The notes beneath the pieces are model-generated. The model saw only the letters and a program-made list of their open reading frames with translations. It was not told the origin of the DNA and did no database searches. Below, piece after piece: positions 1 to 64,000 of a DNA stretch of 64,000 bases (position 1 is the first letter of the stretch; each line of letters begins with the position of its first letter). A program made the position numbers and the translations under genes. Location: contig QCDI01000004.1 of NCBI GenBank assembly GCA_003280965.1, positions 1 to 64,000 of the forward strand, in the 5' to 3' direction. The stretch comes from Prochlorococcus sp. AG-355-B18. GTDB taxonomy: Bacteria; Cyanobacteriota; Cyanobacteriia; PCC-6307; Cyanobiaceae.

Positions 1-1
1 A

Positions 2-628
2 ACAGTCATTTCTGGAAGTAATAGTAATAAAAGTTGGATATGCGATAAAGGTCATAAATGGAATACATCTATATCTAATAGAGTGCTTCTTGGTAATAAA
101 TGCCCTTTTTGTTGTAACCAGAAAGTATGGACTGGATTCAATGATTTAAAAACTAAATTCCCTGAAATCGCAGCAGAAGCAGACGGTTGGGATCCATCAT
201 TAGTTGTTGCTGGAAGTAAAAAGAAATTCACTTGGAAGTGTCAAAAAGGACATCAATGGAAAGCAACTGCTGGTGGGAGAACAGGAAGAGGAAACGGATG
301 TCCTGTATGTGCTGAATATGGTTTTAATCGAGGAAAACCTGCTTGGTTTTATTTAATGGAAAGAGAAGGTGAACAGCAATTGGGAATAACAAATCATCTT
401 GAAGAAAGGATGAGTACACATTCAAAAAATGGATGGATGAAACTAGATTTAGTAGGACCTATTTCTGGTGAAAAGATTTTTGATACAGAGAGAAAATTAA
501 AACAATGGTTAAGAAGTGAAATTGGAGTAATTGAAGGAACTCAAGAAAATTGGTATACAAAAAATCTCAAAGTATCTTCTTTAGTTGAATTAAAAAAAGA
601 AAGTGGACTAGAAATATCAATTTTTTAA
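2..628 (+). CDS. Zinc-ribbon repeat (DUF4379-like) protein with C-terminal GIY-YIG-like domain, 5'-truncated by the window edge
   Basis: Frame is open from position 2 (TVISGSNSNKSWICDKGHKW...CPFC). Second repeat WKCQKGHQW...CPVC. C-terminus WFYLM...QQLGITNHLEERMSTH resembles GIY-YIG. Confidence 0.7.
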   Translation, partial: TVISGSNSNKSWICDKGHKWNTSISNRVLLGNKCPFCCNQKVWTGFNDLKTKFPEIAAEADGWDPSLVVAGSKKKFTWKCQKGHQWKATAGGRTGRGNGCPVCAEYGFNRGKPAWFYLMEREGEQQLGITNHLEERMSTHSKNGWMKLDLVGPISGEKIFDTERKLKQWLRSEIGVIEGTQENWYTKNLKVSSLVELKKESGLEISIF

Positions 629-639
629 TCAAAGATTTA

Positions 640-755
640 TTGTGTTTTTTAGGTATACCCATACGAAACAACGAAACCAGGAGAAATTCTGTAGTTTATA
701 GGTCTTTTATTGAATTAAACAACGTTGCATAGTAGAATAGACCTATAAACAACAC
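640..755. promoter_or_regulatory. Putative res/recombination site of the serine recombinase
   Basis: Inverted repeat tgtagtttataggtctttt (690-708) / aatagacctataaacaaca (736-754), 17/19 match with a perfect 12-bp core. Related half-sites at ~641-672, directly upstream of the resolvase. Confidence 0.6.
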
Positions 756-764
756 TTAAAGGAA

Positions 765-1310
765 ATGAAGGTAGGTTACGCAAGGGTAAGTTCAGTAGGG
801 CAAAACCTTCAATCACAATTAGATGCTCTGAAAGAATATAAAGTGGAACGTATTTTTTCTGAAAAAGTTTCAGCAACTTCAACCAAAGGTAGAGAGCAAC
901 TAAAAGAGATGCTTAATTTTGTTCGTGAAGGAGATGAAATTGTTTTTACCAGAACTGACAGAATTGCAAGAAGTGTTCTTGATCTTCAACTTATAGTTAA
1001 GGAATTAACTGAAAAAGGAGTTTCTTTAACTGCAACAGAGCAACCAATATCTACAAAAGATGCTACATCTAAATGTTTTCTTGATATGTTGTCTGTGTTT
1101 GCAGAATTTGAAACTAACTTGAGAAAAGAAAGGCAGTTGGATGGAATTAAAGCAAACCTTCATAAGTTCAAAGGCAGAGGGCAAACTATTGATATTGCAA
1201 AAATACAAAAATTAAAAGAAGAAGGAAAAGGTGCTACTGCTATTGCAAAAGAAATGGGTATTGATAGAACTTCTGTATATCGTCTTCTAAAAAGGGTGGA
1301 AGTTAAATGA
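765..1310 (+). CDS. Small serine recombinase (resolvase/invertase family) with C-terminal HTH
   Basis: GYARVSS catalytic motif, TRTDRIARS, and HTH GATAIAKEMGIDRTSVYRLL. Confidence 0.95.
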   Translation: MKVGYARVSSVGQNLQSQLDALKEYKVERIFSEKVSATSTKGREQLKEMLNFVREGDEIVFTRTDRIARSVLDLQLIVKELTEKGVSLTATEQPISTKDATSKCFLDMLSVFAEFETNLRKERQLDGIKANLHKFKGRGQTIDIAKIQKLKEEGKGATAIAKEMGIDRTSVYRLLKRVEVK

Positions 1311-1498
1311 AAAACTCTATACCTCCTTATTTTGTTCTTCACAAAAGCAAAGAAGTGATTTTTTATATTCCAAATGGGATGCCTACAACTATCGGTATTC
1401 CGACTTTCCTAAAAGATTTAGGATTTCCAGATTACAAAGGATTAGTAATGAAGAGCAAATGTATGTTTAAGAAATTACAAGATGAGGAATGTGAATAA
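1307..1498 (+). CDS. Small hypothetical protein (63 aa), translationally coupled to the resolvase
   Basis: ATGA overlap with the resolvase stop codon. Confidence 0.7.
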   Translation: MKNSIPPYFVLHKSKEVIFYIPNGMPTTIGIPTFLKDLGFPDYKGLVMKSKCMFKKLQDEECE

Positions 1499-1665
1499 TG
1501 AAAATCTATCTTTCTTATCAGGATCAGTTTGGTAGGTGGAGGCAGTATCAAACAAAAAATAATGAAAGAGATGCTTACAGAGTGGCAAAACTCAAAGCAG
1601 GGCAAATGAATAAGAGATTTCGACTAACTGATGATTCTGGAAGAGTGTTGGATATTATTAATTAA
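1498..1665 (+). CDS. Small basic hypothetical protein (55 aa, MKIYLSYQDQFGRWRQYQTK...VLDIIN), not in the ORF track
   Basis: TAATG overlap with the upstream ORF. Its 3' part recurs at 2637-2759 with mostly synonymous changes, supporting coding status. Confidence 0.75.
   Translation: MKIYLSYQDQFGRWRQYQTKNNERDAYRVAKLKAGQMNKRFRLTDDSGRVLDIIN
1543..1665 (+). repeat. 123-bp direct repeat, copy 1
   Basis: Near-identical to 2637-2759 (offset 1094). Confidence 0.95.
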
Positions 1666-2501
1666 AAAAAGTTTTTAAACATTCCTTTAACATCTTTTTC
1701 TAAATTTTGGAAATTAGGTTTTTCTACTGTTGAATCATCTGAATTATTGATATTCGTTGAATTTATATTATTTGATTCACTTAATTTATTATTTTCTACG
1801 AATTCATCATTTGACCATCTACCCTCTTCAATATATCCATTTGAATAAGTGTATTTCCCATATCCATCAAATTTGTTATTAACCCAATCTCCTTCATATT
1901 TATCACCATTAGCAAAATAATAAGTCCCTTTACCTGTTTTTTTGTCATTTACGTAATCTCCTACATATTTATCTCCATTTGCCCAAGTGTAAGTCCCTTT
2001 ACCATGTTTTTTATTATTTAAAGTATCACCAACATAACCAATTTTTGGTGCTGCATTTCTTTTGCTTTTTGTTCCTAATACTTTTCTTTTAAGTGTAGAA
2101 GTTCCACAATCATAAGCATTCGCACCAGCACAAGAATAATTTACAAGTTCATCACCCTCAATTGATAATTCAGATTGATTCCAACCAGTTCCAGCAATAG
2201 AATCAAACCATCCTTCTGATTGACCTATAAAACCTTTTAAAGTACCACCATCACTAATTTGCATATCATCTGAATCTTGAAAAAATACTTTTACTCTTTT
2301 ATCTCCAGTAATGCAATATCTTCTTGTTAAGGTTCCACTCCCCCATTCATTTGGTCCCCATTGATATTTAGCAGTTTCCCATGAACATCCACTGCTTTGT
2401 TTAAATTGGTTTTTAAGATTAGCATTCGCATCATTTTGCGATCCTAAAATCAACAAGGTCGCAGAAGTTAATCCACATAACAAATATTGCTTGATTTTCA
2501 T
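1662..2501 (-). CDS. Secreted MORN-repeat protein
   Basis: Signal-peptide-like N-terminus. YVGDTLNNKKHGKGTYTWANGDKYVGDYVNDKKTGKGTY... MORN repeats. Confidence 0.9.
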   Translation of the reverse strand: MKIKQYLLCGLTSATLLILGSQNDANANLKNQFKQSSGCSWETAKYQWGPNEWGSGTLTRRYCITGDKRVKVFFQDSDDMQISDGGTLKGFIGQSEGWFDSIAGTGWNQSELSIEGDELVNYSCAGANAYDCGTSTLKRKVLGTKSKRNAAPKIGYVGDTLNNKKHGKGTYTWANGDKYVGDYVNDKKTGKGTYYFANGDKYEGDWVNNKFDGYGKYTYSNGYIEEGRWSNDEFVENNKLSESNNINSTNINNSDDSTVEKPNFQNLEKDVKGMFKNFF

Positions 2502-2636
2502 TGCTTACTTAAAATTTCTAAAAACCTAGTTTACAAATATATTATTTTTGAAATATGTTAATCATTTTTTACAAAATGTTTACAAATTTTATGATTAGAT
2601 CCATATTTTTATTAAAAACAATTTGGTTTATTAATC

Positions 2637-2759
2637 CAATATCAAACCAAAAATAATGAAAGAGATGCTTACAGAGTGGCAAAACTCAAAGCAGGGCAAA
2701 TGAATAAGAGATTTCGACTAACTGATGATTCTGGAAGAGTTTTGGATCTGATTAACTGA
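2637..2759 (+). repeat. 123-bp direct repeat, copy 2 (orphan 3' fragment of the 55-aa gene)
   Basis: Encodes QYQTKNNERDAYRVAKLKAGQMNKRFRLTDDSGRVLDLIN* without the N-terminal part. Confidence 0.95.
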
Positions 2760-2988
2760 TAATTATTAATTTGTGTAAACCCTTATTCATTTTTGATATA
2801 AAACTCTTATAGATACTCTGTATCCGTTGATCCAAAGGGTTTAGGTTATTAGATTCTTAAAGATACTTTAAAGGGATTATTTAAGGAATTTTAGATTTTA
2901 AATGTATAAATAAATGTAGTTGAGCAATCTAGTTCAATCCTTTAATAGATAAGAAAAGACAGTTCACACCACTACAAACCGAGTAAAG

Positions 2989-3213
2989 ATGCAACAAGTT
3001 TTATACACCCAAAATGCCGTAAGGCAAACCACCGAAGGTGGTTTCCATAGAGTTCTTCGTAAGAATGTCTCATACAACAAATACGAGGATCATATTCAGA
3101 AGATTGAAAAAGAACTAATGAAAAAACACCGATTAGGATACTCTGCTTTAGTTAAATTCCTGATCCTGAGAGAGGGTCAGCAGCAGTTTGGCATTCCATT
3201 TGTATATTCATGA
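2989..3213 (+). CDS. Small hypothetical protein (74 aa), possibly DNA-binding
   Basis: ORF track. Basic helical C-terminus, coupled to the next ORF. Confidence 0.65.
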   Translation: MQQVLYTQNAVRQTTEGGFHRVLRKNVSYNKYEDHIQKIEKELMKKHRLGYSALVKFLILREGQQQFGIPFVYS

Positions 3214-3347
3214 TGATTAACTTAAATCTCAACAAAGTTGATGAAGCAAAGATGAGAGAAGTTATGAAAAAGCAAAGAAGACCATTTACTCAGACAGATG
3301 TTAAAAGGTTCTTTCTGGATCAGATCAATCGTGCTTATATCAGTTGA
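3210..3347 (+). CDS. Small hypothetical protein (45 aa, MMINLNLNKVDEAKMREVMKK...RAYIS), not in the ORF track
   Basis: ATGA overlap with the upstream ORF. Beta-helix-helix pattern reminiscent of a ribbon-helix-helix (inference). Confidence 0.6.
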   Translation: MMINLNLNKVDEAKMREVMKKQRRPFTQTDVKRFFLDQINRAYIS

Positions 3348-3503
3348 ATCTCGCAAACCCCAAAAATTTTAATCTTTGATCTACAAATTATGGAAGTAAG
3401 TTATTTTCATTTTAATTAAAAAGGTCAAGCAAAATTTCAATCTTATATTTTGTATTAATACAATATGAATTTTAATATATGATAAATTCAAATTATTGAT
3501 TTA

Positions 3504-4496
3504 ATGCTTGAAAAGAAAAATAATTTAAATAATAATTTTCTTACTTTTTCCAAAAAAATCATTTTTTCTGGAATCAGTAGCATATTTATTGCTTTACCAG
3601 TTCTTGCAGAAAGAAAACCAGATTTTGTAGTAAGTATAAAACAACTTTCTTATGAGTTCGAAAGAAATTCAATCGTTGCAGAAGATAAATACATGAACAA
3701 AGTAATTAAAACAAATGGAATAATAACAAAAATAGATGATACTTTATTAGGAGATCGTTGGGTTTCTGTAGGTATAAAAGACCCAGAATCTGATGATTTT
3801 GATTTTTTGCCTGCAACTATAAGTTGTCTTCATGTCAGATCTGAACCAATAATAAGAGAATTATATAAAGGTCAAAAAGTAGATATTACAGGAAAAATTA
3901 CGGAAGAAGAACTTGGACTTACTTTGAAATACTGTAGTTATGAAATAATTAGAACTTCAAAAGAATGGAAAGAAATATATTATAGAAAATGGAAAGAGAA
4001 AGATTTTAAAGGAGTTATTTATGCTGCAAGTAAATTCATAGAACTGAATCCAAAAGATAGTACTGCCCTAAATGATCGTGGCACTGCAAAAATTCAATTA
4101 GAAGATTATGAAGGAGCAATTAATGACTTAGATAAATCAATAAAACTGTATCCAAAAAGTGATGCTGCCTTTATTAATCGTAGTTATGCAAAATCTAGTT
4201 TAGGAGATTATGAAGGATCAATTGATGATTTAGATAAAGCAATAAAACTGAACCCAAAAAGTGGATACTTTTTTTTGCGTGGTGTAAAAAAATTTGTATT
4301 AGAAGATTATGAAGAAGCAATTAATGATTTTAATAAAGCAATAAAACTGAACCCAAAAGATGGTAAATCCTTTTATGGTCTTGGTAATGCAAAGAAGAAA
4401 TTAGGAGATCAAAAAGGTGCTTGTTCTGATTGGAGAAAAGCATCAGAGTTGGGAAATAAAAATGCTGTTAATCAAGTCAAAGATAAGTGTAATTAA
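3504..4496 (+). CDS. Secreted OB-fold (tRNA_anti-like) + TPR-repeat protein
   Basis: Signal-like segment ending LPVLA. LSYEFERNSIVAEDKYMNKVI OB-fold-like motif. Repeated DYEGAINDLDKxIKLNPK TPRs, also visible as ~100-bp nucleotide repeats. Confidence 0.85.
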   Translation: MLEKKNNLNNNFLTFSKKIIFSGISSIFIALPVLAERKPDFVVSIKQLSYEFERNSIVAEDKYMNKVIKTNGIITKIDDTLLGDRWVSVGIKDPESDDFDFLPATISCLHVRSEPIIRELYKGQKVDITGKITEEELGLTLKYCSYEIIRTSKEWKEIYYRKWKEKDFKGVIYAASKFIELNPKDSTALNDRGTAKIQLEDYEGAINDLDKSIKLYPKSDAAFINRSYAKSSLGDYEGSIDDLDKAIKLNPKSGYFFLRGVKKFVLEDYEEAINDFNKAIKLNPKDGKSFYGLGNAKKKLGDQKGACSDWRKASELGNKNAVNQVKDKCN

Positions 4497-4588
4497 AATC
4501 AAATGACTAACTTCCCCAATCTATAAACCTTTGAACACAAGAGCAAAAATTTTTCGGAGTAAAAAATCCCTCTCAGAAGGTAATTGTC

Positions 4589-5860
4589 TTAAATTTCTAA
4601 TCCGTTTTTGACTAATAAGTCACACCACTTATTCAGAAATTCTCTTCTTTCTTCAAGCATTAGTGACTTGTCATATGCCTGATCTACTTTGTTGTCTGGT
4701 AAATGCCCCATTTGCTTTTTGATTACTTCTTGAGGTGTCTTTAACAGATCAATTCCATTAGTTAAGGCAACACTTCTCCACCCGTGTGCTCTCAGTTTGT
4801 CTTTATAACCAAGATTACGAATGAAATTATTAGGTGCAGAAGGATCCAAATGAGGAAATCTGCTTTCCATTAGTGGAAGAAAGATATACTTTTCCCCGTT
4901 GTTGAAACGTTTCGCACGATCCAATAGTTTTTCCATTTGAGGAGTGATTGGTACGTGGTGTGGTTTATCGTCATTCCTTCCTTTGTTTCTTTTAAGTCCT
5001 GAAGTAGTTCCTTCAATGGTTAAGAGTTTCTTTTCCCAATCAATCCAATCCCATTCCAATCTTGTTAATGCCCCTGCTCTTAAAAAAGTCATAAGCATAA
5101 ACTTCGTTGCCATTTGTGCGAATGGGTGCGAATTACAGGAATTAAGAGATACTTTTTCTAAAAATTCTGGAACTTCTTCCCACTCAATATGAGGGTGGTG
5201 TGAAACTCTGTGGATATAAACTTTTCTGCCTTCGGAAGACGCAGGGTTTTGCCCCCGTGTCATTTTCCCTTTGAAGATTGCACAGTCAAAAACTTGTTTT
5301 AATAAATTTCGGCACCTTCTTGCAAGATCATAGTTTCTTCCCTTTCCAGCACTTTCAATTTTGGTAATTACTTCTTCGATTCTTTCTTTACCACCAGAAT
5401 CCCATTCCAATTCATTAATTGGAGTTGAACTATCAATATGACTTAAAACTTGATTGAGTTTCCGATCATATTCTCTGTAAGTGTTTTCTTTGATTCTTCC
5501 CTGACACTCATTTAAAAAATAATTGATTGCGTCTTGAAGATTCCAAGCAGATAGTTTCTCCTTATTCTTTTCTCTCTTGTAGTCAGAATAAGAAATTTCA
5601 TTATGGTGGCAGTAATCCTTTATTTCAAAGTATTTTTCTCTGGCATTTTTGAGGGATAATTCTCCCCCTTTATTTCCAAAAGTTCCTAACCAAACTTCTG
5701 TACCTTTGATTCTGCCTTTAAAATATTTTCTTCCACCCAATAGATTCCCTTTCTTACCCTTGTATTGTTTATCAACTACAAGGGTTAGTCCATTTCCTAA
5801 ACCTTTTTTGAAGGTTTTATCGGTAGGTTTCAGGGCAACGATCTGATTATGATTAAGCAT
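4589..5860 (-). CDS. Tyrosine integrase (P4-like, with N-terminal arm-binding domain)
   Basis: Catalytic residues R (TFLRAG), HxxR (HGWR), H (MGH) and Y (DQAY) are present. N-terminus LGNGLTLVV is typical of arm-binding domains. Confidence 0.95.
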   Translation of the reverse strand: MLNHNQIVALKPTDKTFKKGLGNGLTLVVDKQYKGKKGNLLGGRKYFKGRIKGTEVWLGTFGNKGGELSLKNAREKYFEIKDYCHHNEISYSDYKREKNKEKLSAWNLQDAINYFLNECQGRIKENTYREYDRKLNQVLSHIDSSTPINELEWDSGGKERIEEVITKIESAGKGRNYDLARRCRNLLKQVFDCAIFKGKMTRGQNPASSEGRKVYIHRVSHHPHIEWEEVPEFLEKVSLNSCNSHPFAQMATKFMLMTFLRAGALTRLEWDWIDWEKKLLTIEGTTSGLKRNKGRNDDKPHHVPITPQMEKLLDRAKRFNNGEKYIFLPLMESRFPHLDPSAPNNFIRNLGYKDKLRAHGWRSVALTNGIDLLKTPQEVIKKQMGHLPDNKVDQAYDKSLMLEERREFLNKWCDLLVKNGLEI

Positions 5861-6051
5861 TATTTTCTTAACTCCTTAGCAACGTCGTCAATAACTTCTG
5901 CATATCCCAAGAGATCATTTGCGATTTGTTTGATCTCTTGAAAATCAGGGTGTTCACTTCCAACACGTTCTCCCAAATCTTGAATTGCTTTTGCACTTGT
6001 ATAAAGGTTGCAACAGACGTCAATTAATTCTCTATCGAACATTATTTTCAC
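5860..6051 (-). CDS. Small hypothetical protein (63 aa), coupled to the integrase
   Basis: Stop/start overlap with the integrase at 5860. Confidence 0.65.
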   Translation of the reverse strand: MKIMFDRELIDVCCNLYTSAKAIQDLGERVGSEHPDFQEIKQIANDLLGYAEVIDDVAKELRK

Positions 6052-6325
6052 CCCCTTCTCTTGAAAGTTTTAATCCCGATTCAATCCCGTACCTTTCAGC
6101 ATTTGCGTCATACTCTTCAGGAGTAAGGTGTATTAACCATTCCTTGAAGGTTTTCGCATTTGGATTCATAGGGTGTGGATTATTAACTGATGCAGGTGCT
6201 GTGTAATACAAATGCCATAAGTCGTGTATTTGATCAATATCTGCAAGGAAATCTGCGTTACTAATGTATGCTGACCTTACGTAATGCCTTGCTTCTATTT
6301 CTTCTGCTTTATCTGAAAGTCTCAT
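6032..6325 (-). CDS. Hypothetical protein (97 aa)
   Basis: Stop/start overlap with AlpA at 6325. Same strand as the integrase. Confidence 0.7.
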   Translation of the reverse strand: MRLSDKAEEIEARHYVRSAYISNADFLADIDQIHDLWHLYYTAPASVNNPHPMNPNAKTFKEWLIHLTPEEYDANAERYGIESGLKLSREGGENNVR

Positions 6326-6528
6326 TACTTTTTACCCCCTTGTATTGAATAAGAACTTGGATCCTTTTGAAACTTCTCAATTTCATAGGAATTCCAGAAG
6401 ACAATTCTTCCCCATTTGATTCTTTGAGGAAATCTTCCTTCTTTTTCTCTTCTGTTGATTGTGGATTTAGAGAAATTAACCTTCTCTATAACTTGCGGAA
6501 ATCGCAAGAAAACTGATTCATTCTTCAT
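6325..6528 (-). CDS. AlpA-family excisionase / recombination directionality factor
   Basis: FLRFPQVIEKVNFSKSTINRREKEGRFPQRIKWGRIVFW matches the AlpA pattern. Confidence 0.9.
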   Translation of the reverse strand: MKNESVFLRFPQVIEKVNFSKSTINRREKEGRFPQRIKWGRIVFWNSYEIEKFQKDPSSYSIQGGKK

Positions 6529-6755
6529 TTTTACTATGTGAATAATATCAATACAGAACTAATATCTGACTGATTTTTATGTTTGAACTTTTACTTAAAT
6601 ATTGCAGAGAGTGTTGCTCTATTCACACCGTTTCAATATAAAGATATTATACTCCATAACTTCAGTCGTGTCAACCATAGTAGTCTATTATTAGCATTCA
6701 ATAACATTACATTTAGTGGGTGTAATTTACACCTCTTAATTAACAAATAAGACAT

Positions 6756-6779
6756 TAGGGGAGGAAATAGGGGAGGAAA
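6756..6779 (+). repeat. 12-bp tandem direct repeat (taggggaggaaa x2), putative integrase arm-type site
   Basis: Exact tandem repeat starting 103 bp before the end of att core 1. Confidence 0.7.
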
Positions 6780-6844
6780 TTACCTTATTTCTTATTCTTA
6801 TTGGTTCATATCAGTCCATAACTGCTCTCTTGGGTTCACTCTGA

Positions 6845-6859
6845 AATCCTCCCTCTCCG
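6845..6859 (+). other. att core remnant 1 (aatcctccctctccg), similar to a tRNA-Ser 3' end
   Basis: Resembles the ...AATCCC(t/c)(c/t)CTCTCCG 3' end of cyanobacterial tRNA-Ser. No full tRNA is present here. Confidence 0.65.
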
Positions 6860-6973
6860 TGATTATTAGGTGTCAGGAAGCGTTATAAAGACTCAGATTA
6901 TAGATATAGTCAGGTTTCTCTCTAATTCACAGAATCAGGGATAATTACACAGTAGCACGAAGATTCAATCTTT

Positions 6974-6997
6974 TAGGGGATAAAATAGGGGATAAAA
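6974..6997 (+). repeat. 12-bp tandem direct repeat (taggggataaaa x2), putative arm-type site
   Basis: Variant of 6756-6779 with the same 103-bp spacing to att core 2. Confidence 0.7.
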
Positions 6998-7065
6998 TTC
7001 CTACTATCCCATCAGTCAGAGTGTCATCCCTTCCTATATCTACTCACTCAGTCGCAGTCCTATTT

Positions 7066-7077
7066 CCTCTCTCTCCG
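7066..7077 (+). other. att core remnant 2 (cctctctctccg), tRNA-Ser 3' end-like; island/core boundary
   Basis: Matches the ...CCTCTCTCTCCG end of tRNA-Ser. A core gene ends ~35 bp downstream. Confidence 0.65.
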
Positions 7078-7113
7078 TAATTAATTAGGAAATTTATTTA
7101 ATTTTCTAAAATT

Positions 7114-7902
7114 TTAAAATTTGTAAAGATTAATATCTTCTAGGTCATATATAGAATTTAAAATCAAGTCAGCACCTGCATTTCTTAGATTTAGTTCGTA
7201 TGAAATACGTTCTTTTATTCGAGACTTTAAATGTAAATGAGGGGGAGCTAGCCCAATACTTATAAATTTCTGAGATGGTATTTCTTTTCTAGCGTTGATA
7301 ACTGTATTTATATCTGCAATAGTATCCCCTACATATGCAATGGGTATATTTGATGAGCCAAGTTTATCTCCAAGAATCTTTTTTGATAAGTAAATAAAAC
7401 CTTTAGGATCAGGCTTGTCAGGAGCATCTCCCATACATATCAGTGGGGGTGATTTTAGCCCAAGTCTTTTTTCTAAAACAAATTTTGCAGAAGCAGGTTC
7501 TGCACCACTCACAAAACCCCAAACTATTCCATTGCTTTGTAATAAATCAAAAAACTTTTTATCAACTAACAACTCTTCATTTGTTATAAAGCCAGACCAA
7601 TACTCACTATCTTTATGAGGATCTCCACCAAAGTAAAACTCTTCAAAACATTTAACTATTTCATCTCTTGAAGGTATTTGAAGTTTTAAGTTCTCTGTTT
7701 TTATAAATCTTTTTATGAGCTCTAAACTTAAATCCCAATCATTATTCCAGATTCCCTCATTTTTTGCACAATCAATATCTTTATAACTTGGCTCCCAGCC
7801 TGAAAATTTGAAAACTGTTTTTTTTAGTGAAAGCCTGTAACTATTTTCTACGCTACGTATTACACCATCTATATCAAATAAAATTAAACCAATATTTTTC
7901 AA
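7114..7902 (-). CDS. HAD-superfamily hydrolase (TIGR01548-like)
   Basis: FDIDGV motif I, KPDP, VGDTIAD. Confidence 0.9.
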   Translation of the reverse strand: MKNIGLILFDIDGVIRSVENSYRLSLKKTVFKFSGWEPSYKDIDCAKNEGIWNNDWDLSLELIKRFIKTENLKLQIPSRDEIVKCFEEFYFGGDPHKDSEYWSGFITNEELLVDKKFFDLLQSNGIVWGFVSGAEPASAKFVLEKRLGLKSPPLICMGDAPDKPDPKGFIYLSKKILGDKLGSSNIPIAYVGDTIADINTVINARKEIPSQKFISIGLAPPHLHLKSRIKERISYELNLRNAGADLILNSIYDLEDINLYKF

Positions 7903-7992
7903 TGAACTATTAATGCTTTTTATAAGAGATTAGTATTCTTATTAAAAAAAAGCAAAGAAAAATATTTTTAATATGTTGTGCATTATCTAACC

Positions 7993-9795
7993 TTAATTTT
8001 GTAAATATCCTCTGGGAGTGAGAAATATTTCGTCAACTAAGGTTGTTTGAGAATTGCCAATAATAATGATTGTTAACATATCAATCTCTTTAAAAGGAAT
8101 GGTGTTTAAAGTAAAAAATTGTTTGGTTTGATTTTCTCTCCCTACTTGTCTAGCTATTAAAACTGGAGTATCCCCACGCCTAGATTGTAAACATATATTT
8201 ATTACACTTTTTAGCTGCCAATTTCTTTCAATGGATTGAGGATTAAATAAAGCTATTACAAAGTCACCTAGAAGAGCTCCTTCAATTCTTTTTTCTATTA
8301 AAGACCATGGAGTTAATTTATCGCTTAAACTTACTGAACAAAAGTCATTCATTAACGGTGCTCCACTAATCGCAGCCGCTAATTGAACACTACTTATACC
8401 TGGATGTACTTCAAAATAAGGTCTATATTCTTTTTTAATTTTTTGAAGTAATTCTAAAAGTAAACCTGCCATGCCATAAAATCCAGATTCACCTGAAGAA
8501 ATTAAAGCCACTTTTATTCCTTCCTCAGCAAGTTTAATTGCTTTACTGCATCTTTCTTTTTCTTCAGTAAGTTTACTTTCAATTAAAACTTGGTCACTCC
8601 TTTTTAAGGATTTAATTAAATCTAAATACATTTTGTATCCGATCCAAACAGTACATCTTGAAAGTGCTTTTTTTGCATTACTTGTTAGGAAAGAGATATC
8701 ACCAGGCCCACTTCCAATAATATGTATTTCGCCATGGGTTGGATTATATTGATTTTTTGATTCTGCTATAGCGATAGTTACTGCACCAGATTGATTTTTA
8801 AAAATTCTTTTTTCTTCTAATAATTTTGATTCTTCTCCTGCTGCGAGTAAGCAAGATGCTTCCGCTACAGAAGGGGTGCCAATTTCCATTTCTACAACAC
8901 TGGAAGGATTTGGAACAATTATTGTTGAAAGATCTTCTTTATTAAAAAACTTTATAGGCAAGTTGTTTTCTTTAGCAAGTTCTAAAATTCCATTCTCATC
9001 TTCTTTAATGTTAACCGTTGCAAGTCCTGCAATTGAATACTTGGATAAATTTCTTGAATCCAATAAATTATTTAAAGAATTTGCTATTAATTCTTTGCAT
9101 GTATTTCTTTCGCATCCAATGCCAATCCATAATACGGGCGGGTGCCAAGTTGTTTCATGATTTTCGAATACACTCACATGAAATGTTGAATCTGGTTTTT
9201 CAATTTCTTTTTCATTAATTCCAGTAATAATCTCACCTGATTCTGAATTTTTCCATAAGCTATTGCCAGATAATTGTTTGCAAAATATTTCTTCGTTCTT
9301 AGCTTGTTTAATTACTAGTTTTGACCAATCTTTTATGTTGCCAGATCTTTCCCAACCCCATTGATTCCCAAATGAATCAAGATTTAAGAAGCTTTGATCA
9401 TTGGAATTATTAGTTTCTATTATTTCGCCACCAAGTAAGTTAGCAATTTGATATGCAATATTTTGCGTGTTTGACTGATGTAAGCCAATTAAAGGAACTA
9501 TCTTGGAACATTTGTTATCTATAACTATTACACCAGGATCTTGATCTTTAGAGGTTAAAAAAGAATTTATTATGCGAATTGAAGCAGCAATTGAGCCTAT
9601 AAAAATTATTAAATCTATCTCCTGCCATTTTTTAAGTAAGATTTCTCTAGGTTTTTGTAATGGAATAAGTTCATTTTCCTTTCCATCATCTTTTGAAGAA
9701 CCTGCAATATATATATCTTTGACAAATTCGGTTTTTTTAAGCCTTTTTAAAATTTCTTTTGAATTATTAGATAGACCTATAGCAATTCCTTTCAA
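7993..9795 (-). CDS. cobJ: Bifunctional CbiG / precorrin-3B C17-methyltransferase
   Basis: CbiG motifs (SKDQDPGVIVID, GIGCERN, TPSVAEAS) plus methyltransferase motifs IGSGPGD and TPRGY. Confidence 0.92.
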   Translation of the reverse strand: MKGIAIGLSNNSKEILKRLKKTEFVKDIYIAGSSKDDGKENELIPLQKPREILLKKWQEIDLIIFIGSIAASIRIINSFLTSKDQDPGVIVIDNKCSKIVPLIGLHQSNTQNIAYQIANLLGGEIIETNNSNDQSFLNLDSFGNQWGWERSGNIKDWSKLVIKQAKNEEIFCKQLSGNSLWKNSESGEIITGINEKEIEKPDSTFHVSVFENHETTWHPPVLWIGIGCERNTCKELIANSLNNLLDSRNLSKYSIAGLATVNIKEDENGILELAKENNLPIKFFNKEDLSTIIVPNPSSVVEMEIGTPSVAEASCLLAAGEESKLLEEKRIFKNQSGAVTIAIAESKNQYNPTHGEIHIIGSGPGDISFLTSNAKKALSRCTVWIGYKMYLDLIKSLKRSDQVLIESKLTEEKERCSKAIKLAEEGIKVALISSGESGFYGMAGLLLELLQKIKKEYRPYFEVHPGISSVQLAAAISGAPLMNDFCSVSLSDKLTPWSLIEKRIEGALLGDFVIALFNPQSIERNWQLKSVINICLQSRRGDTPVLIARQVGRENQTKQFFTLNTIPFKEIDMLTIIIIGNSQTTLVDEIFLTPRGYLQN

Positions 9796-10020
9796 ATTAG
9801 AAACTATTGATAGTTACGTTGAAATTATATCCTGTCGCTTGATTTAAAAAATTTTCTTTGAAATATAAAAAAAAATTTAAGAAATTTACATGAAATTTGA
9901 GTAAATATACTCATATTTATGTCATAGACTGGAATTTAACAAAATATTCATATAGTAACAATCATTAGAACATTTGTTACGTTAATGCATAACGAAAGAA
10001 TCTTTGCCTTATTATTTTTG

Positions 10021-10100
10021 AAACGAATATCTAAAGTTCTGAAGGATTCGTTTTCTTGAACATTATCATTAAAAATAAGTTCAAGAACCGATCAATCGGC
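10021..10100 (+). promoter_or_regulatory. Structured psaA leader (likely the psaA RNA motif)
   Basis: Three consecutive stems directly upstream of psaA: aaacgaat/attcgttt, ttcttgaac/gttcaagaa, ccgat/atcgg. Confidence 0.6.
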
Positions 10101-10129
10101 TTTAATGTCAATTATTTTCGAGGTGCTAG

Positions 10130-12433
10130 ATGACCATCAGCCCACCAGAAAGTGGAGAAAAAAACAAAAAAGTTTTGGAAGATCCTGTTAAGGCCGATCC
10201 AAGACCTATTGATTTTGCCAAATTAGATAAGCCAGGTTTCTGGTCAAGTAAATTATCTAAAGGTCCAAAAACTACAACTTGGATCTGGAATTTGCATGCT
10301 GATGCACATGATTTCGATGTGCATACAGGCGATGCTGAAGAAGCAACAAGAAAAATCTTTTCAGCTCATTTTGGACATCTTGCAGTCATCTTCATATGGA
10401 TGAGTGCTGCATTTTTCCATGGAGCAAGATTTTCCAATTATTCAGGTTGGTTAGCTGATCCAACTCATGTAAAACCAGGAGCTCAGCAAGTTTGGGCAAT
10501 TGTTGGTCAAGAAATGCTTAATGCTGATCTTGGCGCTAACTACAACGGAATTCAAATCAGTTCAGGAATATTCCACATGTGGCGAGCATGGGGAATAACT
10601 AATGAAAGTGAACTTATGGCTTTGGCAATAGGTGCTGTAGTAATGGCTGCACTTATGCTTCATGCTGGAATTTTTCATTATCACAAAGCAGCTCCAAAAA
10701 TGGAGTGGTTCCAAGATATTGAGTCCATGCTTAACCACCATATAGCTGGTTTGGTTGGACTAGGATCATTGGCATGGGCAGGCCATTGTATTCATATCGG
10801 AGCTCCTACTGCAGCACTTTTAGATGCAATTGATGCAGGCACTCCGCTTATTATTAATGGTAAAGAAATAGCAACTATTGCAGATATGCCTATGCCTCAC
10901 CAACTATGTGATCCACAAATTATAGGTCAAATTTTTCCTGGATTAGCTAGTGGTACAGGTAATTTCTTTAGTTTAAACTGGTTGGCTTTCTCAGATTTCC
11001 TTACTTTCAAAGGTGGACTTAACCCTGTTACGGGAAGCTTATGGATGACTGATATTTCACATCATCATTTAGCTTTTGGTGTTATTGCAATTATTGGTGG
11101 TCATATGTATAGAACCAATTACGGTATTGGTCATAGTATGAAAGAAATATTAGATTCACAGCAAGGAGACCCAATATTATTCCCTGCTCCTAAAGGTCAT
11201 CAAGGTCTTTTTGAGTTCATGGCAGAAAGTAGACATGCCCAGCTCGCGGTAAACCTAGCAATGCTTGGGTCAATAAGCATACTTGTTTCTCATCACATGT
11301 ATGCGATGCCTCCATATCCATATATAGCTACTGATTACATGACAGTTCTTGGATTATTTACTCATCACATGTGGATAGGTGGATTGTTCATAGTAGGAGC
11401 AGGTGCGCATGCTGGAATTGCAATGGTTAGAGATTACGATCCAGCAAAACATATTGATAATGTATTAGACAGAATTCTAAAGGCAAGAGACGCTTTAATC
11501 AGTCACTTGAACTGGGTATGTATGTGGTTAGGATTCCATAGTTTTGGACTTTATATTCACAACGATACTATGAGAGCTTTGGGTAGACCTCAAGATATGT
11601 TTAGTGATTCTGCAATCCAACTTCAACCAATTTTTGCTCAATGGGTACAGAGTATTCAATCATCTGCTGTTGGAACTTCTCTTTTAGCAGGTACTGCAGA
11701 AGCTTTACCTCACAAAGCTTTAAGTGAAGTTTTTAACGGTAGTTTAGTAGAAGTTGGTGGAAAGGTTGCTATAGCTCCAATTCCACTAGGGACAGCTGAT
11801 TTAATGATTCATCATATTCACGCTTTCCAAATCCACGTAACTGTTTTGATACTTCTCAAAGGGGTACTTTATGCAAGAAGTTCAAGGTTGATCCCTGACA
11901 AAGCTTCTTTAGGGTTTAGATTCCCTTGTGATGGTCCAGGAAGAGGTGGTACATGTCAAGTTTCTTCATGGGATCACGTGTTCTTGGCCCTGTTCTGGAT
12001 GTATAACTGTTTATCAATAGTTATTTTCCACTTCTCTTGGAAAATGCAGAGTGATGTTTGGGGACTTACTGGTGGCAATTTCGCACAAAGCTCCATTACT
12101 ATTAATGGTTGGTTAAGAGATTTCCTTTGGGCGCAAGCTTCTCAAGTATTAACAAGTTATGGTCAATCCATAAGTATGTATGGTTTGATGTTCTTAGGAG
12201 CTCACTTCATTTGGGCATTTAGTTTAATGTTCCTCTTCAGTGGACGCGGATATTGGCAAGAACTATTCGAATCAATTGTTTGGGCACACAACAAACTTAA
12301 AGTTGCTCCAACCATTCAACCAAGAGCTCTATCTATCACTCAGGGTAGAGCAGTAGGTGTAACACACTTCCTTGTCGGTGGTATTGCTACCACATGGGCT
12401 TTCTTCCATGCTCGCCTTTTCGGCCTGGGCTAA
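10130..12433 (+). CDS. psaA: Photosystem I P700 apoprotein A1
   Basis: [31 protein letters not shown]. Confidence 0.99.
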
Positions 12434-12460
12434 TTACCTGAACTTCACCTTTTTAATTCA

Positions 12461-14689
12461 ATGGCAACAAAATTTCCATCATTTAACCAGGGTCTAGCTC
12501 AGGACCCTACAACCCGACGAATATGGTACGGAATAGCTACCGCTCACGACTTTGAAAGTCATGACGGTATGACCGAGGAAAAGCTTTATCAGAAGCTTTT
12601 CTCTACACATTTTGGTCATCTAGCAATAATCGCTCTCTGGGTAGCTGGTAACTTATTTCATATTGCTTGGCAAGGTAACTTCGAGCAATTTGTACTTGAT
12701 CCAACTCACGTTCGTCCTATTGCTCATGCTATTTGGGATCCTCATTTTGGATCTGGTATCACAGAAGCAATGACACAAGCTGGTGCTAGTGGTCCAGTAA
12801 ATATAGCTTACTCAGGTCTCTACCATTGGTGGTACACAATTGGGATGAGAACTAATGAGCAACTCTTCCAAGCTTCAATATTTATGAGTATTTTGGCTTG
12901 TTGGACTCTATTTGCAGGTTGGTTACACTTACAGCCTAAATTTAGACCTTCTCTAGCTTGGTTTAAAAATGCAGAGTCAAGATTAAATCATCATTTAGCT
13001 GTCTTATTTGGTTTTAGTAGTATCGCCTGGACAGGTCATTTGGTTCATGTTGCTATACCTGAATCAAGAGGACAACATGTAGGTTGGGATAACTGGTTAA
13101 CAGTTCTTCCACATCCTGCAGGATTAGCTCCTTTCTTTACTTTAAACTGGGGTGCTTATGCCCAAAATCCTGATTCTTTAGATCAAGTATTTGGAACAGC
13201 TGAAGGAGCTGGAACAGCAATCTTTACTTTCTTAGGTGGTCTTCATCCCCAAAGTGAAGCATTATGGCTCACCGATATTGCGCATCATCATATCGCGATT
13301 GGTACAGTTTTTGTAATTGCGGGTCATATGTATAGAAATACTTTTGGTATTGGTCATAGCCTCAAAGAAATTACAGAAGCTCATAATACAAGACACCCTA
13401 ATGATCCTCATAAAGGTAGTTTCGGAATTAACCATGATGGAATATATGAAACTGTAAATAATTCATTACATTTCCAACTTGGACTAGCATTAGCATCACT
13501 TGGTGTAGCAACTTCTCTTGTAGCGCAACATATGGGTGCCCTTCCTTCTTACGCTTTTATTGCCAGGGACTACACCACACAATCTGCTTTATATAGTCAT
13601 CATCAGTACATAGCGATGTTCTTGATGGTTGGTGCATTTGCACACGGAGCCATTTTCTTTGTAAGAGATTACGATCCAGAATTAAATAAAGACAACGTAT
13701 TAGCAAGAGTTCTTGGAACAAAGGAAGCTTTGATAAGCCACCTTAGTTGGGTAACAATGTTGCTTGGCTTCCATACTCTAGGAATTTATGTTCATAATGA
13801 TGTTGTTGTAGCTTTTGGCAACCCTGAAAAGCAAATTCTAATTGAGCCAGTATTTGCCCAATTTGTCCAAGCTGCCCAGGGTAAGATGATGTATGGCTTT
13901 AACGCTTTATTATCCGATCCTACAAGTTCGGCAAGTCTCGCTGCTAATTCATTACCAGGCAATCATTACTGGATGGATTTGATCAATAGACAAGATGCAT
14001 TAAGTGCTTTCTTACCTATCGGTCCTGCAGATTTCTTAGTTCACCATGCCATCGCTTTAGGTCTTCATACAACCGCTTTAATTCTTATAAAAGGTGCACT
14101 TGATGCTAGAGGAACAAAATTAATTCCTGATAAGAAAGATCTAGGTTACGCATTCCCTTGCGATGGACCTGGACGTGGGGGCACTTGTGATAGTTCATCT
14201 TGGGACGCTATGTACCTAGCTATGTTCTGGGCATTAAATTTACTAGCATGGGTAACTTTCTACTGGCATTGGAAACACCTAGCAATATGGCAGGGTAATG
14301 TAGCACAATTTAATGAATCAGGAACATATCTAATGGGTTGGTTCAGAGATTATCTCTGGTTAAACTCAGCTCAACTTATTAACGGATATAATCCATTTGG
14401 AGTAAATTCTTTATCTCCTTGGGCTTGGATGTTCCTATTCGGTCATTTGGTTTGGGCTACTGGTTTCATGTTCCTAATATCATGGCGTGGTTACTGGCAA
14501 GAATTAATTGAAACATTAGTTTGGGCACATCAGCGCACTCCTATAGCTAATCTTGTTGGATGGAGAGATAAGCCAGTTGCACTCTCAATTGTTCAAGCTA
14601 GATTAGTTGGATTAGCACATTTCACGATTGGAAACATTCTTACATTCGGTGCATTTGTTATTGCATCAACTTCAGGTAAGTTTGGTTAA
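12461..14689 (+). CDS. psaB: Photosystem I P700 apoprotein A2
   Basis: [35 protein letters not shown]. Confidence 0.99.
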
Positions 14690-14707
14690 ATTTTTCTTAA
14701 ATAATTT

Positions 14708-14736
14708 AAATCACCACCAATGTGGTGATTTTTTTT
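14708..14736 (+). terminator. Intrinsic terminator after psaB
   Basis: aaatcaccac-caat-gtggtgattt followed by a T-run. Confidence 0.85.
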
Positions 14737-14793
14737 GTTCAAATTTAATGTTCTAAATTAAGTTAAAATTATATAATTACTATCAAATATATA

Positions 14794-15756
14794 ATGTCAG
14801 ATATAAAACAATTAATTTCAATTATTATCCCCGTTTATAACGAAAGCGAGAGTATTGGTTTTTTATTGGATGAAGTTATAAATGTAATGTCATTTCATGA
14901 ATTTAATTTTGAATTAATTGTTGTCAATGATGGTTCTAAAGATAATACTTATCAAGTATTGAAAGAACTAACTCTCAAAATTAAAGAATTGTCAGTAATT
15001 GACCTTCGCAAAAATTATGGGCAAACTGCAGCAATGTCAGCTGGCTTTGATAATTCTAAAGGTGATATTATCATTACTCTGGATGGTGATTTACAGAATG
15101 ATCCAAATGATATTCCTACATTAATTTCAGAAATTAATAATGGCTATGATTTGATTTGTGGATGGAGGATTGATAGAAAAGATAAATTAATTAATAGAAA
15201 GATACCATCAAAAATAGCTAATAAATTAATAGCTCACGTAACAGGTTTAAAGTTGCATGACTATGGATGCTCATTAAAAGCTTTTAAGAAAGAAATAATA
15301 GATGATATTAAGTTGTATGGTGAACTTCACAGGTTTCTGCCCGTTTTAGCAAATATTGAAGGTGCAAGAATCAAAGAAATTAAAGTAAATCATAGAAGCA
15401 GGCAATATGGAACTAGTAAATATGGAATTGATAGAACTTTTAGAGTTTTAATGGATTTACTAACTGTTTGGTTTATGACTAAATTTTTAACAAGACCAAT
15501 GTATGGATTTGGCTTTGTTGGAATTATAAGTATTTTTATTAGCCTTGCGATGAGTTCTTACTTGATAGTTTTAAAAATAATGGGTGAGGATATTGGAAAT
15601 CGTCCGTTGCTAATGTTTGCATTAATCTTAGGAATTGCTGGTGTTCAATTATTTAGCTTTGGATTATTGAGCGAACTTACAATTAGGACATATCATGAAA
15701 GTCAAAATCGTCCAATTTACAGAATTAGATCAATAAGCAGTACTAATCAAAATTGA
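14794..15756 (+). CDS. Glycosyltransferase family 2 (ArnC/DPM-like)
   Basis: IIPVYNE, VNDGSKD, LDGDLQNDP, two C-terminal TM helices. Confidence 0.92.
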   Translation: MSDIKQLISIIIPVYNESESIGFLLDEVINVMSFHEFNFELIVVNDGSKDNTYQVLKELTLKIKELSVIDLRKNYGQTAAMSAGFDNSKGDIIITLDGDLQNDPNDIPTLISEINNGYDLICGWRIDRKDKLINRKIPSKIANKLIAHVTGLKLHDYGCSLKAFKKEIIDDIKLYGELHRFLPVLANIEGARIKEIKVNHRSRQYGTSKYGIDRTFRVLMDLLTVWFMTKFLTRPMYGFGFVGIISIFISLAMSSYLIVLKIMGEDIGNRPLLMFALILGIAGVQLFSFGLLSELTIRTYHESQNRPIYRIRSISSTNQN

Positions 15757-15760
15757 TTGT

Positions 15761-16141
15761 TTACTTGAACTTTCTTATTAATAAAGCTGAAATTTCAACT
15801 ACTTCAGGAGAAATATCTCTTAAGCCTTTTCGTAAAATTGGTAATGTTGATTTATCAGCCAATTCTTCCGCAATTTTTAATGCCTTTAATTTATTTTCTG
15901 TACTACCCTGAAAGAGACTAAACATTTTATTTCTTTGAGAATTTTTATAAAATACTGAGTACTTTTTTTCTTGGTGATTGTATAAAAAACTATTTTTATT
16001 AGATGAAAATTTATTATTTTTTTTTAAATTAATGGAATATAAATTGCTTTTATTTATAAACTTTTTAAAGCTTCTTTTTTTTAAAACTAGAAGTAGTATT
16101 CCTATAAAAATAATAAGTATAATTGCGAAAAAATTTATCAT
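15761..16141 (-). CDS. Membrane-anchored hypothetical protein with C-terminal HEAT-like repeat
   Basis: N-terminal TM segment; LPILRKGLRDISPEV. Confidence 0.7.
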   Translation of the reverse strand: MINFFAIILIIFIGILLLVLKKRSFKKFINKSNLYSINLKKNNKFSSNKNSFLYNHQEKKYSVFYKNSQRNKMFSLFQGSTENKLKALKIAEELADKSTLPILRKGLRDISPEVVEISALLIRKFK

Positions 16142-16233
16142 GTAAAAAGTTAATAATTTTTATATCATCCAGTAATAAAATTAACACTATTTTGCATATA
16201 AATACTAAAGTGTTTAAAGATGTTTAAAGAACT

Positions 16234-16347
16234 ATGCCATCTGATTTACCAAGTCTTCTACCCTCAATTTTTGTTCCATTAATTGGTATAGCAATGCCTG
16301 CTGTTTTTATCGTATTGATTGGAAGATTAATTACAGCAACTGAATAA
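16234..16347 (+). CDS. psaI: Photosystem I subunit VIII (37 aa), not in the ORF track
   Basis: MPSDLPSLLPSIFVPLIGIAMPAVFIVLIGRLITATE, upstream of psaL. Confidence 0.92.
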   Translation: MPSDLPSLLPSIFVPLIGIAMPAVFIVLIGRLITATE

Positions 16348-16374
16348 ATTATCAAACACTAAACTATTAAAAAA

Positions 16375-16974
16375 ATGAGCGACTTTCAAAAATCATTCTC
16401 AGAATCAACAAGTTCTATTAAGTTTGATGAGAAATACATAGATACTTCTGTACAACCAAATGATATTGGCGTAGCAGAACAATGGGCAGTAAAAACAGTT
16501 GCTGATCCTTGCGTGGGTAATTTAGCTACTCCAGTTAATAGTGGTTATTTTACAAAAGCCTTCATAAATAATTTACCTTTTTATAGAGAAGGTATTTCCC
16601 CTAATTTTAGAGGTTTAGAAACTGGTGCAGCTTTTGGATATCTTCTATACGGACCTTTCACTATGACTGGCCCATTAAGAAATTCAGAATTTGCTCTAAC
16701 AGCTGGACTTCTCGCTGCTATTGGGGCTGTTCATATTTTGACAGCACTTTTTGTTCTATACAATGCACCTGGTAAAGCACCTAATGTTCAACCTCCAGAT
16801 GCTACTGTTAATAATCCGCCAAAGGACTTATTTACAAGAGCTGGTTGGGCTGATTTTACAAGTGGATTTTGGTTGGGAGGCTGTGGCGGAGCTGTTTTTG
16901 CTTGGTTACTTGTTGGAACATTACACTTAGATACCATAATGCCAATTATTAAAAATATTTGGACTGCTGGTTAA
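16375..16974 (+). CDS. psaL: Photosystem I subunit XI
   Basis: [31 protein letters not shown]. Confidence 0.95.
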
Positions 16975-17038
16975 TTCCTAAATAAAAGAATAAGTAATAT
17001 TTAAATTTAATTTAAAATTAAAATGAGAGCTCTAATAA

Positions 17039-17797
17039 TTAACGTATAGTTCTGTCCCATCTATAATTTCTAACTACTCTTCCTGCAGAAATTAGTTTGG
17101 ATTTATAATGCAATGAGATTTTATCATTAGACTTTTTTAGGGTATCTAATCCTATTCCATTTCTGCCAAAATCCTTTCCAGAGCTATGGTAATATAATCC
17201 GTCCCCCTTGTAGATTCCAATATGATCACATTTTTCTTCATTTCCAAAAAATAAAAGATCGCCAGGCCGTAGTGCAGAATAAGATTCTTTGTAATAAAAA
17301 ATCTGTTTACAAAAACTTTTTATTTGAAAAGAGTCTCGTGGTATATGAATTTGATGCTTTAAAAAAGCAGTTTGAATTAATCCAGAACAATCAAAATTGG
17401 GTCCTAATGTACCACCCCAAAGGTATTCATTGTTTAACTCTGATTGGTCCTCGATCCATTTTAAAATTGAGTTAACTTTATCTTCTATAAAGAAATGTTC
17501 TTTTTTTGTATTCTCAGGTTTTCCTAATTCGTATTTCTCAATAATTAATTCATCTAAATTTATCCAGCAGACGTAACCATCTTCATATAGTTGAACTAGT
17601 ATTCTTGAAAATTTATGGTTGTTTTGATAAATATTTGCATAAATAAGCCTAAAAAATCTATTTTTAGATATTTCAGTAACTAATTTATCTTCTGTTTCAT
17701 TTTGATATCCAGAAATATTAACTTTTAATTTCCACCAAATAGTTTTTGAAAAATTAGTTTGTTTAAATAGTGAGATAGGATTTTTATAACTTTCCAT
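17039..17797 (-). CDS. NlpC/P60 (C40) peptidase
   Basis: YLWGG...FDCSGLIQ, HIGIY. Confidence 0.9.
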   Translation of the reverse strand: MESYKNPISLFKQTNFSKTIWWKLKVNISGYQNETEDKLVTEISKNRFFRLIYANIYQNNHKFSRILVQLYEDGYVCWINLDELIIEKYELGKPENTKKEHFFIEDKVNSILKWIEDQSELNNEYLWGGTLGPNFDCSGLIQTAFLKHQIHIPRDSFQIKSFCKQIFYYKESYSALRPGDLLFFGNEEKCDHIGIYKGDGLYYHSSGKDFGRNGIGLDTLKKSNDKISLHYKSKLISAGRVVRNYRWDRTIR

Positions 17798-17800
17798 ACA

Positions 17801-18706
17801 ATGTCCTTTTACTATTTAAGTAAAGAGATGGGTCTAGCCTTAAATGATATTTTAGGGAGAGCATGTTCTTATAATAAAGATTTTTCAAGAGAAGATATTT
17901 CGATAACTTGGATTAATTATAAAAGTGAAAATAAAAGTGTATTTAAAGGGTTTGGAACTGGTATTAATAATAAAAAAATGGTTTACCCTGCCAGCATAGT
18001 CAAGTTAGTTTATGGCCTTGCTGCATTTCATTGGATTAAAAAAGGAAGTTTATTATTATCAGATGAAATTATTGATGCTGTAAGGAAAATGTTGTTTTTC
18101 TCCAGTAATAATGCAACAAGCTTTTTAATTGATTTACTTACTGGAACAACAAGTGGACCTTGTATTGAAGGCGAACTATGGGAAAATTGGAAATTCCAAA
18201 GAAGAATAATAAATGATTGGATACATGATTTAAATTGGGAAGAATTGGTTGGTATAAATTGCTGTCAGAAGACTTGGGATGATGGACCATTTGGTCGGGA
18301 GAAAGAATTTTATGGGAATGATAATAAAAATAGGAACGCTATGAATTCTGATTCAGTCGCAAGGGTTTTAGAGGAAATTATGATTCATATTGACTATCAA
18401 GAAAATGATTTAAATTTGCGAAGTTTTTTAAAAAGAAATTTAAATAAATTTGTTCTTAAAAACGATTCTCTTAATCAAATAGATGGTTTTTTGGGTGCAG
18501 GATTACCAGAAAGCATTAATCTTTGGAGTAAAGCAGGCTTGATGTCCGAAGTTAGACATGATTCTGCTTGGTGGGTTAATAGTCAATCTCTACAAACTTT
18601 ATTAGTCGTTTTTTGTAATGGGGAAGAATATTCCAAAGATACTTCCTTCTTACCATTAATAGCAAAGGAAGTATATGCATTTAATAAGAAATATATTGAC
18701 GACTAA
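17801..18706 (+). CDS. Serine hydrolase (class A beta-lactamase-like)
   Basis: YPASIVK (SxxK), SSN, SKAG, HDSA. Confidence 0.88.
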   Translation: MSFYYLSKEMGLALNDILGRACSYNKDFSREDISITWINYKSENKSVFKGFGTGINNKKMVYPASIVKLVYGLAAFHWIKKGSLLLSDEIIDAVRKMLFFSSNNATSFLIDLLTGTTSGPCIEGELWENWKFQRRIINDWIHDLNWEELVGINCCQKTWDDGPFGREKEFYGNDNKNRNAMNSDSVARVLEEIMIHIDYQENDLNLRSFLKRNLNKFVLKNDSLNQIDGFLGAGLPESINLWSKAGLMSEVRHDSAWWVNSQSLQTLLVVFCNGEEYSKDTSFLPLIAKEVYAFNKKYIDD

Positions 18707-18915
18707 AGTGTATCGTCTATGAAATTAGAGTCTAATTTGTTAGTATAGGCTTCGTAAGGTAGCATCATTACTTCTACACAATCTATATCATTGACAATCC
18801 ATTCTCTATATTCTGCTAACAAACTTTTTCTATCTTTATTATCTAATTCATAAATACGCAATGCAGTATCTTTAATATTTTCTTTAATTAAATTTTCAAT
18901 TTCTGTCTTTCTCAT
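18703..18915 (-). CDS. Small hypothetical protein (70 aa)
   Basis: ORF immediately downstream of the resolvase-like gene on the same strand. Confidence 0.7.
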   Translation of the reverse strand: MRKTEIENLIKENIKDTALRIYELDNKDRKSLLAEYREWIVNDIDCVEVMMLPYEAYTNKLDSNFIDDTL

Positions 18916-18916
18916 T

Positions 18917-19540
18917 TTAAGTTAATTCTCCTTCCAAAATCACTCTTCTTATTGTTGACAATGCAATTCCTGTTTGTGATCTGATTGATCTATATGAATA
19001 TCCCTCATTACGCAATCTGATTACTAAAGATTCTTTTAAATGACTGATTTTAGGCCTTCCTCCCAGATTATTTCCAGATAATTTTCTGCGTAAAAGTTGT
19101 TCCCTTTTTCTTTCACCTAAACTTTTGTCTTCTAGATTATCTAATTCATATAAAATCTTAAAAATTGAAGAATTCTCTTCGGGGGATTCATTAGCCGCAA
19201 AAAAACCAGTTAAAGTTCGCAATTTAATATCATTATTAATAAGTTTATTTATTGTTATCAAACATTCTTTTTTATTTTTAAATGCTCGATCAAGCTGAGT
19301 TATTACTAATTGATCACCTTCAGTTAAGTAATTTATAGCTTTATCGAGTTGGGGTTTGACTTCTGCATCTAAACTTATAAATTCAGAGAAAACTAAACTG
19401 CAACCCTCTTCCTTTAAATTTTTTATTTGCTCTTCTAAATTTTTAAATTCATTATTAGTAGCTCTAGCATAACCTATTGCTTTAGAGCTTTTATTTTTTT
19501 CAGATAGTAAAATACGTTTTCTTTTGAATTTAAAAGTCAA
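18917..19540 (-). CDS. Serine recombinase (resolvase)-family protein with degenerate catalytic motif
   Basis: IGYARAT, VITQLDRAFK, GGRP plus C-terminal HTH. Confidence 0.88.
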   Translation of the reverse strand: MTFKFKRKRILLSEKNKSSKAIGYARATNNEFKNLEEQIKNLKEEGCSLVFSEFISLDAEVKPQLDKAINYLTEGDQLVITQLDRAFKNKKECLITINKLINNDIKLRTLTGFFAANESPEENSSIFKILYELDNLEDKSLGERKREQLLRRKLSGNNLGGRPKISHLKESLVIRLRNEGYSYRSIRSQTGIALSTIRRVILEGELT

Positions 19541-19881
19541 TGTTTTATTACATATATTTTTTACTGTACCAATTAATGAGTAAAAAACACTTTTTAGTAC
19601 AAAAAATGTAAACTATATCTCCATAAACTAGTTTTTTTTGTAACAGAACAGTACTGATTACTGTATTAAAAATTACGTTCTAAATTCTGTTCTATTTTAC
19701 GTTGATGAAACAAAAATATAGTGTAATTATTAATTTGAATTAAGGATCTTTCAAATTGTCGATGGATTAATTAAATTCATTTATTTTTTGACCTTCATTG
19801 AGTAGTCTTCATTTTTGAAATTATTAATAGTTAATTCAAAATGTTTTTATTAAAATAAAAATACAGGATAGAAAAATTAAT

Positions 19882-20775
19882 TTGACTAATAATTCCAATA
19901 GTTTAATATCAAAACCTGATTGGTTAAGAGTAAAAGCTCCGCAAGTTGAGAGAATTGGGAATACTGCAAATTTGTTAAATGATTTAAATCTCAATACTGT
20001 ATGTCAAGAGGCAAGTTGTCCAAATATTGGTGAATGTTTTGCAAGTGGAACTGCCACATTCCTCATAATGGGTCCCGGCTGCACTAGGGCATGTCCATAT
20101 TGCGATATTGATTTTGATAGATCTAAAAGAGAATTAGATCCAACAGAACCATATCGTTTAGCCGAAGCTGTTTTTAGAATGCAACTTAAACATGTTGTAA
20201 TCACTTCAGTTAATAGAGACGATCTTGAGGATGGTGGCGCATCTCAATTTTTTGAATGTGTTTCTCAAGTAAGAAAAAAATCTCCTGAAACTACTATCGA
20301 GCTTTTAATACCTGATCTTTGTGGCAACTGGAAAGCGCTTGAAAAAGTTCTTGATTCAAATCCAAACGTTTTAAACCATAATATTGAGACTGTGTCTTCG
20401 CTATATAAAAAAGTAAGACCTCAGGGTAAATATGAGAGAACTCTTGAATTGCTTAATAGGACCAGAGAATATTCTCCTAAAGTTTATACAAAATCAGGCT
20501 TTATGCTTGGTTTAGGGGAAAAAGAAGAGGAGGTCTTAAGTCTTCTTAAGGATTTAAAAAGTAATTTCGTTGATATTGTTACTATTGGCCAATACTTATC
20601 TCCTGGCCCTAATCATTTACCTGTTCAAAGATTTGTGAGTCCCTCAAAATTTAATTATTATAAAGTTTTTGGGGAAGAAGATTTGGAATTTATGCAAGTA
20701 GTTAGTTCTCCTTTAACTCGTAGCAGTTATCATGCTGAAGAAATTCAAAAACTTATGAAAAAGTATCCAAGATAG
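19882..20775 (+). CDS. lipA: Lipoyl synthase
   Basis: [12 protein letters not shown] and CTRACPYC motifs, RSSYHA. Confidence 0.97.
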
Positions 20776-21075
20776 TCATTTTGATTTATTTGAATCTACC
20801 CACTCATTTAATTTCCACTCAACTAGATCATTTTTAATCATTGGATCATTCTTTATGATATTAAGTGCATTTTTATAATTATTCATCTCAAGAATGAGTA
20901 ATCCGCCGTCACCTGGCCTCTTTAACTCATCTACTAAAAAACCACTTTTAATATTAATTCCTTCTTTTTTTAATTTTTTTATCCAATCAATATGTTCATT
21001 GATTATTTTTTGTTTTAAATCATGATTAATTAAGTATTCTTTTTTTATAATTTCAGTTTTTACAAAGAAAGGCAT
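20776..21075 (-). CDS. YciI-family protein
   Basis: H..W, GDGGLLI, DPM motifs. Confidence 0.8.
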   Translation of the reverse strand: MPFFVKTEIIKKEYLINHDLKQKIINEHIDWIKKLKKEGINIKSGFLVDELKRPGDGGLLILEMNNYKNALNIIKNDPMIKNDLVEWKLNEWVDSNKSK

Positions 21076-24000
21076 TTACATTTTCTTTATGCCAAGCATC
21101 TCTTCTTCGCTTGGGGGAACTATTAATTTAAAAGTACTCTTGTAATAAGACCAATTTTCAATTATTTTGGCGGCCTTTAAGCTATTTGTTTTTGCTCGAT
21201 ATTCTCTAATAATTTCCAATAAGATATCTTCCTGCTTTGATGTTGTTATTTTATGAATGCTAACTATTTCTTTATTAACTTTTTTACTCAAATCATTATT
21301 CTCATCGATTATAAAAGCTATTCCACCAGTCATGCCTGCACCAATATTCCTTCCTGTAGAACCTAGAATTACTACTTTCCCACCAGTCATGTATTCACAA
21401 CAATGATCACCTGCTCCTTCTGTTACAGCTGTAGCACCACTATTTCTTACTGCAAATCTTTCGCCCGATTTTCCTAGTGAAAATAATTTCCCACCTGTTG
21501 CTCCGTAAAGACAGGTGTTTCCTAAAATAACTTGTTCGGAGGAAGTTTTATCTATTTTTGGTGGAATTATTGTAAGTATTCCTCCATTCATTCCTTTACA
21601 AACATAATCATTAGCTTCTCCGATTAATTGAACATTCATTCCCTTCAATAAAAAGGCACCAAAGCTTTGTCCTGCATATCCTTTGAAATTTAAGTTGAGT
21701 TCGCCATTGAAGCCAGTGTTTCCGTGAAGTTCTGCGATTTCGCCTGATATTTTCGCACAAACACTTCTATCTGTATTTTTTATCTCAATTTCTTTGGTTA
21801 ATATTTTGTGATTTTTAATTGAATCTATAAATTCAGTATCAGACAAAAACTCGTCTTCTAATACAGAACCATTACTGTGAGCATTCTTTGAATGTTTTAA
21901 CCATGATCTATCTTTGGTTGAGTGTTTATTTACTAAAGAAGAGAGATCAATATTAGACGTTTTTGGAAGATCGATATTTCTTGCTGAAAGAAATTCTTGA
22001 TTACCAATCAGTTCTTCCATATTAGAAACTCCGATACTACTCATTATTTGTCTTACTTCTTCAGCAATATATAAGAAAAAATTGACAACATTTTCTGGAA
22101 TACCTTTAAATCTTTTTCTTAATTCTTCTTTTTGAGTGGCAACTCCAACAGGACACTTGTTTGTATGACAAACCCGAGCCATTATGCATCCTTCAGCAAT
22201 CATCGCTACAGAACCAAAACCGTATTCTTCAGCACCTAGCAAAGCTGCAATAACCACATCCCAACCTGTTTTAAGACCTCCATCAGTTCTCAAAATTACT
22301 CTTTCACGTAAGTTATTCTCTAGGAGAGATTTATGAACCTCAGCAACACCGAGTTCCCATGGTAAACCTGCATGTTTAATAGAACTCAGGGGTGAAGCAC
22401 CTGTACCTCCATCATGGCCTGATATTTGAATTACATCTGCATTAGCTTTGCTTACTCCAGCAGCAATAGTACCTATACCAATTTCAGAAACAAGTTTAAC
22501 GCTTACTTTCGCTTTTGGATGAACTTGGTGTAAGTCATGGATAAGTTGAGCTAAATCTTCAATTGAATAAATATCATGATGCGGTGGAGGAGATATTAAT
22601 GCTACTCCAGGTTTACTATTTCTTAGTTTTGCGATGTAAGAATCAACTTTTGGACCAGGCAACTGCCCCCCTTCTCCGGGTTTTGCACCTTGAGCCATTT
22701 TAATTTCGAGTTGTTTACCACTTCTTAGATATTCAGGTGTAACTCCAAATCTTCCTGATGCTATTTGTTTAATTGCTGAGCATGCGGTGTCTCCATTCTC
22801 AAGACCTTTAATAAATGGTAACGTCGCTGATTGAGAATTTTCATCGATATCATTTAAAACATTAAAACGAGCTGGATCTTCTCCCCCTTCTCCACTATTA
22901 CTTTTTCCACCAATTCTATTCATGGCAACTGCTAAAACTTCATGTGCTTCTCTGGATAAGGCGCCTAAACTCATTCCTCCAGTACAGAACCTTTTGCAAA
23001 TTGATTCAACACTTTCAACTTCCTCTAATGGGATACTTTTTCTTTGTGAATTTATTGTTAGTAAATCTCTTAGAGATGTTGTCGGTCTATTACTAATAAG
23101 TTTTTTGTAAGTTTCAAAATGATCGTACCCTGGTCCTTGTTTTACCGCTGAATGTAAAACTTTGGACATTTCAGGATTATTAGAGTGATATTCTCCATTA
23201 TTTCTAAATTGTACAAATCCTAAAAATTCTAATTTCTTTAAATCTATCTCTGGATAGGCTTTCGTATGTATTGAAAGTGTTTCATTAGTTAATTCATTTA
23301 ATGTTATGCCAGCGATACGGCTTGTTGTACCATCAAAAGCAATTTTTATTAAGTCAGATCCAAGGCCTACAGCTTCAAAAATTTGTGCACCATGGTAACT
23401 AGATAAAAGTGAGATGCCTATTTTCGAGAGAATTTTTCTTAGACCGTCTTCTAGAGCTTTTTTAATATTTTCTTGAACATCAATTATTGATAATGGATTT
23501 ATTTTTTTGCTATCAATTAGTTTTTGTGTTTTTGGATGTTTTAACCAGTGTCTACCTGCTTCGAAGGTCAGCCAAGGGGAAACCGCGCTCGCACCATAAC
23601 CAATCAAACAAGCCAGGTGATGTGTGCTCCAACATTGACCTGTCTCAATAATTAGAGAAGCTTTTAGCCTGATTTCTTTTTTAAGAAGGTAATGATGAAT
23701 TGCTCCAACAGCAAGTAAAGGAGGAATAAAAGTCTTTGTAGGATTAATACCCTTATCAGAAATAATAATTAAAGAGCAACCTTCTTTTATGGAGAGCTCA
23801 CTCTGTTTACAAATTGCTTTTAATTTGTTCTCTAAGCCCTGAACGCCTTCCTCAATATCAAACAAACTTGAAATTGTTTGAGATTTAATTTTTGATTGTT
23901 TAATGGAAATGAGTTCTTCCTCATTGAGAATTGGACTTTGTAAATGAACAAAAGGTTTAGGATCTTTAATCTCAAATGGTGTGCATCTTTCTCCAAGATG

Positions 24001-25647
24001 CATCTCTAAACTCATTACAAGTTTTTCTCTTAAAGGATCAATAGGAGGATTTGTAACTTGTGCAAATCTTTGCTTGAAATAGTCATATAAAATATGTGGC
24101 TTTGAAGAAAGCACTGCTAATGGGATATCGTCCCCCATGCAATAAGTAGGTTCTTTAGCTAATGAAGCCATTGAATCTAAAATAAGATCATTATCTTCCG
24201 CTGAAAAACCGTACGCTGTTTGTTGTTGTAATAGCTCAAGGTCTCTTAGCTTGCAGTCTTTAAACCATTCACTATTATCAATTTTGATAGTTCTATTACT
24301 TAGGAGGTTTTTGTAATTATGCCTTTGCGCGGCTTCAGATTTTACCTCCCAATTTCTGAGGATTCTATTTTGATGAAAATCAACCGCCAACATTTGTCCA
24401 GGTCCTAATCTACCTTTTTCAATTACTCTTTCCTCTTCAAGATCTACTACTCCTGTTTCGGAACCCATTATTACGAAACCATCATTTGTTATTGAATATC
24501 TTGCTGGTCTAAGACCATTTCTATCAAGTGTTGCTCCAACAAAATTACCATCTGCAAATACAAGGAGAGCAGGTCCATCCCAAGCTTCTTGTATGCTCGC
24601 AGAATACTCATAAAATGCTTTTATATCTTCTCTTTTTTCGAGTTCTGGTTGATCTCTAAATGCTTCAGGAACAAGTTTTAATAATGAGTCAGTGATGGGC
24701 TGACCTGAACGAATATTAATTTCAAGAGTTGCATCAAGATTTGATGAATCACTTTTATTTACATCTACAATCGGCTTAATTTCATTAGATAAATCTCCCC
24801 AAAAGTCATCTATGTGAGTTTCTGAAGCTTTAGCCCAGTTGATATTACCTAAGAGAGTATTTATTTCGCCGTTGTGACCTAAAAATCTCATGGGCTGAGC
24901 TAGTGGCCATTTTGGAAGTGTATTAGTACTAAACCTCCTATGGTAAACAGAAAATGAGACTTTAAAACTATCTTCTTTTAGGTCTTGATAAAACTCAGAT
25001 AATATTTCTGAACGAACCATACCTTTGTACACAACAGTTTGAGAACTTAGTGAGGCAAAATAAAATTCACAATCCCCTACGTGGTTTTTTAAAGTTTCCC
25101 TTATTTTTTTTTCAATTCTTTTTCTTAATTGGAATAAAAGCCTTTCAATATCCTGATTGTCTTTTTTATCTATATTTAGAATCCACTGGCTTATGAATGG
25201 AGCATTTGCTTTAGCTAAAGGACCTAATATCTCATTATTAACAGGTACTGTTCTCCAAGATGTGCTGTAGATTTTTAATTTTTCTGCTTCCTGATCACAT
25301 ATTGATTTACATTTTTCAATTTTCTCCTTTTTATTAGGCATAAAAATCATGCCTAAACCTCTATTAAAATCTTTTTCATATTTTAGATTCATTTTTTCAT
25401 CTAAGTATTTCCATGGAATTGAACATAATATGCCTGCTCCATCCCCTGAATCACTATCTCCTCCGCAACCTCCTCTATGCTCCATACAGTTAAGTCCTTT
25501 CAGGGATTGTTTAAGGATCCAGTTGCTTTCTATTCCTTTAATATTTGCTATAAATCCAACTCCACACGCATCCTTTTCACCGATTATTCCATTTTGGGAA
25601 TAACTATCTTGATATGTTCCAACGATTCTTTTGATACTCTCTCCCAT
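21076..25647 (-). CDS. glsF: Ferredoxin-dependent glutamate synthase (Fd-GOGAT)
   Basis: ACGVGF, HRRFSTNT, QGAKPGEGGQLPG, CIMARVCHTNKCPVG. Confidence 0.97.
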   Translation of the reverse strand: MGESIKRIVGTYQDSYSQNGIIGEKDACGVGFIANIKGIESNWILKQSLKGLNCMEHRGGCGGDSDSGDGAGILCSIPWKYLDEKMNLKYEKDFNRGLGMIFMPNKKEKIEKCKSICDQEAEKLKIYSTSWRTVPVNNEILGPLAKANAPFISQWILNIDKKDNQDIERLLFQLRKRIEKKIRETLKNHVGDCEFYFASLSSQTVVYKGMVRSEILSEFYQDLKEDSFKVSFSVYHRRFSTNTLPKWPLAQPMRFLGHNGEINTLLGNINWAKASETHIDDFWGDLSNEIKPIVDVNKSDSSNLDATLEINIRSGQPITDSLLKLVPEAFRDQPELEKREDIKAFYEYSASIQEAWDGPALLVFADGNFVGATLDRNGLRPARYSITNDGFVIMGSETGVVDLEEERVIEKGRLGPGQMLAVDFHQNRILRNWEVKSEAAQRHNYKNLLSNRTIKIDNSEWFKDCKLRDLELLQQQTAYGFSAEDNDLILDSMASLAKEPTYCMGDDIPLAVLSSKPHILYDYFKQRFAQVTNPPIDPLREKLVMSLEMHLGERCTPFEIKDPKPFVHLQSPILNEEELISIKQSKIKSQTISSLFDIEEGVQGLENKLKAICKQSELSIKEGCSLIIISDKGINPTKTFIPPLLAVGAIHHYLLKKEIRLKASLIIETGQCWSTHHLACLIGYGASAVSPWLTFEAGRHWLKHPKTQKLIDSKKINPLSIIDVQENIKKALEDGLRKILSKIGISLLSSYHGAQIFEAVGLGSDLIKIAFDGTTSRIAGITLNELTNETLSIHTKAYPEIDLKKLEFLGFVQFRNNGEYHSNNPEMSKVLHSAVKQGPGYDHFETYKKLISNRPTTSLRDLLTINSQRKSIPLEEVESVESICKRFCTGGMSLGALSREAHEVLAVAMNRIGGKSNSGEGGEDPARFNVLNDIDENSQSATLPFIKGLENGDTACSAIKQIASGRFGVTPEYLRSGKQLEIKMAQGAKPGEGGQLPGPKVDSYIAKLRNSKPGVALISPPPHHDIYSIEDLAQLIHDLHQVHPKAKVSVKLVSEIGIGTIAAGVSKANADVIQISGHDGGTGASPLSSIKHAGLPWELGVAEVHKSLLENNLRERVILRTDGGLKTGWDVVIAALLGAEEYGFGSVAMIAEGCIMARVCHTNKCPVGVATQKEELRKRFKGIPENVVNFFLYIAEEVRQIMSSIGVSNMEELIGNQEFLSARNIDLPKTSNIDLSSLVNKHSTKDRSWLKHSKNAHSNGSVLEDEFLSDTEFIDSIKNHKILTKEIEIKNTDRSVCAKISGEIAELHGNTGFNGELNLNFKGYAGQSFGAFLLKGMNVQLIGEANDYVCKGMNGGILTIIPPKIDKTSSEQVILGNTCLYGATGGKLFSLGKSGERFAVRNSGATAVTEGAGDHCCEYMTGGKVVILGSTGRNIGAGMTGGIAFIIDENNDLSKKVNKEIVSIHKITTSKQEDILLEIIREYRAKTNSLKAAKIIENWSYYKSTFKLIVPPSEEEMLGIKKM

Positions 25648-25841
25648 AGATTATTTAATTTTATTTAGTTATTTATGTATTCCTATTATAAAAATAAATT
25701 TGAAAATAAATCTAAAAATAATGAATATTTACCAAAGAATTTTCATTTCACAAATTTTAAAAAAAATATCATCAAAAACTTTAGTTGGTGCTCGTTAAAG
25801 GTTATGATGTTTAAATGTTTATTTTTATCTAAATATATTAG

Positions 25842-26216
25842 ATGCCTACCATCTCACAATTAATAGGTTCAGAAAGGAAACGTCTGACTAGAAAAACAAA
25901 ATCTCCTGCATTAAAAGCTTGTCCTGAAAGAAGAGGGGTATGTACAAGAGTTTATACATCAACACCAAAAAAACCTAATTCAGCTCTAAGAAAAGTTGCA
26001 AGGGTGAGATTAACCTCTGGTTTCGAAGTAACAGCTTATATTCCAGGTATTGGACATAACTTGCAAGAACATTCTGTAGTACTTCTTAGGGGTGGAAGAG
26101 TTAAGGATTTACCAGGAGTTAGATATCATATAATAAGAGGAACTTTAGATACGGCTGGAGTCAAAGATAGACGTCAATCGAGATCTAAGTATGGAGCCAA
26201 AGCTCCAAAAGATTAA
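25842..26216 (+). CDS. rpsL: 30S ribosomal protein S12
   Basis: [18 protein letters not shown]. Confidence 0.99.
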
Positions 26217-26241
26217 TTTGTAAACAGTACTTTTTAAAAAC

Positions 26242-26712
26242 ATGTCACGTCGTAATGCAGCAGTAAAAAGACCAGTTCTTCCAGATCCCCAGTTTAATAG
26301 TCGTCTAGCATCAATGATGATCTCAAGATTGATGAAGCACGGTAAAAAATCTACAGCTCAAAGAATTTTGTCTGATGCTTTTTCTTTAATAAGTGAGAGA
26401 ACTGGCGGGAATGCAGTCGAATTATTTGAAACAGCTGTGAAAAATGCTACTCCTCTTGTTGAAGTTAGAGCTAGAAGAGTTGGCGGTGCCACATATCAAG
26501 TTCCTATGGAAGTTCGTCAGGAAAGGGGAACAGCTATGGCTTTAAGATGGCTTGTCACATTCTCACGTGCAAGAAATGGCAAGAGTATGTCCCAAAAACT
26601 TGCTGGCGAATTGATGGATGCTGCTAATGAAACTGGTAGTGCGGTTAAAAAAAGAGAAGATACTCACAAAATGGCTGAAGCTAATAAAGCTTTTGCACAT
26701 TACAGATATTAA
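26242..26712 (+). CDS. rpsG: 30S ribosomal protein S7
   Basis: [22 protein letters not shown]. Confidence 0.99.
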
Positions 26713-26809
26713 TTTCGTCAAAAAGGTACTTAAGTAGTTTATTATGTTAAGAGTTTACTTTTAGGGTGAACTATATTTTTCAAAAATCATTTTATTTGGA
26801 GCTTTAAAA

Positions 26810-28885
26810 TTGGCACGCGACTTTCCCCTAGAACGAGTAAGGAACATAGGTATAGCCGCTCATATTGATGCAGGGAAGACAACTACAACAGAGAGAATCT
26901 TGTTTTATTCAGGTGTAGTCCACAAGATAGGAGAGGTTCATGATGGTGCCGCAGTAACAGATTGGATGGCTCAAGAAAGAGAAAGAGGAATTACTATTAC
27001 TGCTGCAGCAATATCTACAAGTTGGCAAGATCATAGAATTAATATTATTGACACTCCTGGACACGTTGACTTCACTATTGAAGTAGAAAGATCAATGAGA
27101 GTTTTGGATGGTGTAATAGCAGTATTTTGCGCTGTTGGTGGAGTTCAGCCTCAATCTGAAACAGTTTGGCGTCAAGCTGATAGATACTCTGTGCCTAGAA
27201 TGGTTTTTGTAAATAAAATGGACAGAACTGGCGCAGATTTCTTAAAAGTTAATAAGCAGATTAAAGATCGGCTAAAGGCAAATGCACTTCCTATTCAGCT
27301 ACCAATTGGAGCTGAAGGAGATCTTACAGGCATCATTGATTTAGTTGCTAACAAAGCTTATCTTTATAAAAATGACTTAGGTACAGATATTGAAGAAGCA
27401 CCAATTCCATCTGAAATGAAGGAAGAGGCTGCTGAGTGGAGAAATAAGTTGATGGAGAGTGTTGCAGAAAATGATGAAGAATTAATTGAAATATTCCTTG
27501 ATACAGGAGAATTATCTGAAGAACAACTTAAAAAGGGTATTAGGGAAGGGGTTTTAAAACATGGATTAGTTCCAGTACTTTGTGGCTCAGCTTTTAAGAA
27601 TAAAGGCGTCCAACTTGTACTAGACGCTGTAGTTGATTACTTACCAGCTCCTGTTGATGTGAAACCAATACAAGGCGTTTTACCAAGTGGTAAAGAAGAT
27701 GTGAGACCTTCGGATGATAATGCTCCATTTAGCGCATTAGCTTTCAAAGTGATGTCAGATCCATATGGCAAATTAACATTTGTGAGGATGTATTCAGGCG
27801 TTCTTTCGAAGGGAAGTTACGTTATGAACTCTACTAAGGATTCTAAAGAAAGAATTTCTAGATTAGTAATCCTTAAGGCTGATGAAAGAGAGGAGGTTGA
27901 TGAATTGAGGGCTGGGGATTTAGGTGCTGTATTAGGTCTAAAGAACACAACTACTGGTGACACCTTGTGTACTACAGAAGATCCTATAGTTTTAGAGACA
28001 TTATTTATCCCTGAACCTGTTATTTCAGTGGCCGTTGAGCCAAAAACTAAAGGGGATATGGAAAAATTATCAAAAGCTTTAACTGCTTTGTCTGAAGAGG
28101 ATCCAACATTTAGGGTTAGTACAGATCCTGAGACAAATCAAACTGTAATTGCAGGTATGGGTGAGCTGCACTTGGAAATTCTTGTAGACAGAATGTTAAG
28201 AGAATTTAAAGTTGAAGCCAATATTGGAGCTCCTCAGGTTTCATACAGAGAGACCATTAGGTCTAGTTCTAAAGGTGAAGGTAAATATGCAAGACAGACT
28301 GGAGGAAAAGGTCAATATGGTCATGTAATAATTGAAATGGAACCTGCTGAAGTTGGTAAAGGTTTTGAATTCGTCAACAAAATTGTAGGCGGAGCTGTAC
28401 CAAAAGAGTACATTGGTCCAGCATCTAATGGAATGAAAGAAACCTGTGAGTCTGGTGTTCTTGCAGGTTATCCACTCATTGATGTAAAAGTAACACTAGT
28501 CGATGGTTCATTCCACGATGTAGACTCATCTGAAATGGCCTTCAAAATTGCAGGTTCAATGGCTTTTAAAGATGGGGTTAAAAAATGCAATCCTGTTCTA
28601 TTAGAGCCTATGATGAAAGTTGAGGTCGAAAGTCCTGACGACTTTCTTGGATCTGTAATTGGTGATCTCTCTTCCAGAAGAGGTCAAGTAGAAGGACAAT
28701 CTGTTGATGATGGATTGTCTAAGGTACAGGCCAAAGTGCCCTTAGCCGAAATGTTCGGTTATGCCACTCAACTCCGATCGATGACTCAAGGTCGGGGTAT
28801 ATTTTCAATGGAGTTCGCAAATTATGAGGAAGTTCCTCGTAATGTTGCTGAAGCTATCATTTCCAAGAATCAGGGCAACTCCTGA
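26810..28885 (+). CDS. fusA: Elongation factor G
   Basis: [14 protein letters not shown]; str operon position. Confidence 0.99.
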
Positions 28886-28930
28886 TCTCTAAACTAAAAC
28901 ACTCTTAAACCCTCGATTCTTTAATTCAAA

Positions 28931-30130
28931 ATGGCTCGCCAGAAGTTCGAAAGGAACAAACCACATGTCAACATAGGTACAATTGGCCATGTTGATCATG
29001 GAAAAACAACACTAACTGCTGCTATTACAAATGTATTAGCCAAAAAAGGTCAAGCACAAGCTCAAGACTATGGAGACATTGATGGTGCTCCTGAAGAAAG
29101 AGAGCGCGGCATTACTATTAATACTGCGCACGTAGAATATGAAACTGAAGGCAGACATTATGCTCATGTCGATTGCCCTGGACATGCTGATTACGTAAAA
29201 AACATGATTACAGGTGCCGCCCAAATGGACGGAGCTATTCTAGTTTGTGCAGCTACAGATGGTCCTATGGCTCAAACAAAAGAGCATATTCTTTTAGCTA
29301 AACAAGTTGGAGTCCCTGCCCTTGTAGTTGCTCTAAATAAGTGCGATATGGTAGATGATGAAGAAATTATTGAACTTGTTGAAATGGAAATTAGAGAACT
29401 GTTAGATAGTTATGATTTCCCTGGTGATGATATTCCTATAGTTCAAGTTTCTGGTTTAAAAGCTCTTGAAGGTGATTCAAATTGGGAATCAAAGATTGAA
29501 GAATTAATGAAAGCAGTCGATGCTAGTATTCCTGAACCAGAAAGAGAAGTTGATAAACCATTCTTGATGGCAGTTGAAGATGTTTTCTCAATTACTGGTA
29601 GAGGAACAGTTGCTACTGGAAGAATTGAGAGAGGTAAAGTTAAGGTAGGAGAAGAAGTTGAAATAGTTGGAATAAGAGACACAAGAGTAACAACAGTTAC
29701 TGGAGTTGAAATGTTCCGTAAACTTCTTGATGAAGGTATGGCTGGAGACAATGTTGGTTTACTTTTACGTGGAGTTCAAAAAGAGGATATTGAGAGAGGA
29801 ATGGTACTTGTTAAGAAAGGGTCCATTACTCCCCATACTCAATTTGAAGGCGAAGTTTATGTTCTAAAAAAAGAGGAGGGCGGCAGACATACTCCTTTCT
29901 TCGCAGGATATAGACCACAGTTTTACATAAGAACAACTGATGTAACAGGTCAAATAACAGCGTTTACGTCTGATGATGGTTCTAATGTTGAAATGGTAAT
30001 GCCAGGAGACAGAATCAAGATGACTGGAGAATTAATTTGTCCAGTAGCTATCGAACAAGGTATGCGATTTGCAATCCGTGAAGGTGGACGTACTATTGGT
30101 GCTGGTGTTGTTTCTAAAATTCTCAAATAA
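28931..30130 (+). CDS. tuf: Elongation factor Tu
   Basis: [23 protein letters not shown]. Confidence 0.99.
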
Positions 30131-30180
30131 TATATTTGAATTTTAAGAATTTAACCTTAATCATTTAATATAGGTAGATG

Positions 30181-30212
30181 GATAGGGGCTTTTGTTAATC
30201 AACGTCCCTATC
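30181..30212 (+). promoter_or_regulatory. Stem-loop between tuf and rpsJ
   Basis: gataggg...ccctatc inverted repeat. Function (terminator or stabiliser) not determinable. Confidence 0.45.
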
Positions 30213-30232
30213 ATTTAAATTAATTTTTAATT

Positions 30233-30553
30233 ATGACTGCATCAATTGCACAACAAAAAATAAGAATAAGACTAAAAGCTTTTGATAGAAGAATGCTTGA
30301 CTTATCTTGCGATAAAATAATCCAAACTGCTGATACTACTTCTGCCTCGGCAATAGGTCCAATACCTTTACCTACAAAAAGAAAAATCTATTGTGTTTTA
30401 AGGTCTCCACATGTTGATAAAGATTCTAGAGAGCATTTTGAGACGAGAACTCATCGAAGAATTATTGATATCTATAGTCCTTCTGCAAAAACAATTGATG
30501 CTTTAATGAAGTTGGATCTTCCAAGTGGTGTAGATATAGAAGTTAAACTGTAA
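30233..30553 (+). CDS. rpsJ: 30S ribosomal protein S10
   Basis: [23 protein letters not shown]. Confidence 0.99.
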
Positions 30554-30608
30554 AAAATCCCGAAAAAGACATTAATTGTTTAAAATAAAGTATATCAATG
30601 AGGTTTAG

Positions 30609-31265
30609 ATGGGAGAGCTCTCAGTAAGGGAATTGCCTTTATTTCCTTTGCCAGAGGTAGTTCTTTTTCCTCAAGAAGTTTTACCTTTACATATTTTTGA
30701 ATCGAGATATAGAATCATGCTTCAATCTGTACTCGAAACTGACTCTATGTTTGGAGTTATAAAGTGGGATCCAAACACTAAAAGCATGGCCAATATTGGA
30801 TGTTGCGCACAGATAATAAAACATCAAACTGCAGAAGATGGAAGAAGTAATATTATCACTCTTGGACAACAAAGATTTCAAATTTTAGAAATCATTCGTT
30901 CAACTCCATTTTGCTCAGCGATGGTAAGCTGGGTAAGTGATGATAATATTGATAACCTCCAAAAATTAGATTCTCTAAAAGATTCAGTCACAGAAGCACT
31001 TAATGATGTTATTAATCTAACAAGTAAATTGACAAATACTAAGAAAAATCTACCCGATAAATTACCAAAGAATCCAATGGAATTATCATTTTGGATTGGT
31101 GCTCATTTGGGTGGTCCTGTTGCAGAGGAGCAGCAAAGACTTCTAGAGGAAAGAAATACTTATACTCGTTTGCAAAGAGAATATGAAATGCTTGATCATA
31201 CAAGAAAACAACTTGCTGCTAGAACAGCTTTGAAAGAAAGTTTTCCTGATATAAAAGAAAATTAA
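30609..31265 (+). CDS. LON peptidase substrate-binding domain protein
   Basis: LPLFPLPEVVLFP...LHIFESRY. Confidence 0.92.
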   Translation: MGELSVRELPLFPLPEVVLFPQEVLPLHIFESRYRIMLQSVLETDSMFGVIKWDPNTKSMANIGCCAQIIKHQTAEDGRSNIITLGQQRFQILEIIRSTPFCSAMVSWVSDDNIDNLQKLDSLKDSVTEALNDVINLTSKLTNTKKNLPDKLPKNPMELSFWIGAHLGGPVAEEQQRLLEERNTYTRLQREYEMLDHTRKQLAARTALKESFPDIKEN

Positions 31266-32201
31266 ATGTTTGAATTATTTATACCTTTTTTTTTACTATT
31301 TTTATTAATTTTAATTTTAGCCATTATTTGGAGAAGTAATGCCAGAAAATACATTTCTTCTGGTACAGTAGCTTCTGCATATGATGCTTGGACCCAAGAT
31401 AAATTACTTGAGAGGTTGTGGGGAGAGCATATCCACTTGGGTTTTTATCCCTCCGGAAATAAAAATATTGATTTTAGAAAGGCTAAAGTACAACTTGTAC
31501 ATGAGTTAGTCAGGTGGAGTGATTTAGATAAATTGCCCAAAGGTTCCAGAATTCTGGATGTAGGTTGTGGAATAGGAGGAAGTTCAAGGATTCTTGCAAA
31601 ATATTATGGTTTTAATGTTACTGGAATCACAATTAGTCCTGCTCAAGTAAAAAGAGCGAGAGAACTTACCCCTTCAGGACTAAATTGCAACTTCCAAGTT
31701 ATGGATGCATTGAATTTAAAGTTTGACGATGGAGCATTTGATGCTGTTTGGAGTGTTGAGGCTGGTGCACACATGAATGATAAAACTAGGTTTGCAGATG
31801 AAATGCTTAGAACTTTAAGACCTGGCGGGTATTTGGCATTGGCTGATTGGAACTCAAGGGATCTCAATGCATATCCTCCATCTTTTATTGAGAGGTTGGT
31901 ACTCAAACAATTACTTGAACAGTGGGTACATCCTAATTTTATTAGCATTAATGAATTCGGTGATATTCTGAAGACTAATAAAAATAGTGCAGGAAGAGTT
32001 ATTTCTGAAAATTGGAATTCTTATACAAACCCTTCATGGTACGACTCGATTATTGAAGGCATACGCAGGCCTTTTGCAATTTTGTCTCTTGGACCTTCAG
32101 CATTAATAAAGTCAATTAGAGAGATCCCAACTATACTTCTTATGGATTGGGCATTTAGAAAAGGTTTAATGGAATTTGGAGTCTATAAATGCAGAGGATA
32201 A
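31266..32201 (+). CDS. SAM-dependent methyltransferase (MPBQ/MSBQ or tocopherol MT family)
   Basis: WGEHIHLG, LDVGCGIGGS. Confidence 0.88.
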   Translation: MFELFIPFFLLFLLILILAIIWRSNARKYISSGTVASAYDAWTQDKLLERLWGEHIHLGFYPSGNKNIDFRKAKVQLVHELVRWSDLDKLPKGSRILDVGCGIGGSSRILAKYYGFNVTGITISPAQVKRARELTPSGLNCNFQVMDALNLKFDDGAFDAVWSVEAGAHMNDKTRFADEMLRTLRPGGYLALADWNSRDLNAYPPSFIERLVLKQLLEQWVHPNFISINEFGDILKTNKNSAGRVISENWNSYTNPSWYDSIIEGIRRPFAILSLGPSALIKSIREIPTILLMDWAFRKGLMEFGVYKCRG

Positions 32202-32202
32202 A

Positions 32203-33048
32203 TTAACTTAGTTCAACATTTTCAGAAAAATAATTTCCAAAATCAACGAAGTTATTGCAAAGTGGTTTTAAATGATTTTTTAATTCTCGAAGATTTGCAA
32301 TATTATTTTGATTATTTATTTCTAAATCAATATAAATAATATATTCGCCTAACTCTCTTTTAGAAGGTCTAGACTCTATTTTACTCATGTTAAATCCATA
32401 ATTTGCAATATGATTTATTGCTTCTAGCAAAGCACCAGGTTTATTTGAGATTAATGAGAAAGCAAAACTGGAAATATTTGCTGAATCAGAACTTAATTCT
32501 TTGCTCAATAAAACAAATCTTGTGCAATTCCCTGGGACATCATTTATAGGAAAGGCTAATTCTTTAAGTCCTTTAATTTGAGTTAAAGATTTCGAACCAA
32601 TAGCTGCTCTAAATTTACTTCCTTTAACCATATTGACAGCCTCTGAAGTTGAATTGGTTGGAAGAGGGATTGCATTTGGAAGATTTTCAGATAACCATTC
32701 TGAACATTGAGCTAATGCTTGAGGATGAGATAGTACTTCTGAGATAATTGAGAGTTCTCCATCACTAATTAATGCATGTTTTATAGGCAAAACAATTGCT
32801 TTATTGATAAAAATATCAGGAAACTTCCAAAGGGCATCTAAGGTAGCTGTAACTCCGCCTTCTACAGAATTTTCAATAGGAACTACAGCAGCATCACAAT
32901 TGTTGTACGCTATTGATTTAATGACCGAATGTAACCCATTACATGGTACAAATATAGGTGAATCAAAATTGGCAAGCTTTGATAAAATATGAGCTGCTTT
33001 TTCTGCGTATGTCCCTTTAGGGCCTAAATATGCAACTTGTTTGCGCAT
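32203..33048 (-). CDS. pheA: Prephenate dehydratase
   Basis: YLGPKGTY, VPIENSVEG, SHPQALAQC, TRF, IESRP. Confidence 0.95.
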   Translation of the reverse strand: MRKQVAYLGPKGTYAEKAAHILSKLANFDSPIFVPCNGLHSVIKSIAYNNCDAAVVPIENSVEGGVTATLDALWKFPDIFINKAIVLPIKHALISDGELSIISEVLSHPQALAQCSEWLSENLPNAIPLPTNSTSEAVNMVKGSKFRAAIGSKSLTQIKGLKELAFPINDVPGNCTRFVLLSKELSSDSANISSFAFSLISNKPGALLEAINHIANYGFNMSKIESRPSKRELGEYIIYIDLEINNQNNIANLRELKNHLKPLCNNFVDFGNYFSENVELS

Positions 33049-33100
33049 GATTAATTGTAAGAAAAAAAGAGATCAAATAAGCATTGGAGGGATATAGAAA

Positions 33101-33619
33101 ATGCTATTGTCTTTTGATGCTAAACAGAAACTAAAGCTTTCTGTAACAAGAAATAAAGAATATCTTTCTAAGTATCTTTTGGAAGAAGAAAGAGTTGTTG
33201 GAGCAATGCTAGACCCCAAAAAATTATTACCTGAAGGGGAAGGTAGGTACAAGTATACAGTAACAAGTTTTAAGGTTTTCCAATTAGATATTAACCCTGT
33301 TGTTTCAATTGCGGTAGAAAATAAAGATGGAATTTTAAAAATGAGTGCTCTTGATAGTACATTAGATGGATTGGGAATGATAGATGACTTTAATCTTATT
33401 TTGAAAGCGAATTTGGAAGCAACTGATATTGGATTAGAAGGGGAGGCCCTTCTAGGGGTATCTGTAAGTCAACCCCCATTATTAAAACTAGTACCAAAGA
33501 AAATTTTAGAATCTACTGGTCATTCTGTATTAAATGGGATTTTATTGGGAATAAAGACAAGAGTTCAACAGCAATTAGTTAAAGATTTTTTGGAATGGTG
33601 TGAATTAAATAAGATTTGA
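33101..33619 (+). CDS. Conserved cyanobacterial protein (DUF1997-like)
   Basis: Sequence pattern and conserved position between pheA and rnhB. Confidence 0.7.
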
Positions 33620-34222
33620 TTTCTTTAAAAAACTTTTCCTATGAAGATTAGTTATTCCATTTTTTTTGATATTTGAAAGATGCTCTTTCGTACCATATCC
33701 TTTATTTCTAAATATTAAGTATCCTGAGTATTTTTTTTCTAAACTTTCCATTAGATTATCCCGAGATACTTTTGCAACTATGCTCGCTGCAGATATTGAG
33801 GTAAATTTCGAGTCTCCTGATACTATATTTTTTTGAATTCCGTTCCATGGTCTTAACAACAATGGTCCATCAATTAATAGTTCAGATGGTTTCTCTTTTA
33901 ATTTTTTTAAAGCTCTTATCATTGAGAGTTCAGTTGCGACTCTGATGCCGAGCTTATCTATTTCTCTAACAGAGGATTGTCCAATTCCATAATCTGTAGA
34001 AAGTGATAAAATTTTTGGGAAAAGAAAGTTTCTTTTTTTGGACGTTAATTTTTTGCTATCCATTACTCCAAATTTTTTTAGAGTAAATTTATTTTTTTCA
34101 GTTAATACTACAACTGCTGAAAAAACTGGACCAAAAATTGATCCCCTTCCAACTTCATCCATTCCGACTTCATATACTTTATTCGATACTTGCCGAAGAT
34201 CTTCTTCTTTTTTTTCTTGCAT
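33605..34222 (-). CDS. rnhB: Ribonuclease HII
   Basis: [29 protein letters not shown]. Confidence 0.96.
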
Positions 34223-36011
34223 TGTTTAGCTCATCTGTTACTTCAATTGCATCCTTCTGATTTAAAGATACAACTTCTTCATTCTCATTAGTTTTGTTTG
34301 TTGCTTCATCATTGGAATTTGTATTTTCTTCGATAGTAATGGCTATCCCTTCAAGGTCATTAGATTTTGACGTTTTTTTGACTCGTTTTCCTGTTGTTGT
34401 TTTTTTATTATCTAAAGTTTTTTCTTTTTCCTTGCTATTACTATCGTCCTTTAAATGAACAAAACTATTACTAGTTAAATATTCTTTCCCTAACTTTATT
34501 AGTGGATTAATACCTAAGTGACTGAAAACAATTTTTTCATCATTAGTAAGATCAACAGTTACTATATTTTTTTCTTTCGAATTTGATGTATTCAATTCAT
34601 CATTATCATTTTCTTTTTTAATCGAGGAATCCTCTTTACTTAAAATCTTGGTGTTAAGTAATTCCTTTTCATCATTTTTTTCCTGCTTGAAATTTGATTT
34701 AGAAGCACTTACATCTACAGATTTAATATTATTTGATTTAGAAGGCTTTTCTTCAGCATTTTTAAGTTGCAGATTAGAAATTTCAAAATTCAATTGATTT
34801 TCTACATGTCCAGTACCATTGCAGGAAGAACATTTTTTTCCGAATAATTCATATATATTTTGACCTTGTCTTTTCCTTGTTAACTCAACTAAACCTAATT
34901 CAGTAAGCTGAGCTATCTGAGGCCTAGCAGAATCATCTTTTATTGCTGAAGTAAAATGTTCAAGTAACTGGAATTGATCTCGTCTAGATTCCATATCAAT
35001 AAAATCTATTACGATAACTCCGCCAATATTTCTTAATTTCATTTGTCTTGATATTTCAATAGCTGCTTCGCAATTCGTCCACAAAACAGTCTGTCTTGAG
35101 TTAGCAGATCTTGTAAATGATCCAGAGTTTACATCAATTACTGTTAAAGCTTCTGTTGGTTCAATAATTATATAGCCTCCTGAAGGAAGTTCGACCCGCG
35201 GTTGAAGAGCTTTTTGAATTGTTTTCTTAATTTCGTATTTTTCTAAAATATGTTGGTTTAAATCATTATCATGAAATTCAATATCAACATTAGATTCATA
35301 ATTTGTTAAGAAATCTTTTGCCCTCTCAACTGACAATTTACTATCAATAACTATAGTTTTAGTGGATGATTTAATATGATCCCTTAATATCTTAAGAGCG
35401 AAATCATCATCTCTTTTGATTAAATTTGGTGGATTTAAAGTCTCAGAAACTTGTAAGATATTATCCCATTCTTGAATTAAATTTTCTAAATCTTCAATAA
35501 GTAGTTCTTCTTTAATTTTTTCTGCTTCTGTTCTAAATAGTAAACCTGTGCTAGTTGGTTTAATTAAAACCCCTAAAGCTTTTAAACGGTTTCGTTCTGT
35601 TTCTGTATTGATTTTTCTGGAGATATTTACTCCCTGGCCGTATGGCTGAAATATTAAGTACTTTCCAGGTATTGAAATGCTACCAGCAAGTCTAGGACCT
35701 TTAGATCCTGTAGGCTCCTTAATTACCTGTACAAGAACTTTTTGTTTCGGTTCTAGTAGTTCAGTTATTCCTAATGTTCCCTTCTTGAGTTTTAATGGAC
35801 CTAAATCAGATACATGGATGAATCCATTTTTATCACTCTCACCAATATTTATGAAAGCGGCATCAATGCCAGGGAGAACATTTTCAACTGTTCCCAAAAA
35901 AATATCACCAATTTGAAATTGGCCTTGTGCGACGATTAATTCATCAACTCGATCATCTGTGAGTAGTGCTGCAATTCGAGACTGCTCAGCGATGATAATT
36001 TGCTGAGACAT
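34179..36011 (-). CDS. rne: Ribonuclease E/G
   Basis: S1 domain, [19 protein letters not shown]-terminal RRRRSSA. Confidence 0.96.
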
Positions 36012-36316
36012 ATAATTGATTCTGTATGATTTGGATTTTGAAAATCATCTAAAGTAAACAATTAGATTTTTATCTTTAAATAAATCAAATTTTGATAGCT
36101 TGTATTATGTACTTTTTAAAATTAATAAACTTAATAAAGTTAATAGTGATTGAATCCTACTATTTATAAAGCTTTAAACGATTTTCGAAATAATTGAAAT
36201 TGAATTCATAGCTATGATTATCTCTAAAATTAATCATAACTAAGATAATTTTACCATCTAATCACCACTAAAGCACGTTAATCAATTATTCTAATATTGG
36301 TGAGATTTTTTCTAAA

Positions 36317-37543
36317 GTGGTTCAAGTAAACGAAAATTATTTAAAACTCAAAGCAGGCTATTTATTCCCTGAAATTGCTAAAAGGGTAAAAATATATTCT
36401 CAATCAAATAAGAGTGCTGAAATTATTAAACTTGGTATAGGAGATGTTACAGAACCATTACCTAGAGCATGCATAGAGGCTATGGGCAAAGCTCTTAATG
36501 ATATGGGAACAATAGAAGGTTTTAGGGGTTATGGACCAGAACAAGGTTATTCTTGGCTCAGAGAAAAAATATCTGAGCATGATTTTATTTCGAGAGGCTG
36601 TCAAATATCACCTGAAGAAATCTTTGTTTCAGATGGCTCTAAATGCGATAGTAGCAATATATTAGATATTCTTGGCAAAGATAATTCAATTGCTGTAACA
36701 GATCCTGTTTACCCTGTATATGTGGATAGTAATGTTATGACGGGCAGAACTGGAGATGCGCTTGAAAATGGTACTTATCAAGGATTGACATATCTTGCGA
36801 TAAACGAGGGGAATAACTTTTTGCCAGAACTACCTGAAAAAAAAGTTGATATTTTATATCTTTGTTTTCCTAATAATCCAACTGGAGCAACGATTACGAA
36901 AGAAGAATTAAAAAAGTGGGTTGACTACGCTCTTGAAAATAAATCTCTAATACTTTTTGATGCAGCGTATGAAGCATTTATTCAAGATAATGATATTCCA
37001 CATTCAATATATGAGATTCAGGGGGCAAAGGATTGTGCTATTGAATTTAGATCTTTTTCAAAGAATGCAGGATTCACTGGAGTTAGATGTGCCTTTACAG
37101 TAATACCTAAAAACCTTAAAGGTTTGAGCTCAACAAATGAAGAAATAGACTTATGGCCTCTTTGGAATAGGCGACAATCTACAAAGTTTAATGGAGTAAG
37201 TTATGTGGTTCAGAAAGGAGCCGAGGCTGTTTATTCTCTTGAAGGGAAGAAAGAGGTAAGAGGTTTAATTGATTTTTACATGGAAAATGCAAAAATCATG
37301 AAAAATAAACTTCAGACTGCAGGATATAAAGTTTATGGTGGGGAAAATGCTCCTTATATCTGGATTAAAGTTCCTGATCAAATGACATCTTGGGATTTTT
37401 TTGATTTCCTTCTCCAAAAAGTCAGTGTCGTGGGCACACCTGGGAGCGGATTTGGATTATCAGGAGAAGGTTATTTCCGTTTGTCAGCATTTAACTCAAG
37501 ATCAAACGTCATTGATGCAATGCAAAGAATAATTAATATATAA
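36317..37543 (+). CDS. dapL: LL-diaminopimelate aminotransferase
   Basis: [27 protein letters not shown]. Confidence 0.96.
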
Positions 37544-37575
37544 TCATAAGTATCATTTAGTTCCAAGTAAATTTA

Positions 37576-37893
37576 ATGTTATCTATAAAGTTAGAACAAA
37601 GTGTAAGTAATAATTCGGCAGTGCTTGAAAAGAAACCTGCTGAATTAAAAAATAAATCTCCAAAATATAAGGTTTTACTTCATAATGACCCAGTTAATTC
37701 TATGGAGTATGTCGCTATTTCACTACGAGAAGTTGTGCCGCAGTTAAGCGAACAAGATGCTATCGCCATAATGCTTGAGGCTCACAATACTGGTGTAGGT
37801 TTGGTAATTGTTTGTGATTTAGAGCCAGCAGAATTCTACTCAGAATCTTTAAAATCGAAAGGAATTTCTAGTTCAATTGAAAAAGAAGATTAA
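37576..37893 (+). CDS. clpS: Clp protease adaptor ClpS
   Basis: YKVLLHNDPVNSMEYV, MLEAH. Confidence 0.93.
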   Translation: MLSIKLEQSVSNNSAVLEKKPAELKNKSPKYKVLLHNDPVNSMEYVAISLREVVPQLSEQDAIAIMLEAHNTGVGLVIVCDLEPAEFYSESLKSKGISSSIEKED

Positions 37894-37908
37894 AAACTAG
37901 TGAATTTA

Positions 37909-39555
37909 TTATTTAGAATGAGCTAGTTTCCTTTCTGATAAGGGGCGGACTTTTAATGACTCTTTTAAGGAAGACTTTCCATATTCTCTCTCAAGAATGT
38001 TGATAACTGTTTTACCGAATTCATCTTCTTGATTATCAAAAGCTTCTAAGCAAACCTGACCAAGCTTTTTGCCTAATGAGCCTGGATTCCATAGAAGTTT
38101 TCGCGCTGTCCATGGCATCATGCTCATTGGATTATAATTCGGCTTCAAAATTTTATGATCTAAGGCATACTGCTCAAGAAGAGTGTGAGGCTGCAAACCT
38201 ATAAAGAATATAGCAGGATCAACTAAGCCTTTACCAAAAATATTTTCTAATTCTCTATGGTAAGCAATTGTTTGTCTTATGGTGCTTGGCGTTTCATCAA
38301 AAACATTAAATGAATAATTGACTGAAACATGGTTCTTGAAACCCGATTGGACTAGCATTCTGCAATTATTTAATACAGTTTCAAGGTCATAAGCTAATCT
38401 CATTTTTCTAACAAGTTCTTGAGATCCGGAAGTGATACCGATTTCAAAATAGCTCATACCTGTATCAACCATAAGCTGAGCTAGCTCAGCATCAATATTA
38501 TCTGCTCTGATGTATGCAGCCCAATTAATATCGTCCCAGCCTTGATCCTTTATAGCTTGCAAAAGTGTCTTTGCATCTTCGATGTGTTTTTTTGTTGGAA
38601 TAAACTGCGCATCTGTAAACCAAAATCCTCTAACTCCAAGATCATATAATTGCTTCATTTCCTTGATTACTTCGTTAACAGGATTGACGCGAACCTGCTT
38701 CCCTTCCACAACCGTATAAACACAGAAACAACAATTATGTGGACAACCTCTTTTTGTTTGCACCCCTACATAGTAGTCGCCACCATCTATATACCAATTA
38801 AATTCAGGCCATATTGATTTAATATATTTATAGTTGCAGGCTGTTTTAACAGTGCCTGAAGGTTGTTCATGTATTAATTTGTTCCGAGGTTTTTGTCCAG
38901 CAAAATAACATCTTTCTTCTTCAATAGAATCACCCCTAATGATTTTCTCTATGAGATTTTCTCCCTCACCAACAGAAATGACAGTTCCTTTTGGAAGTAG
39001 ATTTCCTAATTGTTCATAAAAGACACTAACAGCTCCCCCTCCTAAAATTACTTTTACATCTTTGTTGTATTTTTGTGCTCTTTTGAGTCCCATCTTGACT
39101 AAAGAGGTATTTCTATATATCTCTCCATAATGAGATGCAATTAATTTTAAACCTCCCCAAGATCCTCTAATTTTTTTAAAGATATTTTTTGAGTAGAAAA
39201 CCTCAAATGAGTTTTGTAGGGGATTTCCGCTTCTACCATCGACTGGTGCATAAATTTGTATGTCTCTCCATGAAAATATTATTAGGTGAGGTCTAAATTG
39301 ATCAATTTTTCTAGTTAAAATTTTGGTGATTTTATTAGATGGGATTATCGCTAAATCAATAAATTGTTGTTCAATATTTGGGAAACATTTATGGATATGG
39401 TCTGCTAAGTAAATAGGTCCTATAGGAAATATTGGATTGCATGGAAGCCTTACAATAAGAATTTTCTCATAGTTATCCCTGTGGAGTTTTTCTTTATTTA
39501 TTTTTGTGAAACCAAAATTAAAATTCATGCTATGAAATTCAGATGAATCTGTCAC
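37909..39555 (-). CDS. B12-binding radical SAM protein (PSII high-light acclimation type)
   Basis: RGCPHNCCFC; N-terminal PIGPIYLAD. Confidence 0.85.
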   Translation of the reverse strand: MTDSSEFHSMNFNFGFTKINKEKLHRDNYEKILIVRLPCNPIFPIGPIYLADHIHKCFPNIEQQFIDLAIIPSNKITKILTRKIDQFRPHLIIFSWRDIQIYAPVDGRSGNPLQNSFEVFYSKNIFKKIRGSWGGLKLIASHYGEIYRNTSLVKMGLKRAQKYNKDVKVILGGGAVSVFYEQLGNLLPKGTVISVGEGENLIEKIIRGDSIEEERCYFAGQKPRNKLIHEQPSGTVKTACNYKYIKSIWPEFNWYIDGGDYYVGVQTKRGCPHNCCFCVYTVVEGKQVRVNPVNEVIKEMKQLYDLGVRGFWFTDAQFIPTKKHIEDAKTLLQAIKDQGWDDINWAAYIRADNIDAELAQLMVDTGMSYFEIGITSGSQELVRKMRLAYDLETVLNNCRMLVQSGFKNHVSVNYSFNVFDETPSTIRQTIAYHRELENIFGKGLVDPAIFFIGLQPHTLLEQYALDHKILKPNYNPMSMMPWTARKLLWNPGSLGKKLGQVCLEAFDNQEDEFGKTVINILEREYGKSSLKESLKVRPLSERKLAHSK

Positions 39556-39836
39556 TTTAAGAATCTAACTACTTTATTACTAATTTGTCGAAATTAAAAA
39601 TATTAAAAAAATACTAATAAAAATTTTTCAAATTTCAAACATCAGAAATTATATAAAGACTGTAATTGTTAGTAGTTTTAATTTGTAAATCCATTTAGCT
39701 GGCAAGACATAAACCCTTCATCAAAAAAATTTAAATACTTTTATAAAATAGAATTTTGGGGTACTAAAAAATCTTTAAAAAATATTTTAGTTGCGAAACT
39801 CTAGCAATAATTCTTGTTTTTAATATGCTTTTGAAA

Positions 39837-39908
39837 TGCCGATAATTGGAATTGAACCAACGACCTACTGTTTACGAGACAGTTGCTCTACCGCTGAGCT
39901 ATATCGGC
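39837..39908 (-). tRNA. tRNA-Thr (CGT)
   Basis: Reverse complement gccgatatagctcagcggtagagcaactgtctcgtaaacagtaggtcgttggttcaattccaattatcggca folds as a cloverleaf with anticodon CGT. Confidence 0.95.
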
Positions 39909-39951
39909 AATATAAAAATATTGATATTTTCATATAGACTTAATCTTATAG

Positions 39952-40203
39952 ATGAAAGAATTCATGTCAAAAATAGATCCTGAATTAAAAAAGAAACTAT
40001 TAAAAGAATCCCAAGCTCCTTTTAAGGGATTAAGAAAAATATTATGGATAGCTTTTAGTGGTTCGGCATTTTTGGGACTTTTTATAATGCTTTCAAAAAT
40101 TGCGAGTGGAAGTGAATTACAGCAAAATAACCTCCTAATACAAATTGTTGCTTGTATATTATTTCCTACTTTATTATTCCTTGACCGGGATAAAGATCTA
40201 TAA
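39952..40203 (+). CDS. Small two-TM protein (DUF3493-like)
   Basis: LLKESQAPFKGLRK plus two hydrophobic helices. Confidence 0.7.
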   Translation: MKEFMSKIDPELKKKLLKESQAPFKGLRKILWIAFSGSAFLGLFIMLSKIASGSELQQNNLLIQIVACILFPTLLFLDRDKDL

Positions 40204-40209
40204 GTTAAA

Positions 40210-40247
40210 TATTTAATTATTTAATTATTTAATTATTTAATTATTTA
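40210..40247. repeat. 8-bp tandem repeat (tatttaat) x4 plus a partial copy
   Basis: Directly visible; overlaps the infB stop codon. Confidence 0.8.
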
Positions 40248-43200
40248 GTTAAAGTCCTTTTTTGAGTGACAAATTTGAATGCTTCGATTATGTCTCCTTC
40301 ATTCCAAGACGAGAATTTATCACAGCCAACTCCACATTCAAACCCTGTATTTACTTCTTTCACATCATCTTTAGACCTTTTAAGAGAGTCTAGATTACCT
40401 TCGAAAATTACTTTATCTGATCTAATAACTCTAAGAGAACAATTTCTTTGTAATTTGCCAGTTTGTATATAACAACCTGCAATAGCACCTTTGCCAACTG
40501 CGAAAGTTGCTCGAACTTCCGCTTTACCTAATGATTCTTCGACAAGATCGGGTTCAAGTAGCCCTTCCATGGCCAACTGAATATCCTCTAAGAGTTTATA
40601 GATTACTTCATATTCTCTTATATCAACGTCATTAGCATCAGCTGCTCTCTTCGCTCCAGAAGCCAATGAGGTGTTAAATCCAATGATTACCGATCCAGAT
40701 GCAGCAGCAAGATCGATATCTGTCTCAGTTATTTCACCTGGAGCAGAAAGTAGGACTCTTACTTGAACCTCATTTTTTGGTAATTGTTCTAGTGATCCTA
40801 ATATCGCTTCAACACTACCTTGAACATCTGCCTTGAGAATTAAGTTTAACTCTTTAAGTTCTCCATCATTTGCTTGAGTTGATAAGGATGATAAGCTGAC
40901 TCTTCTAGAGGCCATTTGCTGAGCTAATTTTGTCGCTCTAGCATCTGTTGCCCTATCTCCGACAATGGCTCGACCAGTTTTCTCATCAGGGTAGACTTCG
41001 AATTCATCCCCTGCAGTTGGTACTTCACTGAATCCTAGCGCTTCCACTGGGAATGATGGCCCTGCTTCTTTGATTCTATTACCATGTTCATCAACCATCG
41101 CTCTAATTTTTCCAAGGACTGAACCCGCAGCTAAAACATCTCCAGATTTCAAGGTTCCATTTTGTACTAACAAAGTAGCCACAGGTCCTTTTGCTTTGTC
41201 TAGGTGGGCTTCAATAACAGTACCTTTTGCAAATCTATCAGGGTTAGCTTGTAGATCTTCAACTTCTGACACTAACAAAATCATTTCTAGCAATTTTTCG
41301 ATATTTTGTTTTTTAATTGCACTCACTGGAACCATCACAGTATCTCCTCCCCAATCTTCAGCAATTAAATCTTTTTCTGATAGTTCTTGCTTTACTCTCT
41401 CTGGAGATGCTCCTTCTTTATCAATTTTATTTATTGCAACGACAATTGGTACTTTTGCTGCTCTTGCATGACTAATGGCCTCAAGCGTTTGAGGTCTGCA
41501 ACCATCATCTGCAGCAACTACAAGAACAGCTACGTCAGTAACCTTTGTACCCCTTGCTCTCATTGCAGTAAAGGCTTCATGCCCAGGGGTATCAAGAAAA
41601 GTTAATTTTTTCTTTTGAGATTCATGTTCAAATTCAACTTGATAAGCCCCTATGTGTTGAGTGATGCCTCCTGCTTCTCCTGAAGCTACTCTTGATTCTC
41701 TGATGGAATCTAAAAGACTTGTTTTGCCATGATCTACATGACCCATCACTGTAATAACTGGTGGTCTTCTTATTAGATTATCAATATCATCAGATTCAAT
41801 CATATCAACTGTTTTCTCAGCAGCTTCTTGGATATCATCTTGTAAAACAGGCACCCCAAATTCTTCTGCTACTGTTTCGATAGTTGCTAAGTCAAGTGAT
41901 TGAGTAACAGTTGCCGTTATACCTTTGAAGAAAAGAGATTTTATTATTTCAGAACTTTCAAGGCTTAATTTATCAGCTAATTCTTGAACAGTTAAATTAT
42001 CTTCTGGAACTATTATCATTTCAGGTCTTACTTGTTTAGCCTCTTTGGCAGCCTTTAATTCCATTGCTCTCCTTTTCTGCCTTTGTCTTGTGGTCTCTTT
42101 TTTCTTCTTCTTAAATTGTTTGATAGATTTTTGAGATTTAGTTTCTTCAGACTTTTCTTTCTTAGGACGCGCCAGACTTGCTGATAAAATTGAAATTTTC
42201 TCGCCTGAGTATCCACTGGTTTCAGATGTTAATGAATCATCATTTTCACCAATAATATGAACTTTCTGCCTTTGTTTTTGAGGATTTTTACTTCTTAATG
42301 CTTCAAGTTTTGCGCTATCATCCCAGTCTGTCTTCCCAGGTTTCTTTGAACTATTTGAAAATGCTCTATGAGGAGGTTTTTTGGAACTTGGAGTAGCATT
42401 TGGACGACTATTAGGAGCTTTCACCTTCTGCTTAGGTGCATCGATATTTTGTATTGCGTTATTGTTTTTACCTAGGTTGTCTTTCTCAGAGTTACTATTT
42501 TTTTGAAGCTGCAAAAGTTCATTAGGTGATACTGGCTTCCTTATGCCAGAAGAATTTTGGCCATTGAATTTAGAACTAGGCCTATTATTGGGCATGCCAG
42601 GTCTGTTGGGAGAACCAGTTCTATTGGGATTGCCTTGCCTATTAAATGAGCCAGGTCTGCCTTGATCTGAAGGTTTGTTTCTTAAACCAGGCCTATTATT
42701 GGGCATACTAGGTCTGTTGGGAGAACCAGGTCTATTGGGATTGCCTTGCCTATTAAATGAGCCAGGTCTGCCTTGATCTGAAGGTTTGTTTCTTAAACCA
42801 GGCCTATTGGGCATGCCAGGTCTATTGGAAGAACCAGATCTGTTGGAGGGAGTTTGATTAAAAGAAATATTTTGCTTATTATTTTGCTTAAGAGAGTCCT
42901 CTCTTCTTATCGGAGCTCCTACTAACTCAGGGGTGTTTGGTCTATTATTATTTTTTAATTTAGGTTTGTTCGTATTTTTATCAGGTTTGTTTGATAGTGT
43001 TCTTTTGTTCCCTGAATCGTAGATTTTTCTGGAAGATTCATTAGATTTAACATTATTATTTATATTTTTAGGCTTTGCAATTAGTTGAATAGGAGGTTTT
43101 GCCGGACTTTTGATAGGTGGGGTTGCGCTAATTAGCGAAGTTTTTTTATCTTGGTTGATATTTTGTAAAGGATTAGTATTAATATTTTGTTTCTTAAGGT

Positions 43201-43609
43201 TTGCTTGAGATTGTGGACTATTAATATTGGGTTTATTGGGTTTTATAGATTGATTTGAAATTTTTTTAAGACTCTCGGGCTTATTAAGAGGTTTTATCAA
43301 TAATGGCTTTTTGTTTGAATTATCTTTAATTGGATCACCTTTTATAGAGGAAATAATCGGAGATTTATCTTTTTTGTTTTGTTTGTGATTATCTTTTTTA
43401 ATTGAAGGCTTATTTATTGAAAGTATTTTTTTATCTGTATTTTTTTTATTAATAAGATTTGTTATTTTTTTTGCTTCTTCTGTACTTAAAGAGCTGCTAT
43501 GGCTTTTTACTGAAATTGAAAGTTTTTGAGCTGCATCCAATATATCTTTGTTTTCCAGATTTAAGTCTCTGGAAAGTTCATAAATTCTGATTTTATCGCT
43601 GATAGTCAT
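40241..43609 (-). CDS. infB: Translation initiation factor IF-2
   Basis: [16 protein letters not shown], long low-complexity N-terminus. Confidence 0.98.
42578..42835. repeat. 111-bp (37 aa) tandem duplication inside infB
   Basis: Units start at 42578, 42689 and (partial) 42800; [26 protein letters not shown] occurs twice. Confidence 0.9.
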
Positions 43610-43651
43610 TTAATCTGATTTGTACTCTTTTTAAAAAAGAATTTATTTTAA

Positions 43652-43933
43652 TTATATTCCTTTATTGGGATGGTCATTGTAGCTTGTAATTTCTTTTTCA
43701 AAAATTTCAATAAATTCAGGTTCTAAAAATGTTTTTAAAGCTTTTTGAAGCTTTTTTTTGATCTTGGAATCTGAGTAACATTTTGTAGACTTGCAAATGT
43801 AAGCTGATCTCCCCATTCCCTTTTGAAACATAATGCCTTCCTTATGATCTTTGGTAATCTTTAAAAGATCTTTTCTGTCATATGTTTTTCTACATGAAAT
43901 GCATACACGCATAACAGGGACTTGTTGTATCAC
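43652..43933 (-). CDS. ylxR: YlxR (DUF448) protein
   Basis: RVCISCRK, GRSAYIC; between nusA and infB. Confidence 0.88.
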   Translation of the reverse strand: MIQQVPVMRVCISCRKTYDRKDLLKITKDHKEGIMFQKGMGRSAYICKSTKCYSDSKIKKKLQKALKTFLEPEFIEIFEKEITSYNDHPNKGI

Positions 43934-45333
43934 CGTTTTTTATCCTCTTTGGCAGATATCTCAGTATCTTGAACACTCTCTAATGGATCATTATCTGTTA
44001 ATTCTTCTCCTTCGTATTGTTCCTCTCCATATTCTTCTTCATCTTCGGGAAGGGGATAAAGCTCTCTTAATCTTGCATCTTCTGCCGCACGCTCAGCTTG
44101 TTCTGCTTCTAATCTTAGTTCAGCTTCTCTCTGGAGATTTTCTTCTTCTTCCCTTTGAATGATTAATTCAGAGACTGCGGCATCTTCTGCTTCCTGATCG
44201 TATTCATGTGAGTTTTTAACGTCAATCTTCCAACCAGTTAATCTTGCGGCAAGTCTTACATTTTGACCTTCTCTACCAATTGCGAGACTTAATTGATCAG
44301 GTGGAACTAGTACATGCGCATGTTGCCCTGCTTGATCTACAAGTCTTACTTGATCGACTTTCGCAGGACTTAAAGAGTTTAAAATATACTGGATTGGATT
44401 AGATGACCATTTAATAACATCAATTTTTTCTCCTCTTAATTCATTTACTACTTGTTGAATTCTTGCTCCTCTAGCTCCAATACAGGCACCTACAGGGTCC
44501 ACTTCTTCTTCGACACTATCAACAGCTACTTTTGTTCTTGGCCCAACAGCTCTTGAAGGAGGGTTGGCTTCTCTTGAAACAGCAACAATTTTTACTGTGC
44601 CTTCTTGAATTTCCGGGACTTCATTTTCAAATAAATAAACCACTAAACCAGCATTTGCTCTACTTACAAAAAGTTGCGGCCCTTTTCTTGCAATTTCGCT
44701 AACTTCCTTCAAAAATACTTTGAAAGTTGCATTTGCTCTATAGTTATCATTTGGTAATTGATCTCTCTTGGGAAGTTCGGCCTCTACTTCAGGTCTACCA
44801 ATACCCGAACTAACTCCCATAATTACTGATTGTCTTTCAAATCTAATAACTCTTGCAGTTAAAACAGGATCTTCCAAATCTGCAAATTCTTCTTGGATCA
44901 TTTTTCGTTGTTGATCTCTTAATTTTTGGGCTAAAACTTGCTTTGTTGTTGAAGCAGCCATTCGCCCAAAATCCTCTTTTTCTGGAGTAACGTCTAAAAC
45001 AACTGTGTCGCCTATTTGCGCATCATCAGCTACTTGTTTAACTTCTACAAGAGATATTTGATGATCTTCGCTCTCAACTTCTTCAACAATTATTTTACTC
45101 GATAGTATCCTATAACCTTCTTCATCTAGATCTAGTCCAACATCAAAATTACTGAAATATTCTTCATCAAATGGATCTTGGTTAACTCCAATGTAAAAAG
45201 TTTTTCTATATTTTTCGTATCCTTTTAATAAAGCTTCGCGTAAGGCTAATTCCACGATATTAGGAGGTAACTTTTTTTCCTCGCTAATGTCTTCAATGAG
45301 ATTGTTTAAACCTGGGAGAATAACTAATGCCAT
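43930..45333 (-). CDS. nusA: Transcription factor NusA
   Basis: FGRMAA, VGACIGARGARI, AIGREGQNVRLA. Confidence 0.97.
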   Translation of the reverse strand: MALVILPGLNNLIEDISEEKKLPPNIVELALREALLKGYEKYRKTFYIGVNQDPFDEEYFSNFDVGLDLDEEGYRILSSKIIVEEVESEDHQISLVEVKQVADDAQIGDTVVLDVTPEKEDFGRMAASTTKQVLAQKLRDQQRKMIQEEFADLEDPVLTARVIRFERQSVIMGVSSGIGRPEVEAELPKRDQLPNDNYRANATFKVFLKEVSEIARKGPQLFVSRANAGLVVYLFENEVPEIQEGTVKIVAVSREANPPSRAVGPRTKVAVDSVEEEVDPVGACIGARGARIQQVVNELRGEKIDVIKWSSNPIQYILNSLSPAKVDQVRLVDQAGQHAHVLVPPDQLSLAIGREGQNVRLAARLTGWKIDVKNSHEYDQEAEDAAVSELIIQREEEENLQREAELRLEAEQAERAAEDARLRELYPLPEDEEEYGEEQYEGEELTDNDPLESVQDTEISAKEDKKR

Positions 45334-45367
45334 CTATGATGGGGATTTGAATAATGGTTGAAAATAA

Positions 45368-45835
45368 TTAATCTTTTAATGTACTAAGACTAATTTTTAG
45401 TACTTCATTAAAAGGGATTTTTTTAATCTTACCTTTTATGTTAATGGCTAAATAATCTTTAGACTTTTCATAAAGTAAACCATTCAGAAATTTTATTTTT
45501 GAATTCTTTTGGTTTAACTCAACATTAACTGGAAAACCTTTAAAAGTTTTGAAGTCTCTTTCTGAGGTTAGTTCATCACTGACCCCTTGACTACTAATTT
45601 CTAAGACATATGAACAATTTAAAAGATTTGATTTTTCTATTTCGTCAGATGCTGGGCTATTAAATAGCGCACAATCATCTAAGGAAATGTCATCCCCATC
45701 AGTTTTTCTTATAGTTATTTCAATAACAATTGGATTTTGATTAGTTTGTATATTTAAACCACAGATTTCTAAATCCCGCTCATTAGCAACTTTTTCTAAT
45801 AAAGCTTCTAGTTTACTTTTGTTTTCTTTATTCAA
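45368..45835 (-). CDS. rimP: Ribosome maturation factor RimP
   Basis: [15 protein letters not shown]; upstream of nusA. Confidence 0.92.
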
Positions 45836-45970
45836 ATTTATTTTTAAATTTATTTAAAATTTATTTTCACATATTAAGAAGTTTTTTCTATAGAAAAATT
45901 TAAAAATTTGCATTTTATGGATGTTAACAAAAAAACAACAATAATCTCTTTCTTCAATTAGATTTATTAA

Positions 45971-47125
<1,155 letters not shown>

Positions 47126-47172
47126 AGCACCCATTGAAATTTAATAATCTATAACAATTAGAGAAAAAGATT

Positions 47173-47886
47173 TTGGATTCACAAACTCAAATGAAACAAG
47201 TAGTTGCTGATGCAGCAATAAAGGAAGTAAAGAGTGACATGATTCTTGGATTAGGTTCTGGATCTACAGCTGCGTTAATGATAAAAAGCCTTGCGGATGA
47301 AATGCGTTCTGGGAAACTCCAAAATATAAGAGGTGTTGCAACTTCTTTTCAATCAGAAGTTTTAGCGCTTGAACTGGATATCCCACTTATCGATTTAGCT
47401 TCTGTATCTCAAATTGATCTTGCTATTGATGGAGCAGATGAAGTTGACCCAGGATTTCAATTAATAAAAGGAGGAGGAGCATGCCATGTTAGAGAAAAGT
47501 TAGTGGCATCTAAAGCTAATCAGTTGTTGATTGTTGTTGATGAAACTAAACTCGTACAAAATCTAAATCAATCTTTCCCTTTACCTGTAGAAGTTCTTCC
47601 AAATGCTTGGAAGCAAGTTCAGGAAGTCATTTCAGAAATGAATGGAAATTCTTCTTTAAGAATGGCTATTAAAAAAGCTGGCCCAGTTGTTACTGACCAA
47701 GGTAACCTCATCCTAGATGTATTATTTGATGATGGTATTAAGAATCCAAAAGACATTGAAATGAAGATTAATAATATTCCAGGAGTATTAGAAAATGGAT
47801 TATTCGTTGATCTTACAGACAAAGTTTTAGTTGGTAAAATTGAAGATAACATTCCGATGGTTTACTCACCCTCAAGAGCTAGCTAG
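47173..47886 (+). CDS. rpiA: Ribose-5-phosphate isomerase A
   Basis: GLGSGST, DGADEVD, IKGGG. Confidence 0.97.
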
Positions 47887-49169
47887 TCTTCAAATCTTAT
47901 TTCTACAGAGTTAGCGTGGCTATGTAATCCTTCACTTTTAGCAAGATTGATAATATCAAGGCTATTAATTTTTAAACTTTCTTCATTAAATTCTATTATT
48001 GAAGTATTTTTCATAAAAGTTTCAACCCCTAAAGAACCGCTAAATCTAGAATTTCCTGATGTGGGTAAAGTATGATTTGGTCCGGCAAGATAATCTCCAA
48101 CAGCTTCTGGCGTCCATTTTCCTAAAAATATCGCTCCTGCATTCTCTATACTTTCAAGAATTTTTTTTGAATCTATGGTAAGTATTTCTAGGTGTTCAGG
48201 GGCAAAGTTATTGCTTAGTTCAACACAGGATTCGTAATTCTCGCAAATCACAATTAACCCCCAATTTTTTATTGATTGCATGCAAATTTCTTTTCTTGGA
48301 TGATCATCTATTTTTTTATAAAGTTCTTCCAAAACTTCTTTTGCCTGGTTTTTTGATGTAGTTAAAAGTATTGATGAAGCTAAAGGATCATGTTCTGCTT
48401 GCGCTAGTAGATCAGATGCTATATGAGTGCTCTGAGCTGTTTCATCTGCAATGATTAATATTTCACTTGGACCAGCTAAAGAATCAATCCCTGTAGAGCC
48501 ATAAATGAGTTTTTTCGCAGTCGTAACATATATATTCCCTGGACCTGAAATGACATCAACTTTATTGATTTGACTTGTGCCAAATGCTAAAGCACCAATT
48601 GCTTGAGCTCCTCCAATTCTAAATACTTTATTGATCCCTGATAAGTAAGCTGCAGCTAAAACAGTTTTATTTATTTCCCCTTCTTTATTTCCAGGAGATA
48701 CCATTATAATTTCTTCTACTCCTGCTACTTTTGCAGGTATGGCATTCATCAATACTGTACTTGGATAAGCAGCTCTACCTCCAGGGATATAAATACCTGC
48801 ATTTTTAACTGGTCTCCATCTTCTTTGGACGATATCACCATATTCACCTTTTATGGTGAAAGATTGAGGAATTTCTTTTTCATGGAATTTTTGAATTCTT
48901 TCATGAGCTACCACAAGTGAGCGCTTCAAATTGTTATCGATTTCATCCCATGCATCTTTTAAATCATTTGCGCTAACTTGCATAGGGTTAGGGTCGAAAC
49001 CATCAAATTTTTTTGTATATTTTTCTACCGCTATATCTCCAGAAATTTTTACCTCTTGGATAATTTCTTCAACAATTCTCTTTATCTTATTATTGTTTTC
49101 TGAATTAGTTCGAGTAGAAATCCTTTTTAATTCTTCAATTGCTTCTTTTTTTTTATTTATGATCTTCAT
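47883..49169 (-). CDS. hisD: Histidinol dehydrogenase
   Basis: [28 protein letters not shown]. Confidence 0.97.
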
Positions 49170-49288
49170 TTGCTTAATTTTTCAAATAGAAAGGCACAAA
49201 ACCCAATTTAATATCTTCTAAATTATATATGATTGATTAGTAGTCGATGTATTTGTTATGATGAGGATCTTCTATTAATGAACCCTCT

Positions 49289-49582
49289 GTGGCCAACAAC
49301 AAATCAGCAAAAAAGAGAATACAAATTGCCGAAAGAAATCGTTTAATCAATAAATCTTACAAATCTACAGTAAGAACTTTGACAAAGAAAACTTTAGAAA
49401 ATTGTGAAAAATATAAAAAGGATCCTAATGAGGATAATAAAATTTTAGTGACAACAAGTCTTAATAAAGCTTTTAGTTTAATCGATAAAGCAGTTAAAAA
49501 AAATGTACTTCACAAGAATACAGGGGCTAATAAAAAATCAAAAATCAACAATTTTGTAAAAAATTCTCTCACCACTAAGTAA
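49289..49582 (+). CDS. rpsT: 30S ribosomal protein S20
   Basis: MANNKSAKKRI, IDKAVKKNVLHKN. Confidence 0.97.
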   Translation: MANNKSAKKRIQIAERNRLINKSYKSTVRTLTKKTLENCEKYKKDPNEDNKILVTTSLNKAFSLIDKAVKKNVLHKNTGANKKSKINNFVKNSLTTK

Positions 49583-49600
49583 AAAAGACAGATCATAATT

Positions 49601-50389
49601 ATGAGCGATATTGAACTCATAGACTCACACTGTCATTTAATATTTGAAAATTTTGAGAAAGATCTAGAAGACGTTGTTCTAAGATTGCGTTCAAGAGGTG
49701 TAAAAAAATTAGTTCATGCTTGTTGTGAATTATCAGAAATTCCTAAGTTAAAAAAATTATCCCATGAATTTAGTGAAATTTATTATTCAGTGGGTTTGCA
49801 TCCGCTAGAAGCAAATAAATGGGACCAAAGTTCTAAATCTCTTTTAAGAAGATCAGCTCAAGAAGATAGAAGAGTAGTTGCTATCGGGGAATTAGGCTTG
49901 GATTTTTTTAAAAGTGAAAATAAGACTCAGCAAATTGATGCTCTCATTCCCCAAATGGAGTTAGCTAGCGAACTTGAATTACCTGTAATTATCCATTGCA
50001 GAGATGCTGCTAATGAAATGATCGAAATATGTGATGATCTTTCTAAAAAAGGTAAATGCCCTAAAGGTGTTCTTCATTGTTGGACAGGAACCCCAACAGA
50101 AATGATGGAGTTCTTAGATCTTGGTTTTTATATCAGTTTTAGTGGAATAGTGACTTTCCCAAAAGCACAAGAAATTCATGAGTGCGCCAAACTTGTCCCT
50201 AGTGATAAATATTTAATTGAAACTGACGCACCATTTTTAGCCCCAGTACCGCATAGGGGAAAAAGAAATGAACCTTCATTTGTCGAAAATGTAGCTAATT
50301 TTATGGCACAATTAAGATCTACGGAATTAATTACAATTGCGAAAGAGTCATCTAAGAATGCTGAAGATTTGTTTAAATTTGACTTGTAA
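49601..50389 (+). CDS. tatD: TatD-family hydrolase
   Basis: DSHCH, GELGLD, ETDAP. Confidence 0.93.
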   Translation: MSDIELIDSHCHLIFENFEKDLEDVVLRLRSRGVKKLVHACCELSEIPKLKKLSHEFSEIYYSVGLHPLEANKWDQSSKSLLRRSAQEDRRVVAIGELGLDFFKSENKTQQIDALIPQMELASELELPVIIHCRDAANEMIEICDDLSKKGKCPKGVLHCWTGTPTEMMEFLDLGFYISFSGIVTFPKAQEIHECAKLVPSDKYLIETDAPFLAPVPHRGKRNEPSFVENVANFMAQLRSTELITIAKESSKNAEDLFKFDL

Positions 50390-50633
50390 TTTTAACACTA
50401 GAGCTGCTAATATAAGGAATTACTGGAATTTTTCTTAAATTTTTTGTTTTAACTTTTTCTGTTAAGGGTTTTCAAACCAATTAGCACAATTTTAATAGCT
50501 TTTTTATTGAATTGAATTTTTGTTGAAATCGAGATCTTATCCTTGGTTTCGTGTAAAAATAAAAGTTAAACAGTTAATTTTTGAGTAAATTTAAAGTAAA
50601 TAGTAAATCTCACATAATCTCAGGTTTTCTTGG

Positions 50634-55870
<5,237 letters not shown>

Positions 55871-55877
55871 TCTTTAA

Positions 55878-60005
<4,128 letters not shown>

Positions 60006-60035
60006 ATATTATCTAATATTCTTTTTAGTTACTAG

Positions 60036-60212
<177 letters not shown>

Positions 60213-60229
60213 AACCAGTTTTGAAATAA

Positions 60230-61297
<1,068 letters not shown>

Positions 61298-61335
61298 GAG
61301 AAATTTTTTAAAAGTCTATTAAACAGGTTATTATT

Positions 61336-61482
61336 GTGTTAATTAATTTTGAATCTTTGGGTTTTATCAAGACTAAAATTCTTCCTTTCGCTATTGTCGC
61401 ACTTTTTGGGATTGCCTTTTTAGCAGTCAGTGCAAGAATTTGGTTGCCAGGAGATATGATGTCGCCAGCCCCTATGAATTAA
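61336..61482 (+). CDS. Small single-TM protein (~41-48 aa), not in the ORF track
   Basis: ...KTKILPFAIVALFGIAFLAVSARIWLPGDMMSPAPMN*. Start is uncertain (GTG 61336 or TTG 61357). Confidence 0.7.
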   Translation: MLINFESLGFIKTKILPFAIVALFGIAFLAVSARIWLPGDMMSPAPMN

Positions 61483-61500
61483 TATTTTTCGTTTTAGAAA

Positions 61501-62268
61501 ATGACAAAAAATAAGGATCCTAACAAAGAAAGCTTAGCTGAAATTGCAGTTGACCCAGATGTTTTGGCCAGAGAATTGGCTTTAGAGATTGAAATAGATC
61601 CTTTAGAGCAAATTGATGAAGATAATTTTTCAAAAGGTTTAAATACAACTCAAGAGTGCAATGCAGCTTTAAAAATGCTTGAAGGTAACAGAGAAGAAAG
61701 AATACAGGGCTTAAGAATATTTTGTGAATATAGAGATCAAAGATCTTTCCCTCTTTTATTACCATTACTTGATCAACCTTGTCCTGTTGAAAGAATGAGT
61801 GCTGTATATGCTTTAGGCCGTAATCCATGTCCCAGTGCGGTCCAGAAACTTGTCAGTCTTTTGGAGACTGATGATAATGCGTATGTCAGAAGAGCTACTG
61901 CATGGAGCTTAGCTAATTATGATAACCAAATTGTTTTGAAGCCATTAATAAATGCTTTAAAAAATGATGTAGCTGCTGTAAGGCTATGGTCATCTAGTTC
62001 TTTAGCTGAAATTGGAAATGTTTCTTCCAAAAACGCTGAATTAGCAGCAGAACAGCTTTTAATAAGTTTAAAAATAGATAATGAATCAGGTGTCAGAAGT
62101 AATTGTATTTGGTCATTGTGTAGGTTGTTTGAAAAATTAGATAATACATTTCAAGAATGTTTCGTTGATGAATGTACCAAAATAGCTCTTTTCGATAAAG
62201 AGCCATCCGTTATGGAAGAGGCAAAAACCGCTCTAGATTCGATGGGGATGCAAGGTTTTTATAATTAA
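61501..62268 (+). CDS. HEAT-repeat (PBS lyase-like) protein
   Basis: Repeated VR..A..LG/A units. Confidence 0.88.
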   Translation: MTKNKDPNKESLAEIAVDPDVLARELALEIEIDPLEQIDEDNFSKGLNTTQECNAALKMLEGNREERIQGLRIFCEYRDQRSFPLLLPLLDQPCPVERMSAVYALGRNPCPSAVQKLVSLLETDDNAYVRRATAWSLANYDNQIVLKPLINALKNDVAAVRLWSSSSLAEIGNVSSKNAELAAEQLLISLKIDNESGVRSNCIWSLCRLFEKLDNTFQECFVDECTKIALFDKEPSVMEEAKTALDSMGMQGFYN

Positions 62269-62417
62269 GTAGCTTTAATTTTTTTTTAGGAAGCTATTGA
62301 AAAAATTTATTTATCAGATATTCAATATAAAAATTAAAATTAATTAACTTGTACCAACTGAAACAAAAAATTTTCGTTATTCTATATAAAGTAAAAAGTA
62401 CTTGGTACTTGAATTTA

Positions 62418-62633
62418 ATGCCTCAAAAAACATTGAGATTCAAAATTCATCAAGACGGTAGAGTTGAAGAGACTGTTGAGGGATTTACAGGTGATTCTTG
62501 TAATGAAGCTACAAAAAATCTCGAAGATGCTCTTGGTAAAGTAACAGTCAAGGCTAAAACATCTGATGCCTTCATCTCTAATCAAAATGAAAACTTAAAA
62601 CATTTTAACAAAGAATCTAATGTCACATTTTAG
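62418..62633 (+). CDS. DUF2997-like small protein
   Basis: MPQKTLRFKIHQDGRVEETVEGFTGDSC. ATG at 62418 preferred over the track's 62349. Confidence 0.8.
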   Translation: MPQKTLRFKIHQDGRVEETVEGFTGDSCNEATKNLEDALGKVTVKAKTSDAFISNQNENLKHFNKESNVTF

Positions 62634-63012
62634 TACTATTAAAACGCAGCTTAAAGAAGCAGAGCCATTAATTAAGGCTTTAGATAATCTAGGTTATATC
62701 ATTAATCAAGAAGAAAAGTTCGTTAAAGGCTATAGAGGTAAGTTTACAGCTGTTGATATAAGCATGAATTTACCTGGTGATACTGAAGTTGGATTTAAAT
62801 GGGACAATAATTCAAGTACTTATGAATTAGTGACAGATCTTGATTTATGGAAATTTGAGCTTCCGGTAGAAAGATTTATTTCTAAAGTTACTCAAATGTA
62901 TGCTTATCAAACAATTATTTCTAAAACAAAAGAGGATGGTTACCAAATAGTAGAACAAAAAAACCAAAATGACGGCTCAATCGAATTGGTCTTAACCAAG
63001 TGGGATAATTAA
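62620..63012 (+). CDS. ycf35: Ycf35 / DUF1257 protein
   Basis: MSHFSTIKT, YELVTDLDLW, TQMYAY. Confidence 0.85.
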   Translation: MSHFSTIKTQLKEAEPLIKALDNLGYIINQEEKFVKGYRGKFTAVDISMNLPGDTEVGFKWDNNSSTYELVTDLDLWKFELPVERFISKVTQMYAYQTIISKTKEDGYQIVEQKNQNDGSIELVLTKWDN

Positions 63013-63021
63013 TGTCGAATT

Positions 63022-63381
63022 ATGGATTTTACCGATCCATTTGATAATTTAGAAAAAAATATAGAAATTACAGGCTGGGAGCCTGTACTGGGAGGTCAAT
63101 TAGCTGAAAAAGCTGTATGGGTTGATGAAGCTAAATGTATTGGTTGTCAATACTGTGTACACGTTGCTTCAAATACTTTTTTAGTTGATGAGTTTCATGG
63201 CAGAAGCCGAGCAATAAGACAAGATGGAGATAGTGTTGATTTAATACAAGAAGCGATAGATACATGCCCTGTTGATTGTATTCACTGGGTCAAGTTTGAA
63301 GAATTGGATGATTTAGAGAATAGTCTTGATAGGGATATGTTTCAATCATTTGGAAAACCACCAAGAATGAATAAGCATTAA
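63022..63381 (+). CDS. Ferredoxin (Fe-S, Fer4-type)
   Basis: CIGCQYC...CPVDCI. Confidence 0.9.
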   Translation: MDFTDPFDNLEKNIEITGWEPVLGGQLAEKAVWVDEAKCIGCQYCVHVASNTFLVDEFHGRSRAIRQDGDSVDLIQEAIDTCPVDCIHWVKFEELDDLENSLDRDMFQSFGKPPRMNKH

Positions 63382-63391
63382 TTCCAAAAAG

Positions 63392-64000
63392 ATGCAATAT
63401 CGTAGGTTTGGCCGAACCAATCTTAAGATTCCTATTTTATCTTTGGGTGGTATGAGATTTCAAAAAAGTTGGGATCAATTAGATTTTTCTAAGATTTCAT
63501 ATCAAGAACAAAATAAAGTAGAAAATATATTAAATCTGGCAAACAAATATGGCTTAAATCATGTAGAAACAGCTAAGTACTATGGAACTTCTGAGGTGCA
63601 ATTAGGAATGGGTTTTAAAAATTCTAAAAATATCCCCAAAATAATTCAAACAAAGATTCCTCCAAACAGTGATCCAAAAATATTTGAGAGAGATGTTATG
63701 TCAAGTATTGAAAAATTGAAAGTTAAAAAAATTGATTTACTAGCAATACATGGCATTAACACAGTTGAACATTTACATCAGGCCATTAGAAATGGTGGTT
63801 GTATTGACATTTTGAGGAATTTGCAAAAAGCAAATCTAATTGGATCTATTGGATTTTCAACCCATGGAAAATCTTCGCTCATTGAGAAGGCTATTTCAAC
63901 AAACCTATTTGATTATGTAAATTTGCACTGGTATTACATTAATCAAGAAAATACAAAGGTTATAAATTTAGCAAAAAAGTATGATCTTGGGGTTTTTATA
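63392..64000 (+). CDS. Aldo/keto reductase, 3'-truncated by the window edge
   Basis: MQYRRFGRTNLKIPILSLGGMRF, HVETAKYYGTSE, IGFSTHG. Confidence 0.9.
   Translation, partial: MQYRRFGRTNLKIPILSLGGMRFQKSWDQLDFSKISYQEQNKVENILNLANKYGLNHVETAKYYGTSEVQLGMGFKNSKNIPKIIQTKIPPNSDPKIFERDVMSSIEKLKVKKIDLLAIHGINTVEHLHQAIRNGGCIDILRNLQKANLIGSIGFSTHGKSSLIEKAISTNLFDYVNLHWYYINQENTKVINLAKKYDLGVFI

Follow-up and report, generated by a model that had tools for sequence, protein, structure and literature searches.

Why does one end of a Prochlorococcus contig lack a whole class of GC-centred words that is common in the genome around it? The question arises in the window analysed here, 64,000 nucleotides of Prochlorococcus sp. 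AG-355-B18 (contig QCDI01000004.1), where an earlier note, relying on a manual tally of about 150 GC dinucleotides, had seen no VGCB tetramer between positions 1 and 6878.

A tRNA-Ser element end free of VGCB words

Our direct count bears this out: none of the 154 GC dinucleotides in 1-6878 lies in a VGCB word. The first such word, AGCG, starts at position 6879 and is followed by sites at 7246, 7250 and 7291, exactly where they had been noticed before. The core is not equally depleted, as the next-longest VGCB-free gap spans 703 bp within the window and 1126 bp within the 1.58-Mb genome. Genome-wide, VGCB accounts for 38.7% of all GCs, close to the roughly 40% initially estimated, which puts the probability of finding 0 of 154 at about 1.7e-33. 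A null in which synonymous codons were shuffled within the element gave an expectation of 36.2±4.2 sites (never below 20 in 2000 runs), and host codon usage an expectation of 52. The shuffle null rules out codon bias and base composition as the cause, in line with the initial doubt about simple codon bias. The rule is obeyed on both strands, in all 11 open reading frames and at the 17 non-coding GCs. Only the exact word had to be corrected. CGCG, for which about one occurrence is expected in the tract, was seen three times in 21 pooled pieces of relatives (72.8 kb, 1556 GCs) that had been selected as VGCY-free; it is thus tolerated, and we replaced strict VGCB by VGCY/RGCB as the avoided motif. 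Contigs from four public marine metagenome runs match 25-30 of 30 bins of positions 1-7400 at 88-100% identity, so that the depleted DNA is natural; together with the metagenomic integrase genes described below, they rule out an assembly artefact.

The depleted tract is the visible portion of an integrative element that is cut off at the contig start (Table 1). It is a tycheposon-like tRNA-Ser integrase element: it combines a tRNA-targeting tyrosine integrase and a partial-tRNA att site with the hallmark excisionase and small serine recombinase. One metagenome contig passes from tRNA sequence directly into position 6848. The other end of the element is probably located at positions 1-625 of contig C8 of the same genome, judging from the sequence there, which adjoins tRNA-Ser(GCT), contains 14 GCs without a single VGCB, and shares its arm repeat with the tract, besides having similar zinc-finger repeats. 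No capsid, terminase or primase gene, as would mark a PICI-like phage satellite, was found among the 11 visible reading frames, the middle of the element lying outside the window, and an Rfam scan of positions 1-12000 returned only five matches, all below threshold. Neither the window integrase nor its close alignment matched IMG/VR, which bears neither way on packaging by a helper phage; an alignment of the GpC-poor clade found seven distant loci there. Tycheposons as described in the main text of Hackl et al. (bioRxiv 10.1101/2020.12.28.424599) share the integrase, excisionase, serine recombinase, cargo, att type and Prochlorococcus host, but tRNA-Ser(GCT), the target here, is not among the seven tRNAs named there. 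The same main text describes no purge of sites and contains the terms 'restriction', 'methyl' and 'nuclease' zero times.

Table 1. Features at the left end of the window.
Feature	Position	Strand	Evidence or remark
VGCY/RGCB-free tract	1..6878		Visible part of integrative element
5'-truncated protein, DUF4379 treble-clef repeats, endonuclease-like C-terminus	2..628	+	PF14311 E 2.8e-21; phrog_681 endonuclease E 5.6e-26
Small serine recombinase	765..1310	+	PF00239 E 2.5e-35
Two small ORFs, 63 and 55 aa	1307..1665	+	Without confident family match
MORN-repeat cargo protein	1662..2501	-	PF02493 E 1.4e-18
74-aa ORF	2989..3213	+	Matches no family
Cargo protein, OB-fold (tRNA_anti-like) and TPR	3504..4496	+	Domain search
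Tyrosine integrase, 423 aa, 0 VGCB	4589..5860	-	PF00589; 85%-identical orthologue likewise without VGCB
Two small ORFs, 63 and 97 aa	5860..6325	-	Match no family
AlpA-type excisionase/regulator	6325..6528	-	PF05930 E 2.8e-9
Tandem arm-type repeat, probable integrase arm site	6755..6781	+	Repeated at 6973-6999 and next to tRNA-Ser(GCT) on C8
att core 1, tRNA-Ser 3' end; edge of depleted tract	6847..6859	+	Matches tRNA-Ser(GCT) end on C8
att core 2, second tRNA-Ser 3' remnant	7065..7077	+	Probable older insertion scar

Selection across the element family

What had been described as a property of one element is real here, and it is also shared by many relatives, as a graded, family-wide trait. 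A second element of this genome, on contig C7, extends over 13,193 bp without RGCY. Among the best 80 of 144 integrase genes found in metagenomes, 42 lack RGCY (24 VGCY-free, 18 more RGCY-free), 17 contain one or two sites and 21 contain three to six, at an expectation of 4.5-16.5 per gene. In other genera of the family, RGCY is missing from 17 of 22 integrase genes and occurs once in each of two more, where 12-24 are expected; three are undepleted. These gene-only counts, like the geometric split of the elements, are not circular for RGCY; the borders of a pooled 17-element set were picked by RGCY profile, and this set was used for other motifs only.

The trait is maintained by selection. The integrases of the window and of genome G143 differ at 190 nucleotides, and neither contains VGCB. 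Random placement of these substitutions created 9.4 such sites, and none of 2000 runs gave zero, which argues for selection rather than drift. The most extreme relatives, two that are almost devoid of GpC, show that even protein sequence has yielded: an element in G154 contains no GpC over 4845 bp, its 426-aa integrase and 193-aa resolvase contain no alanine, the integrase of G210 has none either, and conserved alanine residues are replaced. In the G085 element, YGCR is the only context in which GCs are left. Selection against a GC-centred site, as initially proposed, is supported.

Sequence bias and methylases of T4-like cyanophages

The depletion is tied to methylation motifs of T4-like cyanophages. 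When cyanophage genomes were compared, all six T4-like pieces proved depleted in AGCT (O/E 0.15-0.52) and AGCC (0.13-0.39), as did four near-whole genomes, whereas the podovirus and siphovirus of the same host retain both words (AGCT/AGCC 1.94/1.12 in P-SSP7, 1.76/1.39 in MED4-117). In the host, O/E is 1.3 for either word, and RGCY is enriched in the core (1.3-1.4). The k-mer bias of the element correlates with that of T4-like phages at rho 0.61, versus 0.29 for the podovirus and siphovirus. RGCY is the commonest viral motif in the marine survey of Hiraoka 2022 (PMC8919816; nine V-MAGs), where Myoviridae-like genomes have this motif in common as m4C and viral MAG V32 carries m4C at 350 of 545 VGCY sites.

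A D12 methylase annotated 'dam' is present in all five T4-like cyanophages examined, and its family comprises 421 phage records, nearly all from cyanophages. Its sole PDB match is 7M6B (E 6.5e-43), which primer and length given in excerpts of PMC3425538 lead us to take as M.CbeI. The alpha-class GG(m4C)C methylases M.CbeI and DmtB resemble the phage enzyme in D12 annotation and DPPY motif; the phage motif would be more relaxed, and an adjacent endonuclease is absent, unlike in CbeI. From this family match and the published viral m4C motifs, we infer that the core alpha-class m4C methylase most likely marks RGCY/VGCY. The family is practically foreign to the hosts: it occurs in one of 285 genomes, on a phage contig, and in none of the 284 others, nor in any of five element-bearing genomes of other genera. 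Two RGCY-depleted phages deviate: HTVC008M yielded no match to the methylase, and S-PM2 has a copy split in two pieces.

The search for matching enzymes thus provided a candidate methylase, but no cognate nuclease: no nuclease gene is conserved next to the methylase, and none was identified among 59 scanned shared phage ORFs. The best candidate, a stand-alone GIY-YIG protein near nrdB (phrog_447; predicted fold pLDDT 93), was absent from searches of S-PM2 and HTVC008M, both RGCY-depleted, and is also present in enteric phages. Its predicted fold scores Z 7.9 against I-TevI and Z 6.9 against PD-T4-3, higher than the Z 4.5 against EndoII of T4; sequence and profile searches against PDB gave nothing significant, and the best Foldseek hit had E 0.02.

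Explanations for the missing sites and their significance

We consider it somewhat probable that the elements avoid a myophage nuclease which cuts unmethylated host DNA. The selecting agent would be lytic T4-like cyanophages (Kyanoviridae), whose methylase most likely labels RGCY/VGCY as 'self', while a putative phage nuclease most likely cuts unmarked sites during early destruction of the host chromosome. A site-free element within the unmethylated chromosome would survive and could exit the dying cell, which would keep its lineage under continuing selection for zero RGCY-type sites, and for zero VGCY in the clade of the window. Looser specificity or star activity in some phage lineages may have produced the series from RGCY-free over VGCY-free and YGCR-only to GpC-free elements. 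Such a strategy would follow the logic of T4, in which endonucleases II and IV degrade host DNA and modified cytosine protects the phage's own. Chloroviruses use CviJI-type enzymes for host DNA degradation, and CviJI* spares YGCR, reminiscent of the G085 element; these are, however, eukaryotic algal viruses with a C5 methylase, of which we found none in five T4-like cyanophages. The same specificity series in a virus-encoded enzyme is documented in excerpts of PMC3681635 for R.CviJI and CviJI* (RGCY and GC). Unlike T4, cyanomyoviruses possess neither denA nor denB, nor ndd (PMC2984593); they destroy host DNA within hours (PMC7852597). Of the models proposed initially, a helper-phage nuclease fits best as far as a phage enzyme is concerned; the nuclease itself was not found. 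Further observations speak against this explanation: RGCY is methylated at only 17-69% in viral MAGs (PMC8919816), which is low for shielding a phage from its own nuclease, and GpC loss exceeds every reported phage motif, so that a phage would be left with unprotected GCs of its own.

Alternatively, the elements may avoid methylation itself. This explanation, which we regard as unlikely, would do without a phage nuclease and is compatible with orphan methylases, as which most marine methyltransferases are regarded (PMC8919816). If an element replicates in a myophage-infected cell, the phage methylase would tag its RGCY sites as phage-like, and modification-dependent nucleases of the next host or of an element would cut, or the mark would disturb protein-DNA steps. 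The avoided words are exactly the methylase motifs RGCY and VGCY, further viral m4C/m6A motifs are low in Prochlorococcus elements (GGWCC 0.17, CCWGG 0.21, CCGG 0.22, CATG 0.58), though GGWCC and CCWGG are not depleted in those of other genera by the geometric split, and the C7 element encodes an Mrr-type domain. Most elements scanned lack a recognisable nuclease, however, and McrC, the Type IV family surveyed, occurs in only four of 285 genomes; hosts this rare appear to exert little pressure to purge all alanine codons.

Classical evasion of RGCY-, AGCT- or GGCC-type restriction in picocyanobacteria or other marine bacteria, against which myophages would methylate and elements lose sites, appears quite unlikely. 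Small mobile elements do tune their sequence against Type II systems without carrying a methylase, as Shaw 2023 (PMC10359461) states, but the present loss is absolute, reaches from a degenerate 4-mer down to the GC dinucleotide, changes which amino acids the proteins use and follows an enzyme family carried by phages, not by hosts. In favour of evasion, GATC, CATG, GTAC and CCGG are likewise missing from GpC-free elements, P-SSP7 avoids GGCC, and this host carries an EcoRII/Dcm-like cassette with Vsr, besides a D12-class and an N6/N4 enzyme in islands (C5 and beta-class methylases were searched in this genome only). Being EcoRII/Dcm-like, the C5 methylase was rejected as the cause, and a phage search with it returned no cyanophage among the best 60 of 1324 matches. 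Host restriction, the first model of the earlier note, is further weakened by the RGCY enrichment of the host core, the rarity of the candidate families (D12 in 7 of 285 genomes; the GGCC-type m4C family confined to its phage contig), the retention of AGCT and AGCC by podovirus and siphovirus, and the loss of non-palindromic AGCC, AGCG and GGCG as complete as that of palindromes.

An element-encoded nuclease directed against phage or host DNA, to which the element would be immune for lack of sites, is very improbable and not general among the elements scanned. The endonuclease-like domain of the first window ORF and the T5orf172, Mrr or restriction-modification genes of some elements would suit it. 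Yet no nuclease family recurs across 22 loci, whose 101 non-integrase proteins of 100 aa or more include nuclease or restriction-modification domains in 3 loci and DUF4379 in 1, the eight unknown proteins tested from GpC-poor elements match no family, and an unguarded GC cutter would ruin the host chromosome. Mutational decay of methylated cytosines without selection could account for the partial depletion in phages and for the modest rise of AGTT (1.24, host 1.0) and GGTT (1.5, host 1.12) in VGCY-free pieces, but is scarcely credible for elements, where it is largely refuted by exact zeros over long tracts, the absence of new sites between diverged orthologues, the replacement of conserved alanines and the lack of a C5 methylase in the five phages.

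The literature searched, which covered few subscription papers, contains no report of RGCY or GC avoidance in these elements, and the portions of Eppley 2022 (PMC9618062) and of an EcoSal review (PMC12707154) at hand make no such statement. PMC2984593 calls host DNA degradation by T4-like cyanophages without denA/denB undescribed, and PMC8919816 leaves open what m4C marks do in marine myoviruses. RGCY/VGCY now gives both questions a single sequence that can be tested, together with a gene for assays. Practical gains are k-mer detection of element borders, simple to apply in Prochlorococcus and Synechococcus, a new annotation for cyanophage 'dam', and natural recombinases without alanine. We see an even chance that T4-like cyanophages destroy host DNA by a new, m4C-sensitive, GC-centred nuclease, and that picocyanobacterial elements rewrote their sequence to escape it, in the extreme without alanine. 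The nuclease-avoidance explanation suggests that elements move between cells by persisting longer than the chromosome while the cell lyses. If it is true, the words missing from each element would show which phage lineage it exploits, and would also tell which host DNA outlasts lysis for horizontal transfer.

A site-free tract beside a tRNA-Ser remnant

Bases 1-6878 of the window contain no VGCB tetramer among 154 GC dinucleotides, and the first one lies at 6879, which confirms the absence claimed in an earlier note. It had expected about 40% of GCs to break the rule. The genome-wide VGCB share of GC dinucleotides is 38.7%; the next-longest VGCB-free gap in the genome measures 1126 bp. Codon bias, which it had considered an unlikely cause, does not account for the pattern: a null that preserved both the element's proteins and its codon usage gave 36.2±4.2 expected VGCB, with a minimum of 20 over 2000 runs. 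Only the exact motif had to be narrowed to VGCY/RGCB, because CGCG is tolerated (3 in 72.8 kb of VGCY-free pieces). Contigs from four public marine metagenome runs match most of the tract, which is thus natural DNA.

The window begins at a contig end, and the tract closes at a tRNA-Ser 3' remnant with an arm-type repeat. The first 625 bp of another contig, C8, next to tRNA-Ser(GCT), are also VGCB-free, carry the same arm-type repeat and probably represent the other end of the element. By its gene build it is tycheposon-like, as judged from the accessible sources. A 157-nt direct repeat (87%), the duplicated end of a 55-aa ORF, brackets the MORN gene and suggests cargo insertion there.

Features of the tract and of related loci
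Feature	Position	Remark
DUF4379/endonuclease-like ORF	within 1-6878	
Serine recombinase gene	within 1-6878	
MORN cargo gene	within 1-6878	
TPR cargo gene	within 1-6878	
Tyrosine integrase gene	within 1-6878	
AlpA gene	within 1-6878	
tRNA-Ser 3' remnant	6847-6859	end of tract; accompanied by an arm-type repeat
157-nt direct repeat	1512-1668 and 2606-2762	
Second element of the genome	G000:C7:42897-56090 (L027)	at tRNA-Asn
EcoRII-C/C5 methylase/Vsr cassette	G000:C3:141654-143679 (L066 11685-14103)	near tmRNA
G154 element	G154:C13 (L047 1217-6062)	
G210 element	G210:C3 (L048 about 5400-13300)	
P-SSM4 endonuclease cluster	L081 40590-44739	
S-PM2 M.CbeI-like methylase	NC_006820 94104-94930	two pieces
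S-PM2 second methylase homologue	NC_006820 1-810	distant

Graded site loss in the element family

Site avoidance is a graded trait of the whole element family. The second element of this genome has no RGCY over 13,193 bp and retains RGCG/CGCY; ACGT is nearly absent from it, and its cargo is of Mrr-type, T5orf172 and helicase-REase kinds. Integrase relatives are present in 23 of the 285 genomes of the genus, and most inspected loci have no or nearly no RGCY up to the element border, with G124, G272 and G173 among the exceptions. Among the best 80 of 144 metagenomic integrase genes, VGCY/RGCB is absent from 24 and RGCY from a further 18, while 17 hold one or two RGCY and 21 three to six, with 4.5-16.5 expected per gene. 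Host tiles of that size lack any site in 16 of 1236 cases, the two elements counted in. In a set of 22 integrase genes from the family's other genera, 17 have no site, two have one and three are undepleted.

In the G085 element, the remaining GCs are almost all YGCR. The G154 element lacks GpC entirely over 4845 bp, and its integrase and resolvase, like the G210 integrase, contain no alanine. GpC is almost absent from the G210 element; in both elements several other proteins are alanine-free as well, and GATC, CATG, GTAC and CCGG are also missing. A leaky element class retains RGCY chiefly with a preceding G (54%, against 17% for the host), and this tolerance in few flanking contexts implies flank-dependent recognition. 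Among the metagenomic loci (L109-L160), its contexts are mainly GAGCTC, GAGCCC, GAGCTA and TAGCTA.

Motif bias and methylase of T4-like phages

The host core is RGCY-rich (O/E 1.3-1.4). RGCY is depleted in 6/6 T4-like cyanophage pieces and in the SAR11 T4-like phage HTVC008M, and four near-whole phage genomes show the same depletion, with CCGG counts of 0-2. The podovirus P-SSP7 is undepleted apart from GGCC, and the siphovirus MED4-117 is undepleted for RGCY. CCGG is low in the elements too, yet MED4-117 also lacks it. A small-gene region at roughly 35-55 kb in P-SSM4 (L187-L196) and Syn9 (L197-L206) holds hardly any RGCY: 0-3 sites in each 5 kb, compared with 5-25 outside it. Contig G109:C3 (L177-L186, 189 kb) is a whole T4-like cyanophage genome within a Prochlorococcus assembly, with no GCGC or CCGG and low TGCA (0.26).

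According to the accessible text of Hiraoka et al. 2022 (PMC8919816), RGCY is the viral motif met most often and occurs as m4C in Myoviridae-like genomes; m4C VGCY is listed for one viral MAG, and RGCY-marked MAGs contain homologues of GGCC-type m4C methylases. The core 'dam' gene is present in the clamp-loader region of 5/5 cyanophages, and some phage records already name it alpha-group or cytosine-specific. At an E cutoff of 0.1 its sole PDB match is 7M6B, a chain that agrees with the cloning primer and ORF length of M.CbeI, a D12-annotated GG(m4C)C enzyme, in the accessible part of PMC3425538. The single 'dam' homologue in the 285 host genomes lies on a 189-kb phage contig. An M.CbeI-like methylase is split in S-PM2 and had no match in HTVC008M.

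A proposed self-marking phage and its alternatives

The simplest model, to which we give somewhat better than even odds, is that the phage would mark RGCY/VGCY sites as self and cut those left unmarked, and that an element in the unmarked chromosome would survive only when site-free. This model joins the motif and the methylase with the loss of host DNA, degraded within hours of cyanomyovirus infection (excerpts of PMC7852597), and the absence of T4 denA, ndd and denB from cyanomyoviruses (excerpts of PMC2984593). When 59 ORFs shared among the phages were scanned, the cognate nuclease was not found; one stand-alone GIY-YIG protein (151 aa) emerged, whose gene lies 1.8-3.6 kb beyond nrdB in each of three phages. 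About 400 cyanophage records carry one, and its confident structure model places I-TevI and PD-T4-3 closest, T4 EndoII less so. It is only a candidate, because searches of S-PM2 and HTVC008M failed to find it. Accessory phage restriction-modification exists, since further methylases adjoin endonuclease-like ORFs in several phages and an RsaI-like enzyme lies near a GTAC methylase in one viral MAG. P-SSM4 clusters an annotated restriction endonuclease with two methylases and a helicase; the endonuclease-like ORFs beside methylases differ in other T4-like cyanophages.

Sequence-site avoidance as such is already known (PMC10359461). The openly accessible literature and the main texts of bioRxiv preprints gave no account of RGCY, VGCY or GpC being purged from these elements, nor of any tie between such purging and myophage m4C; the tycheposon supplements may bear on the point.

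That the elements avoid the methyl mark itself is a less probable explanation, against which stands the presence of McrC in only 4/285 genomes, and an unseen host restriction-modification system seems a little less probable again. Host EcoRII-type systems, such as this genome's, may cause the depletion of GGWCC and CCWGG, which is limited to Prochlorococcus elements. The EcoRII-C cassette is itself the genome's third-longest RGCY-free stretch, which suggests that it came in on a site-free element. A nuclease encoded by the element is very unlikely, as none is shared among the elements scanned, and mutation alone can hardly be entertained. Between the integrases of the window and of genome G143, 190 substitutions have created no new site where 9.4 were expected, which indicates that purifying selection is still at work.
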